A DNA stretch of 50,599 nt from a virus (Duplodnaviria > Heunggongvirae > Uroviricota > Caudoviricetes): positions 206,551-257,149 of the IMG/VR virus record IMGVR_UViG_3300022562_001204. The stretch is one strand, 5' to 3'. The notes beneath the pieces were generated by a model. The model did no database searches and was not told where the DNA came from. It saw only the letters and a list, made by a program, of their open reading frames with translations. Below are positions 1 through 50,599 of the stretch, one piece after another. Position 1 is the stretch's first letter; every line of letters begins with the position of its first letter. Both the position numbers and the translations under genes were made by a program.

Positions 1-9
1 AGTGTGTGT

Positions 10-25
10 TCAAGTACAGTATATT
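10..25 (-). promoter_or_regulatory. Putative phage early promoter motif AATATACT-gtact-TGA, driving a gene beyond the left edge
   Basis: Matches the RATATAYT-N5-TGA motif repeated at 1118, 1697 and 7642. Lies just downstream of a terminator. Confidence 0.6.
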
Positions 26-55
26 TGAACAACAAAAAATAAGAAGGTGGCTTAA

Positions 56-79
56 ACCCCTAGCCCGTAGGCTAGGGGT
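56..79 (-). terminator. Intrinsic terminator after the DHH gene
   Basis: 10-bp stem acccctagcc/ggctaggggt with a c(UACG)g loop on the minus strand, followed by a U-rich tract. Confidence 0.75.
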
Positions 80-86
80 GGGGGTA

Positions 87-1067
87 TTAAGCAGATTGTC
101 TTGAAACCAAAACCATACCACGGAACCGCAGGTCCATACGGACCACATAACCATTCGCTGGGCACCATTCGTTAACGAAGGCGTCCAGAACTGGGCGGAG
201 ATGTGTCCGACAGGCCAACAGGTTGGACGTCTTTAACGTCCCGCCGTCCAGCGTGATCAGACACGGGAACCCCAGGTAAGCGGCAGCCTCCGACAGCAAC
301 TTGGAGTCTGCTCCCGACAGCACCAGGGCACTCTTCCCGAGTCCTTTGAGAGACGAGACATCTAGCCTCTCCCAGTACTCAGGACCCAGGTCCCTCATAT
401 AGAGAGTCTTCTTGAGGAGGTTCTCCTCCATCTCCTCGGCTGTCACCGAGTTGATGTTCCCCAACACCCTACACCGGTGTTTGAAGAGCTCCTCCGGGTC
501 CACCCCGGGTACCCGACCCCGGTACGCCGCGCAGAGACAGTGATCAGCTGCTGCGACATTGACGAACGCCTGGGGGATCTTAACCCAGACTACCTCCTTA
601 CCACGCTGGGTGGAGACCACCCAGCCATCCAGGGGATGGTGTTTCATAGTCCCTGTAGGCGCTACGGTTGACTCCGCAAACACCTGTTTCCATGGCAGCT
701 CCACGCCCAGTTTCGCCATGACGGCGATCAGCTGACCGATCGAGCTACCGTGGAGCGCCTGGGATGGAGGTACCTCCCATCCTCCATCCCCAAGGTAATG
801 GTGATCTACCTTGACGACGACCCCCTCCCACAGGAGGTTTTCTGGTGGGTTGCATTCCACCAGTACGACAACCTCTGTCCCAGACGGGACAGAGGTACGC
901 GTCCCCTCATCAGTGATCAACTCACAAGACCCGTAGGCCTGGTGAGCCTTTACCCTCTTCCCTTCGACGCCCGCATAGCCGAAGGGAATATTGAACCGAG
1001 CCAGGATGGCCCGGATGGATGACATCTCGACGTCAGAAGCGCCGAGCACCACATACAGCTGTTTCAT
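87..1067 (-). CDS. DHH-motif phosphoesterase-like protein (NrN-like), ~326 aa
   Basis: Start moved to ATG 1067 (MKQLYVVLG), which has a GGGAG RBS and lies downstream of the promoter motif. Motifs: LGASDVEM, VEC, VDHH, SSIGQ, AAADH. Confidence 0.6.
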   Translation of the reverse strand: MKQLYVVLGASDVEMSSIRAILARFNIPFGYAGVEGKRVKAHQAYGSCELITDEGTRTSVPSGTEVVVLVECNPPENLLWEGVVVKVDHHYLGDGGWEVPPSQALHGSSIGQLIAVMAKLGVELPWKQVFAESTVAPTGTMKHHPLDGWVVSTQRGKEVVWVKIPQAFVNVAAADHCLCAAYRGRVPGVDPEELFKHRCRVLGNINSVTAEEMEENLLKKTLYMRDLGPEYWERLDVSSLKGLGKSALVLSGADSKLLSEAAAYLGFPCLITLDGGTLKTSNLLACRTHLRPVLDAFVNEWCPANGYVVRMDLRFRGMVLVSRQSA

Positions 1068-1117
1068 ACCGTCTCCCAGTTGGTACGTACCGCTGTGAAG
1101 GTGAGAATCCCATATCC

Positions 1118-1133
1118 TCAAGTGAAGTATATC
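1118..1133 (-). promoter_or_regulatory. Putative early promoter GATATACT-tcact-TGA
   Basis: Repeated intergenic motif ~50 nt upstream of ATG 1067. Confidence 0.65.
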
Positions 1134-1149
1134 TAACTGAAAAAAATTA

Positions 1150-1697
1150 AGAAGCAAAATGCCTGGTGGGCGAAGCCGAAGCCTCGCCCACCGTGCACGG
1201 TGCTGATGAACTTCAAGATAAACTATCCGACACGAACTGCTAAACGCAGAAACCAAGACGTATCCCCCGTCTGGCTGTCCATCCATCAGCAACCTAGCGG
1301 TCCACAGTGTCCGTCATCCGAAGTGGTAAAAGGAGTAAAACCCATTCGGACGACTAGGCATGTGAACACACGTATGGCGGGTTCCTTGGCGAGAGAGGCG
1401 CACCTTTTAGGCGAGAGACGTCTCTGAGAGCGGAAAGGGTCGACCACTGTGTCGACAAGGAACCCATGAAAAGGCGGAGCTACTGGCGTACTCCAATGTT
1501 TAACACCGATCTCGACGAGCGTCTGGGGCGGGATGCTCGGAAACCATGACACGTCACAGGCCAAGGGAGAGAAGCCTGTATTGACGTGAAGCCCGAGGGG
1601 GATGGGGGAGCCCGGGCAATGGTAGATGATCGGTGGTGCCAGCGTCTAATCCCTTCGGAGTAGACCAAACCATTCGGAGAATCCAGAGACTCTCCTT
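1150..1697 (-). ncRNA. Candidate large structured non-coding RNA (~540 nt)
   Basis: No credible ORF. Flanked by a promoter motif (1697-1712) and a c(UUCG)g hairpin plus U-rich tract. Nested helices include 1201-1208/1284-1291, 1379-1388/1456-1465, 1504-1511/1628-1635 and 1550-1556/1582-1588. A-C mismatches on + read as G-U pairs on -. Confidence 0.65.
1165..1192 (-). terminator. 3' hairpin/terminator of the candidate ncRNA
   Basis: Minus strand reads GGUGGGCGAGGC-UUCG-GCUUCGCCCACC, followed by AGGCAUUUUGCUUCUUAAUUUUUUU. Confidence 0.65.
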
Positions 1698-1712
1698 CAT
1701 ACTAAGTATATT
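1697..1712 (-). promoter_or_regulatory. Putative early promoter AATATACT-tagta-TGA, driving the ncRNA region
   Basis: Repeated motif with no RBS/ORF combination downstream. Confidence 0.65.
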
Positions 1713-1725
1713 CTGCTGTACTTTT

Positions 1726-3372
1726 TTACGAAGGGGATGCGAGTGCTTCTCGACGCATGGCCAGGATAGCTGTTGTCTGCACCAGGGCAGGACGACGATA
1801 CTCGATCCGAATCTTGTTCAGCAGCGCCTGGGAGATGCAATCGTAGTTGGTCAGGAAGCTGTCCTGGGAAACCGAGCTGCCAGAACCATAGTTCTGGTAC
1901 GCCTCCCTCCCCGTGAGGACACGGTAGATATAGGAGAAGTCGCACTTGGTTACGTAGGGCAGGTCTCCGATTCCGTTCAGCTCCGGTATCCCCATGATGC
2001 CCTGGTTGATGGCACAGACCACTTTATACAGAACCTTGGGATACTGACGGAGTCGCTCGATGGCGGCTGGCGCCACCATGTCCAGGTCGCAGAGTACTGA
2101 GAACCGTACCCGATACTGGTACCGGATGTTCAGGTCCTGAGTCGATGAAAGCATCAATCCTGAGTTGACCGTGAAGCGGTTGTGGCTTTGGAGCTGTCGG
2201 TTCTGGTAAACACTCAGGTTGAAGATCGATAGGTAGGGGGAGGTCAGGTAGGGATACTCGACTTCCTCCAGGAACTGCATGACGTCTGGGTCGATCATGG
2301 CATCGCCCAGCTCGTGGAGATCGACCAGATCCTTAAGGTTATCTGTGGAGATCGTGCAGAGCGCCTGGAGAATCCCTGAGGATTTACCGGTGAAGCCCTC
2401 TGGCCAGAAGTCATCGAACTGAGGGATACGGATGGGTCCGTTGTTCGGTTTAGCCGCGCAACCCTCGTAATCCTGACGGAAGTGCATCATGGCAATCTGT
2501 GACATACTGCCGCTCAAAGCGGTTGTCAGGAAAGCAGGGGGTTCTGCGGCGTAGTCCAGCCACTCGACCGGCATCGGCAGGTTGTGGACCACGATGGGGT
2601 ACTTCAGGGTCGTACCGATCGGCTTGTCGTAGTCGAAGGTGTAGTCGAACCCAATCTCCCACATACCCGTATCGGCATCTCGGGTGGGTTCCTCGGGGAC
2701 AGCCTCAAAGCTGTATTTCCCGTAGATCTCACCTTGCTTCTCAGCGACGGCGTAGATAGATGTCCCGCCAGTGACCACACCGACCTTGGTCAGGCGTGGG
2801 GTAGCATTGGCTTCGAAGTACGTCTCAAAGTCAGTCCCATACCCACCCTGGGTCTCTCGAAGCTCCCAGGCCTTGTAGATAATCCCGAAGAGACGGCTAT
2901 CCACATTAAACTGGTAGTGGATGACGTGAGCATTCAGTCCTCTTAGGCGGGATACCGCCATTCGCATCTCCTGGTACCAGCGCTGGGCCTCAGTTTTACT
3001 GGGGCACCGGTAGGAGAACGTGATCGTGACGTTATGCTTGGCGTAGATCGGTGTCAATCGTAGGCCGATGTAGATGTCCTCGAAGACAGCCGGGTACTCC
3101 TTACCATCAAAGAAGGTCGGGCTGAGGGTATCCTCATCCACCTCCTCCTTGACCACCACGAAGTTGTTTCGGGAAGACTCCATCTTGATATAGCGGTCTT
3201 CCATCTTGTCGATCGTACCCCCGACCGAACTCATCTTCTCCCCGTCACCCGGGAAGTAGACGGGACAGTCCTTCATCTGGGTGATCTTTTGCACCTGCTT
3301 GATGACCTCAATGGCCGCAGGTCGGGAGATGTTCTGAGTGCTCTCAGGGAGCGGGACATGGACGTTCGGCAT
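1726..3372 (-). CDS. Conserved phiKZ-like virion structural protein, 548 aa
   Basis: Long ORF with phage codon bias. The N-terminus (PLPESTQNISRP..IEVIKQ) resembles conserved jumbo-phage virion proteins as recalled. Confidence 0.55.
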   Translation of the reverse strand: MPNVHVPLPESTQNISRPAAIEVIKQVQKITQMKDCPVYFPGDGEKMSSVGGTIDKMEDRYIKMESSRNNFVVVKEEVDEDTLSPTFFDGKEYPAVFEDIYIGLRLTPIYAKHNVTITFSYRCPSKTEAQRWYQEMRMAVSRLRGLNAHVIHYQFNVDSRLFGIIYKAWELRETQGGYGTDFETYFEANATPRLTKVGVVTGGTSIYAVAEKQGEIYGKYSFEAVPEEPTRDADTGMWEIGFDYTFDYDKPIGTTLKYPIVVHNLPMPVEWLDYAAEPPAFLTTALSGSMSQIAMMHFRQDYEGCAAKPNNGPIRIPQFDDFWPEGFTGKSSGILQALCTISTDNLKDLVDLHELGDAMIDPDVMQFLEEVEYPYLTSPYLSIFNLSVYQNRQLQSHNRFTVNSGLMLSSTQDLNIRYQYRVRFSVLCDLDMVAPAAIERLRQYPKVLYKVVCAINQGIMGIPELNGIGDLPYVTKCDFSYIYRVLTGREAYQNYGSGSSVSQDSFLTNYDCISQALLNKIRIEYRRPALVQTTAILAMRREALASPS

Positions 3373-3397
3373 AGGGGGTTCCAGGCCGTAATGGGAT

Positions 3398-3742
3398 CTA
3401 CAAGATCGTAGATGCGTATTCGTAAAACCCGATCAACACCGGTGGCTTATTGAAATAGAGGTTTGGACGGTACACCGGGGAGTAGGTCTTAGCGCCAATC
3501 ATCCCCAGAAGGTTAGCGACCTCCATGGCCAACGGTGGGAAGCCGTTCACATAGAAGGACATCCATCCTTCCCGGAGACCAATATCGGCAATGCGTTCAG
3601 CTCTTGTAAAAAGGGTGTATCCTGACGGGACCGTATGGAACTGCCAGGCTAATTCGAGCTCCAGCCTCGTATTCTCCGGCGGATCCTGCACGCCGTGGCT
3701 CAACTCGAGGATTGAAGTCAGATCTCCAGTGAGGTTGAGCAT
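3398..3742 (-). CDS. Hypothetical protein, ~114 aa
   Basis: ATG 3742 (MLNLTG) is preceded by GGAG and fills the gap between a terminator and the next gene. Confidence 0.6.
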   Translation of the reverse strand: MLNLTGDLTSILELSHGVQDPPENTRLELELAWQFHTVPSGYTLFTRAERIADIGLREGWMSFYVNGFPPLAMEVANLLGMIGAKTYSPVYRPNLYFNKPPVLIGFYEYASTIL

Positions 3743-3765
3743 CCCAGTTCTCCAAAAAAAAAACA

Positions 3766-3797
3766 ATCAGGCCTGGGGAGCGATCCCTAGGCCTGAT
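3766..3797 (-). terminator. Intrinsic terminator
   Basis: Stem atcaggcctgggga/tccctaggcctgat, followed on the minus strand by a long T run. Confidence 0.8.
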
Positions 3798-3817
3798 GTG
3801 ATCAACTTACTTGTTTT

Positions 3818-4330
3818 TCACTTTCGTTGCGCCCTCACACACGATGTCTGGTCGACTTCTTCCAGAGCGAAGGTGATGTTTTTGGGATGATTGGGATTGT
3901 TTCCGAAGCGCTGGCTGAGCTTCACGCCTTTGGAAGTGTACCGAATGACGTAACTGCCATCATTGAAGATATCGCCGGATTCGATATGCTCCTTGATTTG
4001 TCCTCGGTAATTGTAGCGGACCACGTAGCTGGATCGATGTCGCGGATTCCCTGCCGCGATCTTCTGAATCAGACGCCCTTCCTCATCATAGCGGAATACG
4101 CATGAGTGCGGGTGGCGCGGGTCCTCAGCATAACAGCGTCGGATCTCCTGTCCTCGACTGTTTCGCTCGATGGTATAGCTCTCAGGGTGAAACGTATCAG
4201 CCGCCACCGTCAATGCGCACACGCCGAATGCGTCGTACTTGTACGTCATTGAACGGTCGCTTCTCGGATTCCTGTTGTGCAGAATCTCGATGATCCGTTG
4301 ATTTTTGTCCCTGTATACCTTCTCAAGCAT
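3818..4330 (-). CDS. YD/RHS-like beta-hairpin repeat protein, 170 aa
   Basis: Six ~25-aa repeats of the form Y-[DN]-x-x-G-x8-[DN]-P-x-H-x-x-S. RBS GGGAG. Confidence 0.7.
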   Translation of the reverse strand: MLEKVYRDKNQRIIEILHNRNPRSDRSMTYKYDAFGVCALTVAADTFHPESYTIERNSRGQEIRRCYAEDPRHPHSCVFRYDEEGRLIQKIAAGNPRHRSSYVVRYNYRGQIKEHIESGDIFNDGSYVIRYTSKGVKLSQRFGNNPNHPKNITFALEEVDQTSCVRAQRK

Positions 4331-4377
4331 TGTTATCTCCCTACCCTGTGTTTCATCACTGAAAAGTACTTCATACC

Positions 4378-4415
4378 ACTGAGAGACCAGGGAGGAAATT
4401 CCCTGGTCTCTCAGT
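4378..4415. terminator. Hairpin after the head protein gene (GCATA-hairpin class)
   Basis: 16-bp perfect stem actgagagaccaggga/tccctggtctctcagt with no U-tract. Confidence 0.6.
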
Positions 4416-4420
4416 ATGCT

Positions 4421-5833
4421 TTATGCCTCGGCTGAGGGCTCCACACCCAATGCCTTGGCACAGAGGTCTGCGTAGTGGACGGCTGCGCGAACCCCTGTAA
4501 TCGATTTCCTGGGGAGATCCAGGTTCAACAACTTCATTGCTTTCACCATGGACTGAGAGATCACACTCATGACCTTGGTGTAGTCGGACAGCTTGATGTG
4601 TCCTTGGTTGGTCATGACCTTCTCGGAATTGGTGGGGAGGTCCCCAGACATTCCCTTCATGGCAACCTTGATGGCATCCTGAAGGTCGCTCATGACCCTC
4701 TGGGTGTCTTTGCGATCTCCGATGGACTTACGGAGACCTTTGATAGCGATTTTCAGTATCTGAATATAATTCTTCAACTGGTTTGGGTTCATGGCCTCGA
4801 CCTCGATACCCTCGGGGTTCTCAACCTCGATGGGTTCCAGATCGTAGGTCACGCTTGTGATTTTGGTGAAACCGTACTCACCATGGGTGTTCTTGTTCCT
4901 GGCAGCCTGGTTCTTATCGACCGAGCTCACCAGGACAGTACCGCCCACCAGAGGGCCGACCAAGGTCGTGTTGCTGGAGTTGGTTCCCTTACGGAAGATC
5001 GCATCCGACACCTTGGTCGAGGTCTTGAAGGTACCAGCACCCTGGACCAGCTTGGTCAGCATGGTCTGAATCTCGGAGTAGACGGCGGAGAGCTTCTCCT
5101 CACTCATCTGCTGCGGATCCTTGAAGAAGGTGACTGTGGCGTCCAGGGTACCCTTGACCACGTTCTGGTTGTCGTAGATCCGAGCCGTGTTCTTGATGCT
5201 CTGGATGATCGTATCGGCCGTCACCGTACCGGCGTAGCCATAGACCCGAGCGACAGACCCCGCATTTTCCAGGTTCTTCATACCCAGAGACCCAGTGGAG
5301 GGGATGTTCTTCTCCAGGGTATCAAGGTGCTTCTCCATGGCGATGAAGTGGCGATCAATACCCAGGATGAAGTCACTCACCATGGAGCCGATCTTCTTGA
5401 GCATCTCGATCAGTCGCTCAAAGATCGCCTTGACAGTCTCCACAAAGGAGGCTTCCAGGGAGATCGACCGGTTCTTGACCGGGTGGGACTCCAGCGAGAA
5501 GGCTGGAATGGTCTTCTTTGAAGCTCCCAGACGTTCCCGGATGGACTCCATGATCACGCCGACCATCTGAACCGTGGCGTCATCGACACCATTCTCGGCA
5601 CCTTCGATGACATTCATGGTCTGGGCGATCTCATCCGTCGCCATATCGGCAGCTTCGATACCCTCATGGGCACCTGCCAGCTCGTCCTCATTGGGGAGCT
5701 CGATATCTTCATCGGCGATGTCCATGAGCTCCGCAGTTTCTTCTTCCGAGATCTCGTCCTGGGTAAGCCCGTCATCCTCGACTGGTTCGACCTCTCCGAA
5801 GGACTCGACGGCAAATAACGCTCTGTGTCTCAT
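4421..5833 (-). CDS. phiKZ-like internal head (ejection) protein, 470 aa
   Basis: Very acidic N-terminal propeptide with S/A-x-E protease sites (AVES, FSLES, ISLEA), followed by the typical amphipathic helix VKAIFERLIEMLKKI. Confidence 0.75.
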   Translation of the reverse strand: MRHRALFAVESFGEVEPVEDDGLTQDEISEEETAELMDIADEDIELPNEDELAGAHEGIEAADMATDEIAQTMNVIEGAENGVDDATVQMVGVIMESIRERLGASKKTIPAFSLESHPVKNRSISLEASFVETVKAIFERLIEMLKKIGSMVSDFILGIDRHFIAMEKHLDTLEKNIPSTGSLGMKNLENAGSVARVYGYAGTVTADTIIQSIKNTARIYDNQNVVKGTLDATVTFFKDPQQMSEEKLSAVYSEIQTMLTKLVQGAGTFKTSTKVSDAIFRKGTNSSNTTLVGPLVGGTVLVSSVDKNQAARNKNTHGEYGFTKITSVTYDLEPIEVENPEGIEVEAMNPNQLKNYIQILKIAIKGLRKSIGDRKDTQRVMSDLQDAIKVAMKGMSGDLPTNSEKVMTNQGHIKLSDYTKVMSVISQSMVKAMKLLNLDLPRKSITGVRAAVHYADLCAKALGVEPSAEA

Positions 5834-5861
5834 AGCACTCTCTGGGTAGTGGTAGTACGTA

Positions 5862-6443
5862 TCAGAAAATACAGGTTACTATCTCGGGGTTGTTAATCTC
5901 CCTGAGCACGTGTTCCATACTGTACCCCAGGGCTTTCAGGTACTTCCCCATCTGTCCAATACTGAGACTGTTATTTCGATTTTCAAGAATATTGAGTTCT
6001 AGGGTGCGGATAGTGCGATCACTCAACCCTGACTTCCGAGCCACTTCCGCCACAGACAGACTCAATTTACGCCGTACCGCTACTGTGACACGAAACCACG
6101 GACTGTGAGACCAGGTCATGGGGTGCACGGGGTCTCGATGGTAGAGCTTCCCCACCTGGGTGGTTCCGTAGATGTCGGAACCATAGTCGCAGTCATCATT
6201 GGCGTACAGGTAGATGAAACTCCTGTGGTTCTTTGGGTTTTGGTTGACCACCCGCTCGTGGGGACGGTTCCTGCTATCGTAGTGTTCCACCCAGCTCCCG
6301 TAGTGCTTGGGATCCTCTGCGTAGGTCCTGGAGGTCTCCCGACCGTTTCGGTCCCAGGTCGACCGATATGACCCAGGGTCCCTGGGATTCTTGTTTATGA
6401 CGACCGATGTCACATGGCCTTGAGCGTTCTTGTAGATGCGCAT
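5862..6443 (-). CDS. YD-like repeat protein fused to a C-terminal XRE-type HTH, 193 aa
   Basis: Repeats shared with 3818..4330 (RTYAEDPKHYGS vs RCYAEDPRHPHS). C-terminus is RRKLSLSVAEVARKSGLSDRTIRTLE...SIGQMGKYLKALG. RBS GAGGAG. Confidence 0.7.
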   Translation of the reverse strand: MRIYKNAQGHVTSVVINKNPRDPGSYRSTWDRNGRETSRTYAEDPKHYGSWVEHYDSRNRPHERVVNQNPKNHRSFIYLYANDDCDYGSDIYGTTQVGKLYHRDPVHPMTWSHSPWFRVTVAVRRKLSLSVAEVARKSGLSDRTIRTLELNILENRNNSLSIGQMGKYLKALGYSMEHVLREINNPEIVTCIF

Positions 6444-6475
6444 CTGGGTGTACTCCTCTTATATAGACAAAAAAA

Positions 6476-6502
6476 AGAGATAGGGGACGAACCCCTATCT
6501 CT
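6476..6502 (-). terminator. Intrinsic terminator
   Basis: 11-bp stem agagatagggg/cccctatctct with a T run on the minus strand. Confidence 0.8.
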
Positions 6503-6511
6503 CTTGGAACG

Positions 6512-7294
6512 CTACCGCTTGCGTTCCAGACCAGCGACATCGATCGGGTTGTCGATCCAGTGGATCAATTTCCCGTCAATGTCGATCTCTCTCACATGCC
6601 CGGCAGTCAGGTGAGAGAGGAACTCCTCGAACCCCTCGACAGTGAAGGGCGGTTCCTTGTAAAGGGACCCCAAGAACAGGTCAATTACTCCTTTGACATC
6701 GAAGAGCTCATTCTCGGTGATGTCATCACCGAGCGCGCGCTTGAGTGCGACCATGACCATGTCGTGAGCCACCTCGCTTGACATGTCAAACATCCCTTCC
6801 GCAACTTCCCGGGTGTGAGAGGATATACCGCGGGCGAGTTCGACGATCTCGGGTACCAGCCCCTCAAGTTCCTCGATGGTCATGTCCTTCGTAAAGGACT
6901 TGAACTCATCCCAGGTCATTTCTGGACTCAGTTCGACTTTCTTGTCGATGATGAGCTTGATGACCTCATCAAGCTTGAAGCCCTCCGTGTAGACCACGGA
7001 GTCGAGGAGACGCTCGTGCGTCTCCTCGACGTAACCCTCACCCAAACTGGGAACAGGGTTTGTTTTGGCATCACCATCGGCTTCGGACCAACTTGTGTCG
7101 AACTCCGTGTAGCCGGAGAATGCCGAGAACTCCGGCAACTGCACCGGAGTGGTGTTGCGGAGGACCATGGAGAGGTCCCCCTCCAGGAGGCGGCGACCCG
7201 CCTCCTGGTTGTACTGTTTCCTCTCCGCTCGGCGTTCAGCACCTCGGTGAAACGGGGCCTTGACCTTACTGCAAACATTCTTAAACATACCCAT
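6512..7294 (-). CDS. Hypothetical protein, 260 aa (basic N-terminus, acidic body)
   Basis: ORF with a GGAG RBS and phage codon bias. Confidence 0.7.
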   Translation of the reverse strand: MGMFKNVCSKVKAPFHRGAERRAERKQYNQEAGRRLLEGDLSMVLRNTTPVQLPEFSAFSGYTEFDTSWSEADGDAKTNPVPSLGEGYVEETHERLLDSVVYTEGFKLDEVIKLIIDKKVELSPEMTWDEFKSFTKDMTIEELEGLVPEIVELARGISSHTREVAEGMFDMSSEVAHDMVMVALKRALGDDITENELFDVKGVIDLFLGSLYKEPPFTVEGFEEFLSHLTAGHVREIDIDGKLIHWIDNPIDVAGLERKR

Positions 7295-7358
7295 GGCTCT
7301 CTCCTAGGGTGGTGGACCCCGCAGGGTCCTAAATACGGCTGTTAGTTAGAATTGCGAC

Positions 7359-7589
7359 TTACGCCGCGACAGACAAAATGCTACACTGGAACGGATCAAA
7401 CCGTTCCACCTCCAACCTGCAGCGCTGGAGGTCCTCGAGACTGGGGCTATCCCCCAGAACGAGGTCGACAAACTTCTCGGCCTTGGCGACGCACTCGGCA
7501 TCGCTCATGGCCTCATTGGCGTCGCCGATACGTCCGGCGACGACAAGAACTAATGAACTCGTGATCATCCCCACATACTGCTTATCCAT
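7359..7589 (-). CDS. Small hypothetical protein, ~76 aa
   Basis: ATG 7589 (MDKQYVG) with a GGGAG RBS, downstream of the promoter motif at 7642. Confidence 0.55.
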   Translation of the reverse strand: MDKQYVGMITSSLVLVVAGRIGDANEAMSDAECVAKAEKFVDLVLGDSPSLEDLQRCRLEVERFDPFQCSILSVAA

Positions 7590-7641
7590 GACGTTCTCCC
7601 GATCGTCTTGGTTGATGTTTAAAGAGATGGGCCCATCCATC

Positions 7642-7657
7642 TCACGTAGAATATATC
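7642..7657 (-). promoter_or_regulatory. Putative early promoter GATATATT-ctacg-TGA
   Basis: Repeated motif immediately after a terminator. Resembles the phiKZ early consensus TATATTAC. Confidence 0.65.
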
Positions 7658-7678
7658 TGCTTAAAAACAAATAGAAAG

Positions 7679-7710
7679 GCCTAGAGAGTCGGTTTCCCGA
7701 CTCTCTAGGC
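7679..7710 (-). terminator. Terminator after the protease gene
   Basis: 14-bp stem with a GAAA loop on the minus strand, then a U-rich tract. Preceded by GACATA. Confidence 0.8.
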
Positions 7711-7716
7711 TCTATG

Positions 7717-8484
7717 TCACCAGTTCTTGTACAGCGGCTTGGCATGGTCCTTCTTCAGGGCAGCCCTGGCGCTCTCCAGAGCGTGATTGACCATCTCCCG
7801 GGTGGACTCCATCGCACAGATGGAGGGTTCCCGAGCCAGCTTCTCCAGCTGACGGATCGTCACTTGACGATCCTCGAGACTTTCCAGGGCAGGAGCGTCC
7901 CACTTGTTGGCGGCTTCGATACCCTGCTCTGTCACGCAGTCGAAGGTGACGATGGTGTCGAGGACCCGGATGGTCTGGTATCCCTGCTTGTGGTTGATGC
8001 TCAATGCGCGGATCGAGAAGTTCACATTCTCATCCGGATTGTTGAGGGCGTTCTCGAGCATCTGTTCATGGGGTCCAGCCGGCTTGACCTTGCCCATGAT
8101 GCCGATCATACCAGGGTTCTGGTACTGGGGATTGGCTTTTCCGAAGTCAAAGTCCAGCCAGAGTTCCTTGATGTGTGCGCAGACGTTGGTTTCTTCGATC
8201 CGAAGGATGCGTTCCAGATACTGGTTCTCCGTCATGTTCGGCAGGGGCTTGGGATGTCCCAGCTCTGCCTTGACGTTCCCGTTCTTGATACGCCGCATGA
8301 GGATGCTGGAATCCTTGAAGAGGTCTTCTGCACCCTTGTAGGTGTAGTAGTCCCCTGAGGAGTTCAGACAGTTCAAGCCACCCAGGGTCATCGTGCGATA
8401 ACCGTTGGCGTCCTTGGGAAGAATCCCCTGCTTGCCCTTGTCGGCAAGCCGGGTACTGGCGAATCGTATCGTGCGCATGCTCAT
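7717..8484 (-). CDS. Prohead maturation protease (phiKZ gp175 / SPN3US gp245 family)
   Basis: Motifs ELGHP, NFSIR and TFDCV. C-terminal A-x-E autocleavage sites (ALESLE, AMES). Syntenic with vRNAP genes. Confidence 0.9.
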   Translation of the reverse strand: MSMRTIRFASTRLADKGKQGILPKDANGYRTMTLGGLNCLNSSGDYYTYKGAEDLFKDSSILMRRIKNGNVKAELGHPKPLPNMTENQYLERILRIEETNVCAHIKELWLDFDFGKANPQYQNPGMIGIMGKVKPAGPHEQMLENALNNPDENVNFSIRALSINHKQGYQTIRVLDTIVTFDCVTEQGIEAANKWDAPALESLEDRQVTIRQLEKLAREPSICAMESTREMVNHALESARAALKKDHAKPLYKNW

Positions 8485-9197
8485 GCCCTCAGTATTTGTT
8501 CGACTTTGTTAACCTGGTCACTCGGAGTGGTCAGGCTACTGACGACGCCTTCGTGGAAGTAGTTACCTGTAAGTTTGTTGACGACGTTGCTGACCGCGTA
8601 GATCACCGAGGAGAGCGGGATGTAGTCGATGTTCTCCAACGACCAGTCCGCAGGGCTGGAAGCCGACTGACGGAGGTACTCCGCCCGGTTGCTCTTGCTC
8701 CTGGAGATGATCGCTGTCAAGAACTCGACCGTCTCAGGTACCTTGGCGATATTGCTGTCAGCGTGTTTCTTGGCAGTTGAGAAGACCTTGCAGAGGTCGT
8801 CCACGGTCGCCCACCACGGTACCTTGCCCTTCAGCCAGAGCTCATTGAGGACATGGTAGACGATGGTGTCCTGGCGAACCAGGGTCAGTGTCTTGAAGAT
8901 CGTCGTGTTGGCGTCAAAGGAGAACTCGTAATAAGCCACCTCTCCGACCGTCACGATCGTCGTCCGGCTGGGGACGATGGTGATCATCGAACACACTGAC
9001 ATGACCGAGTATTCCCCGGTTTCCAGGATGATCGGGAAGAACCCGTAGATCCTGGTCTCCGTGGCGATCTCTCCAAGGTTCACTGACATCCAGTGCACGG
9101 GCACCTGGATGGTGCAGGGTACTCGAGTGAGTACCCTACCGTCTTCCTGTTTCACCAAGGCCTTCTTGACGACCTGTGGCGAACGGGTCAGTTTCAC
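8481..9197 (-). CDS. Probable virion RNA polymerase beta' C-terminal subunit (phiKZ gp176 / SPN3US gp244-like)
   Basis: Size and position next to the protease. The C-terminal NKLTGNYFHEGV region is consistent with a beta' C-terminus. Confidence 0.6.
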   Translation of the reverse strand: MKLTRSPQVVKKALVKQEDGRVLTRVPCTIQVPVHWMSVNLGEIATETRIYGFFPIILETGEYSVMSVCSMITIVPSRTTIVTVGEVAYYEFSFDANTTIFKTLTLVRQDTIVYHVLNELWLKGKVPWWATVDDLCKVFSTAKKHADSNIAKVPETVEFLTAIISRSKSNRAEYLRQSASSPADWSLENIDYIPLSSVIYAVSNVVNKLTGNYFHEGVVSSLTTPSDQVNKVEQILRA

Positions 9198-10651
9198 TGA
9201 CTGACCCTCAGCTGGGTCATGACGTACGACACCAGGTAGTTGACTGTCGCCAAGAACGCCGCTTCATTCGGATCCGCTTTCGGATCTTCCTTACCGACGC
9301 GACGCATGTCGGAGAGGATATCCTCAGCCGGGGTGTGGCCGAACTTGATGCCGGCGATCAGGCACTCCGCCATGCAGGGAAGGTCCAGGAGTTCCGAGGT
9401 GGAAGCATTGTCAATGCACTCCTTGGCCTTTTTGATCAGCTCGTCGGCTCGATTGTCCTGGGTCTGGTCGTACTCGGTCTCTGTCTCATCCATACGACCA
9501 GCGTATTCGGAGAACAGAGAGATGTAGAAGTCACGCATCGCAGCGACCACCCGGTTTTCCAGGCTGTCCACGTAGACCGTGTTGTAGTAGCGCCAGTGAC
9601 GGGCCAGGGTCTCGCTGTTCTCATCGATCTGACTGACCGAGAAGTACGTCTGGTCGCTCACCAACATACCCAGGATCAGCTCTGGGGCACCATTGGCGGC
9701 GATCCAGCGCGAGTAGACCTCTTCATGGACACCGACCCGACTGTGTTCGCGGTCCATGTAGGCCAGCAGGATGTCATTCTTGGCCGCTTCACCGATGGAG
9801 ATGATGGAGTTGACCAGCAGAGTGCCCGAATAGGTCTTGTGCTGGAACACCATCGTCTCGTAGGCGAACTTCGAGAGGTTCAGCTTGGCGTTGGGCGGGT
9901 TGTCCAGAAGGTGACAGGTCATCAGGAAGTAGACCGCCGCGTAGGTGCAGCGTTCGTAGTCGTTGAACTTCAAGATGTCTTCGAAGAGGTAGGGTCCACC
10001 GAAGTCAGCGCCCACACCCATACCGAAGAAGGTAGCCGCCACATCCGGGATCACCCGGGGATGCAGGGTCTGGGCCCAGGCACGGATCGCCAGATTCATC
10101 CGACCATTGCTGACTTCTAGCAGGGAGATCGGATCTTCAGGCAGTTCAATGCCCAGATTCATGCAGGGGCGTTCTGGCGCCAGAGCCCGTTCACCCTTAT
10201 AATCAACCAACATGCCCAGGAAGGACTCGTCGGTCATAAACTCCGGAAGGGCTTCGGTGACGATTTCCAGACCTTCAGCCGGACTGCGGTGACCCAGACT
10301 CTCGTAGTGGTCGCTGGACTGTTGGAAGAACTCGTCCACCATCGGACGGACCGTCTGTCGGACATAGCTGAGCTGCGAACGCACCAGGTCAGCCAGGCCC
10401 ACAACCAGTTCGTCGTAGAACGGACCCCAGAGGGATCCTTCTTCACCGGACTGAACTTCCAGACACATCCCCATGCTGTTGAGGAAGTCCTGGCTGACGG
10501 GGCCCTGAAACACTTTCGGATCCGGGGTACTGTAGTTGACCAGAGATCCCAGAGGGGACCCCTGAATCGCAGAGATGTATCGCCCTTTGTTTGCCATATC
10601 CAAGGCAAACGGCAAGGCAATGTCGTAGGAACGCTTGAGCATTATGGTCAC
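9194..10651 (-). CDS. Virion head protein (phiKZ gp177 / SPN3US gp243-like)
   Basis: Synteny and size (485 aa). Confidence 0.6.
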   Translation of the reverse strand: MTIMLKRSYDIALPFALDMANKGRYISAIQGSPLGSLVNYSTPDPKVFQGPVSQDFLNSMGMCLEVQSGEEGSLWGPFYDELVVGLADLVRSQLSYVRQTVRPMVDEFFQQSSDHYESLGHRSPAEGLEIVTEALPEFMTDESFLGMLVDYKGERALAPERPCMNLGIELPEDPISLLEVSNGRMNLAIRAWAQTLHPRVIPDVAATFFGMGVGADFGGPYLFEDILKFNDYERCTYAAVYFLMTCHLLDNPPNAKLNLSKFAYETMVFQHKTYSGTLLVNSIISIGEAAKNDILLAYMDREHSRVGVHEEVYSRWIAANGAPELILGMLVSDQTYFSVSQIDENSETLARHWRYYNTVYVDSLENRVVAAMRDFYISLFSEYAGRMDETETEYDQTQDNRADELIKKAKECIDNASTSELLDLPCMAECLIAGIKFGHTPAEDILSDMRRVGKEDPKADPNEAAFLATVNYLVSYVMTQLRVSQ

Positions 10652-10667
10652 TCCAAGAGGTTATGGT

Positions 10668-10692
10668 AGGAGTGGGGGAGTACCCCACTCCT
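10668..10692 (+). terminator. Hairpin with its U-tract on the + (antisense) strand
   Basis: Stem aggagtgggg/ccccactcct followed by tttt on +, between two minus-strand genes. Confidence 0.45.
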
Positions 10693-10699
10693 TTTTGAC

Positions 10700-10891
10700 T
10701 TACTTGATGCTGGAAGTGACGCGAGCCAGAACGGTCTGTTCGACCATGTCACGGGTCAGGGTCTCACCACCCAGGCTACGGGAGATGTCCTTCTCACCGA
10801 CCTCCCGAAGGACCCCGGAGATGAGGCACGCCACGTTCGCAAGCACGATCGCGTTCTGAGTGGCTGCTGAGTTGATGCTTTCTTCGTTCAT
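10700..10891 (-). CDS. Small conserved protein, 63 aa
   Basis: ATG closely coupled to the upstream RNAP stop. Syntenic small gene of phiKZ-like phages. Confidence 0.6.
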   Translation of the reverse strand: MNEESINSAATQNAIVLANVACLISGVLREVGEKDISRSLGGETLTRDMVEQTVLARVTSSIK

Positions 10892-13800
10892 TTAGGAGTC
10901 CCCTTGAACTCTCGTACGGCTTCCTCAGCAAAAAGCCTCAGAAGGGTGGCAGTGGTACCGATGATGTACGGCGACATAACGTTACGGGCAGCGATCGAAC
11001 GGTTACCGAAGATGGCGTCAATCTCTTCCCCGGACTCCGTGTACACGGTGTAATCCATGACTTCTGAGTTGACTGACTTCATCTGGTTCGCGAAGACCAC
11101 CTTATCAGCCACGCCCATGGCAGTGCTGACCTGGATGTAAAATCGGATCTCAGCCTTCCCAAACCCCAACGGGGTACCGTCTACGCGGTAGTCATCGGTG
11201 ACTTTACCGGTATAGGCGGGCTGGTTAATGGACTTGGCACGAGAGACGATGACACGATCACTCGCTTCTGCCAGAGCCCTGAGGCTGGGGGTCATCTCTT
11301 CCTTGTCGCCGTGATAGAACACCTCGACACGGTCGATGATACCCAGATAATTGGCCTTGGGGGACTGCTTGGCCAGGCCTTTCAGGACTTCCAAGGACTG
11401 GGCATCGAAGGCTCCCAGAGAGGAGGTAATCTCATCTTCGATACTCATCAGGATGTCAGAGGGTTTGACCTTCTGACCCGGCTTAACCACATTGTGGAGG
11501 GCCTGCCCGAATTCCACCGTGAAGTTTCTCAGGTAGACGACCCGAGTCCTCAGACGGTCGGAGAGCTTCCTGGAGATGGAGGAGCTATCTTCGTGGGTCT
11601 GTTTCAGCTCCATCAGGGCCACACGGGCATTGAGGGAGTTCTTCATGACCAGACCGCCTGGGTTCAGGGGATCCTTCTCAAAGAAGCCGGTATTGTAGCT
11701 GATGGGGTCACCCTTCTTCACGGTATCGCCGACCTTTAGATCGGTGACGACGTGGTGCGGGTAGATCGCTCCTTCTGAGCGACCCAGGAGTTTCCCGATG
11801 GGGACGCCGACACGACGGCCGTCCGCGTACTCCACGATCACACCCTTGTCATTGACAGAGACCACCTTACCGTCAGCTTTGGCACAGTAGGCAAAGATCG
11901 ACGAGGTTCTCTGGGCCATCAGACCCTCGTATCCCGTCCTGACGTACGGAGGGTGGTACCCTTCCGTCATGATGGTGTGCCCCTGCTGGATCGATACGAA
12001 GACGACGCGCTTCATATCGTCATGCATCACGCCAGGCGCCAGGAGGGCACTGGTGGACAGAAGGTTGGTGGTGTTGACGTCGGACGTATCGCCCTTCATG
12101 CCGAACATGTCCTGGAATGCCGGGTTGGCTGAGAGGTAGTTGTTGACACCCACATCCCCAGAGTCCACCGTGGCTTCCGAGACAATCCCGATGTCGTTAG
12201 CATGGTAGGCGCGGGATGCCTTGTTAATGGCATCCTTGGAACGACCTCCCTCACCCACGTAGGTAATGGATTCGTCCGCCTTCAGGTCCTGAACCGGATT
12301 GATCTCATCGAACATCTTCTTCGATGGGTCTTCCGAGATGGACTGCCAGACTTTCCAGGGCGACATGGCAATCTTGCCACGCCCTGAGAGATTCCGGCTC
12401 CTATGGGTCCGGATCGCCATCGTCAGTTCTTTGTAGACCATGCCTGGAATACGCTCGTATCCACGGGTACGGGTATATGCCGTATCTTGGCTCTTAGGGT
12501 GACTGTAGGTCAGGAGCATCTCGCTAGCCCGAATCAGTAGCCCTTCAAAGGTCGTGGGCTCCTTCATCTCTCGGAGGATGTCCTCCGTGATAGGGTCGAT
12601 GAAGTAGTCCAGCATCATCTCCATCTCACGGATGTAGATGACACTCAGTCCCTTGGAGCTGATCAGGTTCAGGTAGACGTCCGGGTTAGCAAACTCACGG
12701 ACGTCGTACTGCCGGGTCACCTTGGCATACTCCATGAACCCTGCCAGGACCATGGTCGCCAGTCGTTCCTTCTTGGTAAAGACGTAGGTCCCGTCCTTGA
12801 AGGGGATGGCGTACTCATCCTTGGTCAGTCCGACGTTCTTCTTGGGCTCTACCTTACGGTAGGTCGGGTTCAGTAGGGAGAGCAGTGCTGGGAACCCCAG
12901 CTTGAACCCCAGGACCAGTGCCACGGGAATGGCTTTCCGGAAGATCTGGAGTTCACTGTACTGTACCGGCGCATCGTGGGCATCTAGCCTGAGGAGGTCG
13001 TAGACCGACCCAACCGGGGTGAGGATCCCTTCTTCGTAGGAGAAGAACTGGTCATTCATGTCCACGAAGAGGCTAGCACTGCGGCTAGTGGAGGGGTCGA
13101 TCTGTTCGCCACACCAGGTCATTCCTTTATTAAGGATGACAGCTGGGATCTCCAGATGCGGTTCTCGGTTGTCGAAGTAGAGAGTCCAGGGCCCGGCCTT
13201 CAGGGAGCGGTACTCCGTGGAGAGGGCACTGTAGACGTAGGGCGCTTCCCGGTAACTATTAAAGGAGTCACCTGGTACAACACCAGTGATCCAGTCACTA
13301 CCTGAGAGAGAAGCCTTGTTGATCTGGGCAATCACCCACCCCATCGTACTGTTGGCCCGCTTGGTGGCGGTACTGACGAAGGACTTGCCGTAGTAGCTGG
13401 ACAGACCTACCTGAGTCGGGGAGATCTTCCGAATGGGGAGGTCCACGCGCTGCTTACGCATGTGGTACTTGTTCCCATTGGCCATGTAGGTCCCGTCTTC
13501 ATTCACGACCGGGATCTTGATCCAGATCGAGGAAGCCGCGCCGTCCAGGGGTTTCAGCTCCAGACGGTGGAGTTCTACCCCGCCCAGCGCCGACCACTCG
13601 ACATCAACCTCGTGCTTTCTGAGCGCGACACCACCAGACTGGACTGCCCCAACCATACGCAGGACATCCCGTTTCATGTACTTCTCAACGTAGTCCGAGG
13701 TGTAAGAGTTCAGGCTGCTGCCCAACATGGACTTGTCAAAGACAGCCGGGGAGTCCTGGAGCTGGGTCTTCTCCGGGTCAAACATCATCTCACCCGGCTT

Positions 13801-15213
13801 GGACTGCACCATTTCGCTGACCAGCTGGCCAGACCCGTAGGGGTCGGTCATGTTACCATAGGCTTCCACGTCCTTGGCAGCTGCCTTGTACTCCTGGGGG
13901 GAGAAGATCCCCGTGTCCACGCGGCGTTTGATGGTGGCCTTGATCCGGTCATTGGGACGTTTGGCCATCTGAAGCTGTTCGTTCAGGTCTTCCTGGCTGG
14001 GCGGGACGATGATTTCCTGGGTCTCCACCACGTCATCTCGCTGCATGGCATAACCACGAGAGACCAGCTTGTTGGCGGCCTGACGTTCCAGGATCTCCAG
14101 ACTCTTGTCGAGTTCCTCAGCCAGAGAGTCCTCAGAACCCCCGAAGCTATCCTCGTCCAGATCAGAGACATTCTTCAGGAAGTTCTTAGGAGCTTCCTGA
14201 AAGTCATTCTGACCTTTTTTGGAGATACCTCGGTGACCAGTCCGTTCCTCCTCCTCCTCTTCATCTTCGAGGTCGGGATCATCGGTGATCTCGGGGTCTT
14301 CCTCCGGGTCAGAAGCTTCTTCTGAGTCAGCTTCTTCAGCAGGCGTCTCAGGCGCATGTGCCGAGAGGTTCAGCAAATACCCCAGGAACATCTTACCGAG
14401 CATCTGCCCGGGGTACTGGGAGACTGAGCTGACGTCGGTCAGGTTCTTGTGGTCCTTCAACCAGCTGGTCAGGTATCCCAGGTTCATGACGCTGGCATTA
14501 CCGTCCGGCGTCTGGAAGACCACGCTCACCCGGAGTCGATCCTCATCGGCGATCTCACCAAACGACCCCGTAGTGGCTTCAGAATGGGTCAGGTAGGTGA
14601 AGAAGTTCGAGACGACCTGCTTCTCGGGGGTGTTGAATACCCGGAAGTAGGACATCCCGGCCTTGCTACCGAACTGGGTCAGCTGTGAATAGCTGGGGAG
14701 TTCCTCGATGGGCGGCAGGATCACAAAGTGATGCTTGCTCGTGGTTTCCAGCAGTGCCTTGATGTTACCCCAGAGCGTATGGGTCAGATTCTGCCACCGA
14801 TACATCTCAGACAGAGGATGTTCTGGGTAGCGGTAGGCTTCTTTCAGGTAGTTGTAGTTGATGACCACCAGGCGGTTGTCCTCGAGTACCGTCTTGGCGG
14901 CATCGTGAACATACCGAAACTCCTGGTGTTTGGTACACCACTTCAGGACCCGTTCCCGATAGCGGTTGGGGATCAGCCTCGGGTGACCCAGTAAGTTACC
15001 CGAGAGACGGTCCACGAAGTCCAACGCTACTCGACGATTGCTGATGTCGAAGTACGGCAGGGTGGGGTCCAGATCGACGACATCGTCGTAGGACAGGTGG
15101 TGGTAGACAGCGTTCTTGGGAAACTCCGTGAAGGGTACCAGTTTCGGGTGGTACAGCTCCGTCGGCCTGCGCACGCCTCGTTCACGATAAAACAGCGGAT
15201 AAAGCTTAAGCAT
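10888..15213 (-). CDS. Virion RNA polymerase beta subunit, N-terminal part (phiKZ gp178-like), 1441 aa
   Basis: Beta-type motifs RAYHANDIGIV, HDDMKR, THEDSSSIS and GVADKVVFANQMKS. Confidence 0.9.
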   Translation of the reverse strand: MLKLYPLFYRERGVRRPTELYHPKLVPFTEFPKNAVYHHLSYDDVVDLDPTLPYFDISNRRVALDFVDRLSGNLLGHPRLIPNRYRERVLKWCTKHQEFRYVHDAAKTVLEDNRLVVINYNYLKEAYRYPEHPLSEMYRWQNLTHTLWGNIKALLETTSKHHFVILPPIEELPSYSQLTQFGSKAGMSYFRVFNTPEKQVVSNFFTYLTHSEATTGSFGEIADEDRLRVSVVFQTPDGNASVMNLGYLTSWLKDHKNLTDVSSVSQYPGQMLGKMFLGYLLNLSAHAPETPAEEADSEEASDPEEDPEITDDPDLEDEEEEEERTGHRGISKKGQNDFQEAPKNFLKNVSDLDEDSFGGSEDSLAEELDKSLEILERQAANKLVSRGYAMQRDDVVETQEIIVPPSQEDLNEQLQMAKRPNDRIKATIKRRVDTGIFSPQEYKAAAKDVEAYGNMTDPYGSGQLVSEMVQSKPGEMMFDPEKTQLQDSPAVFDKSMLGSSLNSYTSDYVEKYMKRDVLRMVGAVQSGGVALRKHEVDVEWSALGGVELHRLELKPLDGAASSIWIKIPVVNEDGTYMANGNKYHMRKQRVDLPIRKISPTQVGLSSYYGKSFVSTATKRANSTMGWVIAQINKASLSGSDWITGVVPGDSFNSYREAPYVYSALSTEYRSLKAGPWTLYFDNREPHLEIPAVILNKGMTWCGEQIDPSTSRSASLFVDMNDQFFSYEEGILTPVGSVYDLLRLDAHDAPVQYSELQIFRKAIPVALVLGFKLGFPALLSLLNPTYRKVEPKKNVGLTKDEYAIPFKDGTYVFTKKERLATMVLAGFMEYAKVTRQYDVREFANPDVYLNLISSKGLSVIYIREMEMMLDYFIDPITEDILREMKEPTTFEGLLIRASEMLLTYSHPKSQDTAYTRTRGYERIPGMVYKELTMAIRTHRSRNLSGRGKIAMSPWKVWQSISEDPSKKMFDEINPVQDLKADESITYVGEGGRSKDAINKASRAYHANDIGIVSEATVDSGDVGVNNYLSANPAFQDMFGMKGDTSDVNTTNLLSTSALLAPGVMHDDMKRVVFVSIQQGHTIMTEGYHPPYVRTGYEGLMAQRTSSIFAYCAKADGKVVSVNDKGVIVEYADGRRVGVPIGKLLGRSEGAIYPHHVVTDLKVGDTVKKGDPISYNTGFFEKDPLNPGGLVMKNSLNARVALMELKQTHEDSSSISRKLSDRLRTRVVYLRNFTVEFGQALHNVVKPGQKVKPSDILMSIEDEITSSLGAFDAQSLEVLKGLAKQSPKANYLGIIDRVEVFYHGDKEEMTPSLRALAEASDRVIVSRAKSINQPAYTGKVTDDYRVDGTPLGFGKAEIRFYIQVSTAMGVADKVVFANQMKSVNSEVMDYTVYTESGEEIDAIFGNRSIAARNVMSPYIIGTTATLLRLFAEEAVREFKGTPK

Positions 15214-15221
15214 GGTCGTCC

Positions 15222-16874
15222 TTAGCTGATATTGGCCAGTACCAGGTTCAGGACATCATTCCCTGAACCAAAGGCCATGGTACCATCCACGTTGACATAG
15301 TACTCACGGCTGTGCATGAGCGTCTGGATCTCGTCGTATGACTCATCCACCAAGAAGCAGGTCAGCGAGCAAGTGTCACCATCATAGTCGGCACCCAGGC
15401 GACCCAGGTGTTGGGTCGCTGGAGAGAGTGCATCGAAGAAGTACTCTCCCTTAATGGGAAACTCCGGCGCCACGTTGTCTGTCACTGACCAGTCGTACCC
15501 CAGTTCGGTCCTGACCTCACCGCGAATGGTGGTCTTGAGGTAGATGTACGCCGGGTAGACACTACCGTACCCCGTGATCGGGTATCGCGTGACAATCCCA
15601 GGTACTCTTGGTGACTCCTTATATAAGGACGTATAGAACAAGATTGCTGGGGTGATGGGGGTCACGTCCTTCGGGTCACGACCCTCTGGGATCTCATCGA
15701 TACCCTGGATCAGCTTGAAGGTGCCGTCAGGTCCCAGATAGCAGAGACCCATGTAGTAGTCACCCAGCTTGATGGGTTCGTGGCGAAGGTCCTTGATCTT
15801 GAACTTCGCCATGAGTTTCTCAAGACCTTCGTTGGTCATCCACTCATCGTAGTAGCTGGGATCCAGGGGGACCTGGACGGACTCCAAGGTCGAGGGGTCC
15901 GTGACCACAGCGGGACTGTTCGGTCCAGGGAAGACCTCCGAGAGAAACCCCTCACGTACCGAGTGGATAGCCCTGGGCATGATCGTACGCATGTACTGAT
16001 ACAGCCCCACCACCGTCTGGTCCGTCCGGACCATCTGTGGATCGTCCTTCGAACGGACTGTCGGGACGTAGGGGGTAATGACGTTTCGGGTGGAGTTCTC
16101 GATCGATCGACGAGCCCACTTACCCTGGATCAGCTTTCCCTTACCCTCCAGCAGACTCACGATGTAGTCATAGATGGCGTTCACAGCTATCTGGAGGTTA
16201 TATCGGGAGTTGTCCAGGTACTGCTGGTTGCCATCGATGCTGATATTGGAGAGCATCTTGGAGAGACCGATCACCCGGCGGTAGAGGGTGTTGATCTCAT
16301 CTTCGGAGGGTTTTCCATCCGCATCAACCACGTAGTCCCTCAGACCTGCTGGCATGACCAGCAGCTTCTCCATGAAGGGAGCATCCCGATGCTTCTCGAT
16401 CAGACGGATGTTGTACGTCCGTTTCGGAGAAGGCCTGGACTCAAAGGTCAGGTCCTTGAAGTGTTCCAAGAAGAAGGAGAACCCCGTCTGACCATGGACT
16501 GGGTCAGATTTCACGAAGTCTTTGGTCTTGTAGTCGAAGACCGCATACTCTCGACTGGCCAGGATCTCGCCGTACAGACCCTTCAGGTCAGTCAGGGCCT
16601 TGAAGTAGACCGGATGGAAGACACCCAGCTGGAGGTCGATATATGCAAACGTCCGACTACGTCGACGGTCACCGACTCGACCAAAGGTCTCGATGGAGTA
16701 GAGTCCATCGGGGTGGAAGTTCTTTGTCATGCCCTGCATGACGTCCATCACTTTTACTTGTCTCAGGCCGTTGCTGGCTCCTTGGAGCCCGACAGCCCTG
16801 GCAAGCTGCATGATACTCTGGCTCCCTGAGGCCAGCAGTAGCTCCAAATTCAGCGGGGGAAGATCGTTTAACAC
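15222..16874 (-). CDS. Virion RNA polymerase beta' subunit with the catalytic site (phiKZ gp180-like)
   Basis: Motifs GLYSIETFG, LEGKGKLIQGKW, RNVIT, TRYP and catalytic ADYDGD. Start codon uncertain. Confidence 0.92.
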   Translation of the reverse strand: MLNDLPPLNLELLLASGSQSIMQLARAVGLQGASNGLRQVKVMDVMQGMTKNFHPDGLYSIETFGRVGDRRRSRTFAYIDLQLGVFHPVYFKALTDLKGLYGEILASREYAVFDYKTKDFVKSDPVHGQTGFSFFLEHFKDLTFESRPSPKRTYNIRLIEKHRDAPFMEKLLVMPAGLRDYVVDADGKPSEDEINTLYRRVIGLSKMLSNISIDGNQQYLDNSRYNLQIAVNAIYDYIVSLLEGKGKLIQGKWARRSIENSTRNVITPYVPTVRSKDDPQMVRTDQTVVGLYQYMRTIMPRAIHSVREGFLSEVFPGPNSPAVVTDPSTLESVQVPLDPSYYDEWMTNEGLEKLMAKFKIKDLRHEPIKLGDYYMGLCYLGPDGTFKLIQGIDEIPEGRDPKDVTPITPAILFYTSLYKESPRVPGIVTRYPITGYGSVYPAYIYLKTTIRGEVRTELGYDWSVTDNVAPEFPIKGEYFFDALSPATQHLGRLGADYDGDTCSLTCFLVDESYDEIQTLMHSREYYVNVDGTMAFGSGNDVLNLVLANIS

Positions 16875-16918
16875 GGGAGATCCTCTGGTAATAGTTAGCG
16901 ACCCAGGAGACGAACAGC

Positions 16919-19900
16919 ATGGTCTCTAAGAAGAAAGACGAGAAACTGGACAAGTTCGACTTCGACGATGACTTAGATTTTAATTTCGACGACGACTTTC
17001 CGACAGATCAACAAAACTCAAAGAAGAAGCGCTCCCCAGTTATTGATGTCTTCAAGGGGACGCTGACCGGTGTCAAGAACAGCCTGAAATCAGGGAGCTT
17101 TTGGCAGCAGGTTGCTCGTAAAGCACTTCCTGAGCATTACAGCGTATTGTCCGAAGCCGCCGGCGATATTCGTCGTACGACCCGGTCACTATACGATGAA
17201 TCGGTCAGGACGCTTAAGCCTGAACTGGTGGATATTGGCCGTAAGGTCGATCGCCTGGTTCCGGAAGAACAGAAACGCCTGAAGAAACTGACCAGTAAAC
17301 TGAGTAAGCCGGTTTCGGCTGCTCAAGCATCGAAGTCCGCATCGGACTACATGGACAGCGCGGTTGCTGCCATGCAGGACAACATTTTCAATCGTCAGAC
17401 GGAACGCGAAGACGGTCGTGAGGCACGAGACCGTGCCGAACAGCGTATCCGGGACAAGATTGACAAACAACGATTTGACACCAGCAATGCCATCTTTAAC
17501 GGCATGGCTGAGGATATGTCCCGCCTCTCGTCGTTTACGACGTCGGTAGGCCAGGACTACATGAAGAAGTCCTTGGAACTTCAGTACCGTTCGTACTACG
17601 TACAGACGGAACTCCTGAAGAACCAGATCAAGTACTTCGACCTGTATGTCAAACAGAATGAGGCGGTCATCAAGAACACGGGTCTCCCGGAGTTCGTGAA
17701 GATCACCAACAGCGAACGCTTCTCTGACATGACCCGCTCCAAGGTCATCCATAAGCTCCAGGGTACGATTGGTGCCGGGCTTGGGCGTGTCAAGAACCGG
17801 GTCATGGAGCATGTCCGTAATGCTCAGATGGGGCTGGGTAGCCTCAGCATGGGTCTGGACTCTGCTCAGATGGGCATGGAACTTCAACAGACTTTCCGCG
17901 ACATGGGCATGGAGACATCGACCGCCCAGACGCTGGCAAGCTTCGCTGCTGAGTTTGGCATGGACGCTCTGGTCCAGACTTACGGGGATAAACTCCGTCG
18001 GTATGCGGGTCGGGGCACCAAACTGGGCGGCTTAGCCGCTACCATCTCCAATGCCGTCATGAACCCGTCGGCCCTGGTCAATCGGATCAGAGGGGGTCAG
18101 CGGTATAAAAACTGGCAGAACAAGGACAGCTGGCTGGCTCGTCTGACCGATACCTTCCTGGGAGACTTCCAGGCACCCAACCTGAGTATGGGTGTCAGCA
18201 AAGGTCGTGTCGCAGGTGAGATCACCCCCTCTATCTTTGATCGGAGAGCTCATAAGTCTTTGACGGAGGTCATCCCGGGCTATCTGGCCCGTATCCTCCA
18301 GGAGACCACTGCAATCCGTACGGGCTCCAAGGACGTCGGTCCTTTGATGATGTACGACTGGCAGAAGGAGAAGTTTGCTTCTGCCAAGACCCTGGGTACC
18401 AAGCTGACCCGGTCGGTCATGTCGTACGGATCCGTCGGTTTCCACGACTGGGCTGTAGACCGGTCTCTGGACAAACTGGTGGAGAACTCCACAGACCCGG
18501 ATGAACGCATCCGTCTGAAGGGGTTTCTGACACAACTGGCCAAGCATCAGCGGATGGACTACACCGAGGAGAGTATCACCAACTCGGAGGAATTCAAGAA
18601 GCTGAGCCGTGCTGACCAGAAGAAAATCGCCGAAGGACTGAAGAAGTTTGCGGGCTCTCCAGATGGTCGGGCAGACCTGACCCGCCTTATGACGGAGAAC
18701 AAGAACTCTCTGACCTCCTCAGTCAATAGTGCCCGTGAGGCTCTGGAGCGCATGGTCCGTGATGGATACGGTCCCCTCTTGGAAGAGAAGGGTATCCTCA
18801 TCCAGGATGAAGACGGCGCTTACAAGCTGAATGAACAGAAGTTCATGGCGATGCTAACAAGCGGGGGTCTCAGCAAGATCCGCGAACGGAAGCCGCTGCG
18901 TGACCGAGGGATCTTTGAGGTCCAGGGCCATGTAGGGGACATCACCCGTCTGGGACCGATACCCGGTCCCATGCCGGGTCCTGCTCCAGCTGGGGGTCCG
19001 ATGCCTCCTCCGCCCCCAGGCGCTCCACCTGTCGACGATGCCGAACGTCAGCGTCGGCGTCAGGAACTCATAGATGCCCTAAACAACCGTCGGCGTGGTC
19101 CGGCCCCATCATCAGAACCTAGCAACAAGATCCTTGACCCGCTTAACAGCATCGATGCCAATATAAAGGAGATCCTGGAGCGTCTCAAGAAGATCGAGAC
19201 TGAAGGGCTCCGTGGCGCAGGTCCGGGTGGTCCGGGTGGTTCCAGAAACTGGTGGCCGTGGGGTGGTTCAGGTGGCCCGGGCCCTGGCGACATGGGTCCT
19301 CCTGTACCTGATGCCGGCCCTGGCCAGAGTCGTGTCGATCGAGGTCTGGAAGCAGCCCGTAACCTCTTTGGTCGTGCTGGCGGGTTCCTTTACGAACGAG
19401 GCCGGAACCTGGGTCGACTAGGTCGCCGGTTGGGTCGTCGCAGTGGTCTGGCAGCCAGACGTCTGGGTCGTACGGGTGCTCGACTGGGTCAAAGTGGTCT
19501 GGACTACATCGATGACCATTATGAACAGTGGGGTGACTCCCTGGCTGATGTGGGTCGTGGCGGATTGAGAGTGGGTGGCCGTCTTCTGGGTGCAGGGGCT
19601 GCTTTGGGTGGTGAACTCTTCCGAGGTGGTCGTAACCTCCTGGGTCGCGGCATCCCTGCTCTCTTCGACATGACCCGTGCGGTAAGACACGGTCTCCGTA
19701 CGGGGGCTCAGAACCTCGTCGCACAGGCCCAGGATCTCTACCTCCCCGGGATGCAGTCCCCTATCATCACTGCCAACCTCCTCCGTAACGGCTACTACCG
19801 GGACGGTCATGGTAAGCCACTCTTCACGATGGATGACCTGAAGAAGGTCAGCGGTTCTATCTACGACGCCACAGGCAACGTCGTCGTCACCACTGAACAG

Positions 19901-22900
19901 ATGATGCATGGTCTGTTCGACCGGGACGGCCGCAACCTGATGGAGTCCATGACGAACATCAGTGACCTCGGTAAGCGACTCCTTTCCAGCGGTGTTACCA
20001 GAATGACCCAGTTCTTCGGGGCAGCTGGCGGCATGATTGCAAATGCGGGCAGCAAGCTCTTCGGTAAGGACGGCGTAGCCCGTAAGACTTGGGAAGCCCT
20101 GAAGGATGGGTTCCCCACCCTAGGAAGCAAGAGACTCTACGACGCTGTTGTGGAGATCCGCGATATCCTCAAGAAGCGGTTCCCTGATGAGGGGTCCGCA
20201 ACGGGCGGGATGTCGGCAGCCTTGGGCGGACTCATGGGCGGCGGTGATGAAGGAGGGGGTGGACCAGAAGGTCCTTCTGTCTCTGGCAGTCACGAAACCG
20301 GATCACCGAGTGGTGGTTTCTCTCTCATGGGTCGTATGGGTAACATGGCCGCAGGTCTGAGAGACACCCGTTTGGGTCGTCGCACCAGCATTCTGGCTCG
20401 TCGAGGGATGCGTCGTCTAGGCTTTGGTCGTCGTACGCCGACCCCAGGCCCAGGAGACGTCGGTCCTCCTCGTCCAGGCCCTGGTCCAGGTCCTACCCCT
20501 TCAGGGGGTCGTCTCACCCGACTCTTGGGTGCAGGACGCCGTCTGGGTGGTGGTATCAGAGGCATGCTCATGGGAGGACTCTCCGCAGCAGGTGGACTCC
20601 TGAGTCGTGGGGGCGATCAACAACAGCAACAGCAGCAAGGCCATGCCGACCAAGGTGCAATGGGTCCTGGCGACGCGGGTCCTCCGAGACCTGTCGGTAG
20701 TCAGGAAGCCGGAGCAGGTCGTCGTCGACGCAGCATCCTGAATGCTGGCGACCGCGCTGCCTGGAATGACCGAGATGCCAGTGGTCGTCGTGATGGGGCT
20801 TGGCAGGACCGTCTTGATGACATGGCCGAACGAGACCGTCAACGTCGTGTCAGTACGGCAGGTCCGGGTGCGGATCCTCGGTACATGAACGGCGGTGGGA
20901 TCTTCGGTGCTGCCGGCGGGGTCTTCAAGCTACTGACCTCAGGTATCGGCAAGGTCTTCAGTCTGGCGACCACGATGTTCAGTGGTCTGAGCAAGCTGGG
21001 TTCTAAACTACCAAGTCTGTTCGGAACCGCTGGACGTCTACTGACCAGTGCTCCGGGTATCGTCGGTAAGATCTCCCGAGGTGTCGGGGCTGTGGGTGGT
21101 ACGATCGGTCGGATCCTGAGACCTATCGGCGCACCGCTGGCTAGACTGACCACCTCTGGCGCCGGCGGGTTCTTAACCCGTATGTTGGGACGATCCGCCA
21201 TCATGGCGGGTGCGGGGGCTCTGGCTACCGATGGTACGATTGGTACCGTTCTGGCACTAGGTTCCCTGGGCCTAGGTGCGGTGACTGCCGCGCTGACTTC
21301 CCCAGTCGTCTTGGGTGGGTTGGCTGTTGCTGGGACTGCCTACCTGGGTTATAAACTCTTCAAGTATACCCAACGGGATAAACTGAACGAGTTTGAGAAG
21401 ATTCGTATGCGTAAGTACGGCTTCCCGGCCCAAGACAAACAAGACATCAATCACCGCATCCTCTCCCTGGAGGGTTACCTCCTGGATGGCAAGATCGGCT
21501 ACGACCGTAATGGCAAGGCTTACCTGATCGAGAACAAGTTCGATTTCGCTGAAGTCTGCAAGATCATGGGCGTCAGCGATAAGGATGCCAAGGACTACAT
21601 GCCTCTGGCGGGCTGGTTCCACGATCGCTTCCTCGAGTTCTTCTTGACCGATGTCACGACGCTCTTCAGTATCAATCGTAAGCTGGATCTGACAGAACTC
21701 GATAAGCTCGAACCTGCTCAGAAGGTCGACTACCTCCAGCGGTCGAAGTTCCCAGAGGGTCCGTACAACGTACTGGAAGGTCCCACCCCGGCCTACCGCG
21801 TCCTTGAGAACACCGCTGAGGCGGTGAGCTCCATGACGTCGGTACTGATCAGTCAGATCCAGAAGAACATCAAGACCAAGAGCTCCAGTGTCGCTCAGTT
21901 GAAGGATGACGCCACCAAGGCTAAGACCGAAGTGAGTGCGGATGCTTCGTATAAGGCCATGATCTCTCAGCGCGCTAAAGACAATGCCGCTAAGACCATG
22001 GCTGCTCAGCAAGCCGCCATCAAAGCGTTCGAAACCTCCCAGAAGGACAGGTCAATGTCCTCCAACAAGGGGTTTACGCCGGGCGTCACTGGGGATAGCG
22101 AGTCTCGACCAGGTGGTGGTGCGGGGAGTCCCCTCACCAACAGCAAGTCGAGCGTCGGTAACCTGGTACTGGCCACCGGCAAGATCCTGGATGGTAATGG
22201 GGCTGAGCAGTATTTGAAGCTGGCCGACCGGGGCGTCACCCTCAAGGGTGCTAACCCCAGCATGGTCAAGAACTTCCTGGGTATGGTGCAGGAGTATGGT
22301 ACCTTGACGGGTAAATCCGTCACGGTCAACTCCGGGTTCCGTAGCCGGGATGCTCAAGCCGCCCTCTATGCCAAGGACCCTCGAAAGAATGCGGCTCCTG
22401 GGCATAGTCTCCACGAGTACGGTCTGGCCATCGATATCCAGTCGGCTGATGCCGACGCCATGGATAAGCTGGGTCTCATGCGCAAGTACGGGTTTACACG
22501 CCCCGTAGGCAGAGAACCCTGGCACATCGAGCCTGCGGGCATCGGCCTCATCACGGGTAAAGCCAAGAGCGACGCTAACATAGCCACCATGGCTATCGAG
22601 GCATCTCTCTATAAGGGCGGTGGTGGCTATGGCACTCTGCCAGATGCCCTTCCGGGTAAACGCGATCAGGAACTGGCAATGAAGATCCTGAAAGCGGGTT
22701 CGACGAGAATGGATCCTGCGTCGAAGGACAAGGGTACCGACATCGTATCGAAACTGACCCAGAACACCACCCTGGCACCTCAAGCGTCCAACGATGGGTC
22801 CTACCAGCAGGGGGTTACCTCACTGGCTGAAGCCCTCGGGAAGACCGACCCCGTCGCAACCATCGTTCCTCCGACAACCCAGGCGTCCAGCGCTACCACG

Positions 22901-24034
22901 AACAGCAAGTATCTCCCACCCATACCCAGTGGGGATGTGGAATCGACACCGTCAACCGGCGGTAGTGGCGTCCATGCAGGTCGTGGGGCCGGAAGAACGG
23001 TTGCTGAGGGCTTCACAGGCGGAACCCACGCAGGTCGTGGGTCTACCAATCGCGAGCAAGTCAAGAACGAGATCGCGACGTATGCCACTCAGGCAGGGAT
23101 GGATCCGAAGACCATGCAGGTCATCGCAGCAACGGAATCCAGCCTCAACCCGAACGCTAAAGCCGGTACATCATCTGCCTCTGGGTTGTTCCAGTTCATC
23201 CGAGGAACCTGGAATGAGATGCTCCAGAAGTTTGGAGGTCAGTATGGCCTAAGTAAGGATGCCTCACCCACTGACGTCAAGGCATCGACGTTGTTGGCCA
23301 GTGAGTACCTGAAAGGAAACGGCGCGGCGCTCCAGTCTGTAGTGGCTAAGCCCAGCATCGTGGATCTGTACCTCTCTCACTTCCTTGGGGTGAATGGTGC
23401 TAAGATGTTCCTGGCAGCTCCTCCGTTGGCAGCCGCTGCCTCGATTCTCCCAGCCGCAGCCCGAGCTAACCGAGCCATCTTCTACGATAATGGAAGACCT
23501 CGCACCATCTCGGAAGTCTACCAGTACCTCTCCGACAAGCTGAGTCGGGTAGCAAAGAACTTCGGTATCGGAGGTACCTCCATCCCGAAGACACCGACCC
23601 ATACTCGGGGTCAGGGTGGTGCTCAGGGTCGTGCTGACCTGAGTGTCCCTGAGCGGACAGGTCCCTCGGGACAGACCGCACGCCTGACCGGTACCACTAC
23701 CACTACTACTTCTCCTGATCAACCCGCTTCGGTTCAGCGAGGTCGAGGCGCCGTAGCCCCATCTGTTCTGGGATTCACGACCTCCTCGGCCAGTAAGCCG
23801 GTGGACCGCGGGGAGAACATCATGAAGGAGCTGGCCGCTACAGGCGGCGAGGCTCTCCAGGTCCAGAAGAAATCTCTGGATACAATGATCGAAATCAGGG
23901 ATCTCATGAAAGAGTTTGTCAAGGGGAACGTCGGTAGAAATACCAGCCCAGCAGCAAACTCACCCGTCGCTCCTCCCAAGGGGAGGGGGCAGCGAGTCGA
24001 GGATATCAAGCCTCTTCTCGATCTCAGTCGGTAA
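16919..24034 (+). CDS. Giant tail-associated lysin / tape-measure-like protein (phiKZ gp181-like), 2371 aa, with M15 peptidase and SLT transglycosylase domains
   Basis: Divergent from vRNAP beta'. M15 motifs NSGFRS, SLHEYGLAIDI and EPWHIE (~22319-22531). SLT motifs IAATESSLNP, ASGLFQF and YLSHFLG (~23070-23560). Confidence 0.85.
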   Translation: MVSKKKDEKLDKFDFDDDLDFNFDDDFPTDQQNSKKKRSPVIDVFKGTLTGVKNSLKSGSFWQQVARKALPEHYSVLSEAAGDIRRTTRSLYDESVRTLKPELVDIGRKVDRLVPEEQKRLKKLTSKLSKPVSAAQASKSASDYMDSAVAAMQDNIFNRQTEREDGREARDRAEQRIRDKIDKQRFDTSNAIFNGMAEDMSRLSSFTTSVGQDYMKKSLELQYRSYYVQTELLKNQIKYFDLYVKQNEAVIKNTGLPEFVKITNSERFSDMTRSKVIHKLQGTIGAGLGRVKNRVMEHVRNAQMGLGSLSMGLDSAQMGMELQQTFRDMGMETSTAQTLASFAAEFGMDALVQTYGDKLRRYAGRGTKLGGLAATISNAVMNPSALVNRIRGGQRYKNWQNKDSWLARLTDTFLGDFQAPNLSMGVSKGRVAGEITPSIFDRRAHKSLTEVIPGYLARILQETTAIRTGSKDVGPLMMYDWQKEKFASAKTLGTKLTRSVMSYGSVGFHDWAVDRSLDKLVENSTDPDERIRLKGFLTQLAKHQRMDYTEESITNSEEFKKLSRADQKKIAEGLKKFAGSPDGRADLTRLMTENKNSLTSSVNSAREALERMVRDGYGPLLEEKGILIQDEDGAYKLNEQKFMAMLTSGGLSKIRERKPLRDRGIFEVQGHVGDITRLGPIPGPMPGPAPAGGPMPPPPPGAPPVDDAERQRRRQELIDALNNRRRGPAPSSEPSNKILDPLNSIDANIKEILERLKKIETEGLRGAGPGGPGGSRNWWPWGGSGGPGPGDMGPPVPDAGPGQSRVDRGLEAARNLFGRAGGFLYERGRNLGRLGRRLGRRSGLAARRLGRTGARLGQSGLDYIDDHYEQWGDSLADVGRGGLRVGGRLLGAGAALGGELFRGGRNLLGRGIPALFDMTRAVRHGLRTGAQNLVAQAQDLYLPGMQSPIITANLLRNGYYRDGHGKPLFTMDDLKKVSGSIYDATGNVVVTTEQMMHGLFDRDGRNLMESMTNISDLGKRLLSSGVTRMTQFFGAAGGMIANAGSKLFGKDGVARKTWEALKDGFPTLGSKRLYDAVVEIRDILKKRFPDEGSATGGMSAALGGLMGGGDEGGGGPEGPSVSGSHETGSPSGGFSLMGRMGNMAAGLRDTRLGRRTSILARRGMRRLGFGRRTPTPGPGDVGPPRPGPGPGPTPSGGRLTRLLGAGRRLGGGIRGMLMGGLSAAGGLLSRGGDQQQQQQQGHADQGAMGPGDAGPPRPVGSQEAGAGRRRRSILNAGDRAAWNDRDASGRRDGAWQDRLDDMAERDRQRRVSTAGPGADPRYMNGGGIFGAAGGVFKLLTSGIGKVFSLATTMFSGLSKLGSKLPSLFGTAGRLLTSAPGIVGKISRGVGAVGGTIGRILRPIGAPLARLTTSGAGGFLTRMLGRSAIMAGAGALATDGTIGTVLALGSLGLGAVTAALTSPVVLGGLAVAGTAYLGYKLFKYTQRDKLNEFEKIRMRKYGFPAQDKQDINHRILSLEGYLLDGKIGYDRNGKAYLIENKFDFAEVCKIMGVSDKDAKDYMPLAGWFHDRFLEFFLTDVTTLFSINRKLDLTELDKLEPAQKVDYLQRSKFPEGPYNVLEGPTPAYRVLENTAEAVSSMTSVLISQIQKNIKTKSSSVAQLKDDATKAKTEVSADASYKAMISQRAKDNAAKTMAAQQAAIKAFETSQKDRSMSSNKGFTPGVTGDSESRPGGGAGSPLTNSKSSVGNLVLATGKILDGNGAEQYLKLADRGVTLKGANPSMVKNFLGMVQEYGTLTGKSVTVNSGFRSRDAQAALYAKDPRKNAAPGHSLHEYGLAIDIQSADADAMDKLGLMRKYGFTRPVGREPWHIEPAGIGLITGKAKSDANIATMAIEASLYKGGGGYGTLPDALPGKRDQELAMKILKAGSTRMDPASKDKGTDIVSKLTQNTTLAPQASNDGSYQQGVTSLAEALGKTDPVATIVPPTTQASSATTNSKYLPPIPSGDVESTPSTGGSGVHAGRGAGRTVAEGFTGGTHAGRGSTNREQVKNEIATYATQAGMDPKTMQVIAATESSLNPNAKAGTSSASGLFQFIRGTWNEMLQKFGGQYGLSKDASPTDVKASTLLASEYLKGNGAALQSVVAKPSIVDLYLSHFLGVNGAKMFLAAPPLAAAASILPAAARANRAIFYDNGRPRTISEVYQYLSDKLSRVAKNFGIGGTSIPKTPTHTRGQGGAQGRADLSVPERTGPSGQTARLTGTTTTTTSPDQPASVQRGRGAVAPSVLGFTTSSASKPVDRGENIMKELAATGGEALQVQKKSLDTMIEIRDLMKEFVKGNVGRNTSPAANSPVAPPKGRGQRVEDIKPLLDLSR

Positions 24035-24042
24035 GTGATGAC

Positions 24043-24073
24043 ATAGAGCCTAGGGAATATCCCTAGGCTCTAT
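24043..24073 (+). terminator. Hairpin after the lysin gene (GACATA-hairpin class)
   Basis: 14-bp stem atagagcctaggga/tccctaggctctat. Confidence 0.6.
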
Positions 24074-24091
24074 TTACCAAGAAGATAGGAT

Positions 24092-26245
24092 ATGGCCACG
24101 ACGTCTACCAGCAGTACCGATCCTCGGGTCATTGAAACGACCTTCGGAGATACTACCTACAGCATAGCGCCTTCCCAGAGCCAGCTGACCAGCGATACCC
24201 CATCGGCCATTCTAGATAACGACTGGCTGAAGAATGCATTCCTTATTGGTGATACAGGCTACACCAATACCTGGGACCAAGATAACCAATATTACTCCAG
24301 TGCGTACACCAAGTTCACGGATACTCGGCTGGGCTGCAATATCGGTATCAACCCGAAGCCTAGCTTCACCATGTATGCGGATGTCCCAGTAAAGGGACGC
24401 CTGGCAAATCGAAGTGACGTCAGTCCTGGTGATTCCACGGGTAACTACGGCATGGGGCGGCAGTACAGTGAGATGATCGACGATCATGCTCAACGCATCT
24501 ACATGTCCTTCGGTGTCCCCCAGTTCAACTCTCTTCTTGGGTTTCTCCAAAACGCCTATGATGCGGACCAGATGACCCTGGCCCGTACCGGACGTGCCAA
24601 CGGGGTCTTCTACTCGCTGGGCAAGGTCGTGGGGGCAGGCGCTCTCTTGGTGACCTTCCCTCAGGTTGCTGTGCTGGTCCTGGCGGGTAAAGCCCTGAAA
24701 GCCCTCTTTGGGCGGTCTAGCGGGAAGTTCTACACCCTGAAACCCACCATGCATCTTTACTGGAGTACAGTAAACACGCTGGTGAATACCATGGCGATCA
24801 ACCGAGGTATCTTTCCAAAGATCCTGAATACAGATTCAGGGCAGGCGGAAGGACGCCCCTGGAAGCTGGATCCCGACTACCTCTCCGGTCTCTCCTCCCT
24901 AATGCCGGATATCTTTAACGGCAGCTTCTATTTCGACATGTACAAGATGGCCAATCGGGCTCAGCGTCTGGCAAACGCCTTGTTCAAAGAGGAAAACGAG
25001 AGTCTGGACCAGGGTACAGCCACAGATTACTACGGCTGGGTCCAGAAGACCATGACGAACACTGGGGGACATCCGACTGAGGTCGGAGGCGTCACGGTCA
25101 GTAACGCCGATGGGGAACAGACTCTCGCTGCCTTCCTTAATGAAATCTCTAGCTTCAGCTTCTGGTTGATGGACAATGACTCGGACGAAGGGACCATGGA
25201 AAAGGATCCTCGCGCCCCAGCTACCGGCTCAGATGCCAGTACCTCCACGACCACAACGACCGATAACTTCATTGACTATCTGGACGCACAGTTCCGTGAC
25301 GGGTCCCTTTTTGCGACATTCATCGTGGACCATACGGGCCCTGTACAGGAGTCGTTCTCCAACTCAGCTGTAGAGTCGGAGCTCCAGAACAAGCTGAACA
25401 GCACAGTCAGTGACTTTCAGACAGCTCGGTTCTCCATTGCCGATGGCAAGATCCTGAGTGGTCTAGCCGGGGATGTCTTTGGTGCGATCGCTGGAGCAGC
25501 GACCGATCTAGGTAAGGGTTTGGCGGATGGATTCACAGGGAACCTCACCGCGGCTTTGAGAGGTCTGGCGGGTAGCGGGTACATCGACATCCCGAAACAT
25601 TGGCAGTCTTCTGCCGTCAGCCTACCCCGTACCACGTACACGATGACCCTGATCAGCCCCTATGGCAACCCCATGTCGCAGATCATGAATATCGACATCC
25701 CCATGGCGATGCTGATGGCGGGTGCCCTACCGAGGTCTACGGGTAAGGCATCCTACACCAGTCCGTTTCTCTGTCAAATCTACGACCGTGGTCGATGCCA
25801 GAGCCGACTGGCTATGATCGAGTCACTGAGCTTCACCCGCGGTACGGCGCATCGGTCCTTCAACCTCTATGGCAATGCCATGGCGGTGGACGTGTCCTTC
25901 AATGTCGTGGATCTCTCCACGATCATGCACATGCCGGTCTCCACGGGGTCGATCTTCAGTGTCGACATGACGCTGGATGAGGACAACATTCTGGCAGACT
26001 ACCTGGCGGTACTGGGAGGGCAGAGTCTGTATACACAGATCTACGCGCTTCCGCAAGCCAAACTGAAGCTGGCCAAGACCATGATGGGTCTTGGAAAGTT
26101 CCATTCCTCGGCATACTGGGCTTCGGTCTTTCACCAGTCCACCACCACGGGTATGTTGAAGTATCTGACCCTGGGTAGCTTCAAGGTCATTGAAGCGGCA
26201 GCCTCACCCACAGCTTCCTCGGATCCTCTGGGCATTGGTAACTGA
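24092..26245 (+). CDS. Virion tail/baseplate protein (phiKZ gp182-like), 717 aa
   Basis: Synteny after gp181. Contains GMGRQYSE, FGVPQFNSL and SYTSPFLCQ segments. Confidence 0.7.
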   Translation: MATTSTSSTDPRVIETTFGDTTYSIAPSQSQLTSDTPSAILDNDWLKNAFLIGDTGYTNTWDQDNQYYSSAYTKFTDTRLGCNIGINPKPSFTMYADVPVKGRLANRSDVSPGDSTGNYGMGRQYSEMIDDHAQRIYMSFGVPQFNSLLGFLQNAYDADQMTLARTGRANGVFYSLGKVVGAGALLVTFPQVAVLVLAGKALKALFGRSSGKFYTLKPTMHLYWSTVNTLVNTMAINRGIFPKILNTDSGQAEGRPWKLDPDYLSGLSSLMPDIFNGSFYFDMYKMANRAQRLANALFKEENESLDQGTATDYYGWVQKTMTNTGGHPTEVGGVTVSNADGEQTLAAFLNEISSFSFWLMDNDSDEGTMEKDPRAPATGSDASTSTTTTTDNFIDYLDAQFRDGSLFATFIVDHTGPVQESFSNSAVESELQNKLNSTVSDFQTARFSIADGKILSGLAGDVFGAIAGAATDLGKGLADGFTGNLTAALRGLAGSGYIDIPKHWQSSAVSLPRTTYTMTLISPYGNPMSQIMNIDIPMAMLMAGALPRSTGKASYTSPFLCQIYDRGRCQSRLAMIESLSFTRGTAHRSFNLYGNAMAVDVSFNVVDLSTIMHMPVSTGSIFSVDMTLDEDNILADYLAVLGGQSLYTQIYALPQAKLKLAKTMMGLGKFHSSAYWASVFHQSTTTGMLKYLTLGSFKVIEAAASPTASSDPLGIGN

Positions 26246-26292
26246 CAGCATACCCCCTACAGCCCTAGTTGGGCTGTAGGGGGCTATGTTCA
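26244..26292. repeat. 49-bp hairpin element (bidirectional terminator), copy 1
   Basis: 48/49 identical to the reverse complement of 49497-49545. Confidence 0.85.
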
Positions 26293-27477
26293 CGCAGCGC
26301 TGTAACTGTCCAACAAAGACAGCCCCGTCGCATTACCGACCGAGTAAGCCGATGAGACGATGTCGAAGTCGGTAGTAAACGTGGTATCCAGACTGTCTTC
26401 GTCAAATATGTTGTTCAAACGGACTGTACTGAGGACATCAGAGAGGTCGCTGTTCGTGGTGGTGCCCAGCTGAGCCACGGACAGGAGTCCATCCGTAGTA
26501 TCGTCGGTCATCCAGTCGCTGTCATAGGTGCTCAATGCGGTCGTGTAATTACCACCCAGAGTCACCAGGTCCAAGTCACGAAGTCCTGAGGGGATTGTGA
26601 AGTTGGTTGAAGCTTCGGACAACAGGGTGGGGGCATCCGTTACTGGGGAGCCGATGAAGGCTGTGAAGTCGCTGGCAGCCAGGGTACTGCCCGTGATAAC
26701 ACCAGCTCCATCAATAAAGGCATTGGTGTTACCTTCGGTAGCCTGATCCAGAAGCACAATGGCAGCGACACGCTGACCGATAGTCTTCAGGGTGTCTGCA
26801 TCCATGGACCTTAGGAGACGATTCAGCACCATACAGGCGTTGGCGCTATAGCCCAGGTTACCCAGCGTCACAAACTTCCTCAGCAGTTTATTGAAGTCAG
26901 AAGCAACCGCTTCTGACTCCACACCTGTCGCCTGCTGCAGGATGTCGCTGATCGCGCCAGGGTCACAGGACCCTGTCGTGGAGTTCGAACGACCGCTACA
27001 ACCGGATGTCTTCTTGAAGGGGTTACCGATGGTCGCATTCGACAGACTGCTATTACGACAGTCAGCTGCCAGCTTCTTGAAGAGGTTCTGGACCTTCACG
27101 TCATCGCTAAAGATACTGGCGATGTACCGTTCCACGTCCTTATCGGAGAGTTGTGACAGGTCGATGGTTGACTTGTAGACACCCTGGACCTCTCGGAGGA
27201 GATCAGTTGTCGAGACAGACGTCACATCCTTCGAAAGACTGTCCAGTCCTAGGGACGACCTGAGACTGCTTGAACCTGTAGAGACAGACTTCAGGAGACT
27301 ACTGGCATCCAGAGACCCTGAAGCGCTGGAGACCAGACTGGACAGAGCTGCCGTAACCGAGGCAACCGAGTTATAGCCCGTATTGAGGATGTCCGTCGGG
27401 GTAGACGAACTGATGGAGCTGGTTGCGACGTCATACTCTTGATCGAGCGCATCGTAACGTTTCTGAACGACAGCCAT
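26290..27477 (-). CDS. Ser/Thr/Asp-rich probable virion protein, 395 aa
   Basis: ORF with a GAGG RBS, convergent on the gp182-like gene. Composition typical of virion proteins. Confidence 0.6.
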   Translation of the reverse strand: MAVVQKRYDALDQEYDVATSSISSSTPTDILNTGYNSVASVTAALSSLVSSASGSLDASSLLKSVSTGSSSLRSSLGLDSLSKDVTSVSTTDLLREVQGVYKSTIDLSQLSDKDVERYIASIFSDDVKVQNLFKKLAADCRNSSLSNATIGNPFKKTSGCSGRSNSTTGSCDPGAISDILQQATGVESEAVASDFNKLLRKFVTLGNLGYSANACMVLNRLLRSMDADTLKTIGQRVAAIVLLDQATEGNTNAFIDGAGVITGSTLAASDFTAFIGSPVTDAPTLLSEASTNFTIPSGLRDLDLVTLGGNYTTALSTYDSDWMTDDTTDGLLSVAQLGTTTNSDLSDVLSTVRLNNIFDEDSLDTTFTTDFDIVSSAYSVGNATGLSLLDSYSAA

Positions 27478-27529
27478 GAGCGACCTCGTAACAAAAGGGA
27501 TCTAAAGAATGAACAACAAAAAAAAGATA

Positions 27530-27551
27530 TCCCACCCCCGAAGGGGTGGGA
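27530..27551 (-). terminator. Intrinsic terminator
   Basis: 9-bp stem with a c(UUCG)g loop on the minus strand, followed by a T run. Confidence 0.85.
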
Positions 27552-27557
27552 CTGACC

Positions 27558-29267
27558 TCAGTCGACGACTGCTTCAGTGACCTCTCCCGACTCCTGCGCG
27601 TCCCCCACCACTGGGATCAACTCCGGAGCACCGTTCAGTTTCCGGTAAGGAACTGAGGTACGACGCATGTCCGGAACATAGCCGGAGATGCCGGTCAGCT
27701 GAGCACACTCGTTCGTGAAGTAACACACCGCTCCGATCGAGATACCCACCGGAGCGATGGTTCCGACAACTCGAACCCTCGAACCGTAACCCACGTCCAA
27801 CTTCTCTCGACTGACAACCATGTCGATAAAAAACAGTGCTCGAATGGTGGCGTCAATCGGATATTTCGGAAGGAGAGCATCGAACCAATCAAAGACAGCT
27901 CCTTCACCCACCCGAATGTCTTTCATATCGACAGTAACGATATGGGCGCAGCTGCCGATGTGGAGGTTCTGATCGTCGATGGCGGTCGTCAGACCATAAC
28001 ATGGACTGGTTCTGTCCTTGACTGCAGCGATCTCCAGAACGGGTTCGTCATAGAGGTCTTCCTTCATCCAGACCGGGGGTTCGCTGACTTTCATTTCCAT
28101 CGGGAAACAAAGATTGACCGGAATGTAGGTCGGCGTCAGGCTGTTGCTATCCGTGAACACAGCCAGATCACGGATCTGGAAGAAGTTCTGCTTATCCGGG
28201 TGAACGTTTCCATTCGTTGCCGTAACCAGCCGATCATCCGGAGAGACATAGCCTGACTCAATCAGTTCCGGTGTTTGGGAGATCTCAATGAGGTCCACCC
28301 ACTCTTCTGCTGTCACCGGCCCTGAGGAATAGTCGGTGCCAGAGATCCGACGCTTCGGGTATTTGGGATCCAGGGGATAGAAGCATTTGCCAATGGTATC
28401 AGCATTCATGCTGTCCGAGATGATGGGTATCGCACGCACCGTACCCGTCAGAGACGTGTACTGACGAACAATGGGTTTCTCGGCCGGCTTTGCGGACTGG
28501 TCCTTTGACTTCTGTTTCTGATTCGTCTTCTGGCTGGATGTTTCTTCAGCCTTCGGCTTCTCCTTTTTCTTCTTCGGTTGATCGAAGTGATGTGACCGGA
28601 CCTGGTAGGGCGGCTTGGTCATCGGGACGTTCTTGGGACGCACCTCTTCGAAGAGGTCATCCGTCACTCGGTCCATCATGAACGTGAAGTCCGGGTCACG
28701 ACCCTGCTGGATCGCGGCACGGATCTCCTCGTAGCCTTCACAGACCCAGGTCCGCATCGGCGGACGCTGACAGACGCCGGACGGCAGAACGGAGTACATG
28801 TCGAACTCCCCGGAGGATTCAAACAGCATCTTCTTCAGCTTCGGATGCTGACAGACCCGTTCCCAGGCGGCCTGCATGACCATGGCGCTCAGGTTGGTGA
28901 CACGGCTCGGCGTGAGCTCCGGATAGATTTCCCGGGCATAGCGGCCGATCAGATCGCGGAATCGGTCATCGCGTTCTTCGAATCGCAGGTAGTTCCAGAA
29001 CCCTTCCGTGGACCGGAAGGTTCCGAAAACGGAGTGTGTGAAACGCAGGCTGGTGTTGGTGAAGTTCAACAACGAACCCAGTTGGGTACTGCCGCTGTAG
29101 TGGATGTTGACATGATCCACCCCATCTGCTTCCCACTGGTTCGGAGAACGAGTGGTCAGACGGGAGCTTCCGTTACGACGCAGGGTCAGTGACCCCGAAA
29201 CCTGGTTCAACTGCTCCTTCATGGCGCTGTTACGAGGAGCAGAATTCCTTTGTGCATGGCGTTTCAC
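27558..29267 (-). CDS. Two-domain protein with a NADAR/YbiA-like N-terminal domain, Lys-rich linker and unknown C-terminal domain, 569 aa
   Basis: GTG start with a GGAGGG RBS. Motif DGVDHVNI..S.T.LG.LL.F...FGTFRSTEGFW..L and later KLKKML. Confidence 0.5.
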   Translation of the reverse strand: MKRHAQRNSAPRNSAMKEQLNQVSGSLTLRRNGSSRLTTRSPNQWEADGVDHVNIHYSGSTQLGSLLNFTNTSLRFTHSVFGTFRSTEGFWNYLRFEERDDRFRDLIGRYAREIYPELTPSRVTNLSAMVMQAAWERVCQHPKLKKMLFESSGEFDMYSVLPSGVCQRPPMRTWVCEGYEEIRAAIQQGRDPDFTFMMDRVTDDLFEEVRPKNVPMTKPPYQVRSHHFDQPKKKKEKPKAEETSSQKTNQKQKSKDQSAKPAEKPIVRQYTSLTGTVRAIPIISDSMNADTIGKCFYPLDPKYPKRRISGTDYSSGPVTAEEWVDLIEISQTPELIESGYVSPDDRLVTATNGNVHPDKQNFFQIRDLAVFTDSNSLTPTYIPVNLCFPMEMKVSEPPVWMKEDLYDEPVLEIAAVKDRTSPCYGLTTAIDDQNLHIGSCAHIVTVDMKDIRVGEGAVFDWFDALLPKYPIDATIRALFFIDMVVSREKLDVGYGSRVRVVGTIAPVGISIGAVCYFTNECAQLTGISGYVPDMRRTSVPYRKLNGAPELIPVVGDAQESGEVTEAVVD

Positions 29268-29309
29268 GTTAACCCTCCTAGGGGTTTGGAAGTGATGAGA
29301 GGTGCGGTG

Positions 29310-29909
29310 TTACTGGTTTGCGAAGGACCGTTCGAATTCGATCTTCGCTGTTTTCAGGGTCTTGGAGCCAAACTGAGTCAATTGGCCGTACTGGATCAAG
29401 AGGACCGCCGTCATGAGCCAGGGTTCTTGGGCCAGGTAGGTAGAGACCCCGGCTTCATCGAACTGGAAAGCGGTTTGAATCTCAAGAGCCATCATCGATT
29501 CAACCCCGCCAGAGAACCAAGGACGGGATTGTTTCAGTCCCGTTACCAACGTGTGTGCGAGACGAGCGGGTGTATGCGGTCCCATGGGTGTGATCCGCGC
29601 ATACAGTCGATCCGTGACTTCGAGATAAAAATCTCGAATGATATCATTCGCATCAAGCGTTTCGGCCAAGCTTCTCAGGTTTCTGACAGAGAAGAAGGTG
29701 CTGAGACGCCACGCCACGAGTACGGTACCGATGTGTTCACCGATAGTCTCCTCGAGTTCAAATCCAATCAGACGGTAACAGTAGTTGTCCACTACGTCGA
29801 TGAAGATGTCCCGAATCAGGGCTTCTTCCTCCAGACTAAGGACCGTCAGAGTCGGTTCCTTACCCTGCGGCGGTAACGGTTTCTTCTCGTTCGTGTTGTC
29901 CAGATTCAT
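29310..29909 (-). CDS. Hypothetical protein, 199 aa
   Basis: ORF within the operon with a GGAG RBS. Confidence 0.7.
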   Translation of the reverse strand: MNLDNTNEKKPLPPQGKEPTLTVLSLEEEALIRDIFIDVVDNYCYRLIGFELEETIGEHIGTVLVAWRLSTFFSVRNLRSLAETLDANDIIRDFYLEVTDRLYARITPMGPHTPARLAHTLVTGLKQSRPWFSGGVESMMALEIQTAFQFDEAGVSTYLAQEPWLMTAVLLIQYGQLTQFGSKTLKTAKIEFERSFANQ

Positions 29910-30603
29910 CGTTTGACAGCTCCGGTTCTCCCAAGATGAGACTCTTGGTGTGGTTGGTATGGTAGTTACCCGAGTGATACATCGTCAGGTCGATGATGAG
30001 CCGGGTCGTCCCAATCACCGATAGACCTTTCATGAATACCTTCCAGCTCATGGTGTTCTTAGCCAGGTCTCTTCTCAACGAACTCTTCGCAGCTGAGAAC
30101 TCAGCGGAATTCACACCCGGGTGAAACCGCCTGGTGTAATGTTCCAGGTAGGACTGGAGTTGCTCGTCGTCAATCTCCAACGACGCTAGGATGTCGTGGT
30201 AAAACTTGGCGAGCTTAGGTTCCCTCTCCCAGCCTTCTCCGTAGTCAGTCTTCAATCCGATCCGCATGACGTGAGTACTTTCAGTCTCGTCGCCACGAAA
30301 CAGACGGAAAACCATCATGACACGCTCTGCCCTGAAGAACCTCAATGCCTTCATGAACACCTTCCAGGTCATGGTGTTCTTGAGCAGCTCACGCGCCAAT
30401 GAACTTCTGGCGGTCGAGATCTCGCTGCTATTGGTGACCTTGTTCTCCAGAATGACGAATCGTTCCAGTAACGCCTGGAAGCGGGCGATGTCGATTTGGA
30501 AGTCCAACAGGATGTCCCGGAAGATACTGGAGAGTATCGAATCCACCCCACCTGTGGCAATTCGTTCGTTATACGCAAGATTGTCGTCGCGAATATCCGT
30601 CAC
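29860..30603 (-). CDS. Hypothetical protein with an internal tandem domain duplication, 247 aa
   Basis: Two copies of A[RK]SSL.R[ED]L.KNTM[TS]WKVFMK[AG]L. Confidence 0.75.
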   Translation of the reverse strand: MTDIRDDNLAYNERIATGGVDSILSSIFRDILLDFQIDIARFQALLERFVILENKVTNSSEISTARSSLARELLKNTMTWKVFMKALRFFRAERVMMVFRLFRGDETESTHVMRIGLKTDYGEGWEREPKLAKFYHDILASLEIDDEQLQSYLEHYTRRFHPGVNSAEFSAAKSSLRRDLAKNTMSWKVFMKGLSVIGTTRLIIDLTMYHSGNYHTNHTKSLILGEPELSNDESGQHEREETVTAAG

Positions 30604-30615
30604 GACAGGCTCCTG

Positions 30616-31104
30616 TTAAAGTGGGTCACCCTCGAAGGTTACTTCTACGAGGAGATCGATGAGGTTGTCAAAGTAGAGGACGAACGGTGCAAGTGTTCGT
30701 AAGGTTTCCTCGTACTTCTCAGCATCTGGACTGAGTTCACAGACCTCGTAGAGGGTCAGAAACTCTTGAAGTCTCTCAGTGAAGAGGTTGATGAGGGTTT
30801 CGCTATCTTCATAACACCCCTGTTGATCCACGAACATGTCAGAGAGATAGACTTCCTGACCGGGTATTCTGGAGTAGTGACTGATTGAGAGTGCTGGATT
30901 TTCAAGCACTCGGATGAAGTTTCTGAAGCTTGAATTCAACTCAGCAAAGGTTCTAAACACCGACCATAGCCGAATAGAAGACATATTGGGTGAATGTACC
31001 TGGTTTATCCGATCCATTCGGATCAACTCAATCTTGCGCTTGATTTGCTCGTAGCGACTTAATGGTTTCGGTTTATCTTTTTTCTTAAACCACCAGAAAT
31101 TCAC
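30616..31104 (-). CDS. Hypothetical protein, ~162 aa
   Basis: GTG 31104 with an AAGGA RBS, downstream of a promoter-like motif. Confidence 0.65.
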   Translation of the reverse strand: MNFWWFKKKDKPKPLSRYEQIKRKIELIRMDRINQVHSPNMSSIRLWSVFRTFAELNSSFRNFIRVLENPALSISHYSRIPGQEVYLSDMFVDQQGCYEDSETLINLFTERLQEFLTLYEVCELSPDAEKYEETLRTLAPFVLYFDNLIDLLVEVTFEGDPL

Positions 31105-31142
31105 GGTTGACGTCCTTTTACAAGACGACTCATGGAGTCTGT

Positions 31143-31158
31143 TCATGTAGAGTATGTA
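31143..31158 (-). promoter_or_regulatory. Variant early promoter TACATACT-ctaca-TGA
   Basis: Near-match to the repeated motif, at the head of the 31104-27558 operon. Confidence 0.45.
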
Positions 31159-31183
31159 CAGCTAATCTTTTTAAGGAAGGGCC

Positions 31184-31570
31184 ATGTCCAGCACCGAAGT
31201 GTTTGATCTGGAGGAGCAACAGGTCCTCCGAAGAACTCAGGATGTCCGTGAGCGTATTGTCACGGAACTGACTGAGAGAGGTATTCCCAGCGACAAGGAA
31301 GATCGTACGATCCTGCTGTCCACCCTCAAGGACATGGATAATGCCGTGTTCAACAAGGCCAGGACCCGCATCGCATCCAAGGCCGAACAGAACAACACCG
31401 ACGTTCTGAAGATGAATGCGGAGCTACTCAGGAACATATCGGGGGATGCTTTCCGTAAGCAACCCTCCCCAGAGGAACGCGCTCTGGATCCTTCGCACTC
31501 CCGAACGTTTGTCCCGGGCGAATTGGAAATTGGGGTCGCACCCATCTCCGCTGATGAAATTGGGTCGTGA
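31184..31570 (+). CDS. Conserved hypothetical protein, 128 aa
   Basis: ORF with an AAGGAAGG RBS, ending at a bidirectional hairpin. Confidence 0.7.
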   Translation: MSSTEVFDLEEQQVLRRTQDVRERIVTELTERGIPSDKEDRTILLSTLKDMDNAVFNKARTRIASKAEQNNTDVLKMNAELLRNISGDAFRKQPSPEERALDPSHSRTFVPGELEIGVAPISADEIGS

Positions 31571-31577
31571 AGCACCA

Positions 31578-31612
31578 CACAGAGAGTCCGGGATTAGCCC
31601 GGACTCTCTGTG
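31578..31612. terminator. Bidirectional hairpin between convergent genes
   Basis: 15-bp perfect stem cacagagagtccggg/cccggactctctgtg. Confidence 0.7.
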
Positions 31613-32346
31613 GTTTTGTCGTCTGTTCGAAACAGTTTGGGGTTCTTGGGGTCCTCAATGAAGATGGAGAAGAGCCTGGCCGGCGCCATCTCCAGATGTA
31701 CGAAAGGTCCGGCAAGTTGTTCAATAGCCGTCTTGTACGTCTCCAAGGTGAAGTCAACGGCCTTGGTGCTCTTTAAAAGGAGTGGCCCATACATGAATAC
31801 CGTCGGGCAGGCCTCCTTCTCAAATGTCTTCAGTTTGGAATGGAGTTCGAGCCAGTTGAGCGGGTCATACATGAACACCATGTCCACACCAGCACCTGTA
31901 AAGTACCGAGGCGTCAGGCTCTCTGGAGGAATATTGACGAGAGAGATCTCTGCCATGTCCTTGGTCCTGTACTTCAGAACCGACAGGAAGAGCTGTTTCT
32001 CAGAGTCGTCGAGGGTATAGGGGTACTGGTTCAGAATGACCTTGGGGACCTGATGGAGCGGAGAGGTGACGTTCATTGAGAGGGTCTCCTTACAAAAGGA
32101 GGCAACGATATCAATGATCGGCGTCACCATCGAGCACTTCAGGGTCGCTCGGTCTCTCTTTGCATAGTGGCTGTCAAACTGAAAGGGAGCGACTCCTGGG
32201 TAGAAGTCGCTCACCCTGTCCAGGTATCCCTTCTCAATAATACCCTTGACCCGTTTGGGCGCTAGCCGGTAGAGCGTTCCCATTCGGGTATCCAGGAGGG
32301 CATCGAGTTCCAAGAAGATCACGGACGTCCTGGGGGTCGTCGACAT
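31594..32346 (-). CDS. Conserved phiKZ-like protein with a HAD-like N-terminus, 250 aa
   Basis: IFLELDALLDTRMGTL motif. Adjacent to vRNAP betaC. Confidence 0.6.
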   Translation of the reverse strand: MSTTPRTSVIFLELDALLDTRMGTLYRLAPKRVKGIIEKGYLDRVSDFYPGVAPFQFDSHYAKRDRATLKCSMVTPIIDIVASFCKETLSMNVTSPLHQVPKVILNQYPYTLDDSEKQLFLSVLKYRTKDMAEISLVNIPPESLTPRYFTGAGVDMVFMYDPLNWLELHSKLKTFEKEACPTVFMYGPLLLKSTKAVDFTLETYKTAIEQLAGPFVHLEMAPARLFSIFIEDPKNPKLFRTDDKTTESPG

Positions 32347-33017
32347 TATAAGGTATTCCTTAAATGTGCGGCGGTCAGGAAGGTCTTTAAGGTAGCGGTC
32401 GACTCCACCCCTGAAGCGTATCGACTCAGGGTCTTCAGGTTAGCCCGACCATACTTGGTGATCAGGCCGTTCAGGGCGATGCGGCCCTGATTGTCGCCAC
32501 CACGGTACTTCATGGTCTCGATGAGTGGGGCTTCCAGCCCCATGGCAGTGAGGACCTGGACTTCTGGGGCGGAGAGGCTGGCGCCCTTGGAGTCACCGGT
32601 GACCTGACCTGTCAGGGCATCCACCACTTTGTTGTTGCTGGGGACCGAGATCTTCTTATCGGACGTCTGGGACGCCCGACGGACCGGCAGGTCCAGCACC
32701 ATGTACTCGATCGGGGTGAGGTAGTCCGGCAACCCATCCTTACCCGTGATCCAGAGTTTGGTGAAGAACTGGTGTCCCATCTCGTCAGCAATCTTGAAGT
32801 TGTTCTCAATCGACGTCTCGTCCTGGGTACGGTTCGGGGCGATAATCGAGAGAATCTCCAGTCCACGGTCCAGACGGTCGATGAACTGGGCGAATTCGTC
32901 ATCCGACATCAGTGCAAACCGGGCTTCGTAGAGTTTCCGGTTGCGGTCTGAGCCGGGTGTCAGGCTTTGGATACGGTCCAGGAGCTTACCCTGGACCGCT
33001 TGGCGATCGCCGGCCAT
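32346..33017 (-). CDS. Virion RNA polymerase beta C-terminal subunit (phiKZ gp149 / SPN3US gp218-like)
   Basis: KKISVP...DALTGQVTGDSKGASLSAPE matches the beta switch/clamp region. Also KYRGGD. Confidence 0.8.
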   Translation of the reverse strand: MAGDRQAVQGKLLDRIQSLTPGSDRNRKLYEARFALMSDDEFAQFIDRLDRGLEILSIIAPNRTQDETSIENNFKIADEMGHQFFTKLWITGKDGLPDYLTPIEYMVLDLPVRRASQTSDKKISVPSNNKVVDALTGQVTGDSKGASLSAPEVQVLTAMGLEAPLIETMKYRGGDNQGRIALNGLITKYGRANLKTLSRYASGVESTATLKTFLTAAHLRNTL

Positions 33018-33022
33018 GACGT

Positions 33023-33388
33023 TCAGCTGTTCGCAGCCAGGCAGTTCTTCAGGAAGAAGTCCGCCACATGGTCATTGAAGTACGACACCCAATCTTCGAT
33101 CGGTCCATTCTGGACCAGATAACACCGGACGTCCATGGAGGGCATCGAGGAGGCCGAGAGTGCTCCGACCAGGTAGCGGTTCAGGAGGAACCGCTGGACC
33201 CAGGGGCGTCGATCTTCGGCCTGCTTCACCTGAACACTGTTCATGAAGAGCTTGATGTTGTCATCATTGGCCCCACGGGCCGTCAAGATTTCTCGCACAA
33301 CCTGAACCAGGTCGATATCATCTTCCTGTCGAGGTTCGTTGTAGTGCGCAATCCCTTGCGATAGGGCCATGCCATTGATGCTGTTCAT
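33023..33388 (-). CDS. Conserved hypothetical protein, 121 aa
   Basis: ORF between uvsX and betaC with an AAGGA RBS. Confidence 0.7.
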   Translation of the reverse strand: MNSINGMALSQGIAHYNEPRQEDDIDLVQVVREILTARGANDDNIKLFMNSVQVKQAEDRRPWVQRFLLNRYLVGALSASSMPSMDVRCYLVQNGPIEDWVSYFNDHVADFFLKNCLAANS

Positions 33389-33397
33389 AATCCGTCC

Positions 33398-34840
33398 TTA
33401 ATGTCGTTTGAACTGTTTCTTAATGGTTTTCTTGTCTGCTTCAAGCCAGTATGGGTGATAGGTCCCCTTGGCCATCTCGATCAAGTCGCGCGTACTCAGA
33501 AAGTACTCAGCGACCTTTTCGTTGTCATACGTCCACCAGCCGCGGGTATTCTCCAGGATGAAGTCCCAGTCATACCCATTTTCCTTGACCTTGGTATAGA
33601 GCTCTGTGGCATCCATCAGGTCGCCTTTCAGATACTGGCGATGGAAGATATGCATCTGGGCCAGTTCCGAGGTGATATTCATCGCTCGACGAAGCTTCGG
33701 TTCGCTATCCACCTTCATACGGACCGTGGTCCGTGAGAGCTTAACGTCCGGCAGCAGCGTCAGACTGTAATTCATGTCATTCCCATCAAACCCGAACTTC
33801 TGGCTCTTCAGGAAGTTGAACTCCGTCATGGTTGGGAGCACGCCCTCGTCCTGAGAAACGATAATTTGCAGGGTCCAGCCGCTGGGGCCTGCTTTACCAC
33901 GCAGGTGTTGAACAGTGACCTCATTAAGGTCAACGTCGCCTACTATGGCTTCTCCCTGGACCTTCGGCCACTTCGGTGTTTTGTCATCCTGCCAAAGGAG
34001 TTTGCTGTTGTTTACCATCCAAAGGTTTTGCTGGAGGTAAAGGAATTGCCCGGTGACACCCTTGATTTTGGTATCGGTGTTCAGGAACTGGAGCTGTTTC
34101 TTCGGCGGAGCAGTGCCCGGACCAGAAGACATCGCCATGTTCGGACCAATGTGCGCCGTTGAGAGCACCACGTGGTTCGCTGCTGCGCACATGGAGGGTG
34201 TTTCATGGAGGAGCTGGGCCTTACCCAGACCTTCTCGCATAAACAGATGAGAGCCGCTAGAAGCGCCAATCTCGTTCTTATCCATGATATCCTCGGTCGT
34301 ACCCAGGGCCATGGCTGAAATGGAGTCATACTCCGAGAAGGTCGGGAAAAGCTCCGTCACTGGGTTCCCATGCTTATCGTCATAGGGCAGGGTCACCGTC
34401 AGGCTCTTGGCGTTCTTACGCTTCTCCTTCATGAACTTCCGAAGAATGGCGTACCATTCATCGGCCAGATACTGGGAAGCATCAGAGACCGTCCAGTAGC
34501 CCTCGTCAAGCAGGTCGATGTTCTCAAAGACAGGAAACCGTTTGGAGAAGTTCCTCAGACGGCTCAAGTGAATGTTGCTTTCACTGTCATACGACGAGCA
34601 GGTCGTTGGTTTGTATGCGAAGATCTTGGCCATCGCACTCAGCAGCTGGTAGTGCAGCATGGTAGACTTGAACATGTTGCCAGGACCCACAATCGCCGTC
34701 ATAGGCCCCAGGCCACCCATGAGGATCCATTCCCCGTACCGCCCTTTGACCCAGTACCCGGTCGGGATGTCGAAACAAGCCCCGATATTGAACAGGGACT
34801 TGGTCTCGTTGATCTGCTTAAATGCGGGTTTCAGTTCCAT
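33398..34840 (-). CDS. uvsX: UvsX/RecA-like recombinase (phiKZ gp152-like)
   Basis: Walker A GPGNMFKST, YDSE, Walker B-like EYDSIS, STAH and RGKAGPSG. Confidence 0.85.
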   Translation of the reverse strand: MELKPAFKQINETKSLFNIGACFDIPTGYWVKGRYGEWILMGGLGPMTAIVGPGNMFKSTMLHYQLLSAMAKIFAYKPTTCSSYDSESNIHLSRLRNFSKRFPVFENIDLLDEGYWTVSDASQYLADEWYAILRKFMKEKRKNAKSLTVTLPYDDKHGNPVTELFPTFSEYDSISAMALGTTEDIMDKNEIGASSGSHLFMREGLGKAQLLHETPSMCAAANHVVLSTAHIGPNMAMSSGPGTAPPKKQLQFLNTDTKIKGVTGQFLYLQQNLWMVNNSKLLWQDDKTPKWPKVQGEAIVGDVDLNEVTVQHLRGKAGPSGWTLQIIVSQDEGVLPTMTEFNFLKSQKFGFDGNDMNYSLTLLPDVKLSRTTVRMKVDSEPKLRRAMNITSELAQMHIFHRQYLKGDLMDATELYTKVKENGYDWDFILENTRGWWTYDNEKVAEYFLSTRDLIEMAKGTYHPYWLEADKKTIKKQFKRH

Positions 34841-34954
34841 CGGTATCTGGTTCCTGGCGCTTAGGCTTCATCGCACATCTAATGAATAATTAACACCCCG
34901 TTTGAAGCCCTTCTGGAGAACGGTGTGCTGGACTAACTTATAGGGACTCACCGT

Positions 34955-35821
34955 ATGGATTTTTTCAGTGTTACGCTAGAAGGAGAACTGGGTGACTTGA
35001 CCGAAGAACGCGTGATGGATCGGATCAGCCTGGAGGCTGATGCACTCGCGAATGTCTCCGGCGTCCTCAGGAACGTCTTCCCTTCCATTGTTCGTCACTT
35101 TCAAGCATCCTCAAGTAAGACTGAGAAGCTGAAGTTCAAGGGCCCTCAGCTGTCCCATATGGACAAGATGTTAAGGACCCTTGACAAAACAGGCGCCAAG
35201 GATCGGTTCCTGAGCTACAGAAAGACGCTGGTTCCGGTACCTGACGGGTTTACGGGGGACTTCTTGTCCTATTCTGAGTATTTCGTCCAGGCAGCACCAG
35301 AGCAGGCCAAGTTCACGACGGACATCCTCCGGGAGTATACCCTTGTTCTATCGAATTTCATCTCGAATCAAGAGGCTCGTCGCTCGCTGGAAGATCATGA
35401 TGTTCTTTATGCGAGAGTCGAGCATTTTCGGACTACCCTACGAACCTCCCTCCAAGCCTTCTTCTCCGGAGACCAAGGAGAAAGAGCCCGACTCATCCAA
35501 GTAGTCCCGCGCTACGCTGACCTTCGACCCATTGTGGACAACATGGTTCGCCTGAACAACATCGCAGAGACCCCCTTCCTGAGGACTCTGGATAAGTCTA
35601 TGCTTGAGTGCGCCAAGCTTCTCTCCATCATCCAAAAGCGTCTCCAGAGCGGGGATTTTGACGATGTCTCCGGAGAAGCTGCCAAGCGCCTTGCCAATGG
35701 GGCGTACAAGATCGCCAACTTCGTGGATACCCTCGTGGTCTTCTATTATGGTATTCAGGGTCTTGTTTCCTCGGTGGAGGCAACCCTGGAAGTCCTGACT
35801 GAACTGGAAAACAAAAAGTAA
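34955..35821 (+). CDS. Virion head protein (phiKZ gp153-like), 288 aa
   Basis: Divergent from uvsX. N-terminal TLE/SLE protease-type sites. Confidence 0.6.
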   Translation: MDFFSVTLEGELGDLTEERVMDRISLEADALANVSGVLRNVFPSIVRHFQASSSKTEKLKFKGPQLSHMDKMLRTLDKTGAKDRFLSYRKTLVPVPDGFTGDFLSYSEYFVQAAPEQAKFTTDILREYTLVLSNFISNQEARRSLEDHDVLYARVEHFRTTLRTSLQAFFSGDQGERARLIQVVPRYADLRPIVDNMVRLNNIAETPFLRTLDKSMLECAKLLSIIQKRLQSGDFDDVSGEAAKRLANGAYKIANFVDTLVVFYYGIQGLVSSVEATLEVLTELENKK

Positions 35822-35829
35822 TGGACAGA

Positions 35830-35857
35830 CCCCAGGGAGCCTGATGGCTCCCTGGGG
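35830..35857. terminator. Bidirectional hairpin (GGCATA-hairpin class on -)
   Basis: 12-bp stem ccccagggagcc/ggctccctgggg. Confidence 0.7.
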
Positions 35858-35867
35858 CTATGCCGCG

Positions 35868-36065
35868 TTACAGGTACAACAGTCCGTCCACCGACGTCTC
35901 GAAGGAGATATACTCCATCGGGTCCCTGAGGTTGGTCATGTCCGCCACATACTTCTCCCCGTCAGCGCCCGTCACAGAGACGGTGTACTTCAGGGGCTTA
36001 TCGCCCTGGCTCATGAAGGCAGCGTCCATCTGGTCGATGCTGATCACGTCGTTCGGCTGGTTCAT
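35868..36065 (-). CDS. Small acidic hypothetical protein, ~65 aa
   Basis: ATG 36065 (MNQPND) with an AAGGAG RBS. Confidence 0.65.
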   Translation of the reverse strand: MNQPNDVISIDQMDAAFMSQGDKPLKYTVSVTGADGEKYVADMTNLRDPMEYISFETSVDGLLYL

Positions 36066-36137
36066 TGTGACTCCTTTTTCGGTTGTTGACAGCACAACTG
36101 CTACGGACCGAGAGGTCCGTAGCAGCGTAAGGTACCG

Positions 36138-36647
36138 CTAGGCAGCAACAGCTTCTGGCGTTCCGGGTTCCATCATCTTCTTCAGACAAAGGAAACCATC
36201 TCGCGCCATGAGTTCCGGAGAGCCGTACTTCAGCATCATCGGAGCCCTGGAGGCTAAGTATAGACTCACCTGAGCGAGTTCCAGCTCATTCATCTCTGCC
36301 GGGTTCATGCCCAGTACACGAATATCCCTGGCGGTGCCGGGGATCTTCGAGTCCATGACAGAACTCCAGATCAGGTTGCGAATGAAGATCGGGATGAGGT
36401 AGCTATGCGCACGCTCGGTCATCTGAAGGATGCTATTCAGCTTCTCCAAGATCACCACATCGGGTTTCCTGATGAAACTGGTCAGCCCCAGGATACTTGA
36501 GATGTACAGCAAACGCTTCCACTTCCCTGGAATCACAGGTACAACGCTCTCGAGAAACAATCGTGAGAGCCAGGTGGTCAACACAGAAAAGACTCCAGCA
36601 TAAGCATGCATGACAATATCCTTAAGGGTGAGGGACTCCGCTGTCAA
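36138..36647 (-). CDS. Hypothetical protein, ~169 aa
   Basis: ORF directly downstream of RNase H. Start uncertain. Confidence 0.6.
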   Translation of the reverse strand: MTAESLTLKDIVMHAYAGVFSVLTTWLSRLFLESVVPVIPGKWKRLLYISSILGLTSFIRKPDVVILEKLNSILQMTERAHSYLIPIFIRNLIWSSVMDSKIPGTARDIRVLGMNPAEMNELELAQVSLYLASRAPMMLKYGSPELMARDGFLCLKKMMEPGTPEAVAA

Positions 36648-36657
36648 AAGATCGGGG

Positions 36658-38187
36658 TTATTTGCCCTTTGCAGTGACGATCTTGATGAAGATTCTATCG
36701 GAGAAGTAGTTAGACCAAACTCCGATCCCTAGAGTCGATTCGATGACCGTGGCATAACGAAGCGTATGTGCAGTCTCGCGCCAAGTCAAAAGATGTATGG
36801 TGGGACTGCAGGACTCGATACGTTTCAAGGCGTTACGGTTGGGTATGTCAAGCCCCAGGGCGTAGGGGATGTCCATTTCAATGACATCATCACCCTGTTT
36901 GTTGACCAAGTGGAGCTTCATATCCTTGAAACCGACGATGAACTCAGGCTTCAGCTGGAAGATCTCCTTATTCTTCTTACCCTTCACCGTCTCATAGAAC
37001 TGGTCGGTGATGTCCTGCACGTAGTGTTCGTTACCCCCTGAGGTGAACGTCTCCGACCCCTCAGGGAGATTGACGTAGTCTCCCAGGAGCGTCTGGAGGA
37101 ATGAGAAGTGCTCGATCGCTCGGTACGACAGCCCTGTGGGGTCGATCTCCTGGGAGATCGCTGCACCGTTAAAGAGCTCCAGGGTGTTGCTGCGACGCCG
37201 ACGATTCAGGGCGTAGCCCTGGTATCGGTCGAGCCAATTCCAGTTGCTGGCCTTATATAGGTCATCCATACGCAGCGCCATGACCCTGACCTCTCCTCTG
37301 GAGAGGTAGTTCTGTCGCTTCTGGAGCATGGTGACCATGGGCTCCTCGTCCTTCAGCAGAACCACTGAGTAGCCCACTGTACTGGCGGGCTTACCCAGAA
37401 CGAATTCTGGTACGGAGGATTCAGCCTGATAGTAGAGCTTCGGATGGTTGTTATCCGAGCAGGAGTTGAAATAGAGGTACTTGAAACCCAGGTAGGGGTT
37501 CTTCTCTGGACTGGCGTCCCAGTACTTCTTCGGTGCTGAGAGAGTAAAGTCTCGCTTGAAGATGGCCTCGCGGCTATAGGCAGCTCCGATGTTGGCCAGG
37601 AAGTCAGCGCGTTCGTTGCCGGGTTCCCCCACGTGACCGCGCGTCCAGTCCAGTTTCAGCTTCACGCCCTTCTCCTTAAAGAGGAGGACCAGCTCCCAGA
37701 TACGCTGGAACAGCGCCACATTCTTGATGGGTTCACCAAACCGGTCTCGCCAGCCGTTCTTGGACCAGTACTTACAGGAGTTGTTGACGTTGTCAATGAC
37801 ATATTTGCTGTCACTGACGATCTGGATACGCTTCAGTGGAAACCCCTGGAGAGCTTCCAGTGTGTAGGCGACAGCCTGGGCTTCCGCGGCGTTGTTGGTG
37901 GCTATATCCAGTGACGATCCGAAAGCATCCAGATAGGCGACAGGTGTGACGCGTTTCAGCTTGGGGCTCATCTCCTGGGTTGGGAGAACGTACCCGTGGT
38001 CGGTCAGTGTACAGGTTTCGGCGACGTGAGAGGTTTTGGTAACCTCGTCGTCGTTCCAGAAGTACCCATGTGCGCCCCAGCCGATATAACCCGGATTGGT
38101 GGGGCGGCAGGACCCATCGGTATACACCACCACTCCGCTGAAGAGACTGTGGTCAAGGTCTGTTGCCAGGGCTTTGTTGTCCGACAT
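36658..38187 (-). CDS. rnhA: Ribonuclease HI with a long C-terminal extension (phiKZ gp155-like)
   Basis: Motifs YTDGSC, TNNAAE, SDSKY and WTRGHVGEPGNERADFLA. Confidence 0.92.
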   Translation of the reverse strand: MSDNKALATDLDHSLFSGVVVYTDGSCRPTNPGYIGWGAHGYFWNDDEVTKTSHVAETCTLTDHGYVLPTQEMSPKLKRVTPVAYLDAFGSSLDIATNNAAEAQAVAYTLEALQGFPLKRIQIVSDSKYVIDNVNNSCKYWSKNGWRDRFGEPIKNVALFQRIWELVLLFKEKGVKLKLDWTRGHVGEPGNERADFLANIGAAYSREAIFKRDFTLSAPKKYWDASPEKNPYLGFKYLYFNSCSDNNHPKLYYQAESSVPEFVLGKPASTVGYSVVLLKDEEPMVTMLQKRQNYLSRGEVRVMALRMDDLYKASNWNWLDRYQGYALNRRRRSNTLELFNGAAISQEIDPTGLSYRAIEHFSFLQTLLGDYVNLPEGSETFTSGGNEHYVQDITDQFYETVKGKKNKEIFQLKPEFIVGFKDMKLHLVNKQGDDVIEMDIPYALGLDIPNRNALKRIESCSPTIHLLTWRETAHTLRYATVIESTLGIGVWSNYFSDRIFIKIVTAKGK

Positions 38188-38235
38188 GTTGAACCTTACT
38201 TTTTCTGGTTTTGGAATACATGCAATGTAGGGACT

Positions 38236-38490
38236 CTAGGGTAAATTGTCTGGGTCCTGGCAGGATTCCAGGGTGCGGATTAAGTCCTGGGCGTTTTGGA
38301 GCCTTTGAGCGACACTCCAGAGCCGATTGAGCAATAAGGAGCAAGTCGCTACCAAAAGAACGAATGTGGCGACCAGGACGAACTTTCGTGTGCTGAAGTG
38401 AGGACTCCTCCAAGAACCTTCTTCGGGGAAGTCATAGACCAATCCTCCCACGAATCGCACGATCCACTTTAAGAAATCGAGAAAACCCAT
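38236..38490 (-). CDS. Small membrane protein, ~84 aa
   Basis: ATG 38490 with a GGAGG RBS. Hydrophobic helix FVLVATFVLLVATCSLLL followed by a short coiled coil. Confidence 0.6.
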   Translation of the reverse strand: MGFLDFLKWIVRFVGGLVYDFPEEGSWRSPHFSTRKFVLVATFVLLVATCSLLLNRLWSVAQRLQNAQDLIRTLESCQDPDNLP

Positions 38491-38533
38491 GGTATCCCTA
38501 CCTCCTAGGGGTACTGACACTGTCTGGTGAACT

Positions 38534-39160
38534 ATGAGCGATAACCCAATCCCGGTAACGGGGCAACGCGGCTATTTTGAGTTCTTGACACCGTTCGACA
38601 CCCAGGCGGGTAGCACAGAACGATTCACTGTCAAAAGCATTCGGCTGATCAGCGACTACGTCAACAACAACGAAGATGTCAAAGCCGACGTCTACACGGC
38701 GAATGGCATTGAGTCTGAATACGATGCCGCGGTGGCTGCCGATATGGAGATCCTGGGTCTTCAGTCTGCCAAAGGTCACTGGATCTACATCCCGGCAGAC
38801 TACGTCAAGACCTACCCGATCATGGAGGGCGTGGCTTACCAGGTACTGAGTCTGGTCATCCCCCTACAGCCCATGCCGGTTGATACGGATCTGACTGACC
38901 TGAAAGCTCAGCTGGTGGATGTCATCACCACATCGCTGGGGTTCACCACCACGGTCTCCGAAGTGGCGAGTAGCCGTACCAGTATGGTCTCTGTCGATAA
39001 AGACACGGGCATCACAGCCACCCGAGCAGCCCTCAAGGCTACCACCACCAAGGCCGTACAGATCGCCACCCTCCAGGATCAGCTGGCCCTGGCCCTGGAA
39101 AAGGTCTCTGCACTGGAGTCATATATCATCGATGCAGGCGTCGCTGTGTCATCAACATAA
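38534..39160 (+). CDS. Virion structural protein (phiKZ gp157-like), 208 aa
   Basis: Contains G.FEFLTPF and IYIPADYV..YP segments and a C-terminal coiled coil. Synteny. Confidence 0.6.
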   Translation: MSDNPIPVTGQRGYFEFLTPFDTQAGSTERFTVKSIRLISDYVNNNEDVKADVYTANGIESEYDAAVAADMEILGLQSAKGHWIYIPADYVKTYPIMEGVAYQVLSLVIPLQPMPVDTDLTDLKAQLVDVITTSLGFTTTVSEVASSRTSMVSVDKDTGITATRAALKATTTKAVQIATLQDQLALALEKVSALESYIIDAGVAVSST

Positions 39161-39165
39161 ATAAG

Positions 39166-39200
39166 GAGTACACGTACGGGTCATCCCCGTACGTGTACTC
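39166..39200. terminator. Bidirectional hairpin
   Basis: 15-bp stem gagtacacgtacggg/cccgtacgtgtactc. Confidence 0.7.
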
Positions 39201-39226
39201 TATTAAGTATGTCGGTTTGAGATCGG

Positions 39227-41734
39227 TTAAGAAATCCTTGTCCTACCGTTACAGACGACACCTGTAGGGATCACCACGTTTGCATCATGAAGCAGTGTGA
39301 CATCACAGTTCTTCAGGCTGCCGTAGGACTGCTCGGCATGGGAGACCATGAAGATCTGAGGGATGTTGCTGTTGGCGATCAGGGACGTCACGGTCTGAAA
39401 TGCCAGTTCTCGGTGTTTATGATCGAAGCTTGCTCCAAACTCATCCAACTGTAGCGGGAAGTCCGAGAAGCCCAGGCACTCCATCGCCACCACCCGGAAG
39501 GCCAGGTCAAAGACCTCACAAGTGGAGTTGTTACACTCCCCGACCTTGACATCTGGCGCGGTGAACCGGTCATCGATCTTGACAGGGAACTTGTAGTTCA
39601 GGTCCAGAGCTCCGTCGTCAAGCTCTACGGGGAGGATTTCCAGGGGGTAGGTCCAGATCTTCTTGACGAAGAGGTTGACCTTGGCGATGAAGAAGTTGAT
39701 AAACCCCGTGAGTCCCTTGGCAATGAGTCCCTTGGAGGGACTCAGGGCCTTTTCTGCCACGATGAGGAGCTTGATCTGCTTCTGCATCTCCAGCACCTGC
39801 CCCTCTAGTTGGTCGATCAGGGCTTTCTGGATGTCGATCTTGGAGAGCTGATGCTCTAGGTCGGACAGTTCCAGGCGGAAGATGTTGATGAGCCGATTCA
39901 GGTGATCCGCCCTCAGGGTGTCCCCCAGCATGCCCTGGTACTTCTGGCTGGAAGCCAGGGTCTGGGTCATGTGGGTCTCGACTTCCCGGTAGATCCCGTA
40001 ATAAGGCAAGATGCCCTCGATCACCCGAAGATCCCTGTCGACCGTTCTTTGGAGAGAGTAAGCCTCAGAGAGCCTCTCTTCGTACCCAGCGACCTCCTTA
40101 ATGATCCGATCGTTGTCTTTACTCTGGGTATCCAAGACATTCAGCCTGAGAGCAGACAGCTCACTGATCTTGCTCTGGGCTTGCTGAAGCTGCTGGTGGA
40201 GGGGGAGGTCTGTGATGACCTCAGAGATGATCTGTAGGATCCGATCCGTCCGGTAGGGGAAGCACTCCTCTGCCTTGACGATCTCCCAGACCTCCTGAGG
40301 AGGCCAGTTCTGGAGGATCGCCTTGATCTTCCCGACGGCATTATAGAAGGTCTCGGTTTCCTGGATGAAGGTTTTCGACTCCTTTAATAATGTCTCCATC
40401 CGAGAAACGGATTCCCCCAGGGTCTCCCGCTCTCTGACGAGCTGTTGGTGATAGACCTCCTCATACCCCTGATGCCAGGCATAGAGGCACTTAGGGCACT
40501 CCACGGGAGCTTTCATCTTCAGGAGCCCGTAGTCGGTCTCGTGTTGAAGAACTTCCTGTAACTTGGCTTGGGTGGTCTGGAGTCTTGGCGTCAGGGTCGC
40601 TACGATCTCCCGGTGCTCCTCATATTTGGCACGGGTGTACTGGGTCAAGTCACCCGAGGGCAGAGTATCGATCCAGCTTTCCAGGGGACCCTTAGCAGCC
40701 TCTAGGGCCGTCATGACTGAGGTGGGGTCCTTCAGGTTGATCGGATGGATCAGCCGTTTCACCCCTTCAGCGTACCATGCCTGATAGGACTTGATGTCCC
40801 GATCGATGTCCGACAGGGATACCGAGGAGAACAACTCAATGTCCTTAACCGTGTCTCGGAATTTAGAGAGCTTCTCCTTATTCTCAGTGATGACCTGCTC
40901 GGCGTAGGCCCGCTTACCCAGGAGTTCTGCCTTGAGGGTCTTGAGATCCTCCTCGGTCTTCATGGTCAGACCATGCCTCACGAGGTCGTTCTGATGGAGC
41001 ACCCGGGTCTTATCGAACCGCTGACGTAGTTCAACCAGTCGTGTCTCGATACCCCGTAAGGCGTCAATGACGGCCCGACTCTGCATGGAGAGGTGAGGTT
41101 TGGCGCTGAGGAGCTTGTCCACCATCTCCCGGTATTCAGCCACCCTGGCCCGGATCTCATGCTCCTCTTCGGGTTTGATGACCTTGGAGAGCTCCTGAGC
41201 GATTCGGTTCTGAGAGATGGTGACCGACCCTTGGAGGTCCCGAATACGACTCTTCAAGCTACCGTAGTACTTGAAGGCATAGGTGTAGTCCGCAGCACTC
41301 ATCATCGTGAACCACTCGCGTCGCTTAGCGACGTCCATGGTTGAAAACTTCAGTACCCCGTCAATCAGGGACTGGATGGCTGGGGTGATCCCAAACTCCT
41401 GTTGGACCAAAGCCCTGAAGCTGGTGGCTGTCATGCCCTTAGCCAGCTCCACGCCATCCTTGATCATGGAGTACGTCTCTCCACGACCTTCAAACGTGTT
41501 GGTAATCTGGTATTCGGATCCTCGGTGCGTGATCTCGTGGTACTTGTACCCACCGCTCTTGTACTGGTGACGAGAGCTGGGGAGCGGAGTCATCTCCCGC
41601 AACAGGGAGGACTTACCGCTACCGTTACTGCCCAGGATCAGGTGAATGCCACTCTGAAACTGAATCTCGATCTGCTCGATGTGATTCAGACTCAGCCGTT
41701 CATAACCTTTAAGTACTGTCTTGGTGTATTCCAT
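39227..41734 (-). CDS. sbcC: SbcC/Rad50-like SMC ATPase (phiKZ gp165-like), ~835 aa
   Basis: Walker A GSNGSGKS, coiled coils, zinc hook CPKC, Walker B LDEFG and H-loop VSH. Start moved to MEYTK. Confidence 0.88.
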   Translation of the reverse strand: MEYTKTVLKGYERLSLNHIEQIEIQFQSGIHLILGSNGSGKSSLLREMTPLPSSRHQYKSGGYKYHEITHRGSEYQITNTFEGRGETYSMIKDGVELAKGMTATSFRALVQQEFGITPAIQSLIDGVLKFSTMDVAKRREWFTMMSAADYTYAFKYYGSLKSRIRDLQGSVTISQNRIAQELSKVIKPEEEHEIRARVAEYREMVDKLLSAKPHLSMQSRAVIDALRGIETRLVELRQRFDKTRVLHQNDLVRHGLTMKTEEDLKTLKAELLGKRAYAEQVITENKEKLSKFRDTVKDIELFSSVSLSDIDRDIKSYQAWYAEGVKRLIHPINLKDPTSVMTALEAAKGPLESWIDTLPSGDLTQYTRAKYEEHREIVATLTPRLQTTQAKLQEVLQHETDYGLLKMKAPVECPKCLYAWHQGYEEVYHQQLVRERETLGESVSRMETLLKESKTFIQETETFYNAVGKIKAILQNWPPQEVWEIVKAEECFPYRTDRILQIISEVITDLPLHQQLQQAQSKISELSALRLNVLDTQSKDNDRIIKEVAGYEERLSEAYSLQRTVDRDLRVIEGILPYYGIYREVETHMTQTLASSQKYQGMLGDTLRADHLNRLINIFRLELSDLEHQLSKIDIQKALIDQLEGQVLEMQKQIKLLIVAEKALSPSKGLIAKGLTGFINFFIAKVNLFVKKIWTYPLEILPVELDDGALDLNYKFPVKIDDRFTAPDVKVGECNNSTCEVFDLAFRVVAMECLGFSDFPLQLDEFGASFDHKHRELAFQTVTSLIANSNIPQIFMVSHAEQSYGSLKNCDVTLLHDANVVIPTGVVCNGRTRIS

Positions 41735-41778
41735 GGCAATCAATATCCCAACCCTTATAGAAAACCCAAGGGGACACA

Positions 41779-42741
41779 ATGGCTCTACAGAGCGGTCTTC
41801 AGTTCTATTCTTACGGTATCGTCGCTCAAGACAAGACCGATGACAGCGATACGATCCTGGTCTGGCCAGTGGAAACCCTCCCTCTGGCCAAGGGTAAGCT
41901 GACGGATATCACCAATGACTACAATGTCTCAGGTGTCGATCACAAGGGCGTGTCTGGGACATACAGCCTCCAAGGCTCGGTGTCCGTCACGGCAAAGTGG
42001 ATCAGCTTCAATACAGCGCCCAGGCAGACTGCCCCGAATGTCTCGTCTGGCGAGACCGTCATGCTTTTCCAGTTCGGGTCTGTCAATGACCTATTCTGGA
42101 TGGACTACGGTCGTGAACCCGGCCTGAGACGGTTAGAGAACATCCAGTACTCCCTCTCCAACCTATCCACCAAGGGGGATGCTTACGATAACGACTCCAG
42201 TTATTATGTCATTCTCTCTACTCGGGATAAGCTGATCCAGCTCCATACCTCCGATAACGATGGGGAGCAGGCTGGGTTTGATATCACGATCAACACAGAG
42301 ACAGGGGTCCTGAACATCACGGACACCTATAGCAACTCCATGAACTGGGATGCTCCAAATAGCAACCTGGACCTAGTGATGCAGAATGATATCACGGTCA
42401 CCTGTCGGTCATTGACGATCACGGCTGATGATTACATCGAGATGACCGCTACGAACGACCATATCACGGCCACCAGCCCTACGATCACGATCGATGGGCA
42501 GACCACGACGATGAATGGGTCGTCCTCCGTCGATATCAATGGCGGTCCCGTGACGATCAGCGGAGACTCCGTCACGATCAATCCCGTCACCACGGTCAAT
42601 GCAGCCGTGACAGTGGAATCGACCATCAGCTCGAGCGGGTCGATCTCGACGGCTGGTGATATGACGGCTGGCGGAAAGTCCTACCTGAGCCACACCCATC
42701 TTGAGAATGGAAAAGGTTCAGAGACCGATCCTCCTACGTGA
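41779..42741 (+). CDS. Central baseplate spike / puncturing protein (phiKZ gp164 / P2 gpV-like), 320 aa
   Basis: N-terminal OB-fold-like region (APNVSSGETV), Thr/Ile-rich beta-helix and C-terminal SHTH..NG...T..P tip motif. Confidence 0.8.
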   Translation: MALQSGLQFYSYGIVAQDKTDDSDTILVWPVETLPLAKGKLTDITNDYNVSGVDHKGVSGTYSLQGSVSVTAKWISFNTAPRQTAPNVSSGETVMLFQFGSVNDLFWMDYGREPGLRRLENIQYSLSNLSTKGDAYDNDSSYYVILSTRDKLIQLHTSDNDGEQAGFDITINTETGVLNITDTYSNSMNWDAPNSNLDLVMQNDITVTCRSLTITADDYIEMTATNDHITATSPTITIDGQTTTMNGSSSVDINGGPVTISGDSVTINPVTTVNAAVTVESTISSSGSISTAGDMTAGGKSYLSHTHLENGKGSETDPPT

Positions 42742-42747
42742 GGACAG

Positions 42748-42782
42748 CATACACCCCCGGGGGACTACCCCGGGGGTGTATG
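42748..42782. terminator. Bidirectional hairpin with CATA/TATG ends
   Basis: 15-bp stem catacacccccgggg/ccccgggggtgtatg. Confidence 0.7.
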
Positions 42783-42788
42783 GCGTCT

Positions 42789-45700
42789 TTACACCTTGAC
42801 AGCGTTGTGGGTGTAGATGCGATGCTCCGGATCCATACCCGCGGCGTAGGAGAGTCCACCCAGTGAGATGTAGACAACATCCTTGAAACCGATGAAGTTC
42901 TTCTGAACCAGGGGTTCCAGGATAGGCTCGTTGTCATAATGCTTGACGTAGAGCAACTGACCCTCGACCAAATCCGGCGCCAGTACCGAACATCCCGTCT
43001 CCGGGAGCGTGATCGGCGTGGATTCCGAGACCTGGATGACAGCCCCTGAGGAGGTGACCAGTTCGTAGCAGGGGTGCGTGGAGATCCCGTAGATGTTGGT
43101 GATCTCGGTCCTGAAGAAGTTGTATTCGTCGTTAGCAGCATCCAGCGTGATACCCACGACGGCGTCTCCGGACTGGAGACCCGGGTACAACCAGGAATCA
43201 ACCACCACGCAGCTCGAGTCTGTGCCACCACCGCCCGTGGTGGTTTCCACGGTACGGAGCCAGCCTCGGCTGGTCGCTGTCGAAGTACTGTAACTGGCCA
43301 AACCAGTATTCTGAGTGGAGGACACGGTGTAGTACGTATCACCGTAGGAATACGCGCTACCGCAGCTGTTGATCAGCGTAGCCAAGTTTGAGTACGACAG
43401 AGCACTCATGTCTGAGAAGTCAATGTCATTCGTGAACCCAGGGAAGCTGATCGTCGCGATCGCTGAGCAGTTGTAGAACATGGTCGTAAACGTCTGTTCT
43501 ACCGTGGTGCTCGTATTGGGCTGCATACGGAAGGTTGCCAAGGCTGTACAGCCGTAGAACATGCTCGTATAGTCCGTACAGGCCGCAAAGCTCAACAGCG
43601 GGAAAGTGGTCAGGCTGGTGCAGCCATAGCACATACTGGTCGCTGTAGTGACTGTACTGAAGTTGTAAGTCGACGGAATCGTCGTGATTGCCGAGCAGTT
43701 GTAGAACATCGAGTCGGCATAGAGCATCGAGGTCGTTGTCAGGGTCGGGAGTGTCGTCAAAGCAGTGCACCCGCTAAACGCCCCCGTAAAGTTCCTGAGA
43801 AGAGTGCCGTTGATAGCCGTAACGGAAGTCATTGCCGTGTTGGCAGACAAGATGTTCGTGGCGTTCGTAGCATCCGGGAGATTGAGCGTTCCGACCGTTA
43901 CCAAACGGTAAAGGTTGTTAAACGCGCTGCCCGCATCGGTGATTTCGTTGGGACCAAGGAAGTAGAGCGCTTTGATGTAATTCAAGTCAAGATGACTAGA
44001 GTCTCGACGAATTTCTGAAAGGGTGCTGTACTTAACGACGATCCACTTACCCCAGTAGGTAGAGCCATAGAGGTTCAGGGAGGATGTCGTACCCAGGGTC
44101 GCTATTGGACTCGAGCTGATCGTGCCGTCCCAGACACCACTATTGTAGCTGGTTCCGCCCGAGTACACACGAACGTTTGTGGCGGTAAAGACCTGCCAGT
44201 AAGCACCATGTGTCGAATCGGTATCGCTATCGACCCACCAGACGATCATTCGATTTTCAACCGCCGCCGGGCTCAAAGTCCAGCCCGCATCCAAAGCAAC
44301 AGCGACGTCATCCGTCGTAATGTCGTCGGTGGTAGCAGAGGGTCGGTAAATGATGCCTGACGTGGTCGTACCGCAGTTGTTGATAGCTGCGATCAGGTTG
44401 GTCAGAGAAAGAGAGGTCAGAGAGGTCAGATCGATCGAAACCGTGTAACCCGTCACCTTGAAGGTGGTGACCGCCGTACAGTTGTAGAAGGGCGCTGCGG
44501 TGGAGCCCCCCGCCATACTGGTGGTCACTGCCGAGAGATCCAAGGCCGGGACGGTCTTAAGAGCCGTACATCCCCTCACGAACGAGTTCATGTTGGTCAC
44601 CTTTGCCGTATTGAACAAAGGAACCGTCAGGAAGGAAGTGCAACCTGTAAACATGGAACTCATGTTGGTGCAGTTCGTGGTCACGAAGGTCGGACACGAT
44701 GTCAGTGCCGTACAGCCACTGAACATACCCGACATATCCGTAACGCCCGTCGCCGTGAATAGTGGGACGGTCGTGATTGACGTGCAGCCACTGAACATAC
44801 TGGCTGTGGTGGTCAAGCTACTGCTGGTCGTGATCGATGAGATTGTCGTCAAGTCCACACAGCCGTAGAACATGTAGGAGGCGTTGGTGTTCAGCGACAT
44901 GCTGACAGCACCAGTGCTCACCATGTTGACACAGTTGTAGTACATGTACGCCGTGGTCGTCATCTTGCTGTAGTTGCTGATCGGCGCAGCCGTCAGATTC
45001 GCACAGCCGTAGAACATGTAAGAGGCAGCCGTGATCGTCGAGGTCGATGACAGGGTCACCGATGTCAGAGCCTGACACCCAGAGAACATACGGGTTGCGG
45101 TTAGTAGCGCACCTGTAGCCAGCGAAACCGTGGTCAACGCGGTACATCCGTAGAACATGTACGCGGCAGTGGTCATGGACGTGGTGCCGCTCAACGTCAC
45201 CGATGTCAGAGCCGTACAGCCACTGTACATGTAGGTTGCGTCGGTCACGGACACCAAGCTTGTGAAGCTAGGTGAACTCGTCAGGGCCGTGCAGCCGTAG
45301 AACATGTAGCTGGTTGTGGTACCAGACGTGCAGGTCAGTCCCGTCACTGACGTCAGGGCCGTACAGGAACTAAACATATACGAGAAGTTCGTACCTGACG
45401 TGGTCTCGATTCCAGAAACCGTGGTCAATGCCGTGCTATTGGCAAATGCATTCGCCCAACTGGTGATCGAGTTAGACGTCAGTGCAGTGACCGTCTTCAG
45501 GAAGGTATTGGCACCCACCTTCAAGCTGGTTAGAGCACTGTAGCTAATGGTGACCGTGTATGCCCCAGGTGTCGAGTAGGAGTTGGAGAGCGTCGTGGTT
45601 GTACCCAGAGAGACCTGGCCATTTCCGTCACCCCAGTCGACGATCACATTCGAGGCAGCGAACGTCGTGAAACTTACCACGCTGGTCGAAGAAGCGGTGG

Positions 45701-48137
45701 TAAACGTCATCTGCCCGCCTGACAGAACCGATGGCGAGAACGTCCAACCCGCGTCGATGGCCGTCTGTACCTGCTGGGTGTAGATCTGGTTGGCCTGTGT
45801 GCTGGTCAATGTGAACTTCGCACTTGACTGCGCGGTACCACAGCGGTTGATCAGTGAGATCAGCTTAGCAATAGTCAATGACGTCAGATACGAGAAAGCG
45901 ATGCTGTACCGGAACGCACTGATGTTGCAGGTGGTGATCGAGGAACACCCGTAAAATGTCGACGTAAACGAAGTGCCTGCCGACATGACCCACGAACCCA
46001 CGGACGTCAGTGACGAGCAGCCATAGAACGCTCGTTCAAAGTTCGTCACACTCGTTACCGTCATGGTCGGTACAGTCGTCAGGCTGGTACAGCCATAGAA
46101 CATATACGCCATGGTCGTAACGTTGCTTGTAGAGAACGTCGGTGAGGTTGTTAGTGACTCGCACCCGTAGAACATGTACGACATGGTCGTAGCTGACGAG
46201 GTGTTCAGTGTCGGTACAGTCGTCAGGCTGGTACAGCCGTAGAACATGTACGAGAATGACGTGGAGTTGCTCGTGCTCAAGGTCGGGATCGTTGTCAAAG
46301 ACGAACACCCGTTGAACATGGACGTCAAACTGGTCGCGTTGCTGGTGTCGTACGTCGGAATCGTGGAGATCCCGGTACAATTAGCTAGGAACGAGGCAAA
46401 TGTCGTACCTGCCGTGGTTGTCAGAGTCGGCGCTGTCGTGAGACTCGTACACCCGTTCATCATCGACGTGAAGGTTGTGCCATTGCTCGTACTTAGCGCT
46501 GGAACCGTCGTCAATGATGAACACGAGGCATAGAAGTACGAGAAGTCCGTACCATTTGCCGTATTGAACGTCGGGCTGGTTGTCAGAGAGGTACAACCCT
46601 GAAGGAACCTTGCGAATGACAAGCCAGCGCTCGTATTGAACGCGGGGATTGCCGTAATAGCCCCGCAGTTGCGGAACATCTGAGCAAAGTTCGTGACATT
46701 GCTTGTCGAGAACAATCCGACAGTCGTCAGTGACGAGCAGTTGTAGAACATCTGGTACGTGCTGGTCAGCAGCGGGGTCGTTAGACCCGTCACGGACACC
46801 AGGTTCGTACAGCCAGCGAAGCACTGAGACATACTCAGCAGGCTACTCATCGTCATGTCCGCCACTGTCGTCAGAGTGGTCTGACCCTGAAAACAGGTCG
46901 ACAGAGTCGAGATGTTATTGTCTGACAGTGAATTGATGCTCGTCAGCTTGGTGCTGGTGCTGAAGTTCATCGCCGTCAACGTTTCGAAGGTGATGGTCAC
47001 CGTTCGGCTGGCTGAGGAACTGTAGGTCTTACCCAGGGACGTCGTACTGTCATAACTGCTATTGGTACCATCGCCCCAGTCAACCGTCACACCCGTGGCA
47101 GTGAAGGTCGGGATGATGATGGTGTCTCCGCTCAGTGTGAACGAGAAAACTGCCACAGACGGCAACGAGTAAGTAACCGTATTCGACCAGCTGGAATCCT
47201 GGGACAGGCTATCCGTATACTTCAGCCGAATGTAGACCACCGAGTAGGACAAGTTGTCAATGTCAACCGAGTGGTTGAAGAAGTCACCTGACGACACCGT
47301 GTCACTGATGAACACGTTTGCGAAGTTGACATCCGATGCCACTTCCCAGGTACTGCTGACCTGGGTATTTGGGGAGATAAACGAACTGCCCGACAAGTTT
47401 AGCGTGGTCGTAGACCCCGATACCGAGGTACTGGCCACGTAGACGCTGGGTTTCGATGGCGGGACATTGGTCAGCAAAGAAGCAATTGCCGCCGACAACG
47501 AGTCCAGATATGCCTGGAGGCCAATGATGTCCGAGATGGGGTGTGTATGCTGCTTCAGCGCCATCTGGCTGGAGAGGTTCAGCACGTAGTCAATGGTAGC
47601 GTAGGTCCCTTGGACCGCCAGCATGGCGTCGACAATCGACTGAATGACCGCGATCAGGTCGGACTGTCCTAGGACGTCATCGTACTCGTGGGAGTGCTCG
47701 GACGGTGGGAAGGTCTCCTGGACATCGGTCACGATGTCCCAGACGGTCACTCGGGGATTGTAAAGAATCTCCGAGAAGGTCGCCAGTACCGCCACCCGGT
47801 CAGCGACCCAGTCGCCACCCAGGGTCTGGTAGGTCAGTTTGATACTGCCTGTCAGGGTCGTGCTGTTGAAAGCCACACCGCCGTAGATGGGCTTACCCAA
47901 GCTGCGGGTGGCCCCCAGGTACATCAATGCCGCGTAGTAGTCGACATCAATGGTCAGCTCAGTCTCATTGTCGTCTTCATCGACGTGGATAACCTTGAGG
48001 TTGTCCAGATGAAACGGCGCTGCGTTGGGGACCAGGATGTAGAAGGTGTCTTCATTGATGGTGGACAGAGCGTGGACTTCGTCCTCAATGAGGTTGGTTG
48101 TCGCAGTACCAGTTTCGTCGTACGGATATACAGCCAT
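42789..48137 (-). CDS. Giant tail fibre/adhesin: phiKZ-type N-terminal anchor, Ig/PKD domains, three BspA/DUF285-like LRR modules and a C-terminal Hint domain, ~1782 aa
   Basis: N-terminus YPYDETGT..TNLI..E.H, fibre motif HTHPISDIIGL, VDWGDG twice, ~22-aa repeats MFYGCTSLTT.P, and C-terminal CVVVDS...THN. Confidence 0.8.
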   Translation of the reverse strand: MAVYPYDETGTATTNLIEDEVHALSTINEDTFYILVPNAAPFHLDNLKVIHVDEDDNETELTIDVDYYAALMYLGATRSLGKPIYGGVAFNSTTLTGSIKLTYQTLGGDWVADRVAVLATFSEILYNPRVTVWDIVTDVQETFPPSEHSHEYDDVLGQSDLIAVIQSIVDAMLAVQGTYATIDYVLNLSSQMALKQHTHPISDIIGLQAYLDSLSAAIASLLTNVPPSKPSVYVASTSVSGSTTTLNLSGSSFISPNTQVSSTWEVASDVNFANVFISDTVSSGDFFNHSVDIDNLSYSVVYIRLKYTDSLSQDSSWSNTVTYSLPSVAVFSFTLSGDTIIIPTFTATGVTVDWGDGTNSSYDSTTSLGKTYSSSASRTVTITFETLTAMNFSTSTKLTSINSLSDNNISTLSTCFQGQTTLTTVADMTMSSLLSMSQCFAGCTNLVSVTGLTTPLLTSTYQMFYNCSSLTTVGLFSTSNVTNFAQMFRNCGAITAIPAFNTSAGLSFARFLQGCTSLTTSPTFNTANGTDFSYFYASCSSLTTVPALSTSNGTTFTSMMNGCTSLTTAPTLTTTAGTTFASFLANCTGISTIPTYDTSNATSLTSMFNGCSSLTTIPTLSTSNSTSFSYMFYGCTSLTTVPTLNTSSATTMSYMFYGCESLTTSPTFSTSNVTTMAYMFYGCTSLTTVPTMTVTSVTNFERAFYGCSSLTSVGSWVMSAGTSFTSTFYGCSSITTCNISAFRYSIAFSYLTSLTIAKLISLINRCGTAQSSAKFTLTSTQANQIYTQQVQTAIDAGWTFSPSVLSGGQMTFTTASSTSVVSFTTFAASNVIVDWGDGNGQVSLGTTTTLSNSYSTPGAYTVTISYSALTSLKVGANTFLKTVTALTSNSITSWANAFANSTALTTVSGIETTSGTNFSYMFSSCTALTSVTGLTCTSGTTTSYMFYGCTALTSSPSFTSLVSVTDATYMYSGCTALTSVTLSGTTSMTTAAYMFYGCTALTTVSLATGALLTATRMFSGCQALTSVTLSSTSTITAASYMFYGCANLTAAPISNYSKMTTTAYMYYNCVNMVSTGAVSMSLNTNASYMFYGCVDLTTISSITTSSSLTTTASMFSGCTSITTVPLFTATGVTDMSGMFSGCTALTSCPTFVTTNCTNMSSMFTGCTSFLTVPLFNTAKVTNMNSFVRGCTALKTVPALDLSAVTTSMAGGSTAAPFYNCTAVTTFKVTGYTVSIDLTSLTSLSLTNLIAAINNCGTTTSGIIYRPSATTDDITTDDVAVALDAGWTLSPAAVENRMIVWWVDSDTDSTHGAYWQVFTATNVRVYSGGTSYNSGVWDGTISSSPIATLGTTSSLNLYGSTYWGKWIVVKYSTLSEIRRDSSHLDLNYIKALYFLGPNEITDAGSAFNNLYRLVTVGTLNLPDATNATNILSANTAMTSVTAINGTLLRNFTGAFSGCTALTTLPTLTTTSMLYADSMFYNCSAITTIPSTYNFSTVTTATSMCYGCTSLTTFPLLSFAACTDYTSMFYGCTALATFRMQPNTSTTVEQTFTTMFYNCSAIATISFPGFTNDIDFSDMSALSYSNLATLINSCGSAYSYGDTYYTVSSTQNTGLASYSTSTATSRGWLRTVETTTGGGGTDSSCVVVDSWLYPGLQSGDAVVGITLDAANDEYNFFRTEITNIYGISTHPCYELVTSSGAVIQVSESTPITLPETGCSVLAPDLVEGQLLYVKHYDNEPILEPLVQKNFIGFKDVVYISLGGLSYAAGMDPEHRIYTHNAVKV
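43430..46900 (-). repeat. Imperfect ~66-bp tandem coding repeats (LRR units) in three blocks
   Basis: Recurrent cagccgtagaacat units on + encode MFYGC. Confidence 0.75.
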
Positions 48138-48242
48138 GGTCAATCCTATTTTAATGGAGTCTGGTGTAAAGAGACTTGCCAACATCGGCTGGTTGTGAAT
48201 TCATAGCATTCTGTGAGTCTTTAACCCTTTCCCGAGGTCTTT

Positions 48243-49499
48243 ATGAGTTACACCTTGGTTACCGCTACGGTCCTACCCCTGTGGGTAGGCTCGGCTTGGA
48301 CGGAGAAGGATATCTCTGAAGAGATCTTCTCAGACGTCTTCCAGAATTACAAGCAGGTCTACCTGACCCTGACAAACCCAGGGATCACGGGGGACGTCTA
48401 CGTCGACATCAACGATCTGAGGCCAGAAGCCTATAGTTCAGCTCTGACGGTCACCGATTATATCACCTCCCTGGGGGACGCTACCCTGACGGTGGTGAGC
48501 TCTCTGCCGACGACCGAGGTGGTCTACGCCAAGTTCGTGGATGCCCGTCAGGGCGGGTACCAGATTCAGAAGACCCTGATTGGTGCCGACGACCTCTCTA
48601 CGCTGACTTCTGACCAGATCACGGACCTGGTGCTGACCCGGGACTCCTACAGTACGGACATGACACAGATCCACACCAGTTGCCTGGTGACCGTGAATGG
48701 ATACCTCCATCAGACGGCTGTACCCACCACCACGACAGAGGTTGCCATCTATGATGGTGCCAAGGTCCTGATCAACAGTCAGGACAACGCGGTAGGGATC
48801 ATCAGCTTTGTCGAAGTCGGCACCCTTACCAAGTACCCCTTCTTGAACTCTATTGAGATTCTACCACAGGTCGATGGAGATCCCCTGAACGGGTATATTA
48901 CCTGGGCATCCCCAGAGACACTTGACGGCAAATGCGTCATGTTGTCCCTAGGCGGGTATCTGGTCCTACCAGAAGATGACGTCTTCTGGATCTCTGGGAC
49001 GGACATCCTGACCCTCAACTTCAGCCGAATCCCCTTCCTCCAAAGACTCTATGAGTCCTCTCGGTACCTGGACCTCTCGGGGCTGGCGCTGACTGAGCTT
49101 TATGAAGGGTCAGAGAGCTACAACGTCGACGATCTCTACAGCGACGACGTGATTCAGGCTTATTTCAACATGTCTCAGTCATTCATGATCGTACTGGATG
49201 CCGAGGACCTGGTCTGGACCAAGAAGACCATGAAATCCTACAACGTCCCGAATACGTTCACGTCCTACTTTGAACCCACCCAGCCCTTGATCGGCGGCTA
49301 TGGCCGGCTTATCGAGTACTGGAAGTCCCTGGAGTACACCTTCTGGGAAATCAAGACCCACGACGGGTTCCGTCGGAAGTACATCTTCGACACAACCTAC
49401 CAGAACCTCCTGGGGCAAATCTCCCCAGCCGTGATCCCAGCACAGAAAGCCTCCCTTAATAAAGGAGTGCTTCTCGAAATCGGTACCTATGCCACGTGA
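48243..49499 (+). CDS. Conserved phiKZ-like virion structural protein, 418 aa
   Basis: Segments CLVTVNGYLH, LSLGGYL, SQSFMI and GRLIEYW. Divergent from the tail fibre gene. Confidence 0.65.
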   Translation: MSYTLVTATVLPLWVGSAWTEKDISEEIFSDVFQNYKQVYLTLTNPGITGDVYVDINDLRPEAYSSALTVTDYITSLGDATLTVVSSLPTTEVVYAKFVDARQGGYQIQKTLIGADDLSTLTSDQITDLVLTRDSYSTDMTQIHTSCLVTVNGYLHQTAVPTTTTEVAIYDGAKVLINSQDNAVGIISFVEVGTLTKYPFLNSIEILPQVDGDPLNGYITWASPETLDGKCVMLSLGGYLVLPEDDVFWISGTDILTLNFSRIPFLQRLYESSRYLDLSGLALTELYEGSESYNVDDLYSDDVIQAYFNMSQSFMIVLDAEDLVWTKKTMKSYNVPNTFTSYFEPTQPLIGGYGRLIEYWKSLEYTFWEIKTHDGFRRKYIFDTTYQNLLGQISPAVIPAQKASLNKGVLLEIGTYAT

Positions 49500-49545
49500 A
49501 CATAGCCCCCTACAGCCCACCTAGGGCTGTAGGGGGTATGCTGTC
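49497..49545. repeat. 49-bp hairpin element (bidirectional terminator), copy 2, inverted
   Basis: Its reverse complement matches 26244-26292 at 48/49 positions. Confidence 0.85.
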
Positions 49546-49968
49546 TCATGGAAAGAAGATGATGGCGATCTTCTGCCCTAGATCATTCAAGAAAGTGGTC
49601 ACTCCATTAGAAGTGTACGCACCTAAGAGGATCAGGACGATCGATGCCGTCAAACCTAGGCCTACCACCAGGGAAAGCCCCTTTGCCAGAATGGTTTTGA
49701 ACTCGGAACTACGCCTCATGTCTTCGATACGAAGATGTCCGAGCTCAGTGATGATGCTACTGAGATCCCCAACAGTACCCGTTGAGGTGGTAGTACCTTG
49801 CTGGATACCCACAAGGGTAATGACGCTTCGGAGGAAGACTCGCTGCTCGTCCTCGGTCAACCGATCAAAGATCTCAACGATGTTGTCATAGACTTGAAGG
49901 TTGTAGTGATCGCCGCCAATTTTGCGGATCTTGGCTACAACGTCATCCAGCGTTAACTCACCCGCCAC
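49546..49968 (-). CDS. Membrane protein with a C-terminal TM helix, 140 aa
   Basis: Hydrophobic segment LSLVVGLGLTASIVLILLGAY. Overlaps the upstream stop. Confidence 0.6.
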   Translation of the reverse strand: MAGELTLDDVVAKIRKIGGDHYNLQVYDNIVEIFDRLTEDEQRVFLRSVITLVGIQQGTTTSTGTVGDLSSIITELGHLRIEDMRRSSEFKTILAKGLSLVVGLGLTASIVLILLGAYTSNGVTTFLNDLGQKIAIIFFP

Positions 49969-50599
49969 CCTTGTTCCGGAGATCTTCCGCGAACTCAGTC
50001 TCCCAAAGATTGGAGATGAATCCCTTCTGCTCGTCCGTCCCCTTACCGTTGATGATACAGTTGGCGGGTTTGAATGGGAGATGGCTGACCTTGACGTGGA
50101 GATGGTACTCTTCGCCAGGCATTGTTTTGTTCAGGTAGTCCTCGACCGCATCGATCTCGATGTCGATCTTGGCCCACGTAGACGGCGTACCCGTGGTTTT
50201 GAAGACGTCCACCTCGTATCCGACATCCGGGATCCGAAGCACGGCATCCCCATCTCCGTTCTTCAGGGAGATAGTCTTGGACTCGAAGTAGTACCTCGTC
50301 TTCAGGATTCGACGGTTCGCGGAGATCTTGAAGACCTCGAAGAACGCTTCGTTCACCTCCACAGAGAACTCTTCCATGGTCTGGATTGAAGGATCATCCC
50401 CGATACGGACCTTGGTCGTATAGATGTACGTGGAAGCGGACTCCCCTGCAGGGGTCACCTTCCTCACGCGGACAGAGGTCCCGTTGTCGTAACGGGACTC
50501 CAGTTGCTCGTGTTCTTCGATGTAGGACGCCTGGCTAAGACCATCCGGATGGGTGATCTCTGCATAGATGACAACTTCGACCTCCCGCTCAGCCTTGAT
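49958..50599 (-). CDS. CYTH/triphosphate-tunnel-like protein (5' truncated by the window edge)
   Basis: Frame is open to the edge: IKAEREVEVVIYA...HEQ...RVRK...TTK...EE...KTRY...YEVDVF...KIDIEI. Confidence 0.6.
   Translation of the reverse strand: MKAEREVEVVIYAEITHPDGLSQASYIEEHEQLESRYDNGTSVRVRKVTPAGESASTYIYTTKVRIGDDPSIQTMEEFSVEVNEAFFEVFKISANRRILKTRYYFESKTISLKNGDGDAVLRIPDVGYEVDVFKTTGTPSTWAKIDIEIDAVEDYLNKTMPGEEYHLHVKVSHLPFKPANCIINGKGTDEQKGFISNLWETEFAEDLRNKGGG

Follow-up and report, generated by a model that had tools for sequence, protein, structure and literature searches.

The available part of PMC2790875 describes Shine-Dalgarno binding by unpaired UCCC motifs, which are present in RsaE and in three loops of RNAIII, both RNAs of S. 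aureus. Among jumbo phages, phiKZ expresses non-coding RNAs (PMC13282480, in the sections accessible), and the mRNAs of phiKZ-type phages are favoured on host ribosomes according to the excerpted text of PMC8545117. We analysed a window of 50,599 nucleotides (the whole stretch of DNA under study), which takes up the terminal 50.6 kb of a virus record that is complete at 257,149 bp. Near its beginning lies an ORF-free stretch that is a credible candidate for an orphan non-coding RNA gene; its start is sharply predicted and its loop signature is unusual. This stretch probably yields a real, discrete non-coding RNA. The reading of its function that we prefer is tentative, and we put it at somewhat under an even chance: the product would be an early RNA of about 550 nt whose C/U-rich loops pair with ribosome-binding sites in trans.

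Locus and coding potential

From its sequence, the genome (G000) is assigned to an uncultured phiKZ-like jumbo phage, since neighbouring genes match the internal head protein and head protease families of phiKZ and a gp98 homolog is present (Table 1). The Moabite homolog of this last gene is itself annotated as a phiKZ098 match, and 13 non-self gp98 relatives, with identities of 31-48%, were found among 5.8 billion proteins. The gp98 homolog is full length and uninterrupted by the RNA stretch. One public run, labelled marine sediment metagenome, carries the ORF-free stretch whole in a single identical contig; this contig may be where the analysed DNA comes from and does not count as an independent copy.

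Coding potential was scored with a codon model trained on this genome, for which real genes reach 0.33 +/- 0.15 and wrong frames -0.24 +/- 0.23 bits per codon. All six frames of positions 1140-1712 score like wrong frames (-0.07 to -0.31 bits per codon, with 4-10 stops per frame), and the short ORFs and an apparent 5' extension of the downstream gene give -0.17 to -0.42 bits per codon. The first-pass annotation had stated that the stretch contains no credible ORF, and these scores bear it out. Readthrough of TAG opens no frame in 1140-1712 because TAA or TGA stops remain in every frame. As regards this codon, TAG is the stop in only six of the 132 long ORFs of the genome, and the sole tRNA call (C1:91728-91802, minus strand) has a CUA, amber-reading, anticodon. 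The RNA stretch is the fifth longest of the 15 stretches of at least 280 nt without a scoring ORF in this genome.

These results bear on the possibility that the stretch is a neutral or near-neutral spacer, either what is left of a decayed gene that had inserted downstream of an early promoter, or an extended, structured 3' UTR belonging to the gp98 homolog, transcribed but with no function of its own. We regard this reading as somewhat unlikely. No coding signal is left in any frame, 550 nt are enclosed by an intact promoter and terminator in DNA of which about 92-95% is coding (intergenic share about 10%), and ATG ORFs of 124-206 aa were found in six of seven further large gaps that we examined, all of which argues against a spacer. 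In its favour, the site behind gp98 is variable and holds different cargo in this genome and in its relatives G001 (about 240 nt and another gene) and G003 (a small ORF together with the same promoter). The G001 site contains a different structured stretch of 236 nt (L008:8015-8250, plus strand; z -6.16), made up of an irregular stem-loop of 90 nt and a perfect 16-bp hairpin. The gp98 homolog lies about 170 kb away from the homologs (G000:C1:34042-37506) of genes that follow gp98 in several relatives.

The downstream DHH-like gene is apparently independent of the RNA, and its product has no match in Pfam or PDB. Ribozymes (hammerhead type II, twister-P5) were found near homologs of this gene in three of the 20 viral loci scanned (L150:1982-2197, L149:3596-3682 and L144:698-1641), and in L149 the twister directly follows the stop codon of the homolog. 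It is no more than a guess that the gene helps to process the ends of cleaved RNA.

Table 1. Predicted and observed features of the locus, in window coordinates (all on the minus strand; ranges within features run 5' to 3')
Position	Strand	Feature	Basis or remark
1726..3372	-	Homolog of phiKZ gp98, a virion-associated protein	phrog_3289, E 2e-90; upstream flank of the RNA
1718..1727	-	A-tract and TAC, some 21 nt upstream of the predicted start	sequence; only 4 such sites genome-wide, weak
1698..1711	-	ATATACT (1711-1705) as promoter-like motif, then a six-base spacer and the predicted start G1698	motif statistics; PMC5312081 (available part)
1145..1698	-	Predicted non-coding RNA, about 550 nt, ending somewhere from about 1158 to 1140	fold, codon scores
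1644..1695	-	Two 5' hairpins, 1695-1676 and 1665-1644	predicted pairing 0.95-0.98
1504..1635	-	Predicted multibranch domain A with three C-rich loops, L1-L3	closing helix 0.96-1.0
1610-1598	-	Loop L1	CUCCCCCAUCCCC
1572-1563	-	Loop L2	UCUCUCCCUU
1531-1524	-	Loop L3	CCGCCCCA
1379..1465	-	Predicted domain B, 10-bp closing helix, interior poorly determined	fold prediction
1297..1371	-	Predicted domain C, long hairpin, stem 1354-1345/1322-1313, loop L4	fold prediction
1339-1328	-	Loop L4	UUUACUCCUUUU; complements the Shine-Dalgarno consensus of the genome
1201..1291	-	Predicted multibranch domain D; GGGGGAU (1268-1262) may pair with L1, 7 bp	duplex -12.9 kcal/mol, opening 4.6
1140..1198	-	Terminator-like hairpin 1192-1165, c(UUCG)g loop, extendable to 1198-1159, then U-rich tail	predicted pairing 1.0
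1119..1146	-	Early-type promoter, complete, serving the next gene: T-tract, ATATACT 1132-1126, G at 1119	outside the RNA
87..1067	-	Downstream gene, 326 aa, DHH and ADHC motifs, DHH-phosphoesterase-like	motifs; own promoter

Promoter motif and transcript ends

In the early promoter of AR9, as set out in the available part of PMC5312081, an AT-rich element is followed by 6 nt and a start G; phiKZ and phiR1-37 have the same spacing, and the phiKZ late element is given as TATG, its G being the start. All elements of the early design are present at 1711-1698, but the T-tract found upstream of the fullest motif copies is absent from this site. Since the whole early-promoter design is present, the start is predicted at G1698; being predicted to the base, it allows the RNA to be made and probed in vitro directly. 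G1698 doubles as the G of a TATG, and because the start G is shared with the phiKZ late element it is uncertain that expression would be early only. The A-tract that precedes the motif resembles the phiKZ middle element as given in the accessible text of PMC8244752, but reads TACA rather than TACT.

The distribution of the motif supports this prediction. The minus strand of the genome has 23 copies of ATATACT, of which 17 are intergenic (p 4e-13 relative to a genome that is ~10% intergenic), compared to one of nine on the plus strand. A G is found seven bases past the motif in 14 of the 17 intergenic minus-strand sites, including the site at 1711-1705, which has the greatest distance to the next gene among those ATATACT-N6-G sites (644 nt). 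In G001, a G occupies that position in 24 of 40 minus-strand sites vs 3 of 17 on the plus strand, and in G003 it is present at all 18 ATATAC[TC] sites of one strand; the pattern is weaker in G004 (16 of 37) and no clear pattern is seen in G002 and G005. No sigma-70 promoter was found for the RNA stretch. The longer word ATATACTT occurs on the minus strand at 1704-1711 and 1125-1132, and the stretch had been described as bounded by the repeated promoter motif. The first copy fits this description, but the second belongs to the next gene, whose promoter resembles the one predicted for N1M2/OBP in the available part of PMC7058600.

At the opposite end, the c(UUCG)g hairpin comprises 12 bp and resembles other intergenic hairpins of the genome. 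The earlier description of a hairpin plus U-tract holds for the hairpin, but the U-rich tail is not adjacent: it begins five bases further on, with AGGCA between, and a strict terminator scan did not call the site. The U7 run after the hairpin also serves as the T-tract of the next promoter. One internal terminator-like site (1272-1256) is at chance level. Perfect or near-perfect palindromes are located inside the RNA at 1186-1199, 1414-1423 and 1439-1456, the 14-nt one overlapping the 5' arm of the terminator; it is possible that they constitute dimer contacts.

The evidence supports a discrete, minus-strand, early-type non-coding transcription unit, and does so more through promoter statistics than through folding. 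Of the first-pass proposal of an early-expressed ornate RNA, this part survives, but the ornate likeness to ROOL and GOLLD is not established, given the ordinary folding and U/C-rich unpaired bases described below. Transcription would start at G1698 early in infection through the virion RNA polymerase, possibly with a second round late through TATG, and termination would fall near 1150.

Predicted fold and exposed loops

The stretch folds better than its shuffles on both strands (z -5.67 on the minus and -3.22 on the plus strand, or -3.8 and -2.6 without the terminator), but it is unexceptional when set against tiles of the genome. As many as 12 of 80 random 500-nt minus-strand tiles beat their shuffles as much as the RNA body, although such tiles may include terminators and the body was scored without its own; this favours a neutral spacer. 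The raw folding energy of the RNA ranks 30 of 458 tiles. Folding stability is thus ordinary for this genome. The adjacent coding stretch at 590-1149 folds better than the RNA (z -6.98), the coding sequence of the DHH-like gene being hairpin-rich (751-900, z -8.6). The most stable tile of the genome (77220-78000 in genome coordinates) lies behind a near-identical promoter.

Four closing helices had been named in the first-pass annotation, and the arms of all four are exact reverse complements. Three hold in the fold prediction: 1201-08/1284-91, 1379-88/1456-65 and 1504-11/1628-35 pair at 0.96-1.0 (with one end pair at 0.51). The fourth, 1293-97/1354-58, has a pairing probability of 0.0; forcing it costs 10 kcal/mol and the model favours 1367-61/1306-00 instead. 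Likewise, of the roughly four multibranch domains proposed, those at 1635-1504 and 1291-1201 are clearly predicted as such, but 1465-1379 and 1371-1297 are predicted to form long irregular hairpins. The RNA would begin with GAAGGAG, a Shine-Dalgarno-like word.

The minus strand was chosen on the basis of the promoter and terminator. The G-U asymmetry that had been taken to indicate this strand does point in this direction, but modestly (7 vs 3 helix-internal and 7 vs 4 confident pairs). Natural structured RNAs are usually biased toward A-rich unpaired bases, and this bias is seen on the plus strand (73 A, 44 G, 34 C and 22 U unpaired), whereas the unpaired bases of the minus strand are U/C-rich. 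A functional RNA read from the plus strand, with A-rich junctions and loops carrying GGA words, would also have slightly more pairs exceeding p 0.8 (130 vs 124). We nevertheless find it very improbable: no plus-strand ATATAC[TC] motif is present between genome positions 196860 and 213373, the plus-strand fold is the weaker one, the G-U counts favour the minus strand, and the UUCG loop and U-rich tail are oriented for the minus strand.

All four hairpin loops of at least 7 nt, L1 to L4, are C/U-rich and predicted to be open. In domain A, the predicted probability that loop bases are unpaired is 0.93-1.0, with one edge base at 0.72. Each of the four loops contains CUCC, UCCC, CCCC or UCCU, and a count of four is not reached in any of the 258 shuffles or 125 tiles; these motifs were picked post hoc, after the loops had been seen, and the 0/258 figure is optimistic. 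With the neutral measure of pyrimidine share, the loops score 0.87, which is reached by 12 of 258 shuffles and by no tile among 125. That no tile matches this composition argues against a spacer.

The commonest words before the start codons of the genome are AAAGGA and AAGGAG. When matched to 235 phage start regions, L4 pairs better than with coding controls (18% fall below the 5% line of the controls, p 7e-8) and L2 shows a weak preference (p 0.02); L1 and L3 show no preference for these 235 starts (p 0.93 and 1.0, respectively). The top partner of L4 is a gene at genome positions 203400-203900, whose leader carries AAAGGAGU. No long antisense match was found elsewhere in the genome: besides the promoter copies, matches span at most 25 nt with E 0.46 or worse. 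In the mechanism that we tentatively favour, the four exposed loops would pair with the purine-rich ribosome-binding sites of mRNAs from the host or the phage, and this would damp translation, as RNAIII and RsaE do.

Several considerations weigh against such pairing. The fold and its loops come without any homolog, the loop test is post hoc and folding is ordinary for the genome. L1 has a net favourable partner within the RNA according to the energy model, and an early block of the phage's own strongest ribosome-binding sites would seem costly. The L4 result depends on one word only, CUCCUUU, and this word could in turn be a defunct ribosome-binding site of the plus strand read in reverse.

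The internal partner of L1 leads to a different possibility, an ornate scaffold or cage RNA working like ROOL and GOLLD, whose pyrimidine loops are consumed in intra- or intermolecular kissing contacts. We hold this to be possible, if on the unlikely side. Its size is within the ROOL range (env-120, 659 nt, in the available part of PMC12286853). Two loops have perfect 7-nt complements elsewhere in the RNA, a number equalled by three of 258 shuffles, and the contact between L1 and GGGGGAU is estimated at -12.9 kcal/mol vs an opening cost of 4.6 (loop-closure cost not included). This is the only net favourable contact of the three for which an opening cost was computed, as neither the 5' GAAGGAG with L4 (-8.0 vs 9.9) nor CACAGUG with CACUGUG (-8.7 vs 13.7) pays. 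In addition, 22 of the 258 shuffles and 16 of the 125 tiles have three loops with 6-nt complements, and the location away from tRNAs, absence of a match in Rfam, unexceptional stability and U/C-rich junctions also speak against a scaffold. A reading that uses both properties is an RNAIII-like regulator of 550 nt, made from the first minutes of infection and unrelated to known families, in which four anti-Shine-Dalgarno loops would stop or re-rank the translation of host mRNAs and L1 would be switched by the internal kissing contact; we judge this unlikely.

Rho and ribosomal protein S1 are proteins with a preference for pyrimidine-rich RNA. An early-type promoter and predicted open C/U loops would also suit a decoy RNA that soaks up a host protein binding pyrimidine single strands or an RNA-targeting defence nuclease early in infection. 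This appears quite improbable, as the RNA has no tandem repeats or repeated units of the kind known from RNA mimics and no tRNA-like part.

Relatives and comparison with known RNAs

Searches with blastn returned only four matches of 20-25 nt (E 7) from 50,697 phage records and no match at E 1 from 72,556 plasmids. BLAST and nhmmer did not match the RNA in G001, and the best DNA match in 12 further loci had E 0.035 over at most 23 nt. We also built single-sequence models of 1470-1700 (R1) and 1195-1470 (R2), which are weak and may miss distant homologs. Across 20 genomes or records, each model found its own copy and nothing in the other 19, which favours a spacer. An R1 match of 17.3 bits in FLC9 was rejected, because many of its pairs are broken and it falls within an annotated gene, and Xoo-sp14 gave two weak model matches of 8.2 and 10.5 bits. 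Over stretches of G001-G005, the best R1 or R2 match outside the window had E 0.79. In IMG/VR, an exact 15-mer was present at 106 loci, about as expected by chance, and none extends (80 of the 106 were also checked with R2); the L4 stem-loop pattern occurred at 12 loci, none scoring with R2.

Locus-based scans gave similar results. Scans for related loci found none with gp98 alone, none in two genome scans and, in one metagenome scan, only a contig matching G001. Among 31 viral loci with homologs of the DHH-like gene, nhmmer gave no match better than E 8 and a crude ORF map showed no upstream gap of similar size, and at none of 15 loci that have a homolog of gp98 is this gene followed by a gap longer than 240 nt. 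The search for homologous intergenic regions in related jumbo phages that the first-pass annotation had proposed therefore found no homolog by blastn, nhmmer or single-sequence models. Because no relative was found, the RNA stays a candidate.

Other units were noticed in these genomes. G001 carries a candidate non-coding RNA at L019:18755 to about 18460 (minus strand, near 116268), with the promoter motif, about 290 ORF-free nt and a terminator with a U-tract (z -7.3 over 420 nt, terminator included). It was rejected as a homolog since it does not match the RNA, and it has no Rfam match either. This suggests that promoter-led ORF-free units recur in the phage group. In G004, a hairpin leader of about 70 nt starting at the promoter motif is present in three copies (L229:6474-6405, 10461-10393 and L227:8500-8449). 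In G001, a 90-nt stretch inside a tRNA cluster (L017:16770-16859, minus strand) matches positions 2126-2215 of the bacterial large-subunit rRNA model with 63.6 bits and may be a piece of rRNA, or a mimic of it, carried by this jumbo phage. The same genome has two group I introns and a HEARO RNA (L019:15041-15352, L022:4841-5130 and L024:7735-7937).

Rfam models gave no match at gathering score over the window; the six weak matches (E 2.4-7.6) include none to ROOL, GOLLD, OLE or raiA, in agreement with the earlier statement that the RNA is apparently unrelated in sequence to ROOL and GOLLD. ARAGORN detected no tRNA or tmRNA in the window, and with Rfam negative for RNase P, and also for SRP and 6S RNA, the reported lack of tmRNA, RNase P and tRNA signatures is confirmed. 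Descriptors that we wrote for known motifs detected neither a hammerhead nor an HDV-like fold on the two strands; for twister and pistol they gave loose matches to single motifs only. Rfam was negative for all four. No reverse transcriptase of the kind accompanying retron, DGR or DRT RNAs was found in the complete genome with PF00078. A group I or II intron or HEARO element was rejected, the gp98 homolog being full length and Rfam being negative here yet positive in G001.

If our preferred reading is true, the RNA would give a concrete, testable account of how a lytic jumbo phage could control translation through RNA. Failing this, the locus may represent a new large RNA architecture; anti-Shine-Dalgarno loops in particular would offer an RNA-based route to host takeover. 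What is new over the first reading is the set of four C/U-rich loops, which points to a base-pairing mechanism. The value of the candidate is limited because it is a single orphan copy.

Searches of titles and abstract openings in a partly accessible literature turned up no description of this RNA. Closest in phage group are the non-coding RNA candidates of phiKZ and 201phi2-1, which are likewise promoter-to-terminator units without an ORF; in the available parts of PMC8545117, PMC11512511 and PMC10914365 these are UTR-derived and shorter than 250 nt, whereas the present candidate has about 550 nt and its own promoter motif. The lnc001 and lnc002 RNAs of phage K (Kayvirus) are also long intergenic phage RNAs, one of them from its own early promoter (PMC9241854, available part). 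Unlike our candidate, they are supported by RNA-seq, lie beside tRNA genes and belong to a Staphylococcus phage, and blastn of the candidate against the phage records showed no likeness. With ROOL and GOLLD, large ornate RNAs of phages and prophages as portrayed in the accessible text of PMC12286853, the candidate shares a phage origin, a size in the 0.5-0.8 kb range, multiple domains and candidate kissing loops. It differs from them in its lack of an Rfam match, its single orphan copy and its U/C-rich junctions. ROOL and GOLLD are often found near tRNA islands, whereas the candidate is about 116 kb away from the sole tRNA call (91.7 vs 208 kb).

RNAIII is about 510 nt long, similar to the candidate RNA, and its 5' hairpin and 3' terminator also have predicted counterparts here. 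The candidate differs from RNAIII and RsaE in that it has no sequence or Rfam match to them, is phage-encoded behind a promoter of phage-polymerase type and contains no small ORF with coding signal; moreover, only L4 and, weakly, L2 prefer start regions. It shares with the two RNAs, as described in the available part of PMC2790875, the presence of several C-rich unpaired hairpin loops, predicted in our case, and complementarity to the Shine-Dalgarno sequence.
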